64,000 bases of DNA from Octopus sinensis (lineage: Eukaryota): the NCBI RefSeq assembly GCF_006345805.1, contig NC_043012.1, positions 50,282,001-50,346,000 on the forward strand. The letters are read 5' to 3'. Under the pieces are notes generated by a model. That model searched no databases. It worked only from the letters and a program-made list of their open reading frames with translations, and was not told where the DNA came from. Made by a program: the position numbers and the translations under genes. Shown one piece after another: positions 1-64,000 of this stretch; the first letter of the stretch is position 1; every line of letters starts with the position of its first letter.

Positions 1-30
1 GGATCTTTTGACTTCCAACAGTCTAATCTG

Positions 31-238
<208 letters not shown>

Positions 239-271
239 TGGTTTCAAATTTTGCCAACAGCGAAGCAATTT

Positions 272-451
272 TGAAGAGGGGCTATGTCGATTACATCGAC
301 CCCAGTGTTCCATTGGTGGTTAATTTATCGACCTCGAAATGATGATAGGCAAAGTCGACCTCGAAGGAATTCGAAGTTAGATCGTAGCGAGGGATGAAAT
401 ACCGCTAAGTACTTTGTCCGGTGTGCTAACAATTCTGCCAGTTCGCTGCCC
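272..451 (-). mobile_element. tRNA-derived SINE, family A (degenerate)
   Basis: Reverse complement gives an A-box-like head (ggcagcgaactggcagaattgttagc) and body gtcgactttgcc...gtcgataaatta...ggggtcgatgtaatcgac, shared with copies at 9643, 19442 and 23890. Confidence 0.85.
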
Positions 452-459
452 TCAAAAAA

Positions 460-505
460 TACCTGCGTCCACGGGTGGGCTCGAACCACTAAGCTTCCGG
501 CTTTA
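460..505 (-). pseudogene. 3' half of a tRNA-Asn-like sequence followed by a T-run
   Basis: Minus strand reads ccggaagcttagtggttcgagcccacccgtggacg-caggtattttt, resembling the T-arm and acceptor of eukaryotic tRNA-Asn (GGTGGTTCGAGCCCACCCAGGGACG). No 5' half is present. Confidence 0.45.
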
Positions 506-3010
506 AAAAATGCCTGCGTCTCTGTTTTGTTTCTTCTGATCATAATATTGCGACAAAAGATTTAGACAAGCTAAGAAAATGTGAAAATTTCCTAATGGAA
601 ATCGAACGGAAGTAAGAAAGGTGCGTCGGTGAGGGGCATCTGAAGGCGATTATAATACCAGTGATTGTTACGACCGTACGAATTACTGTTTGAAAATTAT
701 TTGAAAATCATTACCGAATTATCATCTCTGCAACAACTGCAAAAGACTGTTTTACCCAGTACGTTTTGAAAACAATAACTTTTAACGTAAATATATAATT
801 ATATTTATTTAAATTTTTACATAACTTTATTTGATTTTATAAGAGAAAACAGTGTCATGTTTTTTTCAGTGGTCAGTCAAACAGACACACTGAATTTCTT
901 TGCCCCAGATGTCAGAAGGACAGTCGGCAACAAAGGGAAACATAATTGAAGGTAAAAAAATACATATCAATATTAATAATACTAGCAGTTTTAATCGTTG
1001 GTGTTGTATATTTTCTGTATTAATACGTTATATTTTATTTCAAACATAGATTCATTGTGGTAATCAAGTCAGCGAATATCTTACAACTTATAGATTTTCG
1101 ACGTTGTTGTGCTTGATGTCTTTGAAGAACAGCAAGTTGTCTGACCATCAGAATGGATAAGGATCTAGCACACCATAAGGTGATGGTTCGAAATGCATTT
1201 AAATATTTAATGCATTTAAATGTTTAATGCAGTTAAATATAAAAATAGACAATCACATACATGCAAGCCCACACGCATGCACAGGCATATATTCCCCCAC
1301 GCGCTGACACTCACGTGCACACACACACACACACACAGACGCACACTCACCACATATAGTCTTGGTGTGTTAATTGCCTCTTGAAATATTCTGCCAATAA
1401 ATACCTTTATATTTTAATGTTGCGTTGGTATATTAATAATTTCGAAATAAAATCAGTTGCATTTGTTATTGTTTAACTCGAAGCTGGTTACATTCTGAAA
1501 CGAGGAACTAATAACCAAAATCGTAACAGCCGTGCATTTTCCTTTGTTGGAAATCGTTTTTCAAAACCATTATATTTCATACTATATAATTTACCGTATA
1601 CAGTTTTACTTGTGAGAGGGAAATTTAGCTGCTATTTCAACAGACCCATTAGTTGCGTAGAAGTACCCAGTTTTGTTTCATAAAAGCTTAGTGCAATACT
1701 TTTATATGAACGTGAATATTAGTACGTATTTCTGTGTCAATGATTCGCTTCCGCGATGTATTCAAGTAATTTTTGTCAACGAAACAAGTGGTTAATGTTC
1801 TCGTCATCTAGCTCGTAACATAAGCATTGGTTGAAGACATGTATGCTCCTATCGTTAGGTCTATCTCTTTTCCACGTGAATAACCATGTTATTTGTATTT
1901 CTAAATCAATGATCAGCCATTTCCGTGAAGGAATCTCAAATTTATTTAATGGTTGCACGGAACTCTAAACCACAGCATCTGAACAAAAACAATAGAACGA
2001 ATATTTCAGTAAAGCAACAAAAGACAAAAGAAAAATAAGGACACAAACAATAACAACGAACTGTAACATAATAGATTCGATTAGAAAACAACAACAAATA
2101 TAAGAAATCTCTGAAACGTTTGGCTTTCATTACACTGTATCAAGTTGTGTCATTATATTACGCGGGGAAAGCAAGTAGCAAGTGAAGATATAACTTTTCC
2201 TTGATAATTATACACAGCAACCAATATATACGTATCATTTTTTTTCTCCCATTTTCTCTCCCGCTCATCTTCTCTTACACTAACACTCTCTTATCCTCTT
2301 TCTTTCTCACGAGGTTTCTCTTTCTTTTTCTCTTATTTTCTCCAGATAACAGTCAGTTAATACAAGAGTATTAATTATTATTTTTCAGCACTAGATGTTA
2401 CCATACTTAATCCTTTTACATTGCACCCCGAAACAATATCATATTACGCATTTACTCATGTATTTTTTCCTCTTTTCTACACATCGCATCACGTCTTCAG
2501 ATTCAAAATTTACATTGATATCCGCAGTATGTCTCCTCCTTCTACTCTTCTCCTCATCGCCACCACCAACCTACTTCCAGTCTAATACATTCATCTTAAA
2601 AACTTCTCATCAAATCTCATTGTTATTTCTTTGTCCTCTTGCATCTTCACTTGATGACTTCACCAAAACAAGTTTACCCATTATTATTTGTCAGTAGACC
2701 TTGATCAATCTCTTTTTAATGTTTGACCCTGGAGGGTGGTGTTTTGTACCTGTTATAACTGCTTTTTGTCGCTATTGTTATCAGCGCACCTCACACACAG
2801 CATGATGGACTCTGTAATGTAATAAGTTTTCTTGATTCCAAATGTCGCATGTTATCTTTCAGTTTAGATTGCTGAAAGGTTTCACGTTGTATATAATCAT
2901 TTATCCTTGAATAAATCATTTACTCTCTTGCACTCGCTGACTGCCTTCAGTCACACTAATTTTTCAAAGAAATGTATGCAGACGAATACACACACAGAAA
3001 TGCGCGCACT

Positions 3011-3051
<41 letters not shown>

Positions 3052-3311
3052 TACACACACAAACACTCATACACAAACATATAATAGCATATTGAAGTCG
3101 AATCAGACACGTACACGCAAAATAAGTGTACTTATGAATGCATATATGTATCCGTGTAAATAAATATTCATATAAACTTACACACATATACATGCACATA
3201 CACAAACAGTACACATAAATTCCACATGAAACATACATACATATCCCACCACATATGTATATATATATATATATGTGTGTGTTTGTGTGTGTGTGTGTGT
3301 ACGTGTGTGTG

Positions 3312-3342
<31 letters not shown>

Positions 3343-3854
3343 ATAATTTATATGTGTGTATGTGTGAGTTTGTGAATGTGTATGTGTGTGTGTGAGTATG
3401 TGAATGTGTATGTGCGCGTGTGTATGTGTGTATAAAAGTGAGGGAGAGAAGGGCGTAAACAAAGTAGACAGGCAAACAAACAGATAGACAGACAGACACA
3501 GAAAATGAGTTCCACTTCACATAATATTATAAGCAATGCAAAAATTATTTATGACTCCCAGTTCAATGATCAAATTTCTGTCGATCAAACGAGGAAGGGA
3601 GACAACTTTGGTATTTTTCTTCATTTCAATTAGAAATGTGCATGCTGTGAGGGGGGGGGTATGTAATTATAAAGTAATCTCTTTGGCAGGTATTTTAAGT
3701 AGGACTTACACATAAGTCCAGCAGAGACTTTTCCTAATTTCTAAACTGGCGAATAATAGAATGTATGTATGTATGTATGTATGTATGTATGTATGTATGT
3801 ATGTATGTATGTATGTATGTAGTATGTATGTATGTATGTATGTGTATGTGTATA

Positions 3855-3888
<34 letters not shown>

Positions 3889-3893
3889 AGTAT

Positions 3894-4221
3894 ATACTTT
3901 ATAATTAGGGTTTAGCAAAGATTTGCCTTACCACATACCGAAGTTTAGAAATAGCAGCCAAAAAACCTAATCTATCTCCTCTACTTTAAAAAGTATTTTT
4001 TTCTTCTTTTTCCGGGAGTCCCTTTTTAAAGTAGAGAAAATAGCTAAGGTTTTTTCGCTGCTACTTCTAAACTGCGGTATGTGGTAAAGCAAATCTTTGC
4101 TGAACACTAATTATAAAGTATCACTTAAGTTTACCGTGAAATGGTCCTTTTTCATGCCAAATTCTTCTTGGTGAAATTATTAATTACTACTTAATTAATT
4201 AATTTTACCCTTTCTTATTAT

Positions 4222-4226
<5 letters not shown>
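3894..4226 (+). mobile_element. Older, truncated foldback copy related to the ~590-bp HHR element (HHR not retained)
   Basis: Imperfect ~100-bp inverted arms at 3894-3993 and 4022-4121 share gggtttagca...ttgccttaccacataccgaa...tagaaatagcag with the 6651 element. The right arm runs on to the same 3' end (ttaccc...ttattattgata) and joins (TA)n. Confidence 0.85.
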
Positions 4227-4261
<35 letters not shown>

Positions 4262-4360
4262 GTATGTTCGGGTATACAGTTTGTAGGTTGATGTTTAAAG
4301 ACCGTTGAAAATAACAGCAGTATACAGACAGGTATGAGGAGACATATCTACGCATACGAT

Positions 4361-4435
4361 GCACCCTGACGGTTTGTACATCATCTCACCTACAAGGTAA
4401 CACTGCATAACGGGACGAAACGATCGTCTTGAAGA
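4361..4435 (+). ncRNA. Possible highly degenerate hammerhead motif
   Basis: CTGACGG (4366-4372) and GAAA-CGATCG-TC (4417-4428) with a palindromic stem III; stems I and II do not pair convincingly. Confidence 0.25.
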
Positions 4436-5243
4436 ATTTCATGAATTAAATGAATTTCTTTTTCTCATATTTCATATGTATGTATGTATGCATGCATGCA
4501 TCTATGCGTATATGTTTGTATGCATGTACGTATGCATGCATATATATAAAGATATGGAAACTTTTGAAGGGCTAGCAAGCCAACATATATTATAATAGCT
4601 TGAAGAAATAGTGGAGGACATTTTCTTCTTGGAAAATAAATGACTAAATTATAGTAATTTATTTTTATGATCAATAAAGATATGTTTTATAACTTTCAGA
4701 TTCGTAGATGGTGCTTCGTATGATTAATTTATATTTTGCATATGATTTCCTGCTCTGAAAAGGCCAAACTTATATTACAACGTGGCAGGGAGAGAGAGTA
4801 GAACATTTATTGAACGTAATATCGCGTAGGTTCTTTGTGAAATGCACATCATATATTCAAAGAAATAACTGGTTATTATTATTGTCATGTGAATAGTATC
4901 ATGCATATTTGGTCACAATCTTTGCAAAGCCCTGTACGCGCATGACTGGGTTTAACATGACCAAACCCGAGTACATATCGCTGGCAGTTTAACAGATACA
5001 GAATAAGTCTTAGGGATAAAATATACCGGATACCATATTTACCAGATACCATATTTAAAGTTTAAATACCTTTAGAAAGAGAAATAAACGAAGAAAGACA
5101 AAGCGTTCGTAAGACGAATGTATAATCCCACAAATATTGAAATGCATTGCACGTGTGTATGTGTGTGTGTAAGAGAGAGAGAGAGAGAGAGTACGCGTGC
5201 GTGTCTGTCTACATCTGTAAATATACATGTCTGTATATATGTA

Positions 5244-5321
<78 letters not shown>

Positions 5322-5384
5322 TACTCTACCCCTGGTGTTTGAGTACTCTTTTTTCCACCTTGTTTCACATTATGTGTTTACTCC

Positions 5385-5425
<41 letters not shown>

Positions 5426-5426
<1 letters not shown>

Positions 5427-5760
5427 GGTCCCGGGTTGATTCGGGGTTAACCACAGTAAATAAGGTACTCAATACATAGCAGAGTAAAAATAATTTATTA
5501 TATAGAAGGAGCTTCTACAGTACTAGAACTGTTTCATTCAAGAGAAATCTTCAGGAAGCTAGTTAACAAGAATTGTATTGGCATTTATACATTTAGGCAG
5601 GTTTAAAGGGGTGATGGTGGGGGACTTTTTGGGGGTAGGCATAGCGCAAAAAAATCATACTTGGGGGAGTGGTCAAGGAATCAGTGGTAAATTAGATAGA
5701 AGAATAAATAAAAGAATAAAAAAAGGGGAGAATAAAAAAATATATAGAAGAATAGTTTTA
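5426..5760 (-). mobile_element. Short non-autonomous element carrying a type I HHR, fused to (TA)n
   Basis: Non-microsatellite block between (TA)n and (CA/TA)n tracts, containing the HHR at 5510-5560. The left boundary is sharp; the right boundary is approximate. Confidence 0.6.
5510..5560 (-). ncRNA. Type I hammerhead ribozyme
   Basis: Minus strand: AGCUUC-CUGAAGA-UUUCUCUUGAAU-GAAA-CAGU(UCUAGU)ACUG-UA/GAAGCU. Stem I is 6 bp, the core is canonical, stem II is 3 bp plus a U-U mismatch, stem III is 4 bp plus A-U. Predicted GUA cleavage between 5516 and 5515. Confidence 0.85.
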
Positions 5761-5905
5761 GGTAAATAAGGAATATCTCACTTATACCTATAGACATATG
5801 TATACATATATACACACACACACACATATACATACTCACATACATACACACACACCCATATATATATATACACACACCCACATACATATACATACATATA
5901 TCTAC

Positions 5906-5936
<31 letters not shown>

Positions 5937-6083
5937 CACATATACATGCATATACATATACACACACATGTATATATACACACACACACGACCACACATA
6001 CACATACACACATATATCCACATACACACATGCACACACAACACACACAAGTCCCTATATACTCATATATACTTATACACATG

Positions 6084-6120
<37 letters not shown>

Positions 6121-6126
6121 CTATAT

Positions 6127-6172
<46 letters not shown>

Positions 6173-6618
6173 CATATGTGTACCTATTCATACCTACACA
6201 TACACACATGTATACATGCAAATACGAACCCATTCCCTAATTTTAATTTTATTATCTTCATTTATTACTTTTGTTATCTTTGACCGCTGGTCACAAGCAT
6301 CTTGGCTACGACATCTAGTCCCTTTTATCTTTCTACTTGAGCACAAGCACTCACTCACGCACGCACACTCGTTAGCACGCACACTCACTCATTCGTACAC
6401 TCATACACATACACGCACGCACGCGTTTTATTCATACATACATACATCTACATACATACACGTATATACACATACGTACGCGTACCTACAGATTCATGTC
6501 TACAATCTTAGAAGACTAGTCTATACATATACACCAATAAATATATATACACACATACATATACACCTACATACAAATACATACATACATATATATACAC
6601 ACACATATACATACACAT

Positions 6619-6651
<33 letters not shown>

Positions 6652-6820
6652 GCAACGAATTGCCTTACCACATACCGAATTTAGAAATAGCAGTCAAAGA
6701 GTTATAGCTATTTCTTCTACTAAAAAGGGGGAGATCTCAGTAAAAACAGCAATTGGAAGGCAGACACAAACAGGTAAGAGAGAATGAATTGACGGCAATC
6801 TATCATACAATTTTAAGTTA

Positions 6821-6921
6821 TCTACGGACGTACGTTTCGAAATCAAGTTTTTAGGAAAGCATAAGAATTAAATATTAAATAATTCTATCTTACCAAAAAC
6901 TTCTTTTCTCTTCAGCGTAGA
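6821..6921 (-). ncRNA. Type I hammerhead ribozyme with extended stem II
   Basis: Minus strand: UCUACG-CUGAAGA-[~70-nt hairpin closed by GAAA/UUUC]-GAAA-CGUACG-UC/CGUAGA. Stem I is 6 bp; stem III is the palindrome ACGUACGU. Confidence 0.88.
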
Positions 6922-7889
6922 ATACTATAATCATAAATGATTATATATTGAATTTTGAGATACTAGAAGGCACCAACTGAACTCAGTATCAGAGCGAGCT
7001 AGAATCCGCAACTAGTATCACCAAATTCAATGCGTGAATGAAAAGATTGTGTCACCAGCCCCTTCCCACCCGCGTGTAGCCAAAACAAGATGCTGTGGTC
7101 ACTACTGAGATAAAATAGGGTTATCCGTAATAATGAATGGTGAAATTAATTATTTGGAATAATTATCAATTACACCAAGTAGTCTTCGGCATGTAAAAGC
7201 CTCATTCGAGGAAAATTTAAGTAATACTAAGCAATAAAGGGTTTAGCAACGAATTGCCTTACCACATACCGAATTTAGAAATAGCAGTCAAAGAGTTATA
7301 GCTATTTCTTCTACTAAAAGGGGAGATCTCAGTAAAAACAGCAATTGGAAGGCAGACACAAACAGGTAACTTAAAATTGTATGATAGATGGTATGGTAGA
7401 TAACTTAAAATTGTATGATAGATTGCCGTCAATTCATTCTCTCTTACCTGTTTGTGTCTGCCTTCCAATTGCTGTTTTTACTGAGATCTCCCTTTTTAGT
7501 AGAAGAAATAGCTATACTCTTGACTGCTATTTCTAAATTCGGTATGTGGTAAGGCAATTCGTTGCTAAACCCTTTATTGCTTAGTATTACTTAAATTTTC
7601 CTCGAATGAGGCTTTTACATGCCGAAGACTACTTGGTGTAATTGATAATTATTCCAAATTAATTAATTTCACCCTTCATTATACGGATAACCATATTTTA
7701 TCTTAGTAGATGACCACAGCATCTTGTTTTGGCTACACGCGGGTGGGAAGGGGCTGGTGACACAATCTTTTCATTCACGCATTGAATTTGGTGATACTAG
7801 TTGCGGATTCTAGCTCGCTCTGATACTGAGTTGAGTTGGTGCCTTCTAGTATCTCAAAATTCATATATAATCATTTATGATTATAGTAT

Positions 7890-7988
7890 TCTACGCTGAA
7901 GAGAAAGAAGTTTTTGGTAAGATAGAATTATTTAATATTTAATTCTTATGCTTCCTAAAAACTTGATTTTGAAACGTACGTCCGTAGA
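7890..7988 (+). ncRNA. Type I hammerhead ribozyme with extended stem II
   Basis: tctacg 7890-7895, CTGAAGA 7896-7902, stem II hairpin 7903-7970, GAAA 7971-7974, cgtacg, TC 7981-7982 (predicted GUC cleavage after 7982), cgtaga 7983-7988 pairing with 7890-7895. Confidence 0.88.
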
Positions 7989-8519
7989 TAACTTAAAATT
8001 GTATGATAGATTGCCATCAATTCATTCTCTCTTACCTGTTTGTGTCTGCCTTCCAATTGCTGTTTTTCCTGAGATCTCCCTTTTTAGTAGAAGAAATAGC
8101 TATAACTCTTTGACTGCTATTTCTAAATTCGGTATGTGGTAGGCAATTCGTTGGCTAAACCCTTATTGCTTAGTATCACTTAAATTTTCCTCGAATAAGG
8201 CTTTTACATGCCGAAGACTACTTGGTGTAATTGATAATTATCCAAATTAATTAATTTCACCCTTCATTATTACGGATAACTATATATATATATATATATA
8301 TATATACATACATATCCGCATACATACATACATACATACACCCATACATACATACACATATACACACATGCACACACCCACACGTATACATATACATACA
8401 TATACGCGCATGCATACACATACAAATACATACACATACACATATACATATACATACATACACACATATATATATATATACACATACATATATATATATA
8501 GATAGATATATATATATAT

Positions 8520-8560
<41 letters not shown>

Positions 8561-8564
<4 letters not shown>

Positions 8565-8690
8565 CAGGACTCGTTGTGTGGTAATTACTTTACTTCCCAT
8601 CTTCATTGTCCGGGGTCATTTCTTCTAATATGACCTTGGCCCGACAAAGCCTTGTGAGTGGATTTGACTGACAGAACTTGAAAGAACCTG
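8561..8690 (+). mobile_element. tRNA-derived SINE family C, 5' part (degenerate)
   Basis: ggcgcagga...gtgtggtaa...ccgacaaagccttgtgagtggatttg...gaaactgaaagaa-like sequence matches the fuller copy at 55533. Confidence 0.7.
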
Positions 8691-8925
8691 AAATTTGATG
8701 CAGGTTCTCTGCTCAACGTTCTCTGTTATGGTCAATGCGACGATCGCACTCTACACACCTACCTTCCTAACATTGCTGTAGACATCAGAAATGAACTACA
8801 CAGTGAGAACTTAGTGTACATGCACAGGAGAGATCAAGGTCAATCTGTGCGAAGCAGCTTTAGTCTGTATGCTTTAGCTTCGTAACTATAGCAACAGTCC
8901 GGATAGTTATTGACCAGACCACGTG
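8690..8925 (-). mobile_element. mariner 5' fragment (terminal inverted repeat (TIR) plus start of transposase)
   Basis: Minus strand begins with the mariner-type end cacgtggtctggtcaataactatccggact and later reads accataacagagaacgttgagcagagaacctgcatcaaattt, a decayed (M)TERVEQRICIKF N-terminus. Confidence 0.7.
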
Positions 8926-9541
8926 TGTCTGTGTGTGGTTTTCTTTGTATGTATTCGTGTGCACGTGTGCATGTGTGTGTGTGTATGCATGTGTCTTTAT
9001 GTTTGTAAGTCAGACCATTGCACGTAGCTAGATGACATTTTTCATAGCGGTACAAACTTCGATCGATATAGATTATGAGAATTGTTTTAAAATAATTTTT
9101 CTCATAGCTTTGGATAGAAAACAAATAAATTCTAAAACTATGGTGTTCAGCCAAGGCCTTCAATAGTCACTCGAAAATTTGCAGATTAAGAAACTAATTC
9201 ATTTAGGAAACATTATTTTGAATATGAGCTATGTTTTTGCAAGAAAGTTGGCAAAAATCTGGCAAAAACTTGTATTTTAGTTTTTATAAGCGTTTCTATA
9301 ATTTTTTACCAGATGAAGAAATTCAAATTCAATAATTTTCTCAGATATTTTGAAAACAAAATTTATAATGGAATAGACACTCCTTGGTAGATTGAAAATA
9401 AATGATAGCAACCTTCAAAAGTAATTTACACCAAATATGGTAATTGCATGTCAAGTATTTTAAATATTAATAAACCTGGTTATGTATTAGTGCGACCTCA
9501 ATTTCTGTACAACTATGCGTCTATCTATCTATCTATCTATC

Positions 9542-9609
<68 letters not shown>

Positions 9610-9642
9610 GTCTATCTATCTATCTATGTATTCATATATATA

Positions 9643-9870
9643 TTTCTTTACTACCCACGAGGGGCTAAACACAGAGGGGACAAACAAGGACAGACAAAGG
9701 GATTAAGTCGACTACATCGACCCCAGTGCGTAACTGGTACTTAATTTATCGACCCCGAAAGGATGAAAGACAAAGTCGACCTCGGCGGAATTTGAACTCG
9801 GAACCTAACGACAGACGAAATACGGCTACGAATTTCGCCCGGCGTGCTAACGTTTCTACCAGCTCGCCGC
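9643..9870 (-). mobile_element. tRNA-derived SINE family A, near full length
   Basis: Head ggcgagctggtagaaacgttagc, B-box-like gttcaaattcc, tail ...gtgggtagtaaagaaata on the minus strand; near-identical to 19442 and 23890. Confidence 0.92.
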
Positions 9871-9964
9871 ATGCATACATACATGCATACATACATGCAT
9901 ACAAACATACATACATACATACATACATACAATACATACATACATACATACATACATACATACA

Positions 9965-10815
9965 TACGAGAGAGCACCAAAAGATCCTCGAATAGTTCTG
10001 AAGCCCACTACCAGATGACAGTACACGGTTGCGTGCGCAGTGACAGCTACCAGTAAATTTCATGAGGTAGTGTGCAAAGTAACATCTCTGAGTTTACTTC
10101 ACAAATTTTGAAATGTGTGCTTTTGCGAATACGTGTAAACGGTAGTCTGAAATTTTACCTGAAACTGCTACAGAGGTGTTGGGCATGCTTCGGCAAGCTT
10201 ACAGTTACGAGGCAATGGAACGTACGAAATGCTTCGAGTGGCACGAGCGCCTCAAAAGCGGAAGAATAAACTCTGGAAGATGATAAGAGACCTGGAATTC
10301 CCACCACAAGAGTAAGCCCCGGATATGTGGTATTGTGCATTAGGAATTCGTCCTGAGAGCGAAACCGTGAATCGAGAGTTCTAATGTGATGTTTGAAGCA
10401 TTTGAGGTAGCATATTCGGGGGGAGCGACCGGATCTGTGGGGCGCGAAGATTTTGGATTCTTCCCGACTGCAGTTGACCCTGTCACCAAACTTTCCTCAC
10501 TCGTGAGTTACTTGCCAAAAGCATGGTATCGCTTCCTCCCCTATCCTGTTCTCCAGATTTACCACTTCCGGACTTCCGTCTCTTCCAGATGAAAATGTAG
10601 CTCAAATGTCGACGTTTTAACACAGTTGTCGAGATCAAGGTCGAATCGCAGAAGGTCCTCGAGTCGCATACGACTTCTACGCCGGATTCCAAATGTGCCA
10701 GGAACCATACTACCTATGTATTGCTGCGCAAGGTTACTGTTGAGAAGATGATCTTAAATATATTTTTTATTTATTAAGCATAACTAGTCTGGGTACCTTA
10801 TGATAGCACCTCGTA
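9965..10815 (+). mobile_element. Internally deleted mariner transposon remnant
   Basis: TACGAG at 9965 and CTCGTA at 10810-10815 (imperfect TIRs). Broken frames encode ETATEVLGMLRQAYSYEAMERTKCFEWHERLKSG (HTH region) and LKCRRFNTVVEIKVESQKVLES (mariner C-terminus). Confidence 0.85.
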
Positions 10816-10844
10816 CACACACACACAGATATATGAATACACCC

Positions 10845-10890
<46 letters not shown>

Positions 10891-10931
10891 ATATATAAGT
10901 ATGTATATATGTATGTATATATATATGTATG

Positions 10932-10963
<32 letters not shown>

Positions 10964-11016
10964 ATATATATATATATATATTATATATATATATATAGGT
11001 ACATACGTATTTACAT

Positions 11017-11069
<53 letters not shown>

Positions 11070-11077
11070 TACATACT

Positions 11078-11176
<99 letters not shown>

Positions 11177-11230
11177 CATGTATATGCCTGTATATGTAGC
11201 TACAAAAATATATATGTATTTAGATATACA

Positions 11231-11595
11231 GAGGCGCAAGGGCCCAGTAGTTTGGGCAGAGCATTTGCGATCGTAGAAATCGCGGTTTAGATTTTCCAGA
11301 CCGGGTGGTGTGAGTGTTTATTGAGCGAAAACACCTAAAACTCCACGAGGCTCCGGGAAGGTGTGGTGGTGAACCTTGCTGTACTCTTTCAACACAAGTT
11401 TCTCTCACTGTCTCTGTTGTACCTCTATTTCAAAGGCCAGACTTGTCACACTCTGTGTCACTCTGAATGACCCCGAGAAATACGTTAAGGGAAGACGTGT
11501 CTGCGGATTGCTTAGCCACTTGCATGTTAATTTCACAAGCAGGCTGTTCGGTTGATCGGATCAACTAGAACCCTTGTCGTCGTAACCGAGTGCCT
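11231..11595 (+). mobile_element. tRNA-derived SINE family B
   Basis: Head gaggcgcaagggcccagtagtttgggcagag...ggtttagattttccagaccggg (A/B-box-like); the reverse complement of this head recurs at ~49990-50112. Confidence 0.85.
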
Positions 11596-12735
11596 TGGCG
11601 AAGACGATTTAGACATATAGGACATATATGCATTCATACATACATACATACATACATACATACATACATGCATACATACATACATACATACATACATACA
11701 TACATACATACATACATACATACATACATACATACATACATACATACATACATACATACATGCATACATACATACATACATACATGCATACATACAGAAA
11801 GACAGACAGAGATGAGCTTGTGTATGTGTCTACGTTTGGAGAGGGACGGAAAGAAATCGAATGAAGGAAAGAGTGTTAGAGATATAGAGAGTGTGGTAGA
11901 ATGTGTATTGAAAACAATGAGTAACGAAATTGAAAGAAAACGAAGAAGATAAAAGAAATAGTGGCATGAGATGAATACGTGAGCGGGGAGAGACTGTTTG
12001 AGAAAGATAGACGGGGGGGGGACATAATGAAAGAGAGAACTTACTAGCATGTGAAACCAAACAACCCATTACCACAAATGAGAGACCGGAAGTTAAAAGC
12101 AACTCACTTAATTAATTTGAATATCTGCCGTGGTAACTTTTGTTCAAGAATGCTCATAGTTCACCAGGGTATAGCGATTGAATAACTTAATCTTGTTATC
12201 AGCAATATATAATCGTAACCTGCTAAATTGCTTGAGATGATTCATTTATCAATAAATTTATTCCCGAACATGTACTTGTTAAATGTCCACTTGCAGTTTA
12301 CTTGTATTGGATCTGACAATTAGGAAAAGACTGTACATTCATGGTGATACTAATGATATTAATAATAACGATAGCAACAACAATACTAATGATACTTATT
12401 GATTTTGGAACGACTATAAAATGTGTAGAAACGTACATAAACACAACTCATGATATATACTTATGCAGAACATTGAGAAAATTGCTGTAGCACGTACCAC
12501 ACATGCACGAAGCAATACGCAGCAGTACTCAGTAGGGCAATGAATGTATGCAATAAAAATATGGCAGCTAAATAAAGATAATGATGATGATCGCTATGAT
12601 AATACTGATAATAAACATAACAATAATAAGAACAATAAGAATCTTCTTTTATAATATATGCACAGAAATTTTGGAAGAGGGTGGTCTAGTCGATTAAATT
12701 GACTCCAGTACTTGACTGGTACTTATTTTTTGTTT

Positions 12736-13200
12736 AGTATAGTAAATGTCTTTATAAGTCAACTCCACGTCCTACTGCGTCCGCAGTACTTACTACATAA
12801 TGGGTAATAAGTGTATATGTCATATTTCGAGGGTTTTGTCTCTTCATCAGCACCCATCTAACATACTCTCGCTTCCGCATACAGCGGTGTTAAGTTGTTG
12901 GATGTACTAAATTCCATAATAAACGCATTCCTAGAACTGGTATGTAGACATTAATGACAGGTAGGAAAAGTTTTACCCATCTTTGTTTTCTGTCTCATTG
13001 TTTGTTTACATCTGACGGCTTGATAAGTAACTTTGTAGCAAAAAAGCAATGCTGGGTATGACTTCTGTGAAAATAACCATAACAAAGTAATGTAGTAGTG
13101 CAGTAGATCGTGGTGTTGACTTATAAAACCATTTAATATACTTTATAGTATATTATGGTTGCATAACGAAATATCACATGTTGGTCGACAAGATGCACCA
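12736..13200. mobile_element. Older foldback element of a second HHR family
   Basis: Imperfect inverted arms at 12736-12800 and 13090-13142 (ataagtcaactccacg vs cgtggtgttgacttat). The interior is homologous to the tandem unit at 38020-38520 and contains the HHR at 12807-12857. Confidence 0.7.
12807..12857 (-). ncRNA. Type I hammerhead ribozyme (A inserted after the core)
   Basis: Minus strand: AUGGGUG-CUGAUGA-A-GAG(ACAAAACC)CUC-GAAA-UAU(GAC)AUA-UA/CACUUAU. Stem I is 7 bp with two G-U pairs; predicted AUA cleavage. Confidence 0.82.
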
Positions 13201-13251
13201 CATGTGCTATACAGTTGATGCTGCGTGCCACTTTGATCCAAGAATAGTCAA

Positions 13252-13560
13252 CAAGGAAGGCGAAAAATTAGATAAATACAATACTCTTAAGTCGAAATAG
13301 CCCGACTGTGAAAAATGAAGAAGGTGAAGATAGTGCCAATTATTATTGGGTCCTTGGGAACAGTATCAGAAGGCATCAAGAGGAATATAAAGGAAATTGG
13401 AATAGAGTACTCAGTAGAACTGTTAGAAATGGTTTGCCTCTTTGGCACGGCCAGAATAATCAGGAAAGTATTAGATAGCTAAAACGAATGGATAGCATGG
13501 TGCCATAGATTGCTGGTAATAGGACTCCCGGAGTTCCAACAAACTTGCGATAAAAAGAAA
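13252..13560 (+). mobile_element. R4/Dong-type non-LTR retrotransposon 3' fragment
   Basis: Decodes to EGEKLDKY...MKKVKIVPIIIGSLGTV...LFGTARIIRKVLDS*, the RLE C-terminus; followed by an (AAT)n tract. Confidence 0.85.
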
Positions 13561-13737
13561 ATAATAATAATGATGACGATAATAATAATAATAAATAAAT
13601 AAATAATACACGGAAGTGTAAGAACTTTTCGCAATGTACTTGAAGCATGGCCACTACACATGTGTTACCTTAGTGTGCTGTGTGTGCCAGCCGATACCTT
13701 CCATTATACCTAGCAAAACAAGCAGAAACTTTTCATG

Positions 13738-13748
13738 AATTATTATTA

Positions 13749-13805
<57 letters not shown>

Positions 13806-13813
13806 TATTATTA

Positions 13814-13844
<31 letters not shown>

Positions 13845-13890
13845 GTTGTTGTTAACATTATTATTATTATTATATTCATCATTATAAAAT
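13738..13890 (+). repeat. (TTA)n microsatellite at the 3' end of the minus-strand Dong element
   Basis: Read directly; it is (TAA)n on the element's sense strand. Confidence 0.95.
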
Positions 13891-16800
13891 AACAGTTCAA
13901 TATTTGGTAGATTGAGGCACCAGCTACACCTCCGTGTTGCTGGGGTGTGTGCCGCATTATGTGTTTTTTTCTGCTGGTGGAAGTTTATGCCACTGGATAA
14001 ATACTGTACTTATAGTGTCTTGTATTTGTGGGTTGTTTTGTTTAGCTTTTATTATTGGATTGGTAGTGTCTTGCTTAGAATGTCGGCAGTTCTTAGCCGG
14101 GCTTTATTTTGAACAGTGAGTAGTGTTTTCTTTTCATCTTGTCCATTGCTCCTATTATTACTGGTATTGTTTTTACCTTCGTGTCCCACATTTTGAATAC
14201 TTCAAGTTCCAGGTCTTTGTACTTCTCTTTTGATGATATTTTGATCAGAGGGAAGGCTATGCCTATCAGGAAGCATGGATTTTCCCCCCAATCCTTGACT
14301 ATTATGTCTCGGCGATTAGCATTTATTTCTTTGTCGGTTTAAACCAACATATCTCATACGATTGTGGCCTGGTCATTGTATTGTACGTTGTTTGGAGCAT
14401 GCTTATCCCAACTGTTGTCAGTTTTAGTGTTTTGTCGTTAGCATATTGTCCAGTGGATATAACTGCTTACTTTGACGTGTCGGTATATATATTCAGCCTT
14501 GGCAAGGACTGGCCAACTGTCTTATTGTGATGGTTGCACATTCTGCATTTGGTGCTGAAGCCTGTTTCTATTATGTTGTTTTTATAATTGTTTGTAGTCA
14601 GGTATTGGTCTTATGCAGCGAGTATCAGTCCTTATAACCCATTGCTTTTGAGCCATTGTTGGCTACCTTCCTTTCTGTTAAGCCTCGCAGGGTATTGGCA
14701 TTGAAGTGATTTTTTTCTCTCCATTTCTTCTTCAGTATAATTTTAAATTCAGCTTTTATGTTGCTTTTTTCTCTTTAATCCTTTCTGCTATGTTGTCATC
14801 TGAGGTTAGTGTGTCAGTGTAGGGTGTTTCTGTTTTGTATTTTGTCGCCTCCCCGTGTATCGAGAAAAGCATTTTCCTTTTCTCGTGTTGCTTTACTACA
14901 TAGAGTAGTCTTCTACACTTTGTTTCTAAGTACTTTTCTAGTCCAACTGTTGTTATTTTATAGTAATTCTGTATTAGGCCACCGTGTCCTTCTGAACGGG
15001 GTAAATATATTCTATCTGCGTCTGCTTTTAGGAGATGACTTCGGTACGCTGTTAGTAGTTTTCTGGTTTTTCTGTCTAGGTTTCTCAATTCTCTTATCTT
15101 CCAGTGCATTATGTTAAAGCTGTAATTTACTACTGTTATGGCTAATGTGTTTATCCCTATTATCTTATTGTTAGCAGTTCAGTGTTTAATATTAGTCTAA
15201 CTCTTCTAATCTTCTCTTTCATTTCTGTGTGTTGCATTTTAGCTGTTTCGTCTATTCCTATATATTGGTATGGGCGGTTGTGGTCTAATTCTTTAATTTC
15301 TTTGTCTATGTCGAGTGTAGTGTTTTCAGTGCTGAATAATATGCCTCTTCTCAGTGTCGCCCTGATATATTTGTCGAGCCCCATGATCATTCCGATGTCA
15401 TTGCTGGAAATCTGGACAATGTTAATAAACTTTCTCTCTGCCATGGTGTTTTTAGCTAAAAGTTTTAGGTCATCCATGTAAAGGAGATGGTTTATTCTTT
15501 GTTCATAGTGATTTCCTTTAACAAGTCTTTTAGCAATCTCAGAGAAAGGCAGAAAAGCAGGGGTAACAGTGAGTTTCCCTGAACATTCCATCTTCTTATG
15601 GGTATAGGGTAGGTTTTAATAACTTATAAGTCATTTTTTTAATATTATACTGGTTTTACAGTTTGCCATACCATGTTTAATATATTTTAGTAGTGGAGGA
15701 ACTACCTTATTCTGGTTCAGAGATTCCTGTACACATGAGGATGCATTTTGGCAATCAATCAAAGTCCTGTTCAGGTTTATCTTTCTCCTCTTACAGTCCT
15801 TTATAATGCCTCGGTTTAAGAGAAGTTGCTCTTTACAGCCATATGTCCAGTTTCGCGTTGATTCTGGCTCACTTACCAGTAAATTGAACTCTGTCACTAA
15901 GTGGTTATGGGTACTGGTGTTGTGTTTCAACCAGAAGTTGGGGACCTTGTCTATACCTGGAGTTTTCCAGTTGCTGAAACTCCTCAGTATGTCCATGATC
16001 TCTTGGCCTGTGCTGATGGGCCATATATGTTGTTCTACTGTGTTCTTCATTTCTGTTTCATTATTAATCCACTGAGCATTTTTGTTGCTTTTTTAGTTTG
16101 CTCCATATTGCTTCACAGTATGAATCAATCGCTGATGTTGTTGGCATGGCATCTATTGATACCGTTGTCTTTCTTTCTTTTCTTTTTTTGCTTAATTTTC
16201 TATAAAACTTTTTGTGTTTATTTTGAATTCTCTATTTTGTTCAAAGTAACGTTCCCGTTTTTCATACTGATTCATGCTGCTATGCCCTGCTAAAGTTTTC
16301 CTTTTACCTCCAAGGAATCTTCTTTAATTTTTATGCTGAATTTTTTTGTTATATGAGGCTTTATTTTTCATCTTTCATATTTGATCCCGTTCTCTTTCAT
16401 TCAGAAAACTTGTGATAAGACTTTCTTCTGTTTTTGAATTATATTTGTCACGATCTAATTCCATTTTGGGGTTTGATATTTGGCTACTTTTCTTTGTAAG
16501 GGTCAAGTTCAGTTTCCCTAGATATGGCTACAGCTGTTAAGTAGATGAAGCCATTTAGTTTGTTCATATCTAGTGTATATTTTGAGATGGTCATTATTAC
16601 TTGTAAGGCTCTGTCGTATCTATTTACCCTTTCATAGAGCTGTTTATTTTTCTGTAGCCTGGCGAGACTTTTATGCTGGTACATATTTATCGACTGCGTA
16701 ATGTTTAGTTTTTCTACTTTTGATATTTCTTCAGTCTCCATCCTCGGTTGTAGCTGGTTTGTTATATTGTGTGTTATTTTGTTTGTTGTCATTTTGCGCT

Positions 16801-17465
16801 TCAATATTCGTCTGTGTATGTGTGTTGTGGACATGCTCTGCTGATTATTTATTTCTGTGTTGGTTAGCTGTGTAAAGATATTATCTTGGTTTAGCCTCCG
16901 TTTTACTGTTTGCAGTGTTATCTCTGTTGTATTCCCTTCTTTCTTTTGTGGTCTCTTATGCGTTTTCGGAGGCATAATGTCTGATGTACTGTTTTTGCCT
17001 GATTGCGACTCTTTGTTTTGAGTTATGAGGTATTTTGTTTTATTTCCGTGTGTATTTTATCTATTAGATTGTCTATTTCGGCTTGGGGCACTTTTTTCCT
17101 TTCGCGGGGTATATAGCCGGACATTTGCAAGAGTAGTCTCCGAGAAATTTCTTCTTCAGGCAGTATTTCTTCTCCATATTTGGTATGTTTCTCCTGTTAT
17201 CCCTATGTTTACCGGGTATAGTTTTGCAGTGTAGAATGCATGTAGCACTTCGATGTAGTCGTCATGTGTCCACCGTTCTATTTTAGGTTCGTTTATCACT
17301 TGGGCAGTGGCATTAGGAGAGGGTGTGCCTGTTCAGAATTAACTTTTCGGCAAAACACCGTGGGGATTTTTCGTGTCTCGAGCTCCGCAAGATCATCGAT
17401 AAAAATTCACCTCTAATTGCTTTCGAAATTTTATTACCGAGTATATCTGTTCCATAACAAAAATA

Positions 17466-17531
<66 letters not shown>

Positions 17532-18130
17532 GTAATAATAATAATAATAATAAATAATAATAAAAATAATAATTCATATGAACGGACAACTTGGTTTTGC
17601 GAGCACGTTGCATATTTTGAACATTAAATGGTCTATGACTAGGTGGAGCCTGTTTTTCCACTCCATTATCCTCTGAGAGGCCCCTGCTGGGTGTTGGAGA
17701 TCTGTTGTCTTGTACATCCAGGGGAGTCTTCCAGTTCATGCCGCTATTTGGGCTTGACATTTTTTGTTATCATTGCAATGAGAAAGATTTTTTAAAAGGT
17801 TTGCGCCCTAGGTGTGTTTATTCACAACATCAACTCTAACTTGGTTACCGGCCAGAAGCAGAGGTTGCACCGACCCGTGAAGGGCAGGGGTGGCACCAAT
17901 TCTCTGCGCTGCTCACATGTACAGTCGCATACAGAATTATACTGTCTGACCTGTCTTTCCTCTGCGATGTTAGATGCGATTTCAAAGAGACGTAAGTGCT
18001 TTTTCGATCATTCTGAGTGACTTCTCAGAGAGTTCATTGCTCACTTGTAATCTTCGGTGAACAGGCTCAGCGTCTGAAAACCAAGATCGTTGCTTTTGTC
18101 CTAACATCTGTAGCCATGAAAAATGTTATT
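13890..18130 (-). mobile_element. Near full-length, frameshifted R4/Dong-type RLE LINE
   Basis: RT motif INHLLYMDDLKL (ORF 15160-15591), ADRIYLPRSEGHGGLIQ (14756-15109), NWKTPGIDKVPNFWLK (15631-16050), RLE KYKDLELE near 14200, and N-terminal RWTHDDYIEVLHAFY near 17250. The 5' limit (17760-18130) is inferred, and a microsatellite interrupts the element at 17460-17580. Confidence 0.88.
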
Positions 18131-18239
18131 GTCGTTGTTGTTGTTGTTGTCTTTGTCTAGGTAACCTTCAATTGCCGTTGTAAATTGCTGCCTTTATTGT
18201 TGAATGTATTTTTAGCAGTAATAGTAGCAGCAGCATCAA

Positions 18240-18331
18240 CAGCAGCGGAAGTAGTAGTAGTAGTGGGGGTAGTAGTAGATGTAGCAGTGGGGCTTCGTAT
18301 TCCTGTGCGATCAGAGAATTAGTAGTAGTAA

Positions 18332-18367
<36 letters not shown>

Positions 18368-18395
18368 CAACAGCAGTAACAGCAACAGCAGCAGC

Positions 18396-18449
<54 letters not shown>

Positions 18450-18520
18450 TGTTGTTGTAGTACTAGCAGTAGTAGTAGCAGCAGCAGCAACAGCAGCAGT
18501 AGTAGTAATAATAGTAGTAA

Positions 18521-18555
<35 letters not shown>

Positions 18556-18613
18556 CTAGCAGTAGTAGTAGCAGCAGCAGCAACAGCAGCAACAGCAGCA
18601 GTAGTAGTAATAA

Positions 18614-18646
<33 letters not shown>

Positions 18647-18684
18647 CAACAGTAGCAACAGCAGCAGCAGCGGTAGTAGTAGTA

Positions 18685-18737
<53 letters not shown>

Positions 18738-18747
18738 AAGTAGTAGT

Positions 18748-18800
<53 letters not shown>

Positions 18801-18835
18801 AAGTAGTAGTAGTAGTTGCAACAGCAGCAAACGCA
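18240..18835 (+). repeat. Long compound (AGT)n/(AGC)n microsatellite
   Basis: Read directly; source of the poly-T/L/Y ORFs at 18168-18855. Confidence 0.97.
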
Positions 18836-18864
18836 GCAACACGAGAACATATCAACGATAATAA

Positions 18865-19340
18865 TCCTCTCCTAACAGCAAACGACTACAAATATCGCCA
18901 CGATAAGGTAGGACAGTATTTACATTGGAAACATTGTAAAATCTGTTCTGCTACTAACGGGTATGAATATGAGCCTGGGCCAGCTGTTGAATATAAAAAT
19001 ATCACTATCGTCTGGGATTTTCCAGTCAACCCTGACAGAACCATCCAGGGGAACCAACCAGATATTTTTTGTTTTATTAAAATCGTGGAAGAAAATGTTT
19101 GTAGACAAATAAATATAATTTTTGCCACTGATAAAAATAAATCTGTAATGGAAATTGACAAACTTAGCAAATATAAAGACCTGGAAATTGAAATACAAAT
19201 GTTTTGGTATCGTAAAGCATAAACTATTCCTCTTATTATAGGTGCCCTAATTATGATAGAAGAAAAAGGATGTTAGGAACGTCAAGATTAGATCCCCAGA
19301 GAAACATGTCTGAAAGAAATCCAAAAAATGTTGCTGACAA
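18865..19340 (+). mobile_element. R4/Dong-type RLE endonuclease fragment
   Basis: YKYRHDKVGQYLHWK...ITIVWDFPVNPDRTIQGNQPDI...KLSKYKDLEIEI (RHD and PD-(D/E)xK motifs). Confidence 0.88.
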
Positions 19341-19441
19341 ATGATGCCCTATCAATTTAAACGTCTATGTTGTATTACATGGCGACATTTTGCTACTTCT
19401 TCTCTCGTTTCCCCTCCCCAAATTTCAGTTATATTATAACA

Positions 19442-19665
19442 TCCATTTCTTTACTACCCACAAGGGGCTAAACACAGAGAGGACAGACAAACGGATTAAG
19501 TCGATCACATCGACCCCAGTGCGTAACTGGTACTTATTCAATCGACCCCGAAATGATGAAAGGCAAAGTCGACCTCAGCGGAATTTGAACTCAGAACGTA
19601 ACGGCAGACGAAATACTGCTAAGCATTTCGCCCGACGTGCTAACGTTTCTGCCAGCTCGCCGCCT
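19442..19665 (-). mobile_element. SINE family A with 13-bp target-site duplication (TSD)
   Basis: Full-length copy; ttatattataaca at 19429-19441 and 19666-19678. Confidence 0.92.
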
Positions 19666-19799
19666 TTATATTATAACACCACTTATCGCGTTATATTATA
19701 ACATCACTTATCCTTCACTTGCCCTAGGGTGCTGAGTATGTCTCGGCAAGTGATTGCAACAAACATGCAGATTAAAAGTAAGTAACAATAATGATAATA

Positions 19800-20015
19800 A
19801 AATGGGCTGGGAAAGACTGAGAAATGCAAGTCACTTCAAGATGAGATTGAACGAATGTGGGCGATGAAGAAAGTGACTGTCATCTTTGTAACTGTAGCGG
19901 CATTGGGAAGATATACTACTAAGTTGGAGAAATTTCCTGGAGAATTTGGAATTGACAAGAAGATAGAACATGTTCAGAAAAGTGCCTTATAAGAGAAATC
20001 GTTGAAAACCATAGG
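19800..20015 (+). mobile_element. R4/Dong-type 3' fragment
   Basis: EKCKSLQDEIERMWAMKKVTVIFVTVAALG...GIDKKIEHVQKSAL. Confidence 0.75.
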
Positions 20016-20179
20016 GACTTACCTCCCTTTGTCAGTCATTAGGTATCGTGCTTTTGTGGCTTTGGAGTTAATTTCATTCTTAGTCTAAGCGGTGCTAATT
20101 AGTACCCACTATCACTTTTGTGACCTCTTTTAATTTTGCCTTTAAGTTCTAATTGTCACTCAATGGACGGTGCTGAGGT

Positions 20180-20535
20180 CAAGCATTTAAACCAAATTTT
20201 CTCAAAACAACTTGTCCGACCGATCCATAGGTCTCCCCTTTGAGAAACACTGATTTAACCTAAATTTGAGATACCGTACATTTTTCTCGCGTACAAGTAG
20301 TATCGATCGCAACAGCTGATGTACTTGCGCGTACAAATGCACGTTCCCACGGCGTTATCGATCGCATTCTCACCTGGAATCGATTTTTGTATTTTTTTTC
20401 AAGACTTATGCACGCCCTGATACCGTCGGTATCTACATATCAAATTTGAGCGCAATCGGATGCAGGATGCCCGAGATCCTAGAAGACACACACACAGACA
20501 GACAGAGAGAACGGATTTTATATAATATATATAGT
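20180..20535 (+). mobile_element. Unclassified interspersed repeat with a Helentron/DINE-1-like (HINE) 3' end
   Basis: Ends in caaatttgagcgcaatcggatgc...(ACAG)n...attttatataatatatatag, an arrangement I associate with DINE-1/HINE elements. Recognition is by resemblance only. Confidence 0.4.
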
Positions 20536-20536
20536 G

Positions 20537-20572
<36 letters not shown>

Positions 20573-20733
20573 CTACATTGTCTGTTTTGGCATGGTTTCT
20601 TTAGTTCGATGCCATTCCTTATGCTAACTACTCTACAGAGTGTAGCGGGTGCTTTTAAAATGGCACCAGCATGAGTGCTTTTTATACGTGCTGTGTTCAA
20701 ATTCTGTCAATGTTGGTGACTTTGCCTTACATA

Positions 20734-20793
<60 letters not shown>

Positions 20794-21384
20794 TTGTGTG
20801 TGTTCACCTTTGGTGATGTAAAGAGCAAATTAGAATTCAAAGCACAAGTATACATATTTTCTTTCTGATACTCATTAAAAAATACGGACCGATTATTAAG
20901 ACGAGCCTTTCATACTGGTTTCACATTAAGCGGAATACATGTACACATCTGTCATAATAATAGTTCCTTGGATTATTATTATTATTATTATTATTGTACA
21001 AGTTACGAAAGCAATTACAACTACAAGTGGATAATTCATATTCTTGAAATCGTTTGCCCCTTATGTGGTTCCATAATGAAAAGGAAAAGAAATATGGAAA
21101 GTTTAATGTGATGTGTGCATTCATACGTACATAGACACACACATACACACACACACACACACACGCACACATACCAACACACGCATATATGCATGGTTGT
21201 TTGTATTTATATTTACACACACACATATATATATATATATGTGTGTGTGTGTGTATTTATCTATATCTATACATATTAACATAGATATTTGTGTATATCT
21301 TTTATATTTATGTATATATATATATATATCTATATACATATATATATATATGTATGTGTGTGTGTGTGTGTGTGCGTGTGTGTG

Positions 21385-21590
21385 TGTCTGTGTTTGTTCC
21401 CCCAACATCGATTGACAACTGATGCTGGCGTGTTTACGGCACGGTAACTTAGCGGTTCGGGAAAAGAGAACGATAGAATAAATACCAGGCTTACAATGAA
21501 TAAGTCCTGGGGTCGATTTGCTCGACTAAAGGCGGTGCTCCATTATAGCCACAGTCAAATGACTGAAACAAGTAAAAGAGTAAAACAAAA
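21385..21590 (+). mobile_element. SINE family C, 3' part
   Basis: cgtaacttagcggttcgg...ggggtcgatttgctcgactaaaggcggtgctcca...gactgaaacaagtaaaag matches the 55533 copy. Confidence 0.85.
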
Positions 21591-21603
21591 AAATATATTT
21601 ATG

Positions 21604-21666
<63 letters not shown>

Positions 21667-22257
21667 GTTTGTATCTGTTCAACTATATTACATGTGCATA
21701 TGCGTGTGTGCTGTTGCAGTAGTAGTAGTAGTAGTAGTACAGCGGGAAGTACATGTACGCATGTGTGTATGTACGTATTTTTCTGTATGTATATACATGC
21801 ATGTGTATGTACTTCAGGAAGGTAGATAAGTGCGAAGAGGGACAGAAAGATGTACAGAGCTAGAAAGAGATAGGTGAGAAGACAAAGCGTGCCGGACCTA
21901 TAAAGAGACGAATCTATGTATGCATGTATGTGTTTGTAATTATTATTTATATGTGTGTGTGTGTGAATGTATACATATGCATTAAACACATACACATACA
22001 CAGCCATATTCTTATCTATATATGTGTTAATAAACATATATGTAGTTATGTAAGTAATAATATGCACATATATATATATATATATATACACAAACACATA
22101 GATATTTTTACATATTTGTTTGTGTCTGTGTGTGGATGTGTGTGTGGATGTGTGTGTGGATGTGTGTGAGTGTGTGTGTATCTGTGATTCTATGAATATG
22201 CACATATCTATATCTATACGTATCTATATATCTATCTCTAACTATCTTCATTATATA

Positions 22258-22295
<38 letters not shown>

Positions 22296-23889
22296 ATTTT
22301 TTCCGTAATGAGATAAAAAAAACAAGGTTGTGTAGATTTTAGAACATATATTTGCATATATATTTTAAATACATATATATATATATATTTATATATATAA
22401 TATATATATATATATATTTATACATACATATATATTTATATATATAAGTATATATATGAAGATAGCTATGGATAGATATATAGATACGTATAGATATAGA
22501 CATGTGCATATTCATAGAAGCACACGCACACAAACTCTCACACAGACAGTTCTCTTAAGAAAGCCTATATACTTGCATAGATGCATGTATGAACAAATTG
22601 ATCTGTATTTATAGCTATTGATTTGTGTTATAATATATGTTGCAGTGGATATATACACCAGATATCGGTGGTTAAAAAATTTGTAGAATATCGATTAGAA
22701 CGTTGCAATTAATCAGAAGAAGGCTAAAATACCATAAGACACACAGTATATACGGTTTTGTGTTAGTAGTTACACACGCACATATACATATACATATACA
22801 CAAAGTTACATGAATATATACAGAGAAACGGGCAGGTAAATACTTATATAGAAAGTGAAACTGATAGAAACTGAAAGTGAATGTGAAACTGATAGAGTAA
22901 ACGTCTATGGAAATATCAGTAGTAGCATTATAGTTTTCTATAAAGATAAAAAGTTTGTGCATGAATATATGTATGTGTGTGTATGTATGTACGTACTGTT
23001 AGAAAATGGAAAATGAAGAACTAGTAGAATGTGTGAGTGCGTGTGTGAGAGAGAGAGAGAGAGGGGGAGAAGAGGGAGAGAGAGAGAGAGAGAGCGAGAT
23101 GGAAATAGAAAGTAAGCCATAAGTGTAAGTAATCATATGAAATATATATATTTTCCATCAGACAAATAGATAATCAATAAATAAATTAATTTACGCTCCT
23201 GCTATTTGATAAGTTAAAGAAGAAATATTGCTTCGCGTTTGTGACGCCTACTGATCAATACTATTATTGTGAATCGAAATTAAACCGTGTTCCCACCTAT
23301 CTAAACCCAGCTAAATCCCCACCCATAAAATTGCTCCACCTACATGAACATATTAACGCAAATCGTTATTAGTTTATTAAAAACCGCGAAACAATTAATA
23401 AGTTCTGTGATGCCATGTTCATTCCAGACATTCTAATTAACTGTGAGGAATAAGTTGGCCTTGCAATTACTTGTCTTTTCTTATTAAATGAAGAAAATTA
23501 AGAACAGACAAACTTTGTTGATTGGAAAGTCTATGAATGTTCAGACAGATTTTCTTACACATAATACAAACTACATTATTTATATCAAAATTTACTTCTC
23601 CTAATAAATATATAGATCATGCGGCCTGTGATTGTAGCAGGAGCAATTGGATATATGTTAAGGTTATTCACCCCGTCACGTTTTTGTATTAGGCCATTTA
23701 TACAACCAGAATATCGACGGAGGATTCGTTAGTTAAGCAACTTCTATTTTGTGAATTCTGCACCAAAAACGTTATATATTCATTTCTGTTAATATACATA
23801 TGTATTTACATGTATAAATGCATGTATGTATATATGTAACTATGTATGTATTTAGACAAGAACTTATTTAATTATATAAGGCAGTGAAA

Positions 23890-24109
23890 GGCGGTGAGCT
23901 GGCAGAATCGTTAGCATGCCAAGTGAAATGCGTAGCCGTATTTCGTCTGCCGTTACTTTCTGGGTACAAATTCCGCCGAGGTCGACTTTGCCTTTCATCC
24001 TCGATAAATTAAGTGCCAGTTACGCACTGGGTTCGATGTAATCGACTTAATCCGTTTGTCTGTCCTTGTTTGTCCTCTCTGTGTTTAGCTCCTTGTGGGT
24101 AGTAAAGAA
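23890..24109 (+). mobile_element. SINE family A with 14-bp TSD, inserted in the head of an older SINE
   Basis: ataaggcagtgaaa at 23876-23889 and 24110-24123; a degenerate SINE body continues to ~24270. Confidence 0.9.
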
Positions 24110-24567
24110 ATAAGGCAGTGAAATAGCACAGTCGCTATAAACGTCCGACATAATGGCTGCGGTATTCGTTCCGAATTCTTGTCTTCTGAGTTCAAGTTCT
24201 ACGCTTTTTAGCTTCATCCTTCGCTGCGTCGTGAATAATAAATGCCAGCACTTTACTGGGACGGATTTTTCTTTCTTATTTTATCGCCTTCTCCTTTACT
24301 CATTTGTAGAAATCGGCTGTAATCAGATTCGTCAGTTATAGGCTTCACTCGGTTTAAAACGCCGAGGAACCGCCTTATATAACGACAGTTTCGCTACCAT
24401 TCAGTCAGATGTCCATGACCGAAAATAGAACACATACATGCATATACGCATAAACTCTCTATTTCACCCCTTCTCAGCCACACGCAAACACAGAAGCTTG
24501 CTTCTCAGCCTTGTGAGTGTATTTGGTAGGCAGAAACTGAAAGAATCCCGTTCTATGTATATATATA

Positions 24568-24671
<104 letters not shown>

Positions 24672-25039
24672 TAGATAGATAGATAGATACAAGAACACAC
24701 ACACGCGCACACGCACACACGCACACACACGCACATGCTCTCTCTCTCACTTTCTCCCCATTCATCACCCTCTTGTACTATCTTATATCCCACCCCACCA
24801 CTACACACTCAATAACACTATAAAAATAGTAAAATTTTCTACAAGAACTTAGTTCAATTCGAAAACTCCACCAGAATGGACGAAAGCGCTAATATATGAT
24901 ATATGAAATCTGATGTATAAAAACATGTAATATATAAACAAATATCTGTAAATATAAAACCGTCCGAATTTCTGAGTACCTCATTTCTTCTAATATAAAA
25001 TACCTGTACATCATATCCAAATATATTCTAATATATATG

Positions 25040-25083
<44 letters not shown>

Positions 25084-25669
25084 TAGAATGGTGAAAAATG
25101 ACACAGGAGTTGATATGTATAAGGAAAATGTGAGAAAGTAGAAAATGCTAAAATGAATTTATTATGAAATACATTTTTTAATGGTTAGTACCGGTTTCTG
25201 CCTTCGACTTTTTCAACTAAGAGTAAAACAAAGATGGATACTAATTAAAAAGAAAAACAATTAAATTGAAGAAAAAAGTTAATTGAAATGTTTTGTAAAT
25301 AGTCTTCAAATGAGTGGTACATCTTCCTTTTCCCCTCTCTCTCTCTCTCTCTCTTTTTCTTTTGTAAAGGTTCGTAAGGTCGGTAGGTAGTAGCAGATCT
25401 TAAAAATTGTGTTTACAAATGTAAAGATATATTTGGTTCTGAAGTTTGATGTTCTAAACAGTAGCAGGCGAGAAAGGAGGAGGCGAAGAAGAAGAAAAAG
25501 AAGAAAGAGGCGGAGAAGGAATAGAAAACGATGAAGAATAAAAAACAAAAACGACAGGAGTAGTATTACCTAGTATTAAAGACTGCTTGTGGGCCTCACG
25601 TTGACCTGTTGTGGTTGTAATAGTAGTAGCAGCAGTGTATGTTTTAAACAAATTCGTGGGTAACTACTC

Positions 25670-28450
25670 TTCTAAATATATCTATCGTTTTTAATATTTC
25701 CGTGGATATTATTCAAAGATCCTTGTAGTAGCGTCATCTGTGGTGAAAGCATTCAGAAGAGGTTTATATTTTGCGATAAAATAAGATTCTTTGCTAATGC
25801 ACTGATTATACGTTGCATTGTCTCTGAATTTAGAGAGGAAAAAATTCTACAGTTGGGTTGTTCAAAGTGGCGCAAATGTCGATGTGTTGTTCACTTATTG
25901 CTATTCTTCTGCATTTCCTTATTTTAATCTGGGATGTATGAACGGTCATCTTCTGCTTTTAGTTTGACCAAGGTATTGCTTTCGGCACCCTGAGCAAGCT
26001 AACATATATATATCAGGTTTTCCGAAGCACATGTAAAATGTTGACTCTGAAGGAGAACTCCGATCCCTCAATTAGGTTGACGCATATACCACATTAGGTC
26101 TTCCGCATTATTTACAGTCATTGACTTTTGCTCTTTATGATGGACTGTGTTTGGAGGATTTGATTCATACTATGGTCCTTTGTTATTAAAGGAATGTTCT
26201 GGTGGATGGTGACGAAGGCCTCATTGTTTAGCGTGTTGCGTGTGGATATGTAGGGCTTTTGGTTGTAATTCATTCTTTAGTTTGAGATATCTGAGTTCGT
26301 GGATTTTGTGTTGTAGGGCACGTTGAAAACCTATACCAATTAGTGGTGGTGGGTAATTCCTGCTGACGAGTGTATCGTTTAGTTCATACAATCATGTGTC
26401 CCTGGTGATTGTATCATATACTATAGTGCAAATCCTTTTTGCCAGGCTGAAAGTGATATTCATTCTAGTGTGTCTGGAGTGGCATGAGGTGAACGGTATA
26501 TACTGCTTGGAATTCATGGTCTTATATTATTCGTCTGTTCCTATTTTGCTGATGGATTTCTTCATGAGGGTGTCGTGGAAAGGAAGTCGTTGATGGCTAT
26601 ATTCCATCTTAAATTGAATGTTTATGTCAAGTCAATTGAAATTCTTTGAAATTCCTTAACTCTTTCTATACGTTCACTTCAAAAAATGAAGCAGTCATCT
26701 AAATATCTCTTCCAGTTAGTTTCTATGTAAAAGGAGAATAGGTTTTGGTATTTTTCTAGTACCTTTCGATAAAAGTCATTTCTAGGTACCTCATGACTAG
26801 GTTAACAAAGGAGGAGGTTATCCTTATACACATCGCAGTGTTGGAGTTCATTGGAGTAATTCTCTATACAGAAGAGGGTATCTAAAACGTTGCTGAGGTG
26901 GTAAGTTTCGCATACGGGACCTGCTATTTTAGGTCTTAATTTGAGGTCATAAGTTGGGGTACCATAACTGTTATATTTGTGGCTCCCCTGCATGCGTTGC
27001 TTATGTTTTTCACTTTCGTGTATCTTAGGGACACCGTAGAATTGAATGGATCTACGTTTGAACTTAGTAATATAGTCGGTGAGTCCTTCTCTGTAGAGGT
27101 TTATCGGAGATTTTAAGTTTCTCATTATTTTCTTCTGACTATAGTGTTGGGCATTTTCATTGTATGTTGTGTCTTCTAATATGGATAGCACTAGAGTTAT
27201 ATAATATTGTTTTATCACCCTTTAATCTGTTCATCTCAACCCATTCTTTCTTGCTGAAGTTTGGCTTTTACATTTTGTCTGTGTACGTGTTAATATGGGT
27301 AATTCGTGATGTGTTCACAGAAATGGTTAAGAATTGTATTCTTACCTTTTGATGGAGTGTAGTTATTTCTATTTCTAGCTAATGACTCATCCTTGTATTG
27401 TCCGATAGTTCCTCGGTGAATCGTAATTTACTGTAGAATTCCGCAACGTCTTCTTACATTTCGTTGTAGTTTGGACGTTGGAGGTGAGTGCAAATTTTAG
27501 CCTTTTCGAGAGTATGTTGATTTCGTCTGGTGTCAGTTCTTTGTGTGTTACGTTTATCAATTTTGGTTTGTCCTGCATGTCTAGTGCTATATCGTATCCT
27601 TGTGTCGGTGTACTGGGTCTAAAAATGATTGAGGTGGTTGGGACGGTAGCTGTTATCTAGCTGTCTTCGGTTGTTGTGTAATTCCCTGTTGCGATTTCTG
27701 GTGCGAATTCTCGGATGGGGGTTGAACAGTGTGTCCGTATATTTCCTGTTCTGATGTGGTTCCTCAGAGGGTCGTCGATGGAAATCATTTCGCGTCTTGA
27801 GAGTTTGTTGTGCATGGTTGTTAAGTGGACTGCTGGAATAAAAATTACATTGGTATCTCCTTATGGGGGCGGAGGTTGTAATGTCTATCATGTGGGTAGT
27901 GATATCTCATTGCTTTGTCTGCGTTTGGGGTATCTCCGTTGTTGTTTCGTGGGTGGATTGTGAAGTTAGGGTTAGGCCTTGTATTGCTTTTTGGTAGGGG
28001 AGAATCTTCTGTTTTTTAGATGTGTGTGGACCTGTGTTTGTGTGTGTTGTTTTGATTTTCTTATTTTCAGGAAAGGGATTTTGAAAGCGTATTTAGTTTG
28101 AAAGACAGTTTCATACTTTAAAACCATGTGGCGTTTATTCCCCAGTGCTGGAGGGATGTCCGTTCTTTGTTGTCACAATCCTCCTTCCATAGTTTTGAGA
28201 TCTTCTCAGAGTTGGAGACTTTAGTCATTTTGTTAATTTCTTGGTTGATCTCTTCATCGGTGGATTTCACTTTATATTCATTAGTCTGCGCCCTCAACTT
28301 TAAAACTTCTAATTCCATCTTCATTTTTTCTAGTGCCATTCTTTCCCTAAGGCGTATTTGCACCTCAGGTTAATGTATAATGACTTTTGATCTGGAATTT
28401 GCGGCAAAGCATTAATGGAGTCAGATTTAGCCGCTTTTCGTTTGTATCTG
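25670..28450 (-). mobile_element. Decayed Penelope-like retroelement (RT plus GIY-YIG)
   Basis: Minus-strand fragments: LINVTHKELTPDEINILSK (27387-27578), FYGVPKIH...DLKLRPKIAGPVCETY (26802-27218), WKRYLDDCFI (~26700), SKQYIPFTSCHSRHTRMNITFSLAKRICTIV (thumb), LACSGCRKQYLGQT (GIY-YIG, ~25990). Many stops; outer limits approximate. Confidence 0.88.
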
Positions 28451-28559
28451 ATTTGTTGCTATTTTGGATCATCTTCCAATAGGCGAATTTTCTATCTCTG
28501 AGCAATTTGTTCTATTGTTATATTATGTGGTATATATATATATATATAATATATATATA

Positions 28560-28670
28560 TATAGAATAAGTCTTGCGGATCGATTTCTTCGATTAAAAAT
28601 CTTTTCAGGAGATGCTCCAAGCATAGCCGCAGTGAAATGTCTGAAACATGTAAAATAAATTAAGGTACAA
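28560..28670 (+). mobile_element. SINE family C 3' tail (degenerate)
   Basis: gatgctccaagcatagccgcagtgaaatgtctgaaacatgtaaaa matches the gtgctccagcatggccgcagtcaagtgactgaagcaagtgaa tail at ~55880. Confidence 0.65.
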
Positions 28671-31600
28671 AAGTAAAATATGAAATGTTGATACACATTT
28701 CGGGAAAATGTGTTATATTTAGAACAAAATAGAAAATTTCAATTAGTCAATACTAAATGTAATTTACGCTTTATACAAAACATGACGAAAAGGATATATG
28801 TGGATGCTTAACATGATATTCGTCATCATCCATAGGTATGTAGCTATCAGTGATCTGTGATATATTCCATGTACAAAAATTCGCGCAGGTATCGGCAACG
28901 ATTCACCCTGCCTCTGATACAACTCATTTTCATCTAGGTAGACTTGAACACGAGAAAATCTTGCCGAAGGATAGGACATAAGCATATAATAATTCGATTT
29001 TGACTCAAAAAGCCACACCATTAAAACTTGAACTCTCACCATATGAGACAAATAGGAGTCAAATTTATTTCTAACCACATGCTAATATGGGAACGGAAAG
29101 GAATTATCGGATAATATAGTTCTAGAAATTCATCAAAACAAATTCAATGATTATGGCTTGGAATTCGTCTGACCATAAACAGTTGGTGTCGCCTTGAAAG
29201 TTGATGTAAACAAAACACGATCCTCTCTAAATCTCACTTTCAGACTTGAGTGACTAAATGATGAGTACCACTGGAAAAAGATTAACACATTTATTTGAAA
29301 CATTATAATTTGTTTGATATTCACATAGTTTAGGAGGATGATTCAGATAAGTGTAGCTAGGAGTTTTCTATTTCTTGATCGAGTGTAGCTGTCTGAGTTG
29401 TGGTTGTTTATCTGCTTTCAATAAGTTACAAAATACGAAATACGAAACACATCCTTCCTTGAGCAAGACATAAATACCCAAATGTATATTTCAGGTACAA
29501 TTTTTATTTATGCTTCAATGGTAAAATCTGGACGATTCAAGTCAAATAGTAGTCTACGGAATCACTTGAATATCATAACATCAAAACCCCGGAAAAGCAA
29601 TTTTGTTGTGAATTTTCTAAATAATCTCGATACCGTATGCAGATGGAACGTATGAGCAACGTTGAAAATATTGAATTAATTCGACGTAGAATCTTGTACA
29701 TATATGATTTTGCTACTTGTCAGACTTTGGTAGCATGTTGAGAGACGCACAGCCCTCTAATTGATATATCGGAATATCGCAGTACAGCTACAAGAGCCGG
29801 TATTCAAACAAGAACGTATTATAAAAAGATGTGTTATAAAATGCTGAGTTCTTTTCATAGCATGAATCTATTAGTAGCTCATAAAAATATGCTTTGTTTA
29901 TTAAACCACATTCACACAAACACACACAAACAGACACGCACACACACACTTGAATTGTTAATGATCAGTCAAATTCCCATAATATTGATGTTGCTGCGGA
30001 TGACAAAACAAATTGTGGAATGTAATACAAGAATAAATATAAAATCGATTTTCATACAGTTAGCTTCTTTACCTGATATAATAACCCTACAACACGACTC
30101 TTCATTATAGAAAACGTAAACATATATGACCTGTTACAACAAGGTAGCCGATAACCTTAACAAGGTATCCTAACATCTGAAAAAACGAAAGGTGGAAAAT
30201 ATCTCTTCCTTATAGTTACAAAGAAACGCAAGTTCCTGGCATGCAAAATCTATAAGAAACGAAATGTAGACATTTTGAGATATTTGAATATTACTATGGC
30301 TTTCAAACAAAATATATATAAATGTAAAGAAAGGGGTGCATATTATGTTAAAGAAAACCTAAAATTAGATAGAAATGGTACACAGAAATTGGTAGACAGA
30401 TCCATACACGCATCGATATGTACATATACAATCGCACTTTTACTGTAAGTTATTTTATGTTTATGTATTGATTAGAAATTTTGCACAACATATGGAGTTT
30501 TGCATAATTTTTTGTCGAATATATTCCAAAAGTGATGTAGATAACGATCATGTACGCAAACGGCAGTTACTGATGTTAGATATAAGTTATGTCAGTTGAA
30601 ATATTGTTAAAAGGCTACAATTAGAACTTTCTCATCGTGATATGGAACTTTGGGTGTCAAAATATTATTATCGTATCTTTATTTGACATTAAGACAACAG
30701 CATTGGCTTATTACCAATAGTAAATAAATAAATATCCTCTCGTCAGTACAAGTGAATAATTACTTTATTAATATTGAGATATCTTAACAGTGCTCTCAAC
30801 TGTTCTACCTTTAGGTAACGTTACTATTGGAACACCATTATTTACTTAACAAAAATATCTATGCTTCATAAAATACATTTTTAAGTACATTTTTGTGAGT
30901 TTTCAATACATACATTTGGACATTTTTGCATTTTAGCTGTGCTTCTTCTTCATTTGGCCGATGTTGCCACAAGTAACAATATTTATCACTAACTTACCTA
31001 TTAATTATATTTTGTAACATGTGCAGAATTATTTTTTACAGTTTCGATTCTATATGTGTACATAACCATACATGCAGATACTTTAATTGTTTGTCGGAAT
31101 TGTATAACATCTGCAAACACATTTTCAGTTAGTGAAATAGAGAAGGTATATAATACGAATTAAATTATTTAAAAAATTATAAAAAGATGAATAATGCGAA
31201 AATTATAATACGAAAAAATTTATAAAAAGTTTTATAAAAAGGAATAAAACTTACTCAATATTTACCATTGTTATTAGACATAGATGTTTGTAACAAATAG
31301 CACGATAGCGTACGCTGTACACCTAATGCGACAAATGCCTTGTCAAGGTGTAACACTAAGAAAGATAGTATTCGTTCGAGAGTATGATATAACACGGAAA
31401 AGATTTTTCCTTCTTATATTTAATCGCACAAACTACACAACATTAATCTACATACATGCATATATATATATATAAATAAATATATATATATATATCCGTA
31501 ATAATGAAGGGTGAAATTAATTAATTTGGAAAAATTATCAATTACACCAAGTAGTCTTCGGCATGTAAAAGCCTCATTCGAGGAAAATTTAAGTAATACT

Positions 31601-31784
31601 AAGCAATAAGGGTTTAGCAACGAGTTGCCTTACCACATACCGAATTTAGAAATAGCAGTCAAAGGGTTATAGCTATTTCTTCTACTAAAAAGGGAGATCT
31701 CAGTAAAAACAGCATTTGGAAGGCAGACACAAACAGGTAAGAGAGAATGAATTGACTGCAATCTATCATACATTTTTTTAGTTA

Positions 31785-31891
31785 TCCACGGACGTACGTT
31801 TCGAAATCAAGTTTTTAGGAAAGCATAAGAATTAAATATTAAATATTAAATAATTCTATCTTACCGAAACTTCTTTTCTCTTCAGCGTAGA
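31785..31891 (-). ncRNA. Type I hammerhead ribozyme with extended stem II
   Basis: Mirror image of 31964-32070; same core and stems. Confidence 0.88.
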
Positions 31892-31963
31892 ATACTATAA
31901 TCATAAATGATTATATATAATCATATATATAATTCAATATATAATCATTTATGATTATAGTAT

Positions 31964-32070
31964 TCTACGCTGAAGAGAAAAGAAGTTTCGGTAAGATAGA
32001 ATTATTTAATATTTAATATTTAATTCTTATGCTTTCCTAAAAACTTGATTTCGAAACGTACGTCCGTGGA
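31964..32070 (+). ncRNA. Type I hammerhead ribozyme with extended stem II
   Basis: tctacg 31964-31969, CTGAAGA 31970-31976, hairpin 31977-32052, GAAA 32053-32056, cgtacg, TC (cleavage after 32064), cgtgga. The A>G change relative to the 7890 copy gives a U-G wobble that keeps stem I paired. Confidence 0.88.
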
Positions 32071-32255
32071 TAACTAAAAAAATGTATGATAGATTGCAGT
32101 CAATTCATTCTCTCTTACCTGTTTGTGTCTGCCTTCCAAATGCTGTTTTTACTGAGATCTCCCTTTTTAGTAGAAGAAATAGCTATAACCCTTTGACTGC
32201 TATTTCTAAATTCGGTATGTGGTAAGGCAACTCGTTGCTAAACCCTTATTGCTTA

Positions 32256-32314
<59 letters not shown>

Positions 32315-32436
32315 TATATATACACAAATATATGTGTGTCCGCGTGTATGTATATATATACGTCTCTAACTCTATAAACGTATACGTTTCTATATTCTGT
32401 ATATATACATACATTACACACACACATACACACACA

Positions 32437-32495
<59 letters not shown>

Positions 32496-32500
<5 letters not shown>

Positions 32501-33596
32501 CCGGACTTCTTTCTGATGATCTCGCTACTGATATGCTCTCTCAACGAGATACCAAGCATTGACCTTTCCATGGCTTTTTGAACCGTTACTAGTCTTTGCT
32601 CTTCTCTCTTTGTGGTAGCCCATGTTTCACTACCATATAACAGTGCAGGTAGAACTATACTGTTGATGAGGTTCGCGCGGGTGGTTCTGTCCAACCTTCC
32701 CTTCAGCACATCCTTTATGCCATTAAATGCCTTCCATCCAGCCCTTACTCTCCGTGAGATCTCCTTTTCGATATCTCGGCACATATTCACTTCCTGTCCC
32801 AGGTAGACATGTTCCTTTACCTCCTCTATTTCATCACTGCCGATCACCATTCGACCTGTTGGTACGTTGTCTGACCGCATGAACTTCGTATTCATGCGGT
32901 TCATCTTGAGACCTACTGCAGAGCTTTTGATGTCGAGCTCCATCAGCATGGTCTGAAGTTGATTCATGGTTTCAGCGATGAGTACGATGTCGTGAGCGAA
33001 ACGGAGGTGGGTGAGGAGTTCGCCATTGATGTTGACACCTTCTTGCCAGTCGATGCCTCTGATGATCTGTTCGGGACATGCGGTGAAATGTTTTGGGGAA
33101 ATGATATCCCCTTGCTTCACTCCCTTCTCGACCGGCACTCGTGCAGGTGATGACAGTAGAGCTATGTCGGTGGTGCATCCGGAATTTGCGGCCCTGAGCA
33201 GTTGCACTTATTGCGCCTCGACTCCTTGCCTCTGCAGCGAGTTCAGCACTGCGTTGGTTTCGACGCCATCGAAGGCCGTCTCATAGTCTACAAATCAGAA
33301 AGAAGTCCGGCGTGAGGGATGTCATCGCAGAGTATACACGCAGCAAGTTTAGATGGGCTGGACACGTCGCCCGGCTCACCGATGATCGGTGGACCCACGC
33401 AGTTGTTGAGTCGTACCCGCACGAGCGGAAACGAGCACCCGGAAGGCCTCCACGACGGTGGAGTTACGATTTCAGGAGGACGATTGGGATCACGTGGATG
33501 AGAAAGGCGCGATCCAGAGAGGAGTAGACAGCGTGCTGTGACCAGCGGTGTCATATGTACGCCTGACGGACTGGTCGGTCAAGGTGATCAAGGTGA
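32496..33596. mobile_element. RTE-clade LINE copy with inverted 5' segment
   Basis: 32496-33293 encodes the RT on the minus strand (FVDYETAFDGV...GVKQGDIISPK...LTHLRFAHDIVL...YVYLGQ-like...LLYGSETW). 33294-33596 encodes the continuation on the plus strand (KFRWAGHVAR...GRPPRRW) and ends in (TCAAGGTGA)2 followed by (TA)n. Confidence 0.92.
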
Positions 33597-33887
33597 TATA
33601 TATATCGATAATAAAGTGATTGTTCCTTATCAGGAACTTTTAACCGCGATGGACTGTATTCACACATTTTTCTTATATTTTTCTAATAAGCTTGTATTGA
33701 TGAGTTGTGTTTCAGCTTCCGCGATTTTATGTATGTATATTCTATGTGAAAGAAAAAGCATTATGTGATTAAATGTTCGAGATATGAAATGTTACGTGGA
33801 TGACCTTATCTTTGTTTGTTCTGCAACCATAGTTTATATATATATATATTATATATATATATATATTATATATATATATATATATAT

Positions 33888-34050
33888 AGGGGAAGAATTC
33901 AGAAAAAAGCAAGAGACGAAGACAGGTGGTGTGTAGATGTATTAGTTTAACGCTTGGGAAGTGAAAAAGTGATTGACGTTTCGAGCCTACGCTTTTCCAC
34001 AGAAAGGAACACAGAAAGAAACAAAGAGAGAAAGTAAAGAGTGTGTAGTG
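33888..34050 (-). mobile_element. Short (TA)n-fused element with a non-canonical HHR-like motif (family 4)
   Basis: Minus strand UUU-CUGUGGA-A-AAGC(GUAG)GCUC-GAAA-CG...CG-UU/AAA at 33946-34005; homologous to 56275-56465; 3' end ...gaattcttcccc joins (TA)n. Confidence 0.55.
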
Positions 34051-34159
34051 GCTATGTGTATATATATATGTACATATGTATACACACACACAAACACACA
34101 CACACACACATATATAGAGAGAGATATGTATATAATTATATATATGAATATATATATAC

Positions 34160-34199
<40 letters not shown>

Positions 34200-34455
34200 C
34201 ATCATCATCATTGTCATTTTCGTCGTCTTCATTCTCCTCCTCCTAATCATCATCATTAACAATGGGTCTGTAGACTTATGTGCTTAAGAGTGGGAGAAGA
34301 AAGCCACTTATAAGCATTGAGATGAGTGACTAAAGAGAGAATAAATACATGAATGGACGACGTGAGAAGCCATGTTGCGTATTTTAAATTTTAGATTTTT
34401 TCCGTGATAGCTGTCGATTTCTAAAGCGTGTTCCGACAGACTGATGAATTAAGTT

Positions 34456-34488
<33 letters not shown>

Positions 34489-34990
34489 TGGAATGTTTGA
34501 AGTTGATGATGCATATATATACACAGGCATACATAATGCATATATATATGAAACTACTTACATACATACATGCATGCATGCATACATACAAACATATGCA
34601 TTTGTCTGCGTGAGCATGTGTTTGTATACGTGTGTATGCAGATATGCTTACAGGAACATATGATTATTACGACGTACCTGTGTACGTAACTATCCATAAG
34701 TACAGAACCTCATTGCTACTGAACAAGGCATATTACTCTTGTTCCTTTAGGAGATTTACCTATAGAATCCTATCACAACTAGTTAAAGGTTGCCACAGTA
34801 AGAAACTAAACTGGTGTAATAACCACTATAACACTTTAGCAGGTATCATTGCTTTCAATTCACTCAATATGAAATCTTTCAATAAATACTTAATCAGAGT
34901 ATGTTCGGAACAAGTATAACGTTAATGTTTGTTTTCTTGGACAACCCTATAGAATATTTGTTCATTTACCATCACCTACCTTAACATCGA

Positions 34991-35275
34991 TGTGGAGGCA
35001 CGTGGCTTAGTCGTTAGGGTATCAGCACTATGATCGTAAGATTGTGGTTCGATTCCTGGACCGAGTGACACGTTGTGTTCTTGACCGGGCGACGCGTTGT
35101 GTTCTTGAGCAAAACACTTCATTTCACGTTGCTACAGTCCACTCAGCTGGTAAAAATGAGTAACGCTGCGATGGACTGGCGTCCCGTCCATCTGGGGAAC
35201 CCGTACGCTATAGAGCCGAGAAACCGGGCCCATGAGCCTGGCTAGGCTTTAAAAGGGCGCATTTATTTATTATTT
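34991..35275 (+). mobile_element. tRNA-derived SINE family D with 14-bp TSD
   Basis: Head ggaggcacgtggcttagtcgttaggg...ggttcgattcctgg; taccttaacatcga at 34977-34990 and 35276-35289; internal ~24-bp tandem duplication. Confidence 0.88.
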
Positions 35276-36932
35276 TACCTTAACATCGAGAAAGAAAGAT
35301 TTTCATCATCTGCAGAAATATTTTTAAAAAAAGAAAAAAACGCATTAAATATTCCATTGCATGAGATTTTAATTTATGAACTGAGTAAAAAATATATTAA
35401 AGATTTAGACTAATAGTACTTGCCTCATTATTAAATTGTTTTAAAGTATTTATATTAGTCTCAATTCAAGAAAATATTTTAAAAGTATATGGAAGAATGA
35501 ATGTCGCAAAACGTTTCAATCTCTACACCATGTTTTATTTCCTTTTCCGTTCAGTTATGCCGTTTTAAGTAAATATGTAATTCAATGAACAGATTTATAT
35601 TTATTGACCGCTTAGCAACAGATTGAGGTAAGAAAAGTGGACATACAAATATATTTAAAATATTGCTTACCGTTAAGGAACGCATAGCTTAATCCATTGC
35701 ATTATGAGTGTTGCGAACTCATACATTCAAGAACTAAAATACAAAACAAAATATATAAATTAGGCAAAGAGAGGGCAGTAAACCCTGTCAAGAGATGAGA
35801 AAATATGGCAGCATCCTTTTACTTCTATATTTATAGTCTGAAACTAATCTTAAATATATATGGGAAAAAATAATGTAAAAAAAAATGAATCATAAATGTT
35901 TTCCGGGAGAATATATGTGTTTATATTTGCGAAAAAAATATCTAGAGTCTTATATTCTAGTCATGAATATAATAAAATTACACACTTTGATAAAAATGGA
36001 AAGAGTCCTTTCTTCCCGCCGCCAACCATGAAGTTGTTGGATTTTTCTCCTGAGAGAACGTTTCCCCCGCCCCATATATTTTATAAGAGTACAACCTCCC
36101 TCCCTACACAGTTATGTTTAGCATACTTTGTTTTTTACTTTCTTTTTAACCATTGCACTACAAGTGGAATTTATGCTAAGATCTCTTCGTGTTCGAGATG
36201 AACAATTTTGTCTACATTTTTCGCTATTGCTTCAGGAATTATCATAAAAATCATTATCATGCACTACCTTTCTTGAACTAGAGTAGTTTTAGTTTAGTTT
36301 AAGTTTACACTCGCATCGTTGTTCAGTGAAGTTTTTATTTATATATTTCTACCTTTCTCCTCCTTAGTTTTTAGTCTATGGGAATTTACATATTTTAACC
36401 ATGCGTCATATATATGTATATATTTTATTTCATTATTTTGAGAAGAAAAAAATAAACATTTCGTATTCTATGGCTGGAAAGTGATTCCATCTTTCCATTT
36501 TGAACAACATTCAGATCAGAATATCTAGATATTAATATATTAGGTACATTTTGGTCTTGCAACATAGAGGTAAATCAATAATTCAGCGTTAGTCTACAGA
36601 TTTGAATATAATTTTGCTGAAGCCATTACTACAATTCACTTTCATAATCTTGACGTATGCATCTCTAGCACTGTTTATGTATAAATGGTGTAATCTGCTA
36701 TTTTCTTTGTCGTACTATTATATAGGTTCCTTTATGTATGCTTACATAAGTGCGAACACACTTTCATTCAAATATTTTATGCTTCTAAGATTTCTACTTT
36801 CAACATAATCTTCAGTTTTCAGGTTAAATATATCCAGAAAATAAGTTTTATTATAAATTGCTCTTTTTACAGTAGAAACGACAATATTTTGCTGTTTTCA
36901 GTTTCCAGATTTACATTTGTGCAAAAAAGTCT

Positions 36933-37034
<102 letters not shown>

Positions 37035-37119
37035 AATATATATATGTACATCCATCCATCCATACGTACATACATACATACATATATATACATACATATA
37101 CATATATATATATATATAC

Positions 37120-37280
37120 CCATAGTGGTGAGTTTACACCCCCGTAACTTAGTGGTTCGACAAAATAGTAAAATAGAATAAGTACTTGGCTTACAAAGGA
37201 TAAGTTCTGGGGCCAACTTTTTCGACTAAAGGCGGGCTTCCAGCAAGGCTGCACTCAAATGATTGAAACGAATAAAAGAA
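37120..37280 (+). mobile_element. SINE family C, 3' part
   Basis: ccccgtaacttagtggttcg...gactaaaggcgg...gattgaaacgaataaaag. Confidence 0.75.
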
Positions 37281-38019
37281 CATATATCCACATCAGTACA
37301 CACACGCACACACACCACATACAAATACATAAATACATATAGTAAAACACTTAGTGTAAATGAGGTATATTTCCTTATTTAAATAGAACTGTGTGAACGT
37401 GTTTTAATTATTTCTTGTTGCTTATTGTAAATGTTTTATAGCACTATTGGAAGCAACTGTCTAATCCTGAACAGAACAAGGAATTTCCAGTTGTTCTATT
37501 GTGCATTTTATATGTATCTCCCCATCTTTTAAGACTGCATTCCGTAATTCTAAAACACTTCGCTCCTATTTCTACATTTTGCTATAGATTGAGTCATCTT
37601 TTTTCACTCTGACCTTTAAATTCAGATCAGTCTTATATATATATATATTTAAATAAAGGAGGTGATCAAGTCGTGAGTATCGCAACTTTCTTTTGGCCAC
37701 CGTTCTCCAAGAATATATTATCCAATCAGACCTTATTTTAAAAGACAGAATCCCGTGATTTTGAAGGAGATTCACACACGATTGTATAGATCATTCTTCA
37801 GATGATTGGGCATATAGCATTGAAAGTGAGAAAAATAACCATGTTTACAAGCAGTACAGAAATTCCAGTTGCATTACTAGTACATTCACAAGGGAAACTC
37901 TATAACTGATATGGTTCTTATAGTTCCTTGGAAAATGGATGATATAAATTTATGTAAATCTATAATTTTTGTGCCAAAAAGATGCAAGACCTCCTCTACT
38001 AGAGGATGCAGCTTGTTGC

Positions 38020-38520
38020 ATAAATCTTTTGTCGGTATGTGGTATTTCGTTATGAGTCGATAATATATTGTAGTGTAAAGTATATTAGATATTTATACAA
38101 GTCCACACCAAGTTCTAATGGGTTAGCAGTGCACTTCATATTATTTCTACAGATATTTAATAGAACATAGATCAGCACTGATTTTTGCTACGTTTCGTAT
38201 CGAGACGTCAGCTGTAAAAAAGCAATGAGACCTAAGACGAGAATTGGGTAATTGGCATATATGGCATATATCGGGGGATTTTTGCCCCTTCATCAGCCCC
38301 CATCTTTCCCATTAATTATCCTCGGACACATTGCTTAAAATCCCACCATACATATTACACGCTTTCCCGGAAGCTGGTAGGTAAATACTAATGATTATGA
38401 GGTACGGGTATTTCGTTATGCGACCATAATATACTATAAATTATAATAAATGCATTTATAAGTCAACTGTGTCAGCAGTGCATTATACGTTATTTTGTTA
38501 AGGTTATTTCTACACATATT
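38020..38520 (-). mobile_element. Tandem (~366-bp period) copy of the second HHR family, decayed
   Basis: ggtatttcgttatg recurs at 38041 and 38407. HHR-like motif at 38253-38303 (minus): CUGAUGA-A-GGGG(CAAAAAUC)CCCC-GAUA-UAUGCCAUA-UA, with GAAA changed to GAUA. Homologous to 12800-12960. Confidence 0.7.
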
Positions 38521-39961
38521 CTATTGAAATTGTGACCAACACTTTGTAGTATATTATAGTTGAACAACGTGTTAACGTCTAAATCTCCCTGAAATTGTAG
38601 TCGCCATATAAAATATGTGATGGTCATGGTTAGAATGTCTGTGCTATTAGGCTCAGTAGATTAAGGCTAACTTGTGACTTAAAGTGAACGAAAATATCCG
38701 TGCACAAAGTTTAGAAGGTAATGATTTTTTAAAAAATATAACGTAAAGTTTTATATATCCGGGATTTTTGCGCAGTTGGAAAGAAATTTAGTAACTACAT
38801 TAGTGAGAAAACCATATGAAAATTACGACTAGTATATCATTAAGTGTCAGTTTCATTGTATTTGGAAACTCATATTTCGCAATATAAGACTGAGCTTCGG
38901 CAAGGGACACAAATTATTGTCTTTTACACAGCAAATTAGCCATACTTCACTATATTTGTTATAGCGTATCGATTGTACTGAGAACTATTGTTTTAAGTAC
39001 GTTTATTTTGAATGTGGAATATAGTTGTGAAGAGATACGGAGATGCTTCATTCAATATTTCTTGTCTGGTTTTATAGAATAGTCTCAGGCCCATGTAAAT
39101 GGGTAGTGATCCGATTTTCATTTAAAGAGTATGAAGGACCAACGATAAAGCAACATCAGTAGAGTGTAGACTAATGTATATTATCGTTGAATTTATGTTT
39201 CTCTTGTCCCTAATTATACATCTGGCCAATATCATCTTTGCAGTCCATACGTTCCGATTCGATATTACGCATTTCCAATAATAGGGATTGAATTCTAATT
39301 TTTTTGTGCTTTTGGCGATATCTTCCGACTCTTTCCATTGTCGTTACTTGAGTGATAGACTTCATAAATAGCCTCTTTCAACGTCAGATCATTCTCCTTG
39401 AGTGATTTTAACTGCATTTAAACAATCTTGAATTATCAGGCTCAGGTCCCCGGCTTCAGCGTAAATTTTACCCACCACCACCACGTGTTTTAGGAGACGT
39501 GGACAAATTTTGCGACCGTCGCAATTTACTTGGTTTTACGTTGTCGTTAATGGATTGAATGGAGATTTGACTGCTATTTCTAGCAACCTTAATTGTCAAA
39601 TAAAAGTGTCCACATTGTCACGTTATTGTAGTATTCAGTAGATATTAAATGCATTATTATAAGGAATACATGAAATTTAACTACATTTCATAAATACAAG
39701 TAGTATGTCTATAAAAAAAAAGCCTTTCAATTATTGTTGGGTGAGTGTTAACATATGTAATGTCATGTAAATTAAAAAGCTAATTAAAATAATTGTTCAA
39801 TAAGAAATGCAATACTTGTCAACGACTGATATTGAATTATTTTGACTAGTACAGAGATCAAGCATTTCCAACCTTCATTTTACACTTCGTCAGTAAATGA
39901 TAGAGTACACCGTGCATGCCGAAGTATGATAAAAAAAATAAAAGGTAAATGAATGTATATA

Positions 39962-40105
39962 GGCGAAGGCGTGGATGTGTGGTAATAAACTTGCGTTCCG
40001 ACCATATGATTCCGGCTTCAGTCCCAATGCATGGCACCCTGGGCAAGTGTTCTCTACTGTAGCCTCGGACATACCAATGCTTTGCGGATGGATCTTGTTG
40101 ACGGT
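39962..40105 (+). mobile_element. SINE family C, 5' part
   Basis: ggcgaaggcgtggatgtgtggtaa...ggcttcagtccca...gggcaagtgttctctactgtagcctcgg. Confidence 0.8.
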
Positions 40106-40120
40106 AAACGAAAGAAGACA

Positions 40121-40162
<42 letters not shown>

Positions 40163-40166
<4 letters not shown>

Positions 40167-40336
40167 TCATGCATATATGCCATTTGAATATGGCTAACCC
40201 ATAAGGGTGGATGCTACTGTAGTTTGTAGCCCCAGGAAGATACAGTAGCATCCACCCTTATGGGTTAGCCATGTTCAAATGGCATATATGCATCACGATG
40301 TGTTACCGCTACTATTTATAACTCGCTCTGAGATTT

Positions 40337-40338
<2 letters not shown>
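40163..40338 (+). mobile_element. Small asymmetric foldback element in (TA)n
   Basis: 59-bp inverted arms at 40163-40221 and 40241-40299 (two mismatches); the right arm continues 39 bp to (TA)n. The sequence is homologous to 60135-60205. Confidence 0.85.
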
Positions 40339-40403
<65 letters not shown>

Positions 40404-40410
<7 letters not shown>

Positions 40411-40590
40411 TAATCCAAACATGATAGCACAAAAAAAACACAACAACGCGAGGACGTGGAACAAATATAGTATTATTGGACGCTCAGGAAGGAGGGGAAG
40501 AAGGAAGGTTTAACGTTTCGAGCAGAGCTCTTCGTCTGAAATATAGGAGAAGGAAAGATCCAGAGAAGGGAAGACAGAGGAAAAAAATCG
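40404..40590 (-). mobile_element. Short (TA)n-fused element with HHR-like motif (family 3)
   Basis: Minus strand UAUUU-CAGACGA-A-GAGC(UCU)GCUC-GAAA-CGUU[pyrimidine loop]AGCG-UC/CAAUA at 40474-40543; 3' end catgtttggattaact joins (TA)n; homologous to 56470-56660. Confidence 0.65.
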
Positions 40591-40630
40591 CCAACGGTGT
40601 ATATATATATGTATATATATTATATATATA

Positions 40631-40689
<59 letters not shown>

Positions 40690-40851
40690 GAAATGAAGAA
40701 AATGCTGACAAAATAATTTAAGTAATTTAAGTAATTTAAGTAATTTAATTAGTTGAAGTACTTTTTACCGGTTGCGCATTTGTTATGCTTATCAAATTTT
40801 TTCAAGAGATATAGAGTTCCTTTCTGATAGATTTTTTCCTCTTATATATAT

Positions 40852-40896
<45 letters not shown>

Positions 40897-41809
40897 GTAT
40901 ATATATATATATATATAATATATACATAAATATATATATACATATATATATACATACATACATACATACAAATAGAGTCTGTGTTTCCCCCCTCACCACT
41001 TGACAACTGGTGTTGGTGTTATTACGTCCCCGTAACTAGCGGTTAGGAAGAAAGTACTTCTCACTCAAATGACTCAAACAAGTATAAGATAAGAATATGT
41101 AGCTATAAATATTTCACATTTTAAATAATATACTTCCGAGAGAAATTATGTGCAAATTCTACACTTTTAAAATCAAGTGTAGATCAAATTCCATATTGAA
41201 TGCAAAAAATTTCCAACACTTTATAATAAATAATTTTTGGTACTAGAAAAATTAATTAATTGACAATTTTGTTTTAACTATACATTCCAGTACGGTGAGA
41301 CACCAGCAAGAGATAGACAGGTATTGGCAAAGAATTGAGATATCAATTTAGGAGGAGGGGCAGGTTGATTATATCGAACCGGGTGCTCAAATGGTATTTA
41401 TTTTATCGATTCCGAAGAATGAAAGATAAAGAAGGCCACGGTTGAATTTGGCGTAAAGACATACGAAATGCCGTTAAGCATTTGGCTCATAGTGCTAATG
41501 ATTCTGTCAGCTAACCGCTTTGCATTAAACGTATTGCTCTATTGCTTTACTTGAGTATATTGGAATATTACACAGTAAAGATGTGACCAACTACATATGT
41601 CAACAGTACCATACATTGTATGTAAGTGTCCTTAGCCATACACATCTAACGTCTCTTCATGGCTTATTATGTTGGCAAAATATCTGGGGCAAAAAAGTAT
41701 GTAAAAATCCATCCCAGACGTAGGAAAAATCGTCCAATTCCTTTAATTTAAATTTTGAAGCACAAACTTACCATCACACCTCTCTGGAACCTACAACGAA
41801 TATCGATTC

Positions 41810-42005
41810 CACATTTTGGAACAAGGCCAGCAATTTCAGAGGAGAAAGTAAATTCATTACAACAACTCCAATGTTCAACTCGTACTTATTTTATCGACCC
41901 CGAAAGGATAAAAGCTGACCTTGATGAAATTTGAACTCAGAACGTGAGTTGGCCGAAATGCACTTTATCCGTTGTGCTAATTATTCTGCCAGCACTCCGC
42001 CTCAC
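41810..42005 (-). mobile_element. SINE family A (degenerate)
   Basis: ttatcgaccccgaaaggataaaag...tttgaactcagaacgt...tgctaattattctgccagc. Confidence 0.8.
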
Positions 42006-43284
42006 TTACTGCTAATATTGACACACATGCTTTCCATATATTCTTTATTAGTTTTAAATACAAAGGGAGATTTATTAAGTTTAAATCATTAGTTTATGTT
42101 TTTTAATGTTTTTATAACAAAAAAAATGTAAAATGAAAGAAAAGCGTTATTAAATAACAGTAGTATATTATCGTATATTTGATGACTCAGAAAGCTTCAA
42201 CATTTGTAGCACTAAATTTATACGATGGACGTTAGGATGAATCTAGTAACATTTTAATTCTCTTGGCCTAATAATATACAATAAAATGTGAGGTGCAGCA
42301 TCTTAAAGTGGTGTTTCTAATATATGTTTTTAAAGTATCAAATCGTAGCATTGTAGCTACTAATACGATGCCATTAATTCATGCTTTTGAGTCAACTAAT
42401 ACTATAGTAAATTTGCCAATGACTAGATGCAATATTCAATGTAATTAAACTAGTAGACCCGGCAGAAAAGTCATCAAAGTTTTACTTTTCCAGTCAACTT
42501 AATGTTTTAATGAAAGAGAAGGTAAAAATCTACGACTAGCCGCTAACTTATCCAGGGATCGATTACAGATATTTATTCTCACGGAACACATAAAATTGGA
42601 GTTAAACATAGTTTTCATGTCCTCTTGTTCAATGGCTTGGAAATGTCCAATATCAATGGATGATCGTTTAACTACTCGAATTTCGGGTAACGACAAGCAA
42701 TTCGGATGAAGAAAATTAAGCAGCAATTGATAAGTGTGATCGAATTATAACGGAGTGTCTGCAGAAGGCAGATTGTTACTGGGGGCTTTATTACTTAATC
42801 ACTCGAAAAAGGATGGTAATAAGAAAATTGTAACAGACAGCAGAATTCCTTAAAGTTCGCCATGTTGATTTAAACGACACTAATGTAAAGTAAAGGTATT
42901 TATCATCTGGAAATAATGAATTGATGAATACAAAAGTATACATTATTATATACAAATATATTATACTCATATACATATATTGGTACATATATAAATACAT
43001 ATCCAGCTATCTATCTGTTTGACTATTCATATAAATATATACAGTCATAGATTTATCGAATTTTATCATTTCAGTCACTGAAATTGTTTCAACGCTTATT
43101 TGCTAATGTATATATATATATTTCAGCTTTTCGGGATTTGTTCAGGTTCTTTATGTCGTCAGTTCAAATTCACCGAGGATGGCTTTGCCTTTCACATTTT
43201 GAATATCAGTAATATAGGGTTTGCTATATTCAAACTACTCAACTGATCTTAAAACTGATGGCTTTGTGCCAAAATTAGAAAGAA

Positions 43285-43478
43285 TTAAGACGTCGGACAA
43301 AACGCTTAGCGGTTTTTCGTTCGTCTTAACGTTTTGAGTTCAAATTCCACCGTGGACGACTTTACCAATCAACTTTTAGGGGTCGATAAATTAAGTACCA
43401 GTGGAACAACGGGGTCGATGTAGTCGAGTTGTCCCCTCCCCCCAAATGTCAGGTTTTGTGCCTTTAGTAGAAACGATC

Positions 43479-43510
<32 letters not shown>

Positions 43511-43521
43511 TATTATTATTA

Positions 43522-43562
<41 letters not shown>

Positions 43563-43565
43563 GTA

Positions 43566-43636
<71 letters not shown>

Positions 43637-43845
43637 CATCATTATTATTATTATTCGGTGAACTGGCAGAATCGTTAGCATGCCGAGGTAAATGCTTAGC
43701 GATATTTTGTCTGTCGCTACGTTTTGAGTTCAAAATCCACCTAGATCGACTTTGCCTTTCAGTTTCGATTAAATGAATACCAGTTAAGTAAGCGATTTGA
43801 TCTCTTCTCCCAAATTTCAGACCTTTTGCCTACAGTAGAAACGAT
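43285..43845 (+). mobile_element. Two SINE family A copies separated by an (ATC)n/(ATT)n microsatellite
   Basis: Copies at ~43285-43475 and ~43655-43845, each with gagttcaaa..cc...gacttt; repeat tract at 43476-43655. Confidence 0.8.
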
Positions 43846-43924
43846 TATCATTATGATCATTATTACTATTATTAGCGTGTGTGGGCACCGTTTGTGAGGC
43901 TTGTCTTTCCGCAGCTCGTCTCCT

Positions 43925-44760
43925 TGACGTAGCAGCAATCCTGGATGAAAAAAAGACCGAAACTGAGCGCCTGGCACTTTAAATGTCGTCAGGCACTAAC
44001 AGACCTCTACCAGTCAGGCAATGGGATTGATGGATGTTCCTCTTTAGAAATGTACAGACGATTAGTGGCGGGAAACTGCGAAGGTGTTCCTGGGAAGACT
44101 CTGGGTTCCAACGAGAACGAAATGGCTAGTCTGTTCCCGAGGACTATCCGGCCGGGTAATTTCATGGGTAATTTCTAGATGTTCTTGACCTGGCAGGGGT
44201 ACCGGGTGTGGGGCGCTACCTGTTCGAGATAAACTTTAAAGGTACAGATGTACTATCAGACGGTCTTGTCCGAGGTGCGTGCAGAGTGACGCAACTGTTC
44301 TGCACACACTCGGTCAGTGTCCGGGCATTACTTTCTTGTGGGTGTGCGTGGAACAGCTGCTGACACGTGTGGGGTGGATCCGTCTGTCGGCTGAGAGTCT
44401 AGTGATTATCGCAACGCCACTCTCCATCAATCGGGCAGGTAAGGCAGTTTTCCATTGCCCGATGGCTTTGGCGAATATGGTTGTTTGGTGGACAAAGCTG
44501 GAATGCATGAGAATAGATACATACCTATCTGGTAGAACTTCCATTGACTTTGTCAAGTTTCACTTGTAAAGGAGATTGAGAGTGCGGTGGGATGTGCTGC
44601 TCTCGAGTGAGTTTATTGAAAGATTGGTGAAACTTGCGAAAATGGCTAGAGTGAAGCAATTGAAGAGGGCACTTGCTCCTAGGTTTTCCGTGAAATCTCG
44701 TACAATACGCTTCCTCGATTATCCCTAGAGGTCTTCCTGTATCAGCAGGGCCTCTTCTCT
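43925..44760 (+). mobile_element. L1/Tx1-type LINE ORF2 3' fragment
   Basis: Decayed C-terminal zinc-knuckle region: ...cttgtccgaggtgcgtgcagagtgacgcaactgttctgcacacactcggtcagtgtccg reads CPRCVQSDATVLHTLGQCP, preceded by a LTWQ motif. Confidence 0.7.
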
Positions 44761-45164
44761 ATTATCTTCCCCGCCACTTTCTTCTAAAACCTTTGTATGC
44801 TATGCAAATGTCCTTTCTTTTTCAGTTTTCAGTGTATATCGTGTATACATTCTTTATTTCTATCACTCTTTTTTTCTTTCTTTCTTTCTTTCTTTCTCTA
44901 TTTTTTTATCCTTTCATTATATGTAAAACCCCACACTTTGTGACTGTCTTTGTATTATCCTCCTCATCCCTCGCATTTGTGACAAATAAATTAAATCATC
45001 ATCATCATCATCATTATTGTTGTTGTTGTTGTTGTTGTTATTATTATTATCATTATTATTATTATATTAGGCAGCAAGCTGGCAGAATCTTTAGCATTCC
45101 TGGCAAAATGCGTAGCGGCATTTCGCTCGGCGCTACGTTCCGAGTTCAAATTCCGCTGATGCTG

Positions 45165-45990
45165 TCCTGGTAATTCCTTGTAGGTAGGCACTGATATTGG
45201 GCTGATAAGATGAATACTTCTATCTCTGATTTTAAGCCAGAACACAATAACCATTGATAGACAAGTACTTTGTCAACATCGGAATTATTAGCTCTCGTTT
45301 TGAATTTGCCATTTATCAGTAAGAATATCTAAGGTAGCAGTTTTTATCCGGGTTTTCATACGCTTATCTTTTTCTGTGCTTGTTTCCAGTACGTCTAATT
45401 CTAGGATTTGTTTTATTTGAAATTCACTTAGATATCTCTTTGCCTGTTTTGATACTGAGTGTGATGTTTTCTTGTCATCCAGTCATCACAATTTTTGAGG
45501 TAAGTGTTTAGGCCAATTGTGACAATCTTCATTGTTAATTCCAGTTGTAAAATTTCACGGCCACCTTCTTCTCTTGGCAGGTAGTATCGTTCTTTCTGCC
45601 TTAGGGTAGTGCTACACGTCCTACGAAGAGGCAATTCACTAGAGTTACCTACTTGGAAGTTGGCGCTATTGGTTCTTAGAGCTCCATTCAATCTCCTTTT
45701 TTCCTAAGCCACATTCAAGTGTGAGTCTTGTATTCTCCTTCGATTTCTCTGAAGTATTACCTGTCCATCGTTTTCGCCTTTCAGTTGATCAATCATGGCT
45801 GTCAATCTTGCTTCTAACATTCTATTGCGTGTGTCATATTTTCGCTACGTCTTGTTGCTATTTCGAGCAACGACCAAAGGTACAATCTGCTGTTTGACGT
45901 ACCATCTCAGACTGTTTTCCTCATTGACAACACAGTTCTTACATCCTATCTCTTCATTTTAATCTTCCAACCCTTCTACTCGAACGTACA
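45165..45990 (-). mobile_element. R4/Dong-type internal fragments
   Basis: RYYLPREEGGREILQLE (ORF 45428-45691), WLLCSGLKSEIEVFILSAQYQCLPTRNYQ (~45170-45270) and IGCKNCVVNEENSLRWYVKQ (~45900). A SINE A head lies at 45067-45165. Confidence 0.8.
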
Positions 45991-46102
45991 TGTGTTTATT
46001 TCTTTACAGATATACTATAAGCAAAGACACCCTCCCTCTCTCTCTCTCACTCACTGACGCTTTCTTACTTATCATTGGTGTGTAAAATGTATATGTATAT
46101 AT

Positions 46103-46155
<53 letters not shown>

Positions 46156-46963
46156 TATAAGAATCCACAGACAATAAATACATCCGGCTAGAGGAATTGC
46201 GCAAGATCTCACTGAACAAGTATCTAGAAATATGCGGTGAAGGAATGTCTTTGCCTTTTATACATGTTCAAGGTATGACACAAAATTCCGTAAAGCAAAG
46301 TAGCTAGATTTCCTGAAAGAATTCTCGCCAACATTAAATGCTTGAAACCGAAACGAAGAAAGGGTATTCTTATATTTATTTATATTACACACTTACTCTT
46401 GTTTCTGAATGTGGCCACAATGTAAATTACGTAATACTGATTTCTGTAAATGATCATATATATGCATATAACATTGGGATTTTTATAATTGTTGTTCTTA
46501 TATAACTTACATATACCCAACAAAAACGATGTATACCACTGTTTTACCACTGTTTAGGAATGATATATAATGAAGCTACTTGGCAAAGTAATTCGTGAAA
46601 AATATCCCTTTTAATTTCTCTTATCCAAGCAATCAAGAAAAAGAAAAATAAATCCTACAAAAGGATAAAATATACTAAGAAATATATATTTAAGCAGACT
46701 CTGCTTTATAATATATAATTTATATCTTACGGAGTGGCTTGTAGTTAAATATACAATGAACGTACAAAACTCATTTATGAGGTTTGATTAAATGCACATA
46801 GAGAATAGATTATTTTTTCCTATTCTGACTTTATTTTCTTAATTCATTTATATTGTAAGAATATTTAAGATTTCTTCATGCAAAACATAGAATTACAGAG
46901 AATATGGGACTTACAGTATAAAGGAATATATATTTTCATAGGACTTTGAACTTTGAACTCTTT

Positions 46964-47055
46964 TTAATTGTTCAGTGATGACCGCACCCTCGCCACTTTT
47001 CTTCTTTCTTCCATCTTACTTCCTAAACTTGACATCTTTGAAAGGTCAGCAGCTC
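46964..47055 (-). CDS. Candidate terminal coding exon of an unidentified host gene
   Basis: Acceptor-like cattttctcacag followed by an open frame (G)AADLSKMSSLGSKMEERRKVARVRSSLNN*, then an AT-rich, repeat-poor stretch. No homology recognised and no upstream exon found. Confidence 0.25.
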
Positions 47056-47574
47056 CTGTGAGAAAATGGGTCTATTTACAAATATGTTCATAGGCATACA
47101 ATGGAAAGAATAAAGAGAAATCGGAAGAAGGGGAAAGAAAAATGTTTTGTCATGAAATTTCAGTGAACTTACTATTATTATGAAATTTCAGTGAAGTGAA
47201 CATTTCAAATTTAAAATAAACCTCTGTCTGTCTCTCTCTGTCTCTCTCTCTCTCGATCTATTTCCCCGCCGTTTGCTTTTCTTTCTCTCTCCCTCCCCCT
47301 TTTACCACAAAAACAAAAACAATATTTTCTTTTCTAAACAAAATAAAACACATCTAAATCATATAAATAAACAACGAAACGTTCTGTTTTTACTATTTAG
47401 ATTTTGATTTTGTCTTGAAGAGTTCGAAAAACGAACGAAAGCGCTTTGAAATATTATCTAAAATTCTGATTGCCTCCTTTTTCTAACCATGCAATATCTG
47501 TACACCACTTCAAACTCTTTGTACATGCATACATACATATATGCATACATACATACATATAAGTATACATATAA

Positions 47575-47619
<45 letters not shown>

Positions 47620-48985
47620 GTTTTCGTATTTTTCAGTTAGTCGCAACGATGTTATTTCCCCGGTCACAACTCCTAAATTTCTAATTCAATCTCAGAAGTT
47701 TTCGGTTATCTAACTTATCATCACATCATTATTATTAAAATAAAAGAAATCATTATTATCATCTTTATTGTTGTTACTGTTGCTCTTGATGATGTTGTTG
47801 TTGTTACTATAATTGTTATTACCTCTTTTATTATTACTTCATATTCGTTTTCCAGCTACAACGTATATATCGCGAGATACGGATCCCAAATGAATTTCTA
47901 TCTCATTTTATTCCTATTATTTTTACAATGATAATATTGTCCTCAGGAGAACAGCGGACGGCAAAACCATGAGAGCGTCTCGCTATATAATATTTAGTCA
48001 CGTTCCTTTTTAGTCTGACTTCATAAATCTCCTGTGTTGACTTTGCATTACATATTCCTTAGGATGATAGAAGGCAATCTGAATTATTGCGTGTGCGAGA
48101 CCAACGGAAGAATTATTAGTCAAATACTTTAGTCAGAGCAATCGATAACCTTATTCTTCGTCTCACAAATTGTTTGCTTGTGCCACTGTTGGAAATTATC
48201 ATTGTTATGAATGGAAAAAGAAAATATTTATTTTAATGTCTGAAGATTAGTCTACACACCAAATTTATATCGTAGAGGATTTTCCAATTAACAAAAATTG
48301 CCTTAATAATCACAAATAATACATGGAAATGAAAACTGTCAATAATATATACAGCCAATCACGCGCAAACAAACACCTACACACACCTACGAGAATAAAC
48401 AGAATTTATGTAAATGGATCTCCAATTGCTACGATGATGACTATCTCATTCTATCAACTGATTTGGCTGCCCATTGAAACAGCACGTAAGTTTTCGAATG
48501 TTTAACATATACATCTGGCAGAAAGAATAAGACAGAGTGTATGTTAACGTTGGACGTCTGGATTACTGGTTCTTCAACCTGATTATCTTCCCTAGATTTT
48601 CCTGTCTATCCAATACCAGTCAGGGTTTTGGATTTGATTTGGGTTGACAATAATTTTGTCTTTGCGAAGGAAACTAGTTAACTATTTGGCTATGAGCTAT
48701 AGATACAAACACATGCCTATGGGAATACAGATATGTACACAAACACGAACACACACACATACACATACACGCGCACATATACACACGTATTTAGAGTGTG
48801 AGAGAGATTGATAGATGCATACATACAGGCATAAATGCATACATACATGCATACATACATACAAACAAAAATAACTTGTTGCCGCTGTTAAAATTCCAAC
48901 GAAGAAGCAGTAGATCTAGTTTAGAAACCGAACCTCTCTCTATTGGCAAGCTATCTTGAAATAAAATTTAATGACATACATACAA

Positions 48986-49094
<109 letters not shown>

Positions 49095-49128
49095 TGTATA
49101 TATATATATATATATATATAAATATATG

Positions 49129-49201
<73 letters not shown>

Positions 49202-49888
49202 CACAGAGTATTTCTTTCAGTTTCCATTACCAAATGCAAATCTCCTCGAATGGCTTTGGTCAGCTTGAGGCTATAGTAGAAGTTATAAATACACCCAAGC
49301 TTCCTTTTGACGCAATGTGGTTGAATCTGGAAACATGACTATGAAACAAACTTCTTATCCCACACCCACGCCTGCGTGAGAGTGTGATAATTTTTATCTT
49401 TGCTTAATATTTACGAATTCCTGAAAAGTAATAGTCGATCATGTCTACCAACAATTCATTTATTGTAGAAACTCATAAACCAAGGTATACAAATAAAAAG
49501 ATAAAGGTGACATTTTTAACAGATGGGCAAAAATTATAGTCACCAGAAATTCAAGAGATGTCTGCTTTTTGATTCCATTTTTCAGATTTATTTTGTAGTT
49601 ATAAAAAATGAACTATTGGAAGGGAAGATTAAGAAAATCCTTGCAGAAACTAATGCTTCCAAGAAGTTCAACCTTGCCAAGTTCTTTTAATTCTAGCCTA
49701 CAGTTTAGTTGTAACGAGAAATCAAATTTACAATCTGCTTTCAGCCATATGTATTCATTTCCAACTGTTACGTGATAGTGGTAATCCATCGTTCTGTAGT
49801 AAAACAAACAAATCATCTTCCAAATTTCGTGATTGGTGCTTTTGAGTATATATTTGTATGTATGCATGTATTTATATACGTATGCATG

Positions 49889-49924
<36 letters not shown>

Positions 49925-49930
<6 letters not shown>

Positions 49931-50112
49931 CGTGACCGACCAGGCTATCAGATGTTGCTACACATCGCTGGTCACAATGCGCTTCTGCCGGAGCCTCATG
50001 GAGCTTTAGGTGTTTTCGGTCAATAAACACTCACAACGCCCGGTCTGGGAATCGAAACCGCGATCCTACGACCGCGAGTCCGCTGCCCTAACCACTGAGC
50101 CTTTGCGCCTCC
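49925..50112 (-). mobile_element. SINE family B-like head, partial
   Basis: Reverse complement ggaggcgcaaaggctcagtggttagggcagcggactcgcggtcgtaggatcgcggtttcgattcccagaccggg matches 11231. Confidence 0.85.
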
Positions 50113-50133
50113 ACACACACACACATATATATA

Positions 50134-50193
<60 letters not shown>

Positions 50194-51418
50194 TGTATAT
50201 AAAGGGAATATGAAGGTGCATGCCATTTGACGTAAGCGGCAGTATGTCGTAATTACCCCTCAGTGTATGATTTAGTACCTCAAGAGCTATCTGCAAATGC
50301 GCGTGTACGCACAAGTGAAACACATTCACACACACGAAATAAAAATACACGTAGCAGATATCAGTCAAAGTATCAAAGTGTTAGTCATAGAATAGGAGTG
50401 TAGGGAATGAGAAATGATATCAGAAGGCACTGCAATATTAGTTGAAATGTATAGAATTATATATTATAACGGAAGCTGTGGAGAGATAATACCGTGTACG
50501 TTTTACCCCATTTTTAGCTTTATCAGTCTACCAAAAAGTACATATTAAATGCATGGAAGGTGGTATATAATTTAGACATAAATTACTTATTTTTATAATA
50601 AAAATCTCATAAAAGTTTTGATTCAAACTTGAAACATGCATTTTACTGATAATGTCTCTGAGATTTACGAAAACAATTTCTTTTGGGAATATATGTAGTG
50701 TTGTGTGTCATGAAAGAAGTGTGATTATTTGATAGCAAAACTGTAAATGAGGAATATATGGGAAATTCTAAGTTTTTAAACTTCAATAGTGAGGTTTCGC
50801 CTCTTGTCAGATTTATAACTCTTGTTCAAGGTGTTGTTTCTCATTTTTAATCTTAGTCTCGATCCAACAGACATATGTAAAACGCACTACCTCTATAAAT
50901 ATTATTTCGTTACAGATGCAGTTTGAACTAGAATATATAACGTAATACTTTTTAGATATGAAAAACAGTAGAATATTTGGCTTTAAAACAACACAGCCAA
51001 AGCTGAATTACTGGTTCGAGTGGACGTCGTTGTTGCCGATTCCAGCAGAAAAACAAGCATAATTAACCGTATCATCATAATTCTATATTACAATAAAAAC
51101 AAAACATTAGATATATTTTCGGAGAAGAACGGCAAGTTCTAGAAGGATTATAACACAAAGAATTATAAAAGAATGAACGTTATCAATGATGCTTTAGGAA
51201 ATACAAATTATGAACAACGCAGTGATTCTCAATATGGTGTTATCATCTTTATCTAAACAAACATAATACGTTAAAAGAAAAACTGTTTTCATAATATAAC
51301 TGTTCACTAACCCGTACAATGGATATGAATGTGCGTGTTTGTGTGTGTGTGTTTCTGTATATCCCTTCGACTGTCTGGAAGGTTGTGCGTGTATGTATGC
51401 GTATATATATATATATGC

Positions 51419-51480
<62 letters not shown>

Positions 51481-51529
51481 AATATATGTATATACACACA
51501 TTGATAGATTTGTATTTATATATACACAG

Positions 51530-51584
<55 letters not shown>

Positions 51585-52203
51585 ATGTATATGAGTATGT
51601 GTACGTGCGATTTTATTGATATATCACGTTTTCTCTTCCCTATTTCCAATGGAAATAATTAAATTCAAAGAGAGATAAAGAGTTACACTTGAACAATATA
51701 TAAATATATAGCTAAATAAACCCTTGCATATAAACCGACACACATATGTATATGAGTCACACATATACATATATGCGTGCTGTATGAATATGTGTCAGTA
51801 AATGTGTGTTTGAAAGCGTTGGTTCGTGCTTGCATGCATGTGCATTTGAAAACAAATAGTATTTATTACAGAGAGGTAGGGCAGAAAGATAGTTGAAAGC
51901 ATCTGCTAAGTTGGAGACAATATTGAACTGGTGACGTGTGAAATGTTGTAATGTACATGAAATAGGATAAAATGTATAAATATGACGTAGGAGAGTGGAA
52001 AATACTTGATATGTACGTGATAATGTACAGTTTCACGTTAGAACATCAGAAATATTGATGAGTGAAATGGTGAAGCTAATGCAGCAGACTTCGATTTAAT
52101 AAGAACGCTGATTATCAATTTCATCAACAAACAAAAAGGTTTTCGATGGACACTCAAAGTAACACACGTTTGGTTATTCTCTCATATATATACATACATA
52201 GAT

Positions 52204-52315
<112 letters not shown>

Positions 52316-52443
52316 ACTGCATTTGTATTGTGGATCTGTGATTATGTGAATCAGATTACCATATGAGTTTGTCTATCGCTGTAAGTGATTTTGTGGTGGG
52401 ACGTGTCAGTTTGTTTGCATATGTATATATGTGTTTACATTAG

Positions 52444-52485
<42 letters not shown>

Positions 52486-52489
52486 TCTC

Positions 52490-52520
<31 letters not shown>

Positions 52521-53529
52521 GTATATGTGTGTGTTTGTGTACTTTAAATTTATGTGGATGTGACTTCTGTGTAGATGTTCGTGTGACTGCGAAATGTGCG
52601 TTCATGTGCATGCGTGTGTAGGTATTAAAGTATTAACGTTTGTATTTCTCTATTGTGGGGGAAATAACAATTTCCAGAATATTTATTGTGTTTAGTGAAT
52701 CGTAAAGGTTAGTTATCAGTAGCGTGGCATTTGTCTGAATTCATCATAGAAGGAATTTTCAAGATATTTTCGGCTAGGATCTGTAACGTTTTCTTTTGTC
52801 TTCTACGTGTTATATGGAACTATTCGGAGATAAAACTAAAAGACAAAAAGGAAGCAGATTATTATATCATTATTTTCTGCTATTATTGCAGAATGGTTCC
52901 GTTAATTTACCAACTAAACTAAATTATCAAATAGAGGAGAATCAAATATTTATGTGCGTACGAGAGGTTGAGCGTGTACTTGTATGTATGAAGGTGTGTG
53001 TAAGCATATGAATGGATGTGAGCATGATGTGTAAATTTAGAAGAGATAAAAGGATATTACAGGAACATCTTCGCTTTTCATTCACATCTTTCTTTCTTAG
53101 TAAAGACGCATACTATAATAGATAAACATATATGTATATAAAACATTATAGGCATGAATTAACGTCAGAAAAAGCCTTTCTATTGTATTGAAAACTGTAT
53201 CGACAGTATCGCGAGAACTGCGTTACTGGTTACACCACGCTCCGCCTATATTCATCATAACTATGTTGAATAGAATCTGTGGTGTTAGGTCCCAGTTAAT
53301 AGACTACCCCAGGAAACGATGCTGAACTATCAGGGATCATGCATGTAACTGATATATCTACAATGAAATTTATCAGCGAGAATATGAATGGGTATAAAAT
53401 AAAGGTTAGCAGTTTTGAAATTTGACTGGGTTTCCAAGCTTTCAAGTGGTAGAATAAAAGAATCAGTGAAATATTTTTAACAAAGATTTGGAGAGGGATG
53501 TGACAGTGGCTCCAAGATTTAACCAGTAC

Positions 53530-54658
53530 GCATGAAAACTTAGAAAGGAAAATGATTGAATTCTACGAAATGTGGACTCGTTCAAAGTTTAAATTGTTTC
53601 CAAAGGAATTTTTGTCCATTCTTCAGCTAAAAGAATCTTCAGTTCTTGTTGTGATAATGGTGGAGGATATCGACTACTTACTTGTTTTTCTAAAATGCAT
53701 CATAAATGTTCTATATTACTGAGATCTGGGGACTGTGGTGGCCAGATAAGATGTTCATCTTCAATAGAATATTACCCGTGCCATTCAGTAACAGATTTAG
53801 CTCTGTGAATTAGTGCATGTTCATCATGGACGATTGCGTTTCCCTCCGGAAGCAGAATTTGATCAGATAAAATGCTTAAATACAATAGTCTTGACTATAA
53901 ATTCTGCTATGGAGGAAAACATTTGGGCCGGCGTATTTCCAAGATATAGCCCCCCCTCCCCCCAGAGATCATCACACATGTTTAATAGTTGGAAGAACGC
54001 AGTCTGCGTCAAATGCTTCTTTTGGCTGTCTCCACACGTATACTCGGCCGATGGTCGGAAATAAAGTAAAAGAAGGACTCGTTCCAGAAAATAGCATTGT
54101 TCCACTGCTCTAGGGACCAGTTGTGTAAGTTTTTACTCCCGTCTAAACGCTTTGCAACGTTTCATTTTGAAAGTAAGGGTTTTCTAATGCAGCCCACCCG
54201 TGAACTGTTTTTGTTGAATCTGGTTTCTCGAGATTCTCATTAAGCTCTGCAGTAATTTTGGGAGCTGTACTTTTGTGCTTCATCCTAAGAGTTCGCGTAA
54301 GAGTCCAACGGACCCGACGAAGATGTTTTTCTCTCTTTCCCTAAGCCTGTCGTTACTTTCGAGACAGCACTCCTTCATACGACAAACATTTCATCTGTTT
54401 TCGTTACGCTAGCGCCTGCCATACGAGCACCAACAATGTGACCGCTTTGAAAGTCCGATAGATCTGTCATTTTAATGAATTTTGATTGCTATTTTCTGAT
54501 GATATCTGAAAGGAAACAGCAATTTTCGCAAACACATTAAGCAACACTAATAATAAATCAAAAAACATAAAAATAAAGAAGCTTTTCACGGTTTTATAGA
54601 TAATTCAAAATTATGATGCCATGATGCCAGGTGTTTCTATTATTTTGTCCAACCCCTG
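53530..54658 (-). mobile_element. Tc1-like transposon remnant (one TIR, pseudogenised transposase)
   Basis: TA+CAGGGGTTGGACAAAATAATAGAAACACC end at 54660; ATG at 54470 gives MTDLSDFQSGHIVGARMAGASVTKT; C-terminal WPPQSPDLSNIEHL at ~53720-53750. Multiple stops; second TIR not seen. Confidence 0.9.
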
Positions 54659-55532
54659 TACGTGTGTATATGTATCTCTCAATTCATAATTATATATCAT
54701 TACTTACTGAGAATCAGATAGGCATACACATTCACATATAGTGCATTGAAATCTGTAAATCATAACCATATCTTAAAAAGGACTTTTATCTAATATTTTC
54801 TTGGATTTCGCCTCAGTGTAGAAACGATTAGCAATGAGGTACGAAAGAAGCAGAGAGATGACCTTAGAAAATTAGCTGACTGAGGATGCGAAAAAGTGAG
54901 AGGGTAATAAAGGTTGAAACGAAATATTAAGCAAGCAGACGTGGAGATAAGTGAGACAGTGTAGAAAGAGTGAGGGAAGAAGATTAAACTGTTTGCAAGA
55001 GAGAATGAGGACTAATAGCGGTCCACAATGGATAAAGGGGATTAGAAATGTAGTGTGATCAAATGTATGAATAATAAAGAGCGAAAAAATAAAGAAAAGT
55101 GGGAGCAGATTTCTAAAAAGTGAAGAACTGACTGCTGTATATAAGTATGATAAGTATGTGTGTTTACGTGTATAACTATATATATGTTATTCTTACTCAT
55201 ATTCAAGTATTCATCCGGCAAGTATTTTACTGATCTTTTTCTACAACTTTTTCATCTTTCCTACTTATATTACTATCAGTTTGATAGTAATATGTTCGTA
55301 AATGTCGATTATAAGCAGGATTAAAATTTTGATGAACACCATATTTGTTTATAGGGCTGCTTCCTTGCATCTGGCGATTCTAATTTGCTTTTCAGGCTAT
55401 GTTCTATAACTAATGCGAACATATATGACTACAGAGATGGATGCACACACACACACACGCACACACACATACATATATATATATATGTATGTGTGTGTGT
55501 GTGTATATGTGTATATGTATATATATGTATAT

Positions 55533-55940
55533 GGCGCGGGAGTATCTGTGTGGTAAGTAGATTGCTTACCAACCACATGGTTCCGGGTTCAGTTCCACTG
55601 CTTGGCACCTTGGGCATGTGTCTTCTACTTTGGCTTCGGGCCGACCAAATCCTTGTGAGTGTATTTGGTAGAGGGAAACTGAAAGAAGCTCGTCGTATAT
55701 ATGTATATATACGTGTGTATGTTTGTGTGCCTGTGCTTGTCCCCACAACATCGCTTGACAACCGATTCTGCTGTGTTTACGTCCCCGTAACTTAGCGGTT
55801 CGGCAAAAGAGACCGATAGAAAAAAGTACTAGCCTTAGAAACAATAAGTCCCGGGGTCGATTTTCTAGACTAATGGCGCTGCTCCAGCATGGCCGCAGTC
55901 AAGTGACTGAAGCAAGTGAAAGAGTAAAAAAGTAAAAGAG
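55533..55940 (+). mobile_element. SINE family C, near full length
   Basis: tRNA-like head, internal (TA/TG)n, and 3' tail ggcgctgctccagcatggccgcagtcaagtgactgaagcaagtgaa(agagtaaaa)n. Confidence 0.9.
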
Positions 55941-56202
55941 CATATACGCGCACACATATATATACACACATATTTACACATTCATATATATGTATACCTA
56001 TATATACATATACATACACATACACTGAGACCCCCACTATATTTATATGTTTGTGTGTGCGTGTATGTTCACTAAAACATTAGAACGGTTAAGCTCGTAT
56101 TTCTAGTAATGTTGGTGTTTCCTAACACCTTAGTCATATTTACTGGCATTTGTAATTAACCTTTTTTTAGTGAAACTTTGCAGACTGCTCTTTATTTTCA
56201 TC

Positions 56203-56252
<50 letters not shown>

Positions 56253-56274
56253 GCGTGTATGTGTGTGTCTGCCA

Positions 56275-56465
56275 TGATAGATCGGTGGCTACTCCACGCA
56301 TTTTTTTTCTCCTTGTTTTTTTTTCTGTGTCCCTTTCTGTAGAAGAGCGTAGGCTCGAAACGTAAAAGACTTTTTCAATTCCCTTGGCGTTATACTAATA
56401 CATGTGTTTTTTTTTTTATACACCACCTGTCTTCGTCTTTTGTTTTTTTTCATGAACTCTCCCCA
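56275..56465 (+). mobile_element. Family 4 short element with non-canonical HHR-like motif
   Basis: CTGTAGA 56337-56343, a, GAGC(GTAG)GCTC, GAAA 56357-56360, cg...cg-TT at 56388-56391; homologous to 33888-34050. Confidence 0.55.
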
Positions 56466-56469
56466 CCCC

Positions 56470-56660
56470 CGCGTGTGTATCGTTGGCGATTTTTTCCTCC
56501 GTCTTCCTTTCCTTTTTTCTGACGAAGAGCTCTGCTCGAAACGCTAAATCCTTCTTGGTTCTTTCCTTTCCTGAGCATCAAATAACACTATACTTGTTCC
56601 ACCTCCTCATGTTGCTGTGTTTTCTCTTTGTGTTTTCATGTTTGGATTAACTATATATTG
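56470..56660 (+). mobile_element. Family 3 short element with HHR motif
   Basis: tttttt-CTGACGA (56519-56525)-a-GAGC(TCT)GCTC-GAAA (56538-56541)-cgct[loop]agca-TC (56578-56579)/aaataa. Canonical core, one stem III mismatch; ends catgtttggattaact-atatat. Confidence 0.65.
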
Positions 56661-57723
56661 CTATTATTGCGAAGTTAATGTTATATACGAAATTAAGTTT
56701 TCCAATATCTAATAGCATGTTACCTGCTTCATTAGTCGTGTGATAAATGATATTTCTGTTAGGATTTTTCCTTAAGTAGAACAACGTTAAAAACCGATTT
56801 AACAAAGTCTGGTGTACCTTTTCGTTTTCTGTTTTTGTTTTTGGTTTCCTGTTTTTTGTTTTGTTTGTTTGTTTTACATTGAAATAAATACTGTAAATGA
56901 ATGGCCGCTAGAACTACTACTGTTGCTGAACCCACACCATTTGTTTTTAGTCAGGAATATTGCATATAGGAATATATTGCTGTATGTGCCACTACTTTTC
57001 TTAATCGGAAAAATACTTTTTTTCTGTTGCAGTGGAGCGGCCAAATATTATTTTCTTAGGATTAGTATTATAAAATATGCAAGTACAAAGCCATTCTTCT
57101 GCAAATGATATCAAATCGACACATGCTTCTGATAGATTTGTTTAAATGACAATATATGTATATTTTTCATGATGTTTAATTTCTACATTTTGTATCAAAT
57201 TTTTGTGGGTCATCGATGAAGAATTATATAACTATTCTAAGTGATAAAAACAGTTGCAACTGTACATGAATACATGGTTTAAACTAAAAGACACCCACTG
57301 ATGAGTGGTCACCTAGATATGCACTACTTCGCTCTTTCTGTCATGGGTACTAGAACTCTTAAGGCCATGCTTGGCGTAAAATTGACTAAAATTGACTTTG
57401 GTGTAAAATTGACTAAAATTACAACTGTCCTCCCTGAACGAAGAGGAGGATCTTTCACAGGGTTAAAAGGTTAATTTCAATTTTGAAACTTGTCAATACG
57501 ACTTATGGTTTTGTAATGTTATTTTCTTTCTGAATTTTATACATTCGCGTTTGTCTGCATATTTTATGCTACCGTGTCCAATGGACATACAGGCGCGCAC
57601 ACACATACACACACACACACACACACATGCACATGCACACACGCATATATTTGCTTGTTTTTCAGTTTCTTTTTCCTTTTCCTTTTTCCATATGTATGCA
57701 TCTCTCTCTCTCTTTCTCTCTGT

Positions 57724-57777
<54 letters not shown>

Positions 57778-58931
57778 AGAAAGAGAGACAGAGACAGCGA
57801 GAAATTGTGAATGTAATAAATGAAACCCTGCAGCTTACACTCCAGTATACACTATCCAAAGTCCCAAGCAAAAGAGACATTTTAATGCCGTCTCATAAAT
57901 TTACAGACACACACACACACAGATGTAAAAGCACACGCACTAATACACACACATACATAGCCTCATAACATACTTCTATGTATATTTGTGTCTGGGAGTG
58001 TTTTCATTATTCAGTTTCTTTGCTTCTGTTTTGGCAGTTTTGGCATAAAAAATAATTATAAACAACTAAAGTCCTTCTCGTATCAACAAGTCTTTATTAT
58101 TTTTTTTATAATTCATTACCTCAAAGAAATATTCAACCGCTATATTTACCCATCAAAAAGTCACATGAAGTCTTTGATAAAAACGTATCATATATCAATA
58201 GCTAACTCTGATATATGAATTCAGTTTTGACATTCAGCCATTTTTTTGTGTATGTGCTGTTAGATATTAATGTGATACATAATCCTATGCAAAAATCCGT
58301 GTTGCTCTTTCTTCATTTCATACCTACTGATCAAATGAAATATTTGATAAACAGACCATAAGGCTTTGACAGATTTTACTTTATATTCAGCGCGTGTATA
58401 CGTCGAAACATTACCATATATTTTGCCTATATATGTATGAGTGTATGTGAGTGTGTGTGTGTATAAATGTGTGTGAAGGTGTGTGTCTGCGCGCGCATGC
58501 GTGTATACATTTACGAAGATACATTGATCACGACACACGGATATACATGATCAAATATATTTTAGCACACTATGTGACAATTTTTCACAATATTAACGAA
58601 CGAAAGAGTAGCGTTATGACACGTCAACATTGGTGCAAAGCTATATGACTGAGTTTCATTTCACAGACACACTATATGTATATGCAGAAAATGTCTATAG
58701 ATAATACATCTATCCATGTTAAATTATAGAAACATACTTGGTTAATAATTATATACCTATATATACACTTATATAAATATATATATATATATAACACACT
58801 CACCGGTCAAATTTCCACTTTTTTCTTATTATTGTCCTAAAATTTTCGTTGCGACTTGCAAACTTTTTAATAGCTTTGACACACGAACTCATATTAAGAA
58901 TCTTACAAACCAAATCCAAAAACCAAATGTA

Positions 58932-59080
<149 letters not shown>

Positions 59081-59089
59081 CTTTATTCT

Positions 59090-59275
59090 TCTCTTTGTTT
59101 CAGTCATTTGATTGCAGCCATGCTGGAGCACTGTCTTTAATCGAGCAATTCGATCGCAGGAGCTATTCTTTGTAAGCCTAGTACTTATTCGTTCGTTGAG
59201 TTTGTCCGAACCGCTAAGTTACAGGGACGTAACAACCCCAGCGTCGGTTGTCAAGCGATGTTGTGGGGACAAAAA
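59090..59275 (-). mobile_element. SINE family C, 3' part
   Basis: Reverse complement of the cgtaacttagcggttcgg...gtgctccagcatggctgcaatcaaatgactgaaa tail. Confidence 0.85.
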
Positions 59276-59716
59276 CACACGCAAAAATACACACACACAA
59301 ACACACACATTCATTTAATAGACATACACATGCATATATTTATGTACACAAAACCACATGATTATACGCATACTTTGTTTCTGAATAGACGTTGTGTAAT
59401 TGAAAATCGTTTCATGTACTTATAGGAATTTTCTCGAGGATGCAACTTGTAACTCTTGTGAAATGTTCTATTCGGATGTTGAAGCATTTCCCTCAGTCAT
59501 ATATATTATCCACCAAATTCCATGATGAAACTTATTTCGCAATCGTACTTGGTGAAGTGGCCATCTGTTGTTTCGAGTTTACGTGCTTATATGCTTAAAA
59601 TCTACCTCTTTTTGACGGGCGTTTGCTCAGATCTAACCCAAGAATGCATGATTTAAATGGTGCTAACACAGCTCTAATGACTTTTGAACGTCAGCACCAT
59701 AATTGTGCTCTTCTTT

Positions 59717-59755
<39 letters not shown>

Positions 59756-59990
59756 TTGTTTGAGCGTGTGTGTGCGCGTGTGTGTGAATGTGTGTGTGTG
59801 TATGTGTGTGTGTGAATGTGTGTGTGTATGTATGTATGTGTGTGTGTGTGTGTGTGTAGTTACTGTTTATACATCGTTCAGAGATTTATTATTGCTTGTT
59901 TACACTCTTTCGAGATCAGTGCCGAAAAGTCACTGGAAAAAGGATTTATGTATTTGCATTGGGACCCATCGCATCAGAGACCGGTGATTG

Positions 59991-60037
59991 CCGTGTGCTG
60001 ATGACGGGTAAATACTCAGAAATCCGGGTCCCTGCGT
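59991..60037 (+). ncRNA. Degenerate minimal type I hammerhead motif (family 5)
   Basis: ccgtgtg-CTGATGA-c-GGGT(AAAT)ACTC-a-GAAA-tccggg-TC/cctgcg. Canonical core and near-palindromic stem III, but stems I and II are imperfect. Confidence 0.45.
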
Positions 60038-60216
60038 ATCATATCAGGTCGACGATGGGAAGGATGGATTCCCTTTGCAAATACCGATAGGTTACAGAAA
60101 GTGTGTCTAATAACCAGCTGGAGAAAACGCTCTCCTGGGACTACAAGCTACAGTAACATCCACCCTTAGTGATTAGCCGCATTTAGATAGCAAATATATT
60201 TCACACACACACACAT

Positions 60217-60258
<42 letters not shown>

Positions 60259-60469
60259 GAGTGTATGTGCCTGTGTTTGCACGTGGCGCGTGTATATATA
60301 TGTATACACAGATATATACAAGAGCATTGTATTTTGTGTGAAGCATTGCAGTACAGAAGATAAAAGAAAGAGATAAAAAGAAATCTTCTCACAATGCAGA
60401 AATAGTTATGTTTCGCGCGTAATTGCCTATTTCAGAAGTATGCAGTCAAAGAAATATGAATTTATTGAG

Positions 60470-62150
60470 ATTTCGTTAGTTTAAAATGCTTGACGTTCGC
60501 TCATCAACAGCAACAACTGTGTAACTGTTGGTACATGCAACTACCTCTACAGCCGTTGGTGGTGGTCGTAGTGAGGTATTTTCCTGTGGTGACGATGGTG
60601 ATGGAGGTAATGGTGGAAGATGGTGTTTGTGGCATATGTTAGGACGTTGGTGGCCCACCTCTGAAACACTATTGATTTTCAGCTGTGTGCGGTGGATCAA
60701 TAGTCGATCGGAGATGGGCCACCAGCGTCATATCATACGCCACCTATTTCGGCGGTAGATCAATATAACATTCATACAACGATTCCCTGTGGGTTTTTCT
60801 CCGTGGCTAGAATTGGTGGTGCTGCCCCATGTGGCTAAGTGTCGGTAGTAGGTGTTCCTTCATTCTCACTTGGAGTGGTCGAACTGCGGTACCGATTTGG
60901 TAGTTGTTGCATTTAGAGCGCCGAATCTGGTATACCACGTATGTACGTAGGAACATGTTAGTGTTTCGAATAGGTCAGTTCCGTAGCATGTGATGCTGTT
61001 GTTCGGCACATGACCACCTCGTTGACAGATGTTTACGTAGGAATGTACTAGTGGGATATCAAGGCCTTCTCTGCGGATGGTCTTCATCAAAGTGAAGAAT
61101 CTTCAATATGCTAGTCTTAGCGAGATCCACGTTGCCAGGTTTATTTATCAAGGTGTATTATCCCGGACCTCAAACATTTCAGCCGCATAATATCTATCGC
61201 AAAACCACTAGAGAATGGAAAACTGACTACCTGCCCATTGAAATGCGAACTGCAGGGTTATCTTCACTATAGACTAAAGTGAAAGACGCCACCATCTTAC
61301 ATGCGAGAGGAGCTGTCCTTAAACAATTCCATTGATCAGCAATACCCGGACACTGAAAGAACGCAGGCGGAATAGTTCCGTCGCTCTGCGTGCGTCATAA
61401 ACAGAACCACCTGACAGCACATCCGGGCCTGCACAGTTCATCTAGAATCGGTCGCGCCCCGCGTTTACTTTGCCAGAAAAAGGACTTCTGAGAATCATTT
61501 ATAGAGTTTCCAACCTAAAAACATTCTGGAACTGACTAGTCAGTTCGTTTTCGTGATGCCTAGTGACACCACGAGAATATTGTCACATTTCCCTGCAACT
61601 AAACTTCTATGTATTGCTACAATGGAATATCGTGGATTTCTAACGCTCAGAATTGCAACTCCGTTGAGGAGAATGACATACCTCAAGGACGGAGTCCACA
61701 CATATTCACCATATAGAAACCGTTGCAGAAGCATAACTTTGGAGTATCAGCAGTTGCTGGCAGTAGTCTGGTCACCTGATAATTGGAATGCTTCTCTTCT
61801 ACAGGGCAAGCAACAGACGTTCCACACTAATCAATATGTACCGGGGAATATACGACGGTCAAGTAAGAAATAAGAACGGAGTTGACTTAGGTATTCGGCC
61901 ATACTATATGCTCTTTCAAGGATGGCTTCTTTACAATTTCTACGTGAGAGTGGGAACCTTGTTCCTCACCTCGATTCATTTCTGATCCAACTGGAGGTCG
62001 GGATCGAGCCAAGCACCCAGACGTTTACTGGTCTGTCACTCCACAACCTAACAACGCCGTCTGATAGTATGCACCTGACTCTCCTGTACTCCTGAAATCC
62101 TACCGCCCTGATCAGTTATCAAGTGTCACCTTAGTCTGCTGGCTGTGAAC
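60470..62150 (-). mobile_element. Heavily decayed Penelope-like element
   Basis: Minus strand 60850-60945 reads YVVYQIRRSKCNNYQIGTAVRPLQVRMKEHL, a Penelope-type GIY-YIG N-terminus. Upstream RT/thumb similarity is weak and the limits are approximate. Confidence 0.6.
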
Positions 62151-62199
62151 AACAGCCACTTACCAACATACCCAGCAAAATAAGTTCTGAGTTTTCATA

Positions 62200-62257
<58 letters not shown>

Positions 62258-62309
62258 TAGTAGTAGTAGTAGCGGTAGTTGTAGTAGTAGTAGTAACAAT
62301 AATAATAAT

Positions 62310-62430
62310 AGGAATTGACATGAGAGTAGAGCAAGCCCAAGAAACTGCTCTGCTCTCATGTAAGACCTCTAACATCAGGCTGTTGTCCACTTTCACAGAG
62401 TCTACCAGAACAAACTAGACTGAGCGAACT
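62310..62430 (+). mobile_element. R4/Dong-type 3' end fragment
   Basis: GIDMRVEQAQETALL parallels GIDKKIEHVQKSAL at ~19950; followed by (TAA)n at 62447-62520. Confidence 0.55.
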
Positions 62431-62445
62431 GATAAATCAACAACG

Positions 62446-62488
<43 letters not shown>

Positions 62489-62519
62489 TAATAATAATAA
62501 TAATGATAATAATAATAAT

Positions 62520-64000
62520 ATGGTTCATCTGGAAGCGGGTCCTATGGTTAATCTGGAAGCGCGTCCCCCAGGGAAGAGACAGCCTGGGATCGAAAAGTCA
62601 TCAACTGGCACAAACTCTTCTCCGAATACGGACATGGATGGTCACTTGAACGGGAAATTCCCCAACTCGAGCCCTCCAAGTTCACCACCACAGCCACCAC
62701 AGAAAGAAAAATGTAAGCGGAACAAATGGACCCGAGAAGAGTATAAAGAAGTAATATACGCTTATTACTATGCATTAGGTAGGCCATCTCAAGAGAGACA
62801 CACCGCAAACTCTTACAGTATATGGAGAACACGGAATCAAGACAGTAGGCCCTATTTCGACGAGAGCAAATTGGCAAATGTGAGGAGGGATATCCTTAGA
62901 AATAACAGACTCACAGACAGTGAAATAAGCGCGATCAAGCACGCAACGGAAAATGACATAAATATAAGACACAAAATAAATGAAGAATCAGATGAACAGA
63001 ATAGCCCGCCACGAGGCTTAATTGAAACACTGCCATCTGACCAAAGCACGCAAAGGCCTGAAGATACAAGAAATTCTATTGAACCTGTTAAAAATAGTCA
63101 GGAAAATGATAAAACAACAGTAACTGAAGATCTCGCATTTGCTGAAGAACACAGAGTGTCTATGGCAGAAATGAGGCAGAATATCCTGAATACGCTTGAA
63201 GTTGTAAGACATACAAGTATGAATGATAGAGAACCACTTCATACACTCTCAAATACAAACCAAAATAAAAAAAAAACAAATCCAAATTGGCAACTATATA
63301 ACAAATGAAATAATACAAGAATTAAAACCTGATTTTACTGAGTTAAATGAAATTATTTACGCTTCTGCTAGGGCAATTGAAACCAGCTGTATGCCCCAAA
63401 CCTGGGAAGAAATCAAACCTGGAGAAGTAAAATTGAAAAAGAGATTGAATTTATGAGAGGGGAAATATCAATATTAAATGAACTAATATGCGGAAATGAT
63501 GTAAGATCCAGAACAGGAAGAAAGATGAAGAGAAAATTTGGATCCTCACCAAGAGAAGAACTGATATCAATAAAAGAAACGCTGAAACAAAAAGTCCAAG
63601 CAAAAGCTCAAAGAATACGAAGATTTGAGAAGAGAAACAAGTTTTACATGCAAAATAAGCTGTTCACATCCAATGCCAAAAAATTCTACAGAGAAATAGG
63701 GAAGGAGAAAGTAACCGTTAAAGACCCCCCTCCCATGGAAGAAGTTCAAAACTTTTGGGAAAGGATTTGGAGTGACGAGAAGACGTACAACATAAATGCA
63801 GACTGGATTATACAAACAGAAGGATCCTACCAAAATTTACAACAACAAGCATGGGAAGACATCACAATAGCAGACCTAAGAAAAGCACTCACGAAGGCCC
63901 ATAACTGGAAATCCCCCGGTAAAGATAGGGTGCCGAATTTCTGACTCGCATTGCTCCCATACGCACACGGTAAGCTAGTTCAGCTGCTCAATGGAATTAT
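62520..64000 (+). mobile_element. R4/Dong-type LINE, 5' part of ORF (runs off window)
   Basis: ORFs 62520-63308, 63223-63456 and 63453-63944: KRNKWTREEYKEVIYAYYYA, LKQKVQAKAQRIRRFEKR, FWERIWS, HNWKSPGKDRVPNF. Two frameshifts and a stop; directly preceded by (TAA)n. Confidence 0.9.

What the first reader, a model, noticed from the sequence alone, without database searches (positions are those of the whole stretch)
6651..8280. Retrozyme-like ~590-bp tandem unit carrying a hammerhead ribozyme, arranged as a head-to-head foldback
Seen: a non-coding unit repeats with period 594 in the left arm and ~590 in the inverted right arm, each arm holds a complete type I HHR (6821-6921 minus, 7890-7988 plus), and both ends join (TA)n. 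Known: Penelope-like elements carry minimal type I HHRs, and metazoan non-LTR retrozymes are tandem HHR-bearing non-autonomous repeats processed to monomers and circular RNAs, usually a few hundred nt long as I recall. Inference: this is a large-unit retrozyme family. Arms longer than one unit (about 1.2 and 1.5 units) imply a multimeric or circular RNA template.
Basis: partly seen in the sequence, partly recalled or inferred. Interest (0 to 1): 0.92.

Follow-up and report, generated by a model that had tools for sequence, protein, structure and literature searches.

The report
Hammerhead-ribozyme repeat inserted as foldbacks
A 588-base non-coding repeat carrying a self-cleaving hammerhead RNA motif sits three times in this animal-type window, each time as a head-to-head double copy inside a (TA)n microsatellite, which fits a known class (animal retrozymes, or non-autonomous Penelope-like elements) and is not a new kind of element.

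Summary
There is a foldback at 6650-8285 with arms of 1.22 and 1.51 units (period 588-594). Each arm holds one complete type I hammerhead (HHR), at exactly the stated coordinates, and both ends abut (TA)n.

My generic HHR descriptor finds only these motifs plus two more in a second copy, and none in 300 shuffled windows. Rfam Hammerhead_1 aligns full-length but below threshold (16.6-20.9 bits against 34), because helix II carries a 64-72 nt insertion.

New findings:
- Two further foldback copies exist (31489-32259 and 3907-4218), each also in (TA)n.
- Inner ends are variable and, in copies 2 and 3, nearly symmetric.
- Arm-to-arm identity is 100%, 97.4% and 89.4%, consistent with arms identical at birth, so each foldback probably arose in one event.
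- All six outer junctions show 2-4 nt of TA microhomology.
- One arm is always about 100-130 nt shorter at its outer end.
- One inner end lies 1 nt from the HHR cleavage site.

These are the published hallmarks of Penelope-like-element integration. No arm has two same-sense HHRs, so none of these loci can release a monomer. Unit length is within the published range (51-972 bp).

Verdict: a new member of a known kind. Interest is moderate and rests on the integration signature.

The parts
6625..6651 (.). Left flanking (TA)n run, the presumed insertion target.
   Evidence: Perfect 27-nt TA run abutting the left arm.
6650..7369 (-). Copy 1 short arm. Covers unit positions 49-588 then 1-173 in minus orientation. 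Its outer end stops at ...GCTA|(TA)n.
   Evidence: blastn and nhmmer against the unit. 97.4% identical to the right arm over 719 nt. Junction read.
6821..6921 (-). Type I hammerhead motif of the left arm, with the standard G10.1-C11.1 pair. C17 lies at plus-strand coordinate 6827, and cleavage is predicted between 6827 and 6826.
   Evidence: Descriptor hit. Rfam Hammerhead_1 at 20.9 bits, E=0.0044, full model. Fold.
7370..7395 (.). Central filler between the arms. It is a 20-nt plus-orientation duplicate of unit positions 9-28, joined to the left arm through AGGTAAC/AGATAAC microhomology, followed by GGTATG.
   Evidence: Direct repeat family D11. Sequence reading.
7396..8285 (+). Copy 1 long arm. 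Covers unit positions 2-588 then 1-302. Its inner end starts 1 nt after the predicted HHR cleavage site. Its outer end stops at ...CTATAT|(TA)n.
   Evidence: The sequence at 7390-7400 compared with 7978-7990.
7890..7988 (+). Type I hammerhead motif of the right arm. It carries C11.1->U, giving a G-U pair at the base of helix II. Cleavage is predicted between 7982 and 7983.
   Evidence: Descriptor hit. Rfam Hammerhead_1 at 16.6 bits, full model. Fold.
8281..8306 (.). Right flanking (TA)n run.
31489..31918 (-). Copy 2 long arm. Covers unit positions 469-588 then 1-299 in minus orientation. Contains a hammerhead at 31785-31891 (-). Outer end stops at ...GGATA|(TA)n.
31935..32259 (+). Copy 2 short arm. 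Covers unit positions 467-588 then 1-193. Contains a hammerhead at 31964-32070 (+). Outer end stops at ...AGTAT|(TA)n. The two arms are 100% identical over 323 nt.
3907..4218 (.). Copy 3, an old diverged foldback. It comprises unit positions 101-179 in minus orientation (3988->3907) and 83-287 in plus orientation (4008-4217). It contains no HHR part. (TA)n lies on both sides. The arms are 89.4% identical.

Best explanation
The three loci are independent, dead-on-arrival retrotransposed copies of one non-coding 588-nt element. The element's RNA carries a type I hammerhead ribozyme. It is an animal non-LTR retrozyme or, equivalently, a non-autonomous derivative of a Penelope-like element (PLE).

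The ribozyme. The hammerhead has the standard metazoan layout:
- Helix I is 6 bp, followed by a 2x2 internal loop and a closing stem.
- Helix II is 4 bp, followed by an internal loop.
- Helix III is 2 bp, capped by the palindromic loop GUAC.

The ACGUACGU stretch is self-complementary. The ribozyme is therefore expected to cleave poorly alone and to work when two copies pair, as in multimeric transcripts. Its odd feature is a 64-72 nt hairpin extension of helix II.

Proposed insertion pathway (inferred, not shown):
1. A reverse transcriptase/endonuclease that nicks (TA)n, most likely from a PLE, primes cDNA synthesis where the (TA)n 3' end anneals to a short UA patch in the RNA near unit position 288-302.
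2. It copies the RNA towards its 5' end, through more than one unit in copy 1. The template could be a multimeric RNA, a circular RNA, or template jumping between RNAs.
3. At a variable point it turns back onto the nascent cDNA. In copy 1 this happened at the very 5' end left by hammerhead cleavage.
4. It copies the cDNA back, making a second, initially identical inverted arm.
5. That strand joins the other (TA)n end by TA microhomology at the next UA patch (position 173-202). This leaves the second arm about 100-130 nt shorter.

Shown: the anatomy, the statistics of the motif, the one-event origin of the paired arms and the microhomologies. Inferred: the enzyme, the order of steps, the form of the RNA template and ribozyme activity.
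For: Hammerhead motif:
- The core and helices are present in all 4 copies. My descriptor gives 0 hits in 300 shuffled windows. Relaxed descriptors expect 0.03-0.28 per window.
- Rfam Hammerhead_1 aligns over its full length at the same coordinates.
- The helix layout matches the canonical metazoan type I description: 6 bp, 4 bp, and 1-2 bp with a palindromic loop, active as a dimer (PMC4209133).
- A two-copy cofold forms an 8-bp intermolecular helix III, -57.0 against 2 x -22.3 kcal/mol.

RNA-level element:
- The plus-sense circular monomer folds at -156.7 kcal/mol, z=-5.8, with 0 of 100 shuffles as stable. The minus sense gives only z=-2.2.
- There is no coding capacity; the longest stop-free stretch is 62 aa.
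- GC content is 34.6%.

Independent insertions:
- There are three loci with different inner breakpoints.
- All lie in (TA)n, which covers only 3.8% of the window.

One event per foldback:
- Arm-to-arm identity is 100%, 97.4% and 89.4%. It falls as each copy's divergence from the family rises.
- Both arms of copy 2 share every variant that separates it from copy 1.
- Inner ends are nearly symmetric (469/467 and 101/83).

Junctions and ends:
- All six outer junctions end in 2-4 nt of TA-type microhomology.
- The copy 1 long arm starts at unit position 2, 1 nt from the cleavage site.

Match to published PLE insertion features:
- 5' truncation, partial tandems, an adjacent inverted 5'-truncated copy, an extension present at one end only, and (TA)n bias (PMC8557442).
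- Retrozymes have been proposed as PLE derivatives.
- An RTE LINE in the same window shows the different, classical twin-priming inversion with non-overlapping segments.
Against: - No hammerhead reaches Rfam's gathering score.
- A helix II extension of 64-72 nt is atypical.
- With only two independent lineages there are no compensatory changes, so there is no covariation support.
- One copy has C11.1->U.
- No PLE reverse transcriptase or GIY-YIG endonuclease was found in the window, so the partner enzyme is unidentified.
- No locus has two same-sense hammerheads.
- No related DNA or pseudo-protein was found in any accessible collection. Copy number, source arrays and expression are therefore unknown.
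- The outer part of the copy 1 long arm (7983-8285) has about three times more private changes than the other segments. Simple rolling-circle copying of one monomer does not predict this.
- The shorter arm differs by 100-130 nt, whereas the 'tail' described for PLEs is 30-40 bp.
- The cleavage-site coincidence is a single case, with roughly a 4-6% chance over the arms examined.
Confidence: 0.7

Rival explanations
1. The element is mobilised by a LINE, for example the RTE-type element present in the window, in the manner of a SINE. The foldbacks would then be twin-priming products, and no PLE is involved.
For: RTE-type reverse-transcriptase fragments lie directly beside copy 2. That LINE copy itself carries an inversion made during target-primed reverse transcription. 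No PLE was detected in the window.
Against: The unit shares no sequence with the RTE or with anything else in the window, whereas LINE-dependent SINEs usually share the LINE 3' end. Classical twin priming gives adjacent, non-overlapping RNA segments, as the RTE shows: aa 2-244 inverted, aa 230-328 direct. The hammerhead element instead gives overlapping arms, near-symmetric in copies 2 and 3. The outer end of the inverted arm does not sit next to the inner end of the direct arm in unit coordinates.
Confidence: 0.12
2. This is a DNA-level phenomenon. Either a satellite or an extrachromosomal circular DNA was captured at fragile (TA)n sites and turned into palindromes by fold-back repair or replication, or it is a foldback-type DNA transposon. 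The hammerhead plays no part in the spread.
For: (TA)n tracts are self-complementary and prone to breakage. Long palindromes tend to lose their centres symmetrically, which could mimic symmetric inner ends. No RNA evidence is available.
Against: The two outer termini of each copy are different sequences, so there are no terminal inverted repeats at the ends. One arm always runs 100-130 nt further. The unique flanks beyond (TA)n are not mirrored. Three different centres would require three independent events or deletions. The strand-specific RNA structure signal and an intact ribozyme core in all four copies point to selection on an RNA.
Confidence: 0.1
3. The hammerhead-like motif is inactive or a chance resemblance, and the repeat is an ordinary non-ribozyme interspersed repeat.
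For: Rfam scores are sub-threshold. The helix II insertion is very long. There is no covariation.
Against: All core nucleotides are present, with the canonical helix lengths and a palindromic helix III. There were 0 hits in 300 shuffled windows. The four motifs are the only hits in 64 kb even under relaxed rules. One arm ends at the predicted cleavage site.
Confidence: 0.06
4. The foldbacks are assembly artefacts, produced by chimeric fold-back reads.
For: The arms of copy 2 are 100% identical. PLE-type structures are known to trouble assemblers.
Against: There are three loci with different centres. The arms of copies 1 and 3 have diverged (97.4% and 89.4%). Arm lengths are unequal and the unique flanks are not mirrored.
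Confidence: 0.02

Closest known systems
Animal non-LTR retrozymes (Cervera & de la Pena 2020, PMC7229834; Li, Clavereau & Pollet 2026 preprint, 10.64898/2026.07.22.740005)
   Same: A type I hammerhead sits inside a non-coding, low-GC unit that is repeated head-to-tail. The RNA is predicted to be strongly self-paired. Unit length lies within the published 51-972 bp range.
   Different: The window shows only 1.2-1.5 units per arm and one hammerhead per arm, not arrays. The copies are inverted doublets inside (TA)n. Helix II carries a 64-72 nt extension in place of a short capped loop. Circular RNA has not been tested.
Penelope-like elements and their pLTR hammerheads (Cervera & de la Pena 2014, PMC4209133; Craig et al. 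2021, PMC8557442)
   Same: The insertion architecture matches: variable 5' truncation, partial tandem, an adjacent inverted 5'-truncated copy, an extra stretch at one end only, and a (TA)n microsatellite target. The hammerhead has a short palindromic helix III. Paired hammerheads on opposite strands 100-700 bp apart have already been reported in Schistosoma mansoni.
   Different: There is no reverse transcriptase or GIY-YIG ORF. The whole unit is 588 nt and non-coding. The one-sided extension is 100-130 nt, not 30-40 bp. The hammerhead has the canonical 6-bp/4-bp helices, not the 'minimal' PLE form.
Newt/salamander satellite 2 hammerhead repeats (about 330 bp), as described in PMC7229834
   Same: A type I hammerhead with a very weak helix III and a palindromic tetraloop that needs two copies to cleave. 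The unit is non-coding.
   Different: Those occur as long tandem satellite arrays. Here the copies are dispersed, truncated and inverted. The unit is nearly twice as long.
Non-autonomous Chlamys/PLE derivatives such as MRC1 (PMC8557442)
   Same: Short non-coding elements that produce pLTR-like partial tandems and multicopy head-to-tail insertions, presumably using PLE enzymes in trans.
   Different: They come from green algae, most lack canonical hammerheads, and they show no sequence relationship to this unit.
Plant LTR retrozymes (PMC4918200)
   Same: Non-autonomous retroelements of 600-1000 nt whose RNA is cut out by hammerheads and circularised.
   Different: The plant elements have type III hammerheads inside true LTRs, a PBS and PPT, high GC content and Gypsy-type mobilisation. 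None of these features is present here.

Membership tests
Hammerhead ribozyme, type I (Rfam RF00163) | Conserved core: C3-U4-G5-A6-N7-G8-A9, G12-A13-A14, the A15.1-U16.1 pair, and H17 at the cleavage site. | tested here: met
   CUGAAGA ... GAAA ... U-C is present in all four copies.
Hammerhead ribozyme, type I (Rfam RF00163) | Three helices around the core, with helix I open-ended. | tested here: met
   Helix I is 6 bp, helix II is 4 bp plus an extension, and helix III is 2 bp plus the GUAC loop. The minimum-free-energy folds reproduce helices I and II.
Hammerhead ribozyme, type I (Rfam RF00163) | Score at or above the curated gathering threshold (34 bits). | tested here: not met
   Scores are 16.6-20.9 bits, with no hit in the whole-window scan. 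The shortfall coincides with a 64-72 nt insertion in helix II.
Hammerhead ribozyme, type I (Rfam RF00163) | Site-specific self-cleavage. | not testable with these tools
   This needs in vitro transcription of monomer and dimer constructs. The only indirect hint is that one arm begins 1 nt after the predicted cleavage site.
Hammerhead ribozyme, type I (Rfam RF00163) | Covariation supporting the helices. | tested here: inconclusive
   Only two independent lineages are available. The changes seen are U-A to U-G in helix I (copy 2), G-C to G-U at 10.1-11.1 (copy 1, right arm), and non-compensated changes in the helix II extension.
Animal non-LTR retrozyme | At least two consecutive tandem units, each with a complete hammerhead (the operational criterion for an active retrozyme; preprint 10.64898/2026.07.22.740005). 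| tested here: not met
   Each arm of copies 1 and 2 holds a single hammerhead, and copy 3 holds none.
Animal non-LTR retrozyme | Non-coding, low-GC (<45%) unit of a few hundred bp, repeated head-to-tail. | tested here: met
   The unit is 588 nt with 34.6% GC. The longest stop-free stretch is 62 aa. The arms span 1.22 and 1.51 units.
Animal non-LTR retrozyme | Highly self-paired unit-length RNA. | tested here: met
   In silico only. The circular plus-strand minimum free energy is -156.7 kcal/mol, with 66% of bases paired and z=-5.8.
Animal non-LTR retrozyme | Expression as linear and circular unit-length RNA. | not testable with these tools
   No transcriptome or organism identity is available.
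Animal non-LTR retrozyme | Co-occurrence with autonomous PLEs in the same genome. | not testable with these tools
   No PLE domains were found in the window's ORFs, but 64 kb cannot decide this.
PLE-type insertion architecture | Variable 5' truncation, together with an inverted 5'-truncated copy adjacent at the 5' side. | tested here: met
   Inner ends lie at unit positions 49/2, 469/467 and 101/83 in the three foldbacks.
PLE-type insertion architecture | Partial tandem (pLTR-like) organisation. | tested here: met
   The copy 1 arms run through the unit boundary for 1.22 and 1.51 units. The copy 2 arms also cross the boundary.
PLE-type insertion architecture | Microsatellite, in particular (TA)n, insertion bias. 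| tested here: met
   Five of six ends directly abut perfect (TA)n of at least 8 units. The sixth lies next to a decayed (TA)n. Such runs cover 3.8% of the window.
PLE-type insertion architecture | A 30-40 bp 'tail' present at one end only. | tested here: inconclusive
   One arm is always longer at its outer end, but by about 100-130 nt.
PLE-type insertion architecture | PLE reverse transcriptase plus GIY-YIG endonuclease encoded by the element or by a partner. | tested here: not met
   The unit is non-coding. No such ORF was found in the window. A partner elsewhere in the genome could not be searched for.
Foldback / TIR DNA transposon | Matching inverted sequences at the two extreme termini. 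| tested here: not met
   The termini lie at different unit positions (173-202 against 288-302) and share no sequence.

The most novel reading that the evidence does not exclude
These foldbacks may be a sequence-level record of how animal retrozymes move. In this reading, a PLE-type enzyme primes on multimeric, self-cleaved hammerhead RNA from a nicked (TA)n. It runs to the ribozyme-generated 5' end or stalls earlier, snaps back on its own cDNA, and closes the insertion by TA microhomology.

If a genome-wide census confirmed three things, the proposed retrozyme-PLE partnership would turn into a defined and testable integration mechanism. It would also give in vivo evidence that the ribozyme cuts the transposition template. 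The three things are:
- an excess of inner ends at the cleavage site;
- symmetric centres;
- fixed pairs of outer ends.
Probability: 0.3. Interest if true: 0.6.

Novelty: new member of a known kind. Interest (0 to 1): 0.4.

Why it matters
Which enzyme mobilises animal retrozymes, and from what form of RNA, is still open. PLEs are the proposed partner on grounds of co-occurrence and sequence relatedness (PMC7229834; preprint 10.64898/2026.07.22.740005).

This family shows the PLE insertion signature directly on a non-coding hammerhead element: inverted 5'-truncated doublets, partial tandems and (TA)n targeting with microhomology. One cDNA end also falls at the ribozyme cleavage site. The 100% identical arms of copy 2 suggest recent activity.

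The family would therefore be a convenient substrate for testing the mechanism. Otherwise it is an ordinary repeat of a known class. Neither its unit length nor its hammerhead core is exceptional.

Tried and rejected
Searches that found nothing or only artefacts:
1. The Rfam whole-window scan at gathering threshold gave no hammerhead hit. The 1.7-kb scan at E<=10 also gave none. Only narrow stretches exposed the sub-threshold Hammerhead_1 alignments. The many microRNA-precursor hits are artefacts of the long inverted repeat.
2. Exact-pattern scans found nothing. I used the hammerhead 3' half plus the start of the unit, and the most conserved unit block, against metagenome contigs, prokaryotic genome contigs and viral contigs. 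No outside copies were available for covariation or a census.
3. I used the longest unit-derived pseudo-ORF (64 aa) to fish for mis-called proteins on contigs carrying the repeat. Nothing was found.
4. An exact look-up of the neighbouring RT ORF found nothing on record.

Organism identification failed:
5. The two LINE-derived queries gave at best 80% identity (an RTE-type protein named for Scleropages formosus; turtles 62-64%) and about 50% identity (unnamed ENA contigs). The source organism stays unknown. It is inferred to be a metazoan from the LINE content and the hammerhead type.

Models considered and rejected:
6. Classical twin priming was rejected for the foldbacks. The arms overlap in unit coordinates, and in copies 2 and 3 they are near-symmetric. 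This contrasts with the RTE copy at 32500-33563.
7. The TIR/foldback DNA transposon model was rejected because the extreme termini differ.
8. Pol III termination at the T4 run just after the long-arm end was rejected, because the unit contains many other T4-5 runs.
9. Rolling-circle copying of a single circular monomer was not adopted as the only model. The segment 7983-8285 carries many private variants, and some of them are shared with copies 2 and 3.
Full report
**1. What is in the sequence**

Region 6650-8285 is a head-to-head foldback made of one repeated non-coding unit.

- Direct repeats recur at 592-594 nt in the left half and 588-590 nt in the right half.
- Inverted repeats of 100-150 nt link the halves at 96-99% complementarity.
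- I number the unit from the base after the predicted hammerhead cleavage site. blastn and nhmmer then give this map:
  - The left arm, in minus orientation, is 7369->6650. It covers unit positions 49-588 then 1-173 (719 nt, 1.22 units).
  - The right arm, in plus orientation, is 7396-8285. It covers unit positions 2-588 then 1-302 (890 nt, 1.51 units).
  - A 26-nt filler at 7370-7395 lies between them. It contains a 20-nt duplicate of unit positions 9-28, joined through an AGGTAAC/AGATAAC microhomology.
- Both ends abut perfect (TA)n runs, at 6625-6651 and 8281-8306.

**2. The hammerhead**

Each arm contains the following motif:

5'-UCUACG / CUGAAGA / G-A-A-A ... helix II ... U-U-U-C / GAAA / C-GUAC-G / U-C | CGUAGA-3'

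All core positions are present:

- C3-A9 reads CUGAAGA, and G12-A14 are in place.
- The A15.1-U16.1 pair and C17 in a GUC triplet are present.
- The typical G10.1-C11.1 pair is present in three of the four copies. The right arm of copy 1 has U11.1.

The helices are as follows:

- Helix I is 6 bp, followed by a 2x2 internal loop and a 3-bp closing stem.
- Helix II is 4 bp, followed by an internal loop and then a long imperfect hairpin.
- Helix III is 2 bp, capped by GUAC.

This is the layout described for canonical metazoan type I hammerheads. That description gives helix I as 6 bp, helix II as 4 bp, and helix III as 1-2 bp with a 2-4 nt palindromic loop, poorly active alone and active as a dimer (PMC4209133). 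Consistent with this, ACGUACGU is self-complementary. Two copies cofold with an 8-bp intermolecular helix III while keeping helices I and II, at -57.0 against 2 x -22.3 kcal/mol.

Statistics of the motif:

- My generic type I descriptor requires helix I of at least 5 bp, helix II of at least 4 bp and helix III of at least 2 bp.
- It finds exactly four motifs in the 64-kb window, all in this repeat family.
- It finds none in 300 dinucleotide-preserving shuffles.
- Two relaxed descriptors still find only those four, against 0.03 and 0.28 expected per window.

The descriptor was written after I had seen the motif, but it uses only textbook constraints.

Rfam results:

- There is no hit at gathering threshold, and none at E<=10 on 1.7 kb.
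- When narrow stretches are given, Hammerhead_1 (RF00163) aligns over its whole model at exactly these coordinates.
- Scores are 16.6, 20.9 (E=0.0044) and 17.8 twice, against a gathering score of 34.
- The alignments show a perfect core and a 64-72 nt insertion in helix II. This plausibly accounts for the low score.

There is no covariation evidence, because only two independent lineages are available.

**3. Two more copies change the picture**

The unit occurs at two further places in the window.

| Copy | Coordinates | Arms in unit positions | Hammerheads |
|---|---|---|---|
| 2 | 31489-32259 | 469-588 + 1-299 (minus); 467-588 + 1-193 (plus) | one per arm |
| 3 | 3907-4218 | 101-179 (minus); 83-287 (plus) | none |

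Copy 3 is an old copy, 75-83% identical to the unit. Both are again head-to-head foldbacks, and both again sit in (TA)n. Several regularities emerge across the three copies.

(a) The inner ends differ between copies. Within copies 2 and 3 they are nearly symmetric.

(b) Arm-to-arm identity is 100% over 323 nt in copy 2, 97.4% over 719 nt in copy 1 and 89.4% over 94 nt in copy 3.
- This parallels each copy's divergence from the family.
- The two arms of copy 2 share every variant that separates it from copy 1.
- The two arms of a foldback were therefore probably identical at birth, so each foldback most likely arose in a single event.

(c) In each copy, one arm ends at unit position 173-202 and the other at 288-302. 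One arm is thus always about 100-130 nt shorter at its outer end.

(d) All six outer junctions end in 2-4 nt that match the (TA)n...GCTA|...CTATAT|...GGATA|...AGTAT|...TATAT| and ...CTTAT|.

(e) The long arm of copy 1 starts at unit position 2, which is 1 nt after the predicted cleavage site.

(f) Perfect (TA) runs of at least 5 units cover only 3.8% of the window. The (TA)n association is therefore not chance.

**4. Nature of the unit**

- It is non-coding. The longest stop-free stretch in a dimer is 62 aa.
- It has 34.6% GC.
- As a circular RNA, the hammerhead-sense strand folds to -156.7 kcal/mol with 66% of bases paired. This gives z=-5.8, and 0 of 100 shuffles are as stable. The antisense strand gives only z=-2.2.
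- This strand asymmetry points to selection on an RNA of plus polarity.
- No arm has two hammerheads in the same sense. None of the loci in the window could release a unit-length RNA by double self-cleavage. They are truncated daughter copies, and the source arrays, if any, lie elsewhere.

**5. Most likely mechanism**

The published description of Penelope-like-element (PLE) insertions reads like a description of these loci (PMC8557442):

- strong 5' truncation;
- partial tandems forming pseudo-LTRs;
- an inverted 5'-truncated copy immediately adjacent;
- an extension present at only one end;
- an insertion bias for (TA)n.

Canonical PLEs also carry hammerheads in their pseudo-LTRs. Paired hammerheads on opposite strands 100-700 bp apart have already been seen in Schistosoma mansoni. 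Animal retrozymes have been proposed to be mobilised by PLEs (PMC7229834). More recently they have been proposed to derive from PLE pseudo-LTRs (preprint 10.64898/2026.07.22.740005).

My best explanation is therefore target-primed reverse transcription of a hammerhead-bearing non-autonomous RNA at nicked (TA)n. The proposed steps are:

1. Priming occurs by TA microhomology near unit position 288-302.
2. Copying proceeds over up to 1.5 units.
3. The enzyme snaps back onto the nascent cDNA at a variable point. In copy 1 this was at the ribozyme-made 5' end.
4. The insertion is closed by TA microhomology near position 173-202.

The anatomy and statistics are shown. The enzyme, the order of steps and the form of the template (multimer, circle or template jumping) are inferred.

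One observation speaks against simple rolling-circle copying of one monomer. The segment 7983-8285 has roughly three times more private differences than the other segments, and a few of them are shared with copies 2 or 3.

**6. Rivals**

- **LINE partner.** An RTE-type LINE fragment lies directly beside copy 2. That LINE copy shows the classical twin-priming inversion. Protein P0001 residues 2-244 match the minus strand at 33228->32500, and residues 230-328 match the plus strand at 33258-33563. These are adjacent RNA segments with a short overlap. The hammerhead element's arms instead overlap in unit coordinates and, in copies 2 and 3, are near-symmetric. The unit also shares no sequence with the LINE.
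- **DNA-level palindrome formation or a foldback DNA transposon.** This is disfavoured because the extreme termini differ, the unique flanks are not mirrored and the three centres differ.
- **Assembly artefact.** This is unlikely for the same reasons, and because the arms of copies 1 and 3 have diverged.
- **Chance or dead hammerhead motif.** This is unlikely on the statistics above, but activity is untested.

**7. Comparison with what is known, and novelty**

The element works like an animal non-LTR retrozyme or non-autonomous PLE derivative, and most probably is one.

[quoted passage not shown] No locus in the window meets it.
- The partner PLE is unidentified.
- The unit length of 588 nt lies inside the published 51-972 bp range, so 'large-unit' is not a distinguishing feature.
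- The unusual points are the 64-72 nt extension of helix II and the clean, repeated foldback-in-(TA)n architecture on a non-coding element.

I rate it a new member of a known kind. Interest is moderate (0.4). The interest lies in the integration signature, which could make the open question of retrozyme mobilisation testable by a genome-wide census.

**8. Limits**

- The source organism could not be identified.
- No related sequences were found in any accessible DNA collection.
- Copy number, source arrays, PLE partners, expression, circularity and cleavage all remain open.

Noticed in passing
window 32500-33563: An RTE-type LINE fragment with a classical twin-priming inversion. Residues 2-244 of the best homologue (P0001, 80% identity) match the minus strand at 33228->32500. 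Residues 230-328 match the plus strand at 33258-33563, an overlap of about 15 aa. The outer end of the inverted part abuts the microsatellite next to copy 2.
   Followed up: partly
window 7983-8285: The outer partial unit of the copy 1 long arm carries about 10 private differences in 300 nt. The other three segments of the same foldback carry roughly 1%. A few of its states (a C at unit position 193 and a shortened T run near position 178) are shared with copy 3 or copy 2. This suggests that the template units were already heterogeneous.
   Followed up: partly
window 7520-7560 (unit positions about 125-165); also 3920-3960 and 4040-4085: The block GCTATTTCTAAATTCGGTATGTGGTAAGGCAA is almost invariant, even in the old copy 3, which is 75-83% identical to the unit overall. 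It is the best-conserved part of the unit outside the hammerhead. No function is assigned.
   Followed up: no
window 283-450, 9642-9870, 19345-19698, 23887-24111, 41856-42002, 43290-43430, 43656-43786, 45059-45159: A short interspersed repeat of about 230 bp (SINE-like) is present in eight copies at 68-88% identity.
   Followed up: partly
window 21317-21525, 37134-37202, 55713-55869, 59141-59422: A second short interspersed repeat is present in four copies at about 78% identity, each lying next to a microsatellite.
   Followed up: partly
window 14759-16092 (-) and 62436-63941 (+): Decayed LINE-type remnants. The first has a weak RVT_1 match with a YMDD-like motif on the minus strand. The second is a LINE 5'/ORF region whose best homologues are unnamed ENA proteins at about 50% identity. 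Neither looks like a Penelope-like element.
   Followed up: partly
window 7285-7526 and 31850-32005: Strong-looking Rfam microRNA-precursor matches (for example MIR8562 at 70.9 bits and MIR4208 at 64 bits, all below gathering score) sit exactly on the foldback centres. They are artefacts of the long inverted repeats.
   Followed up: yes
whole window: The window has 34.7% GC. 8.4% of it lies in perfect 1-4 nt repeats of at least 12 nt, and there are 106 perfect (TA) runs of at least 5 units. Long (TAG)n, (TAA)n, (ATT)n, (ACAT)n and (TCTA)n arrays are also present. This is an unusually microsatellite-rich animal-type genome whose species could not be identified.
   Followed up: partly
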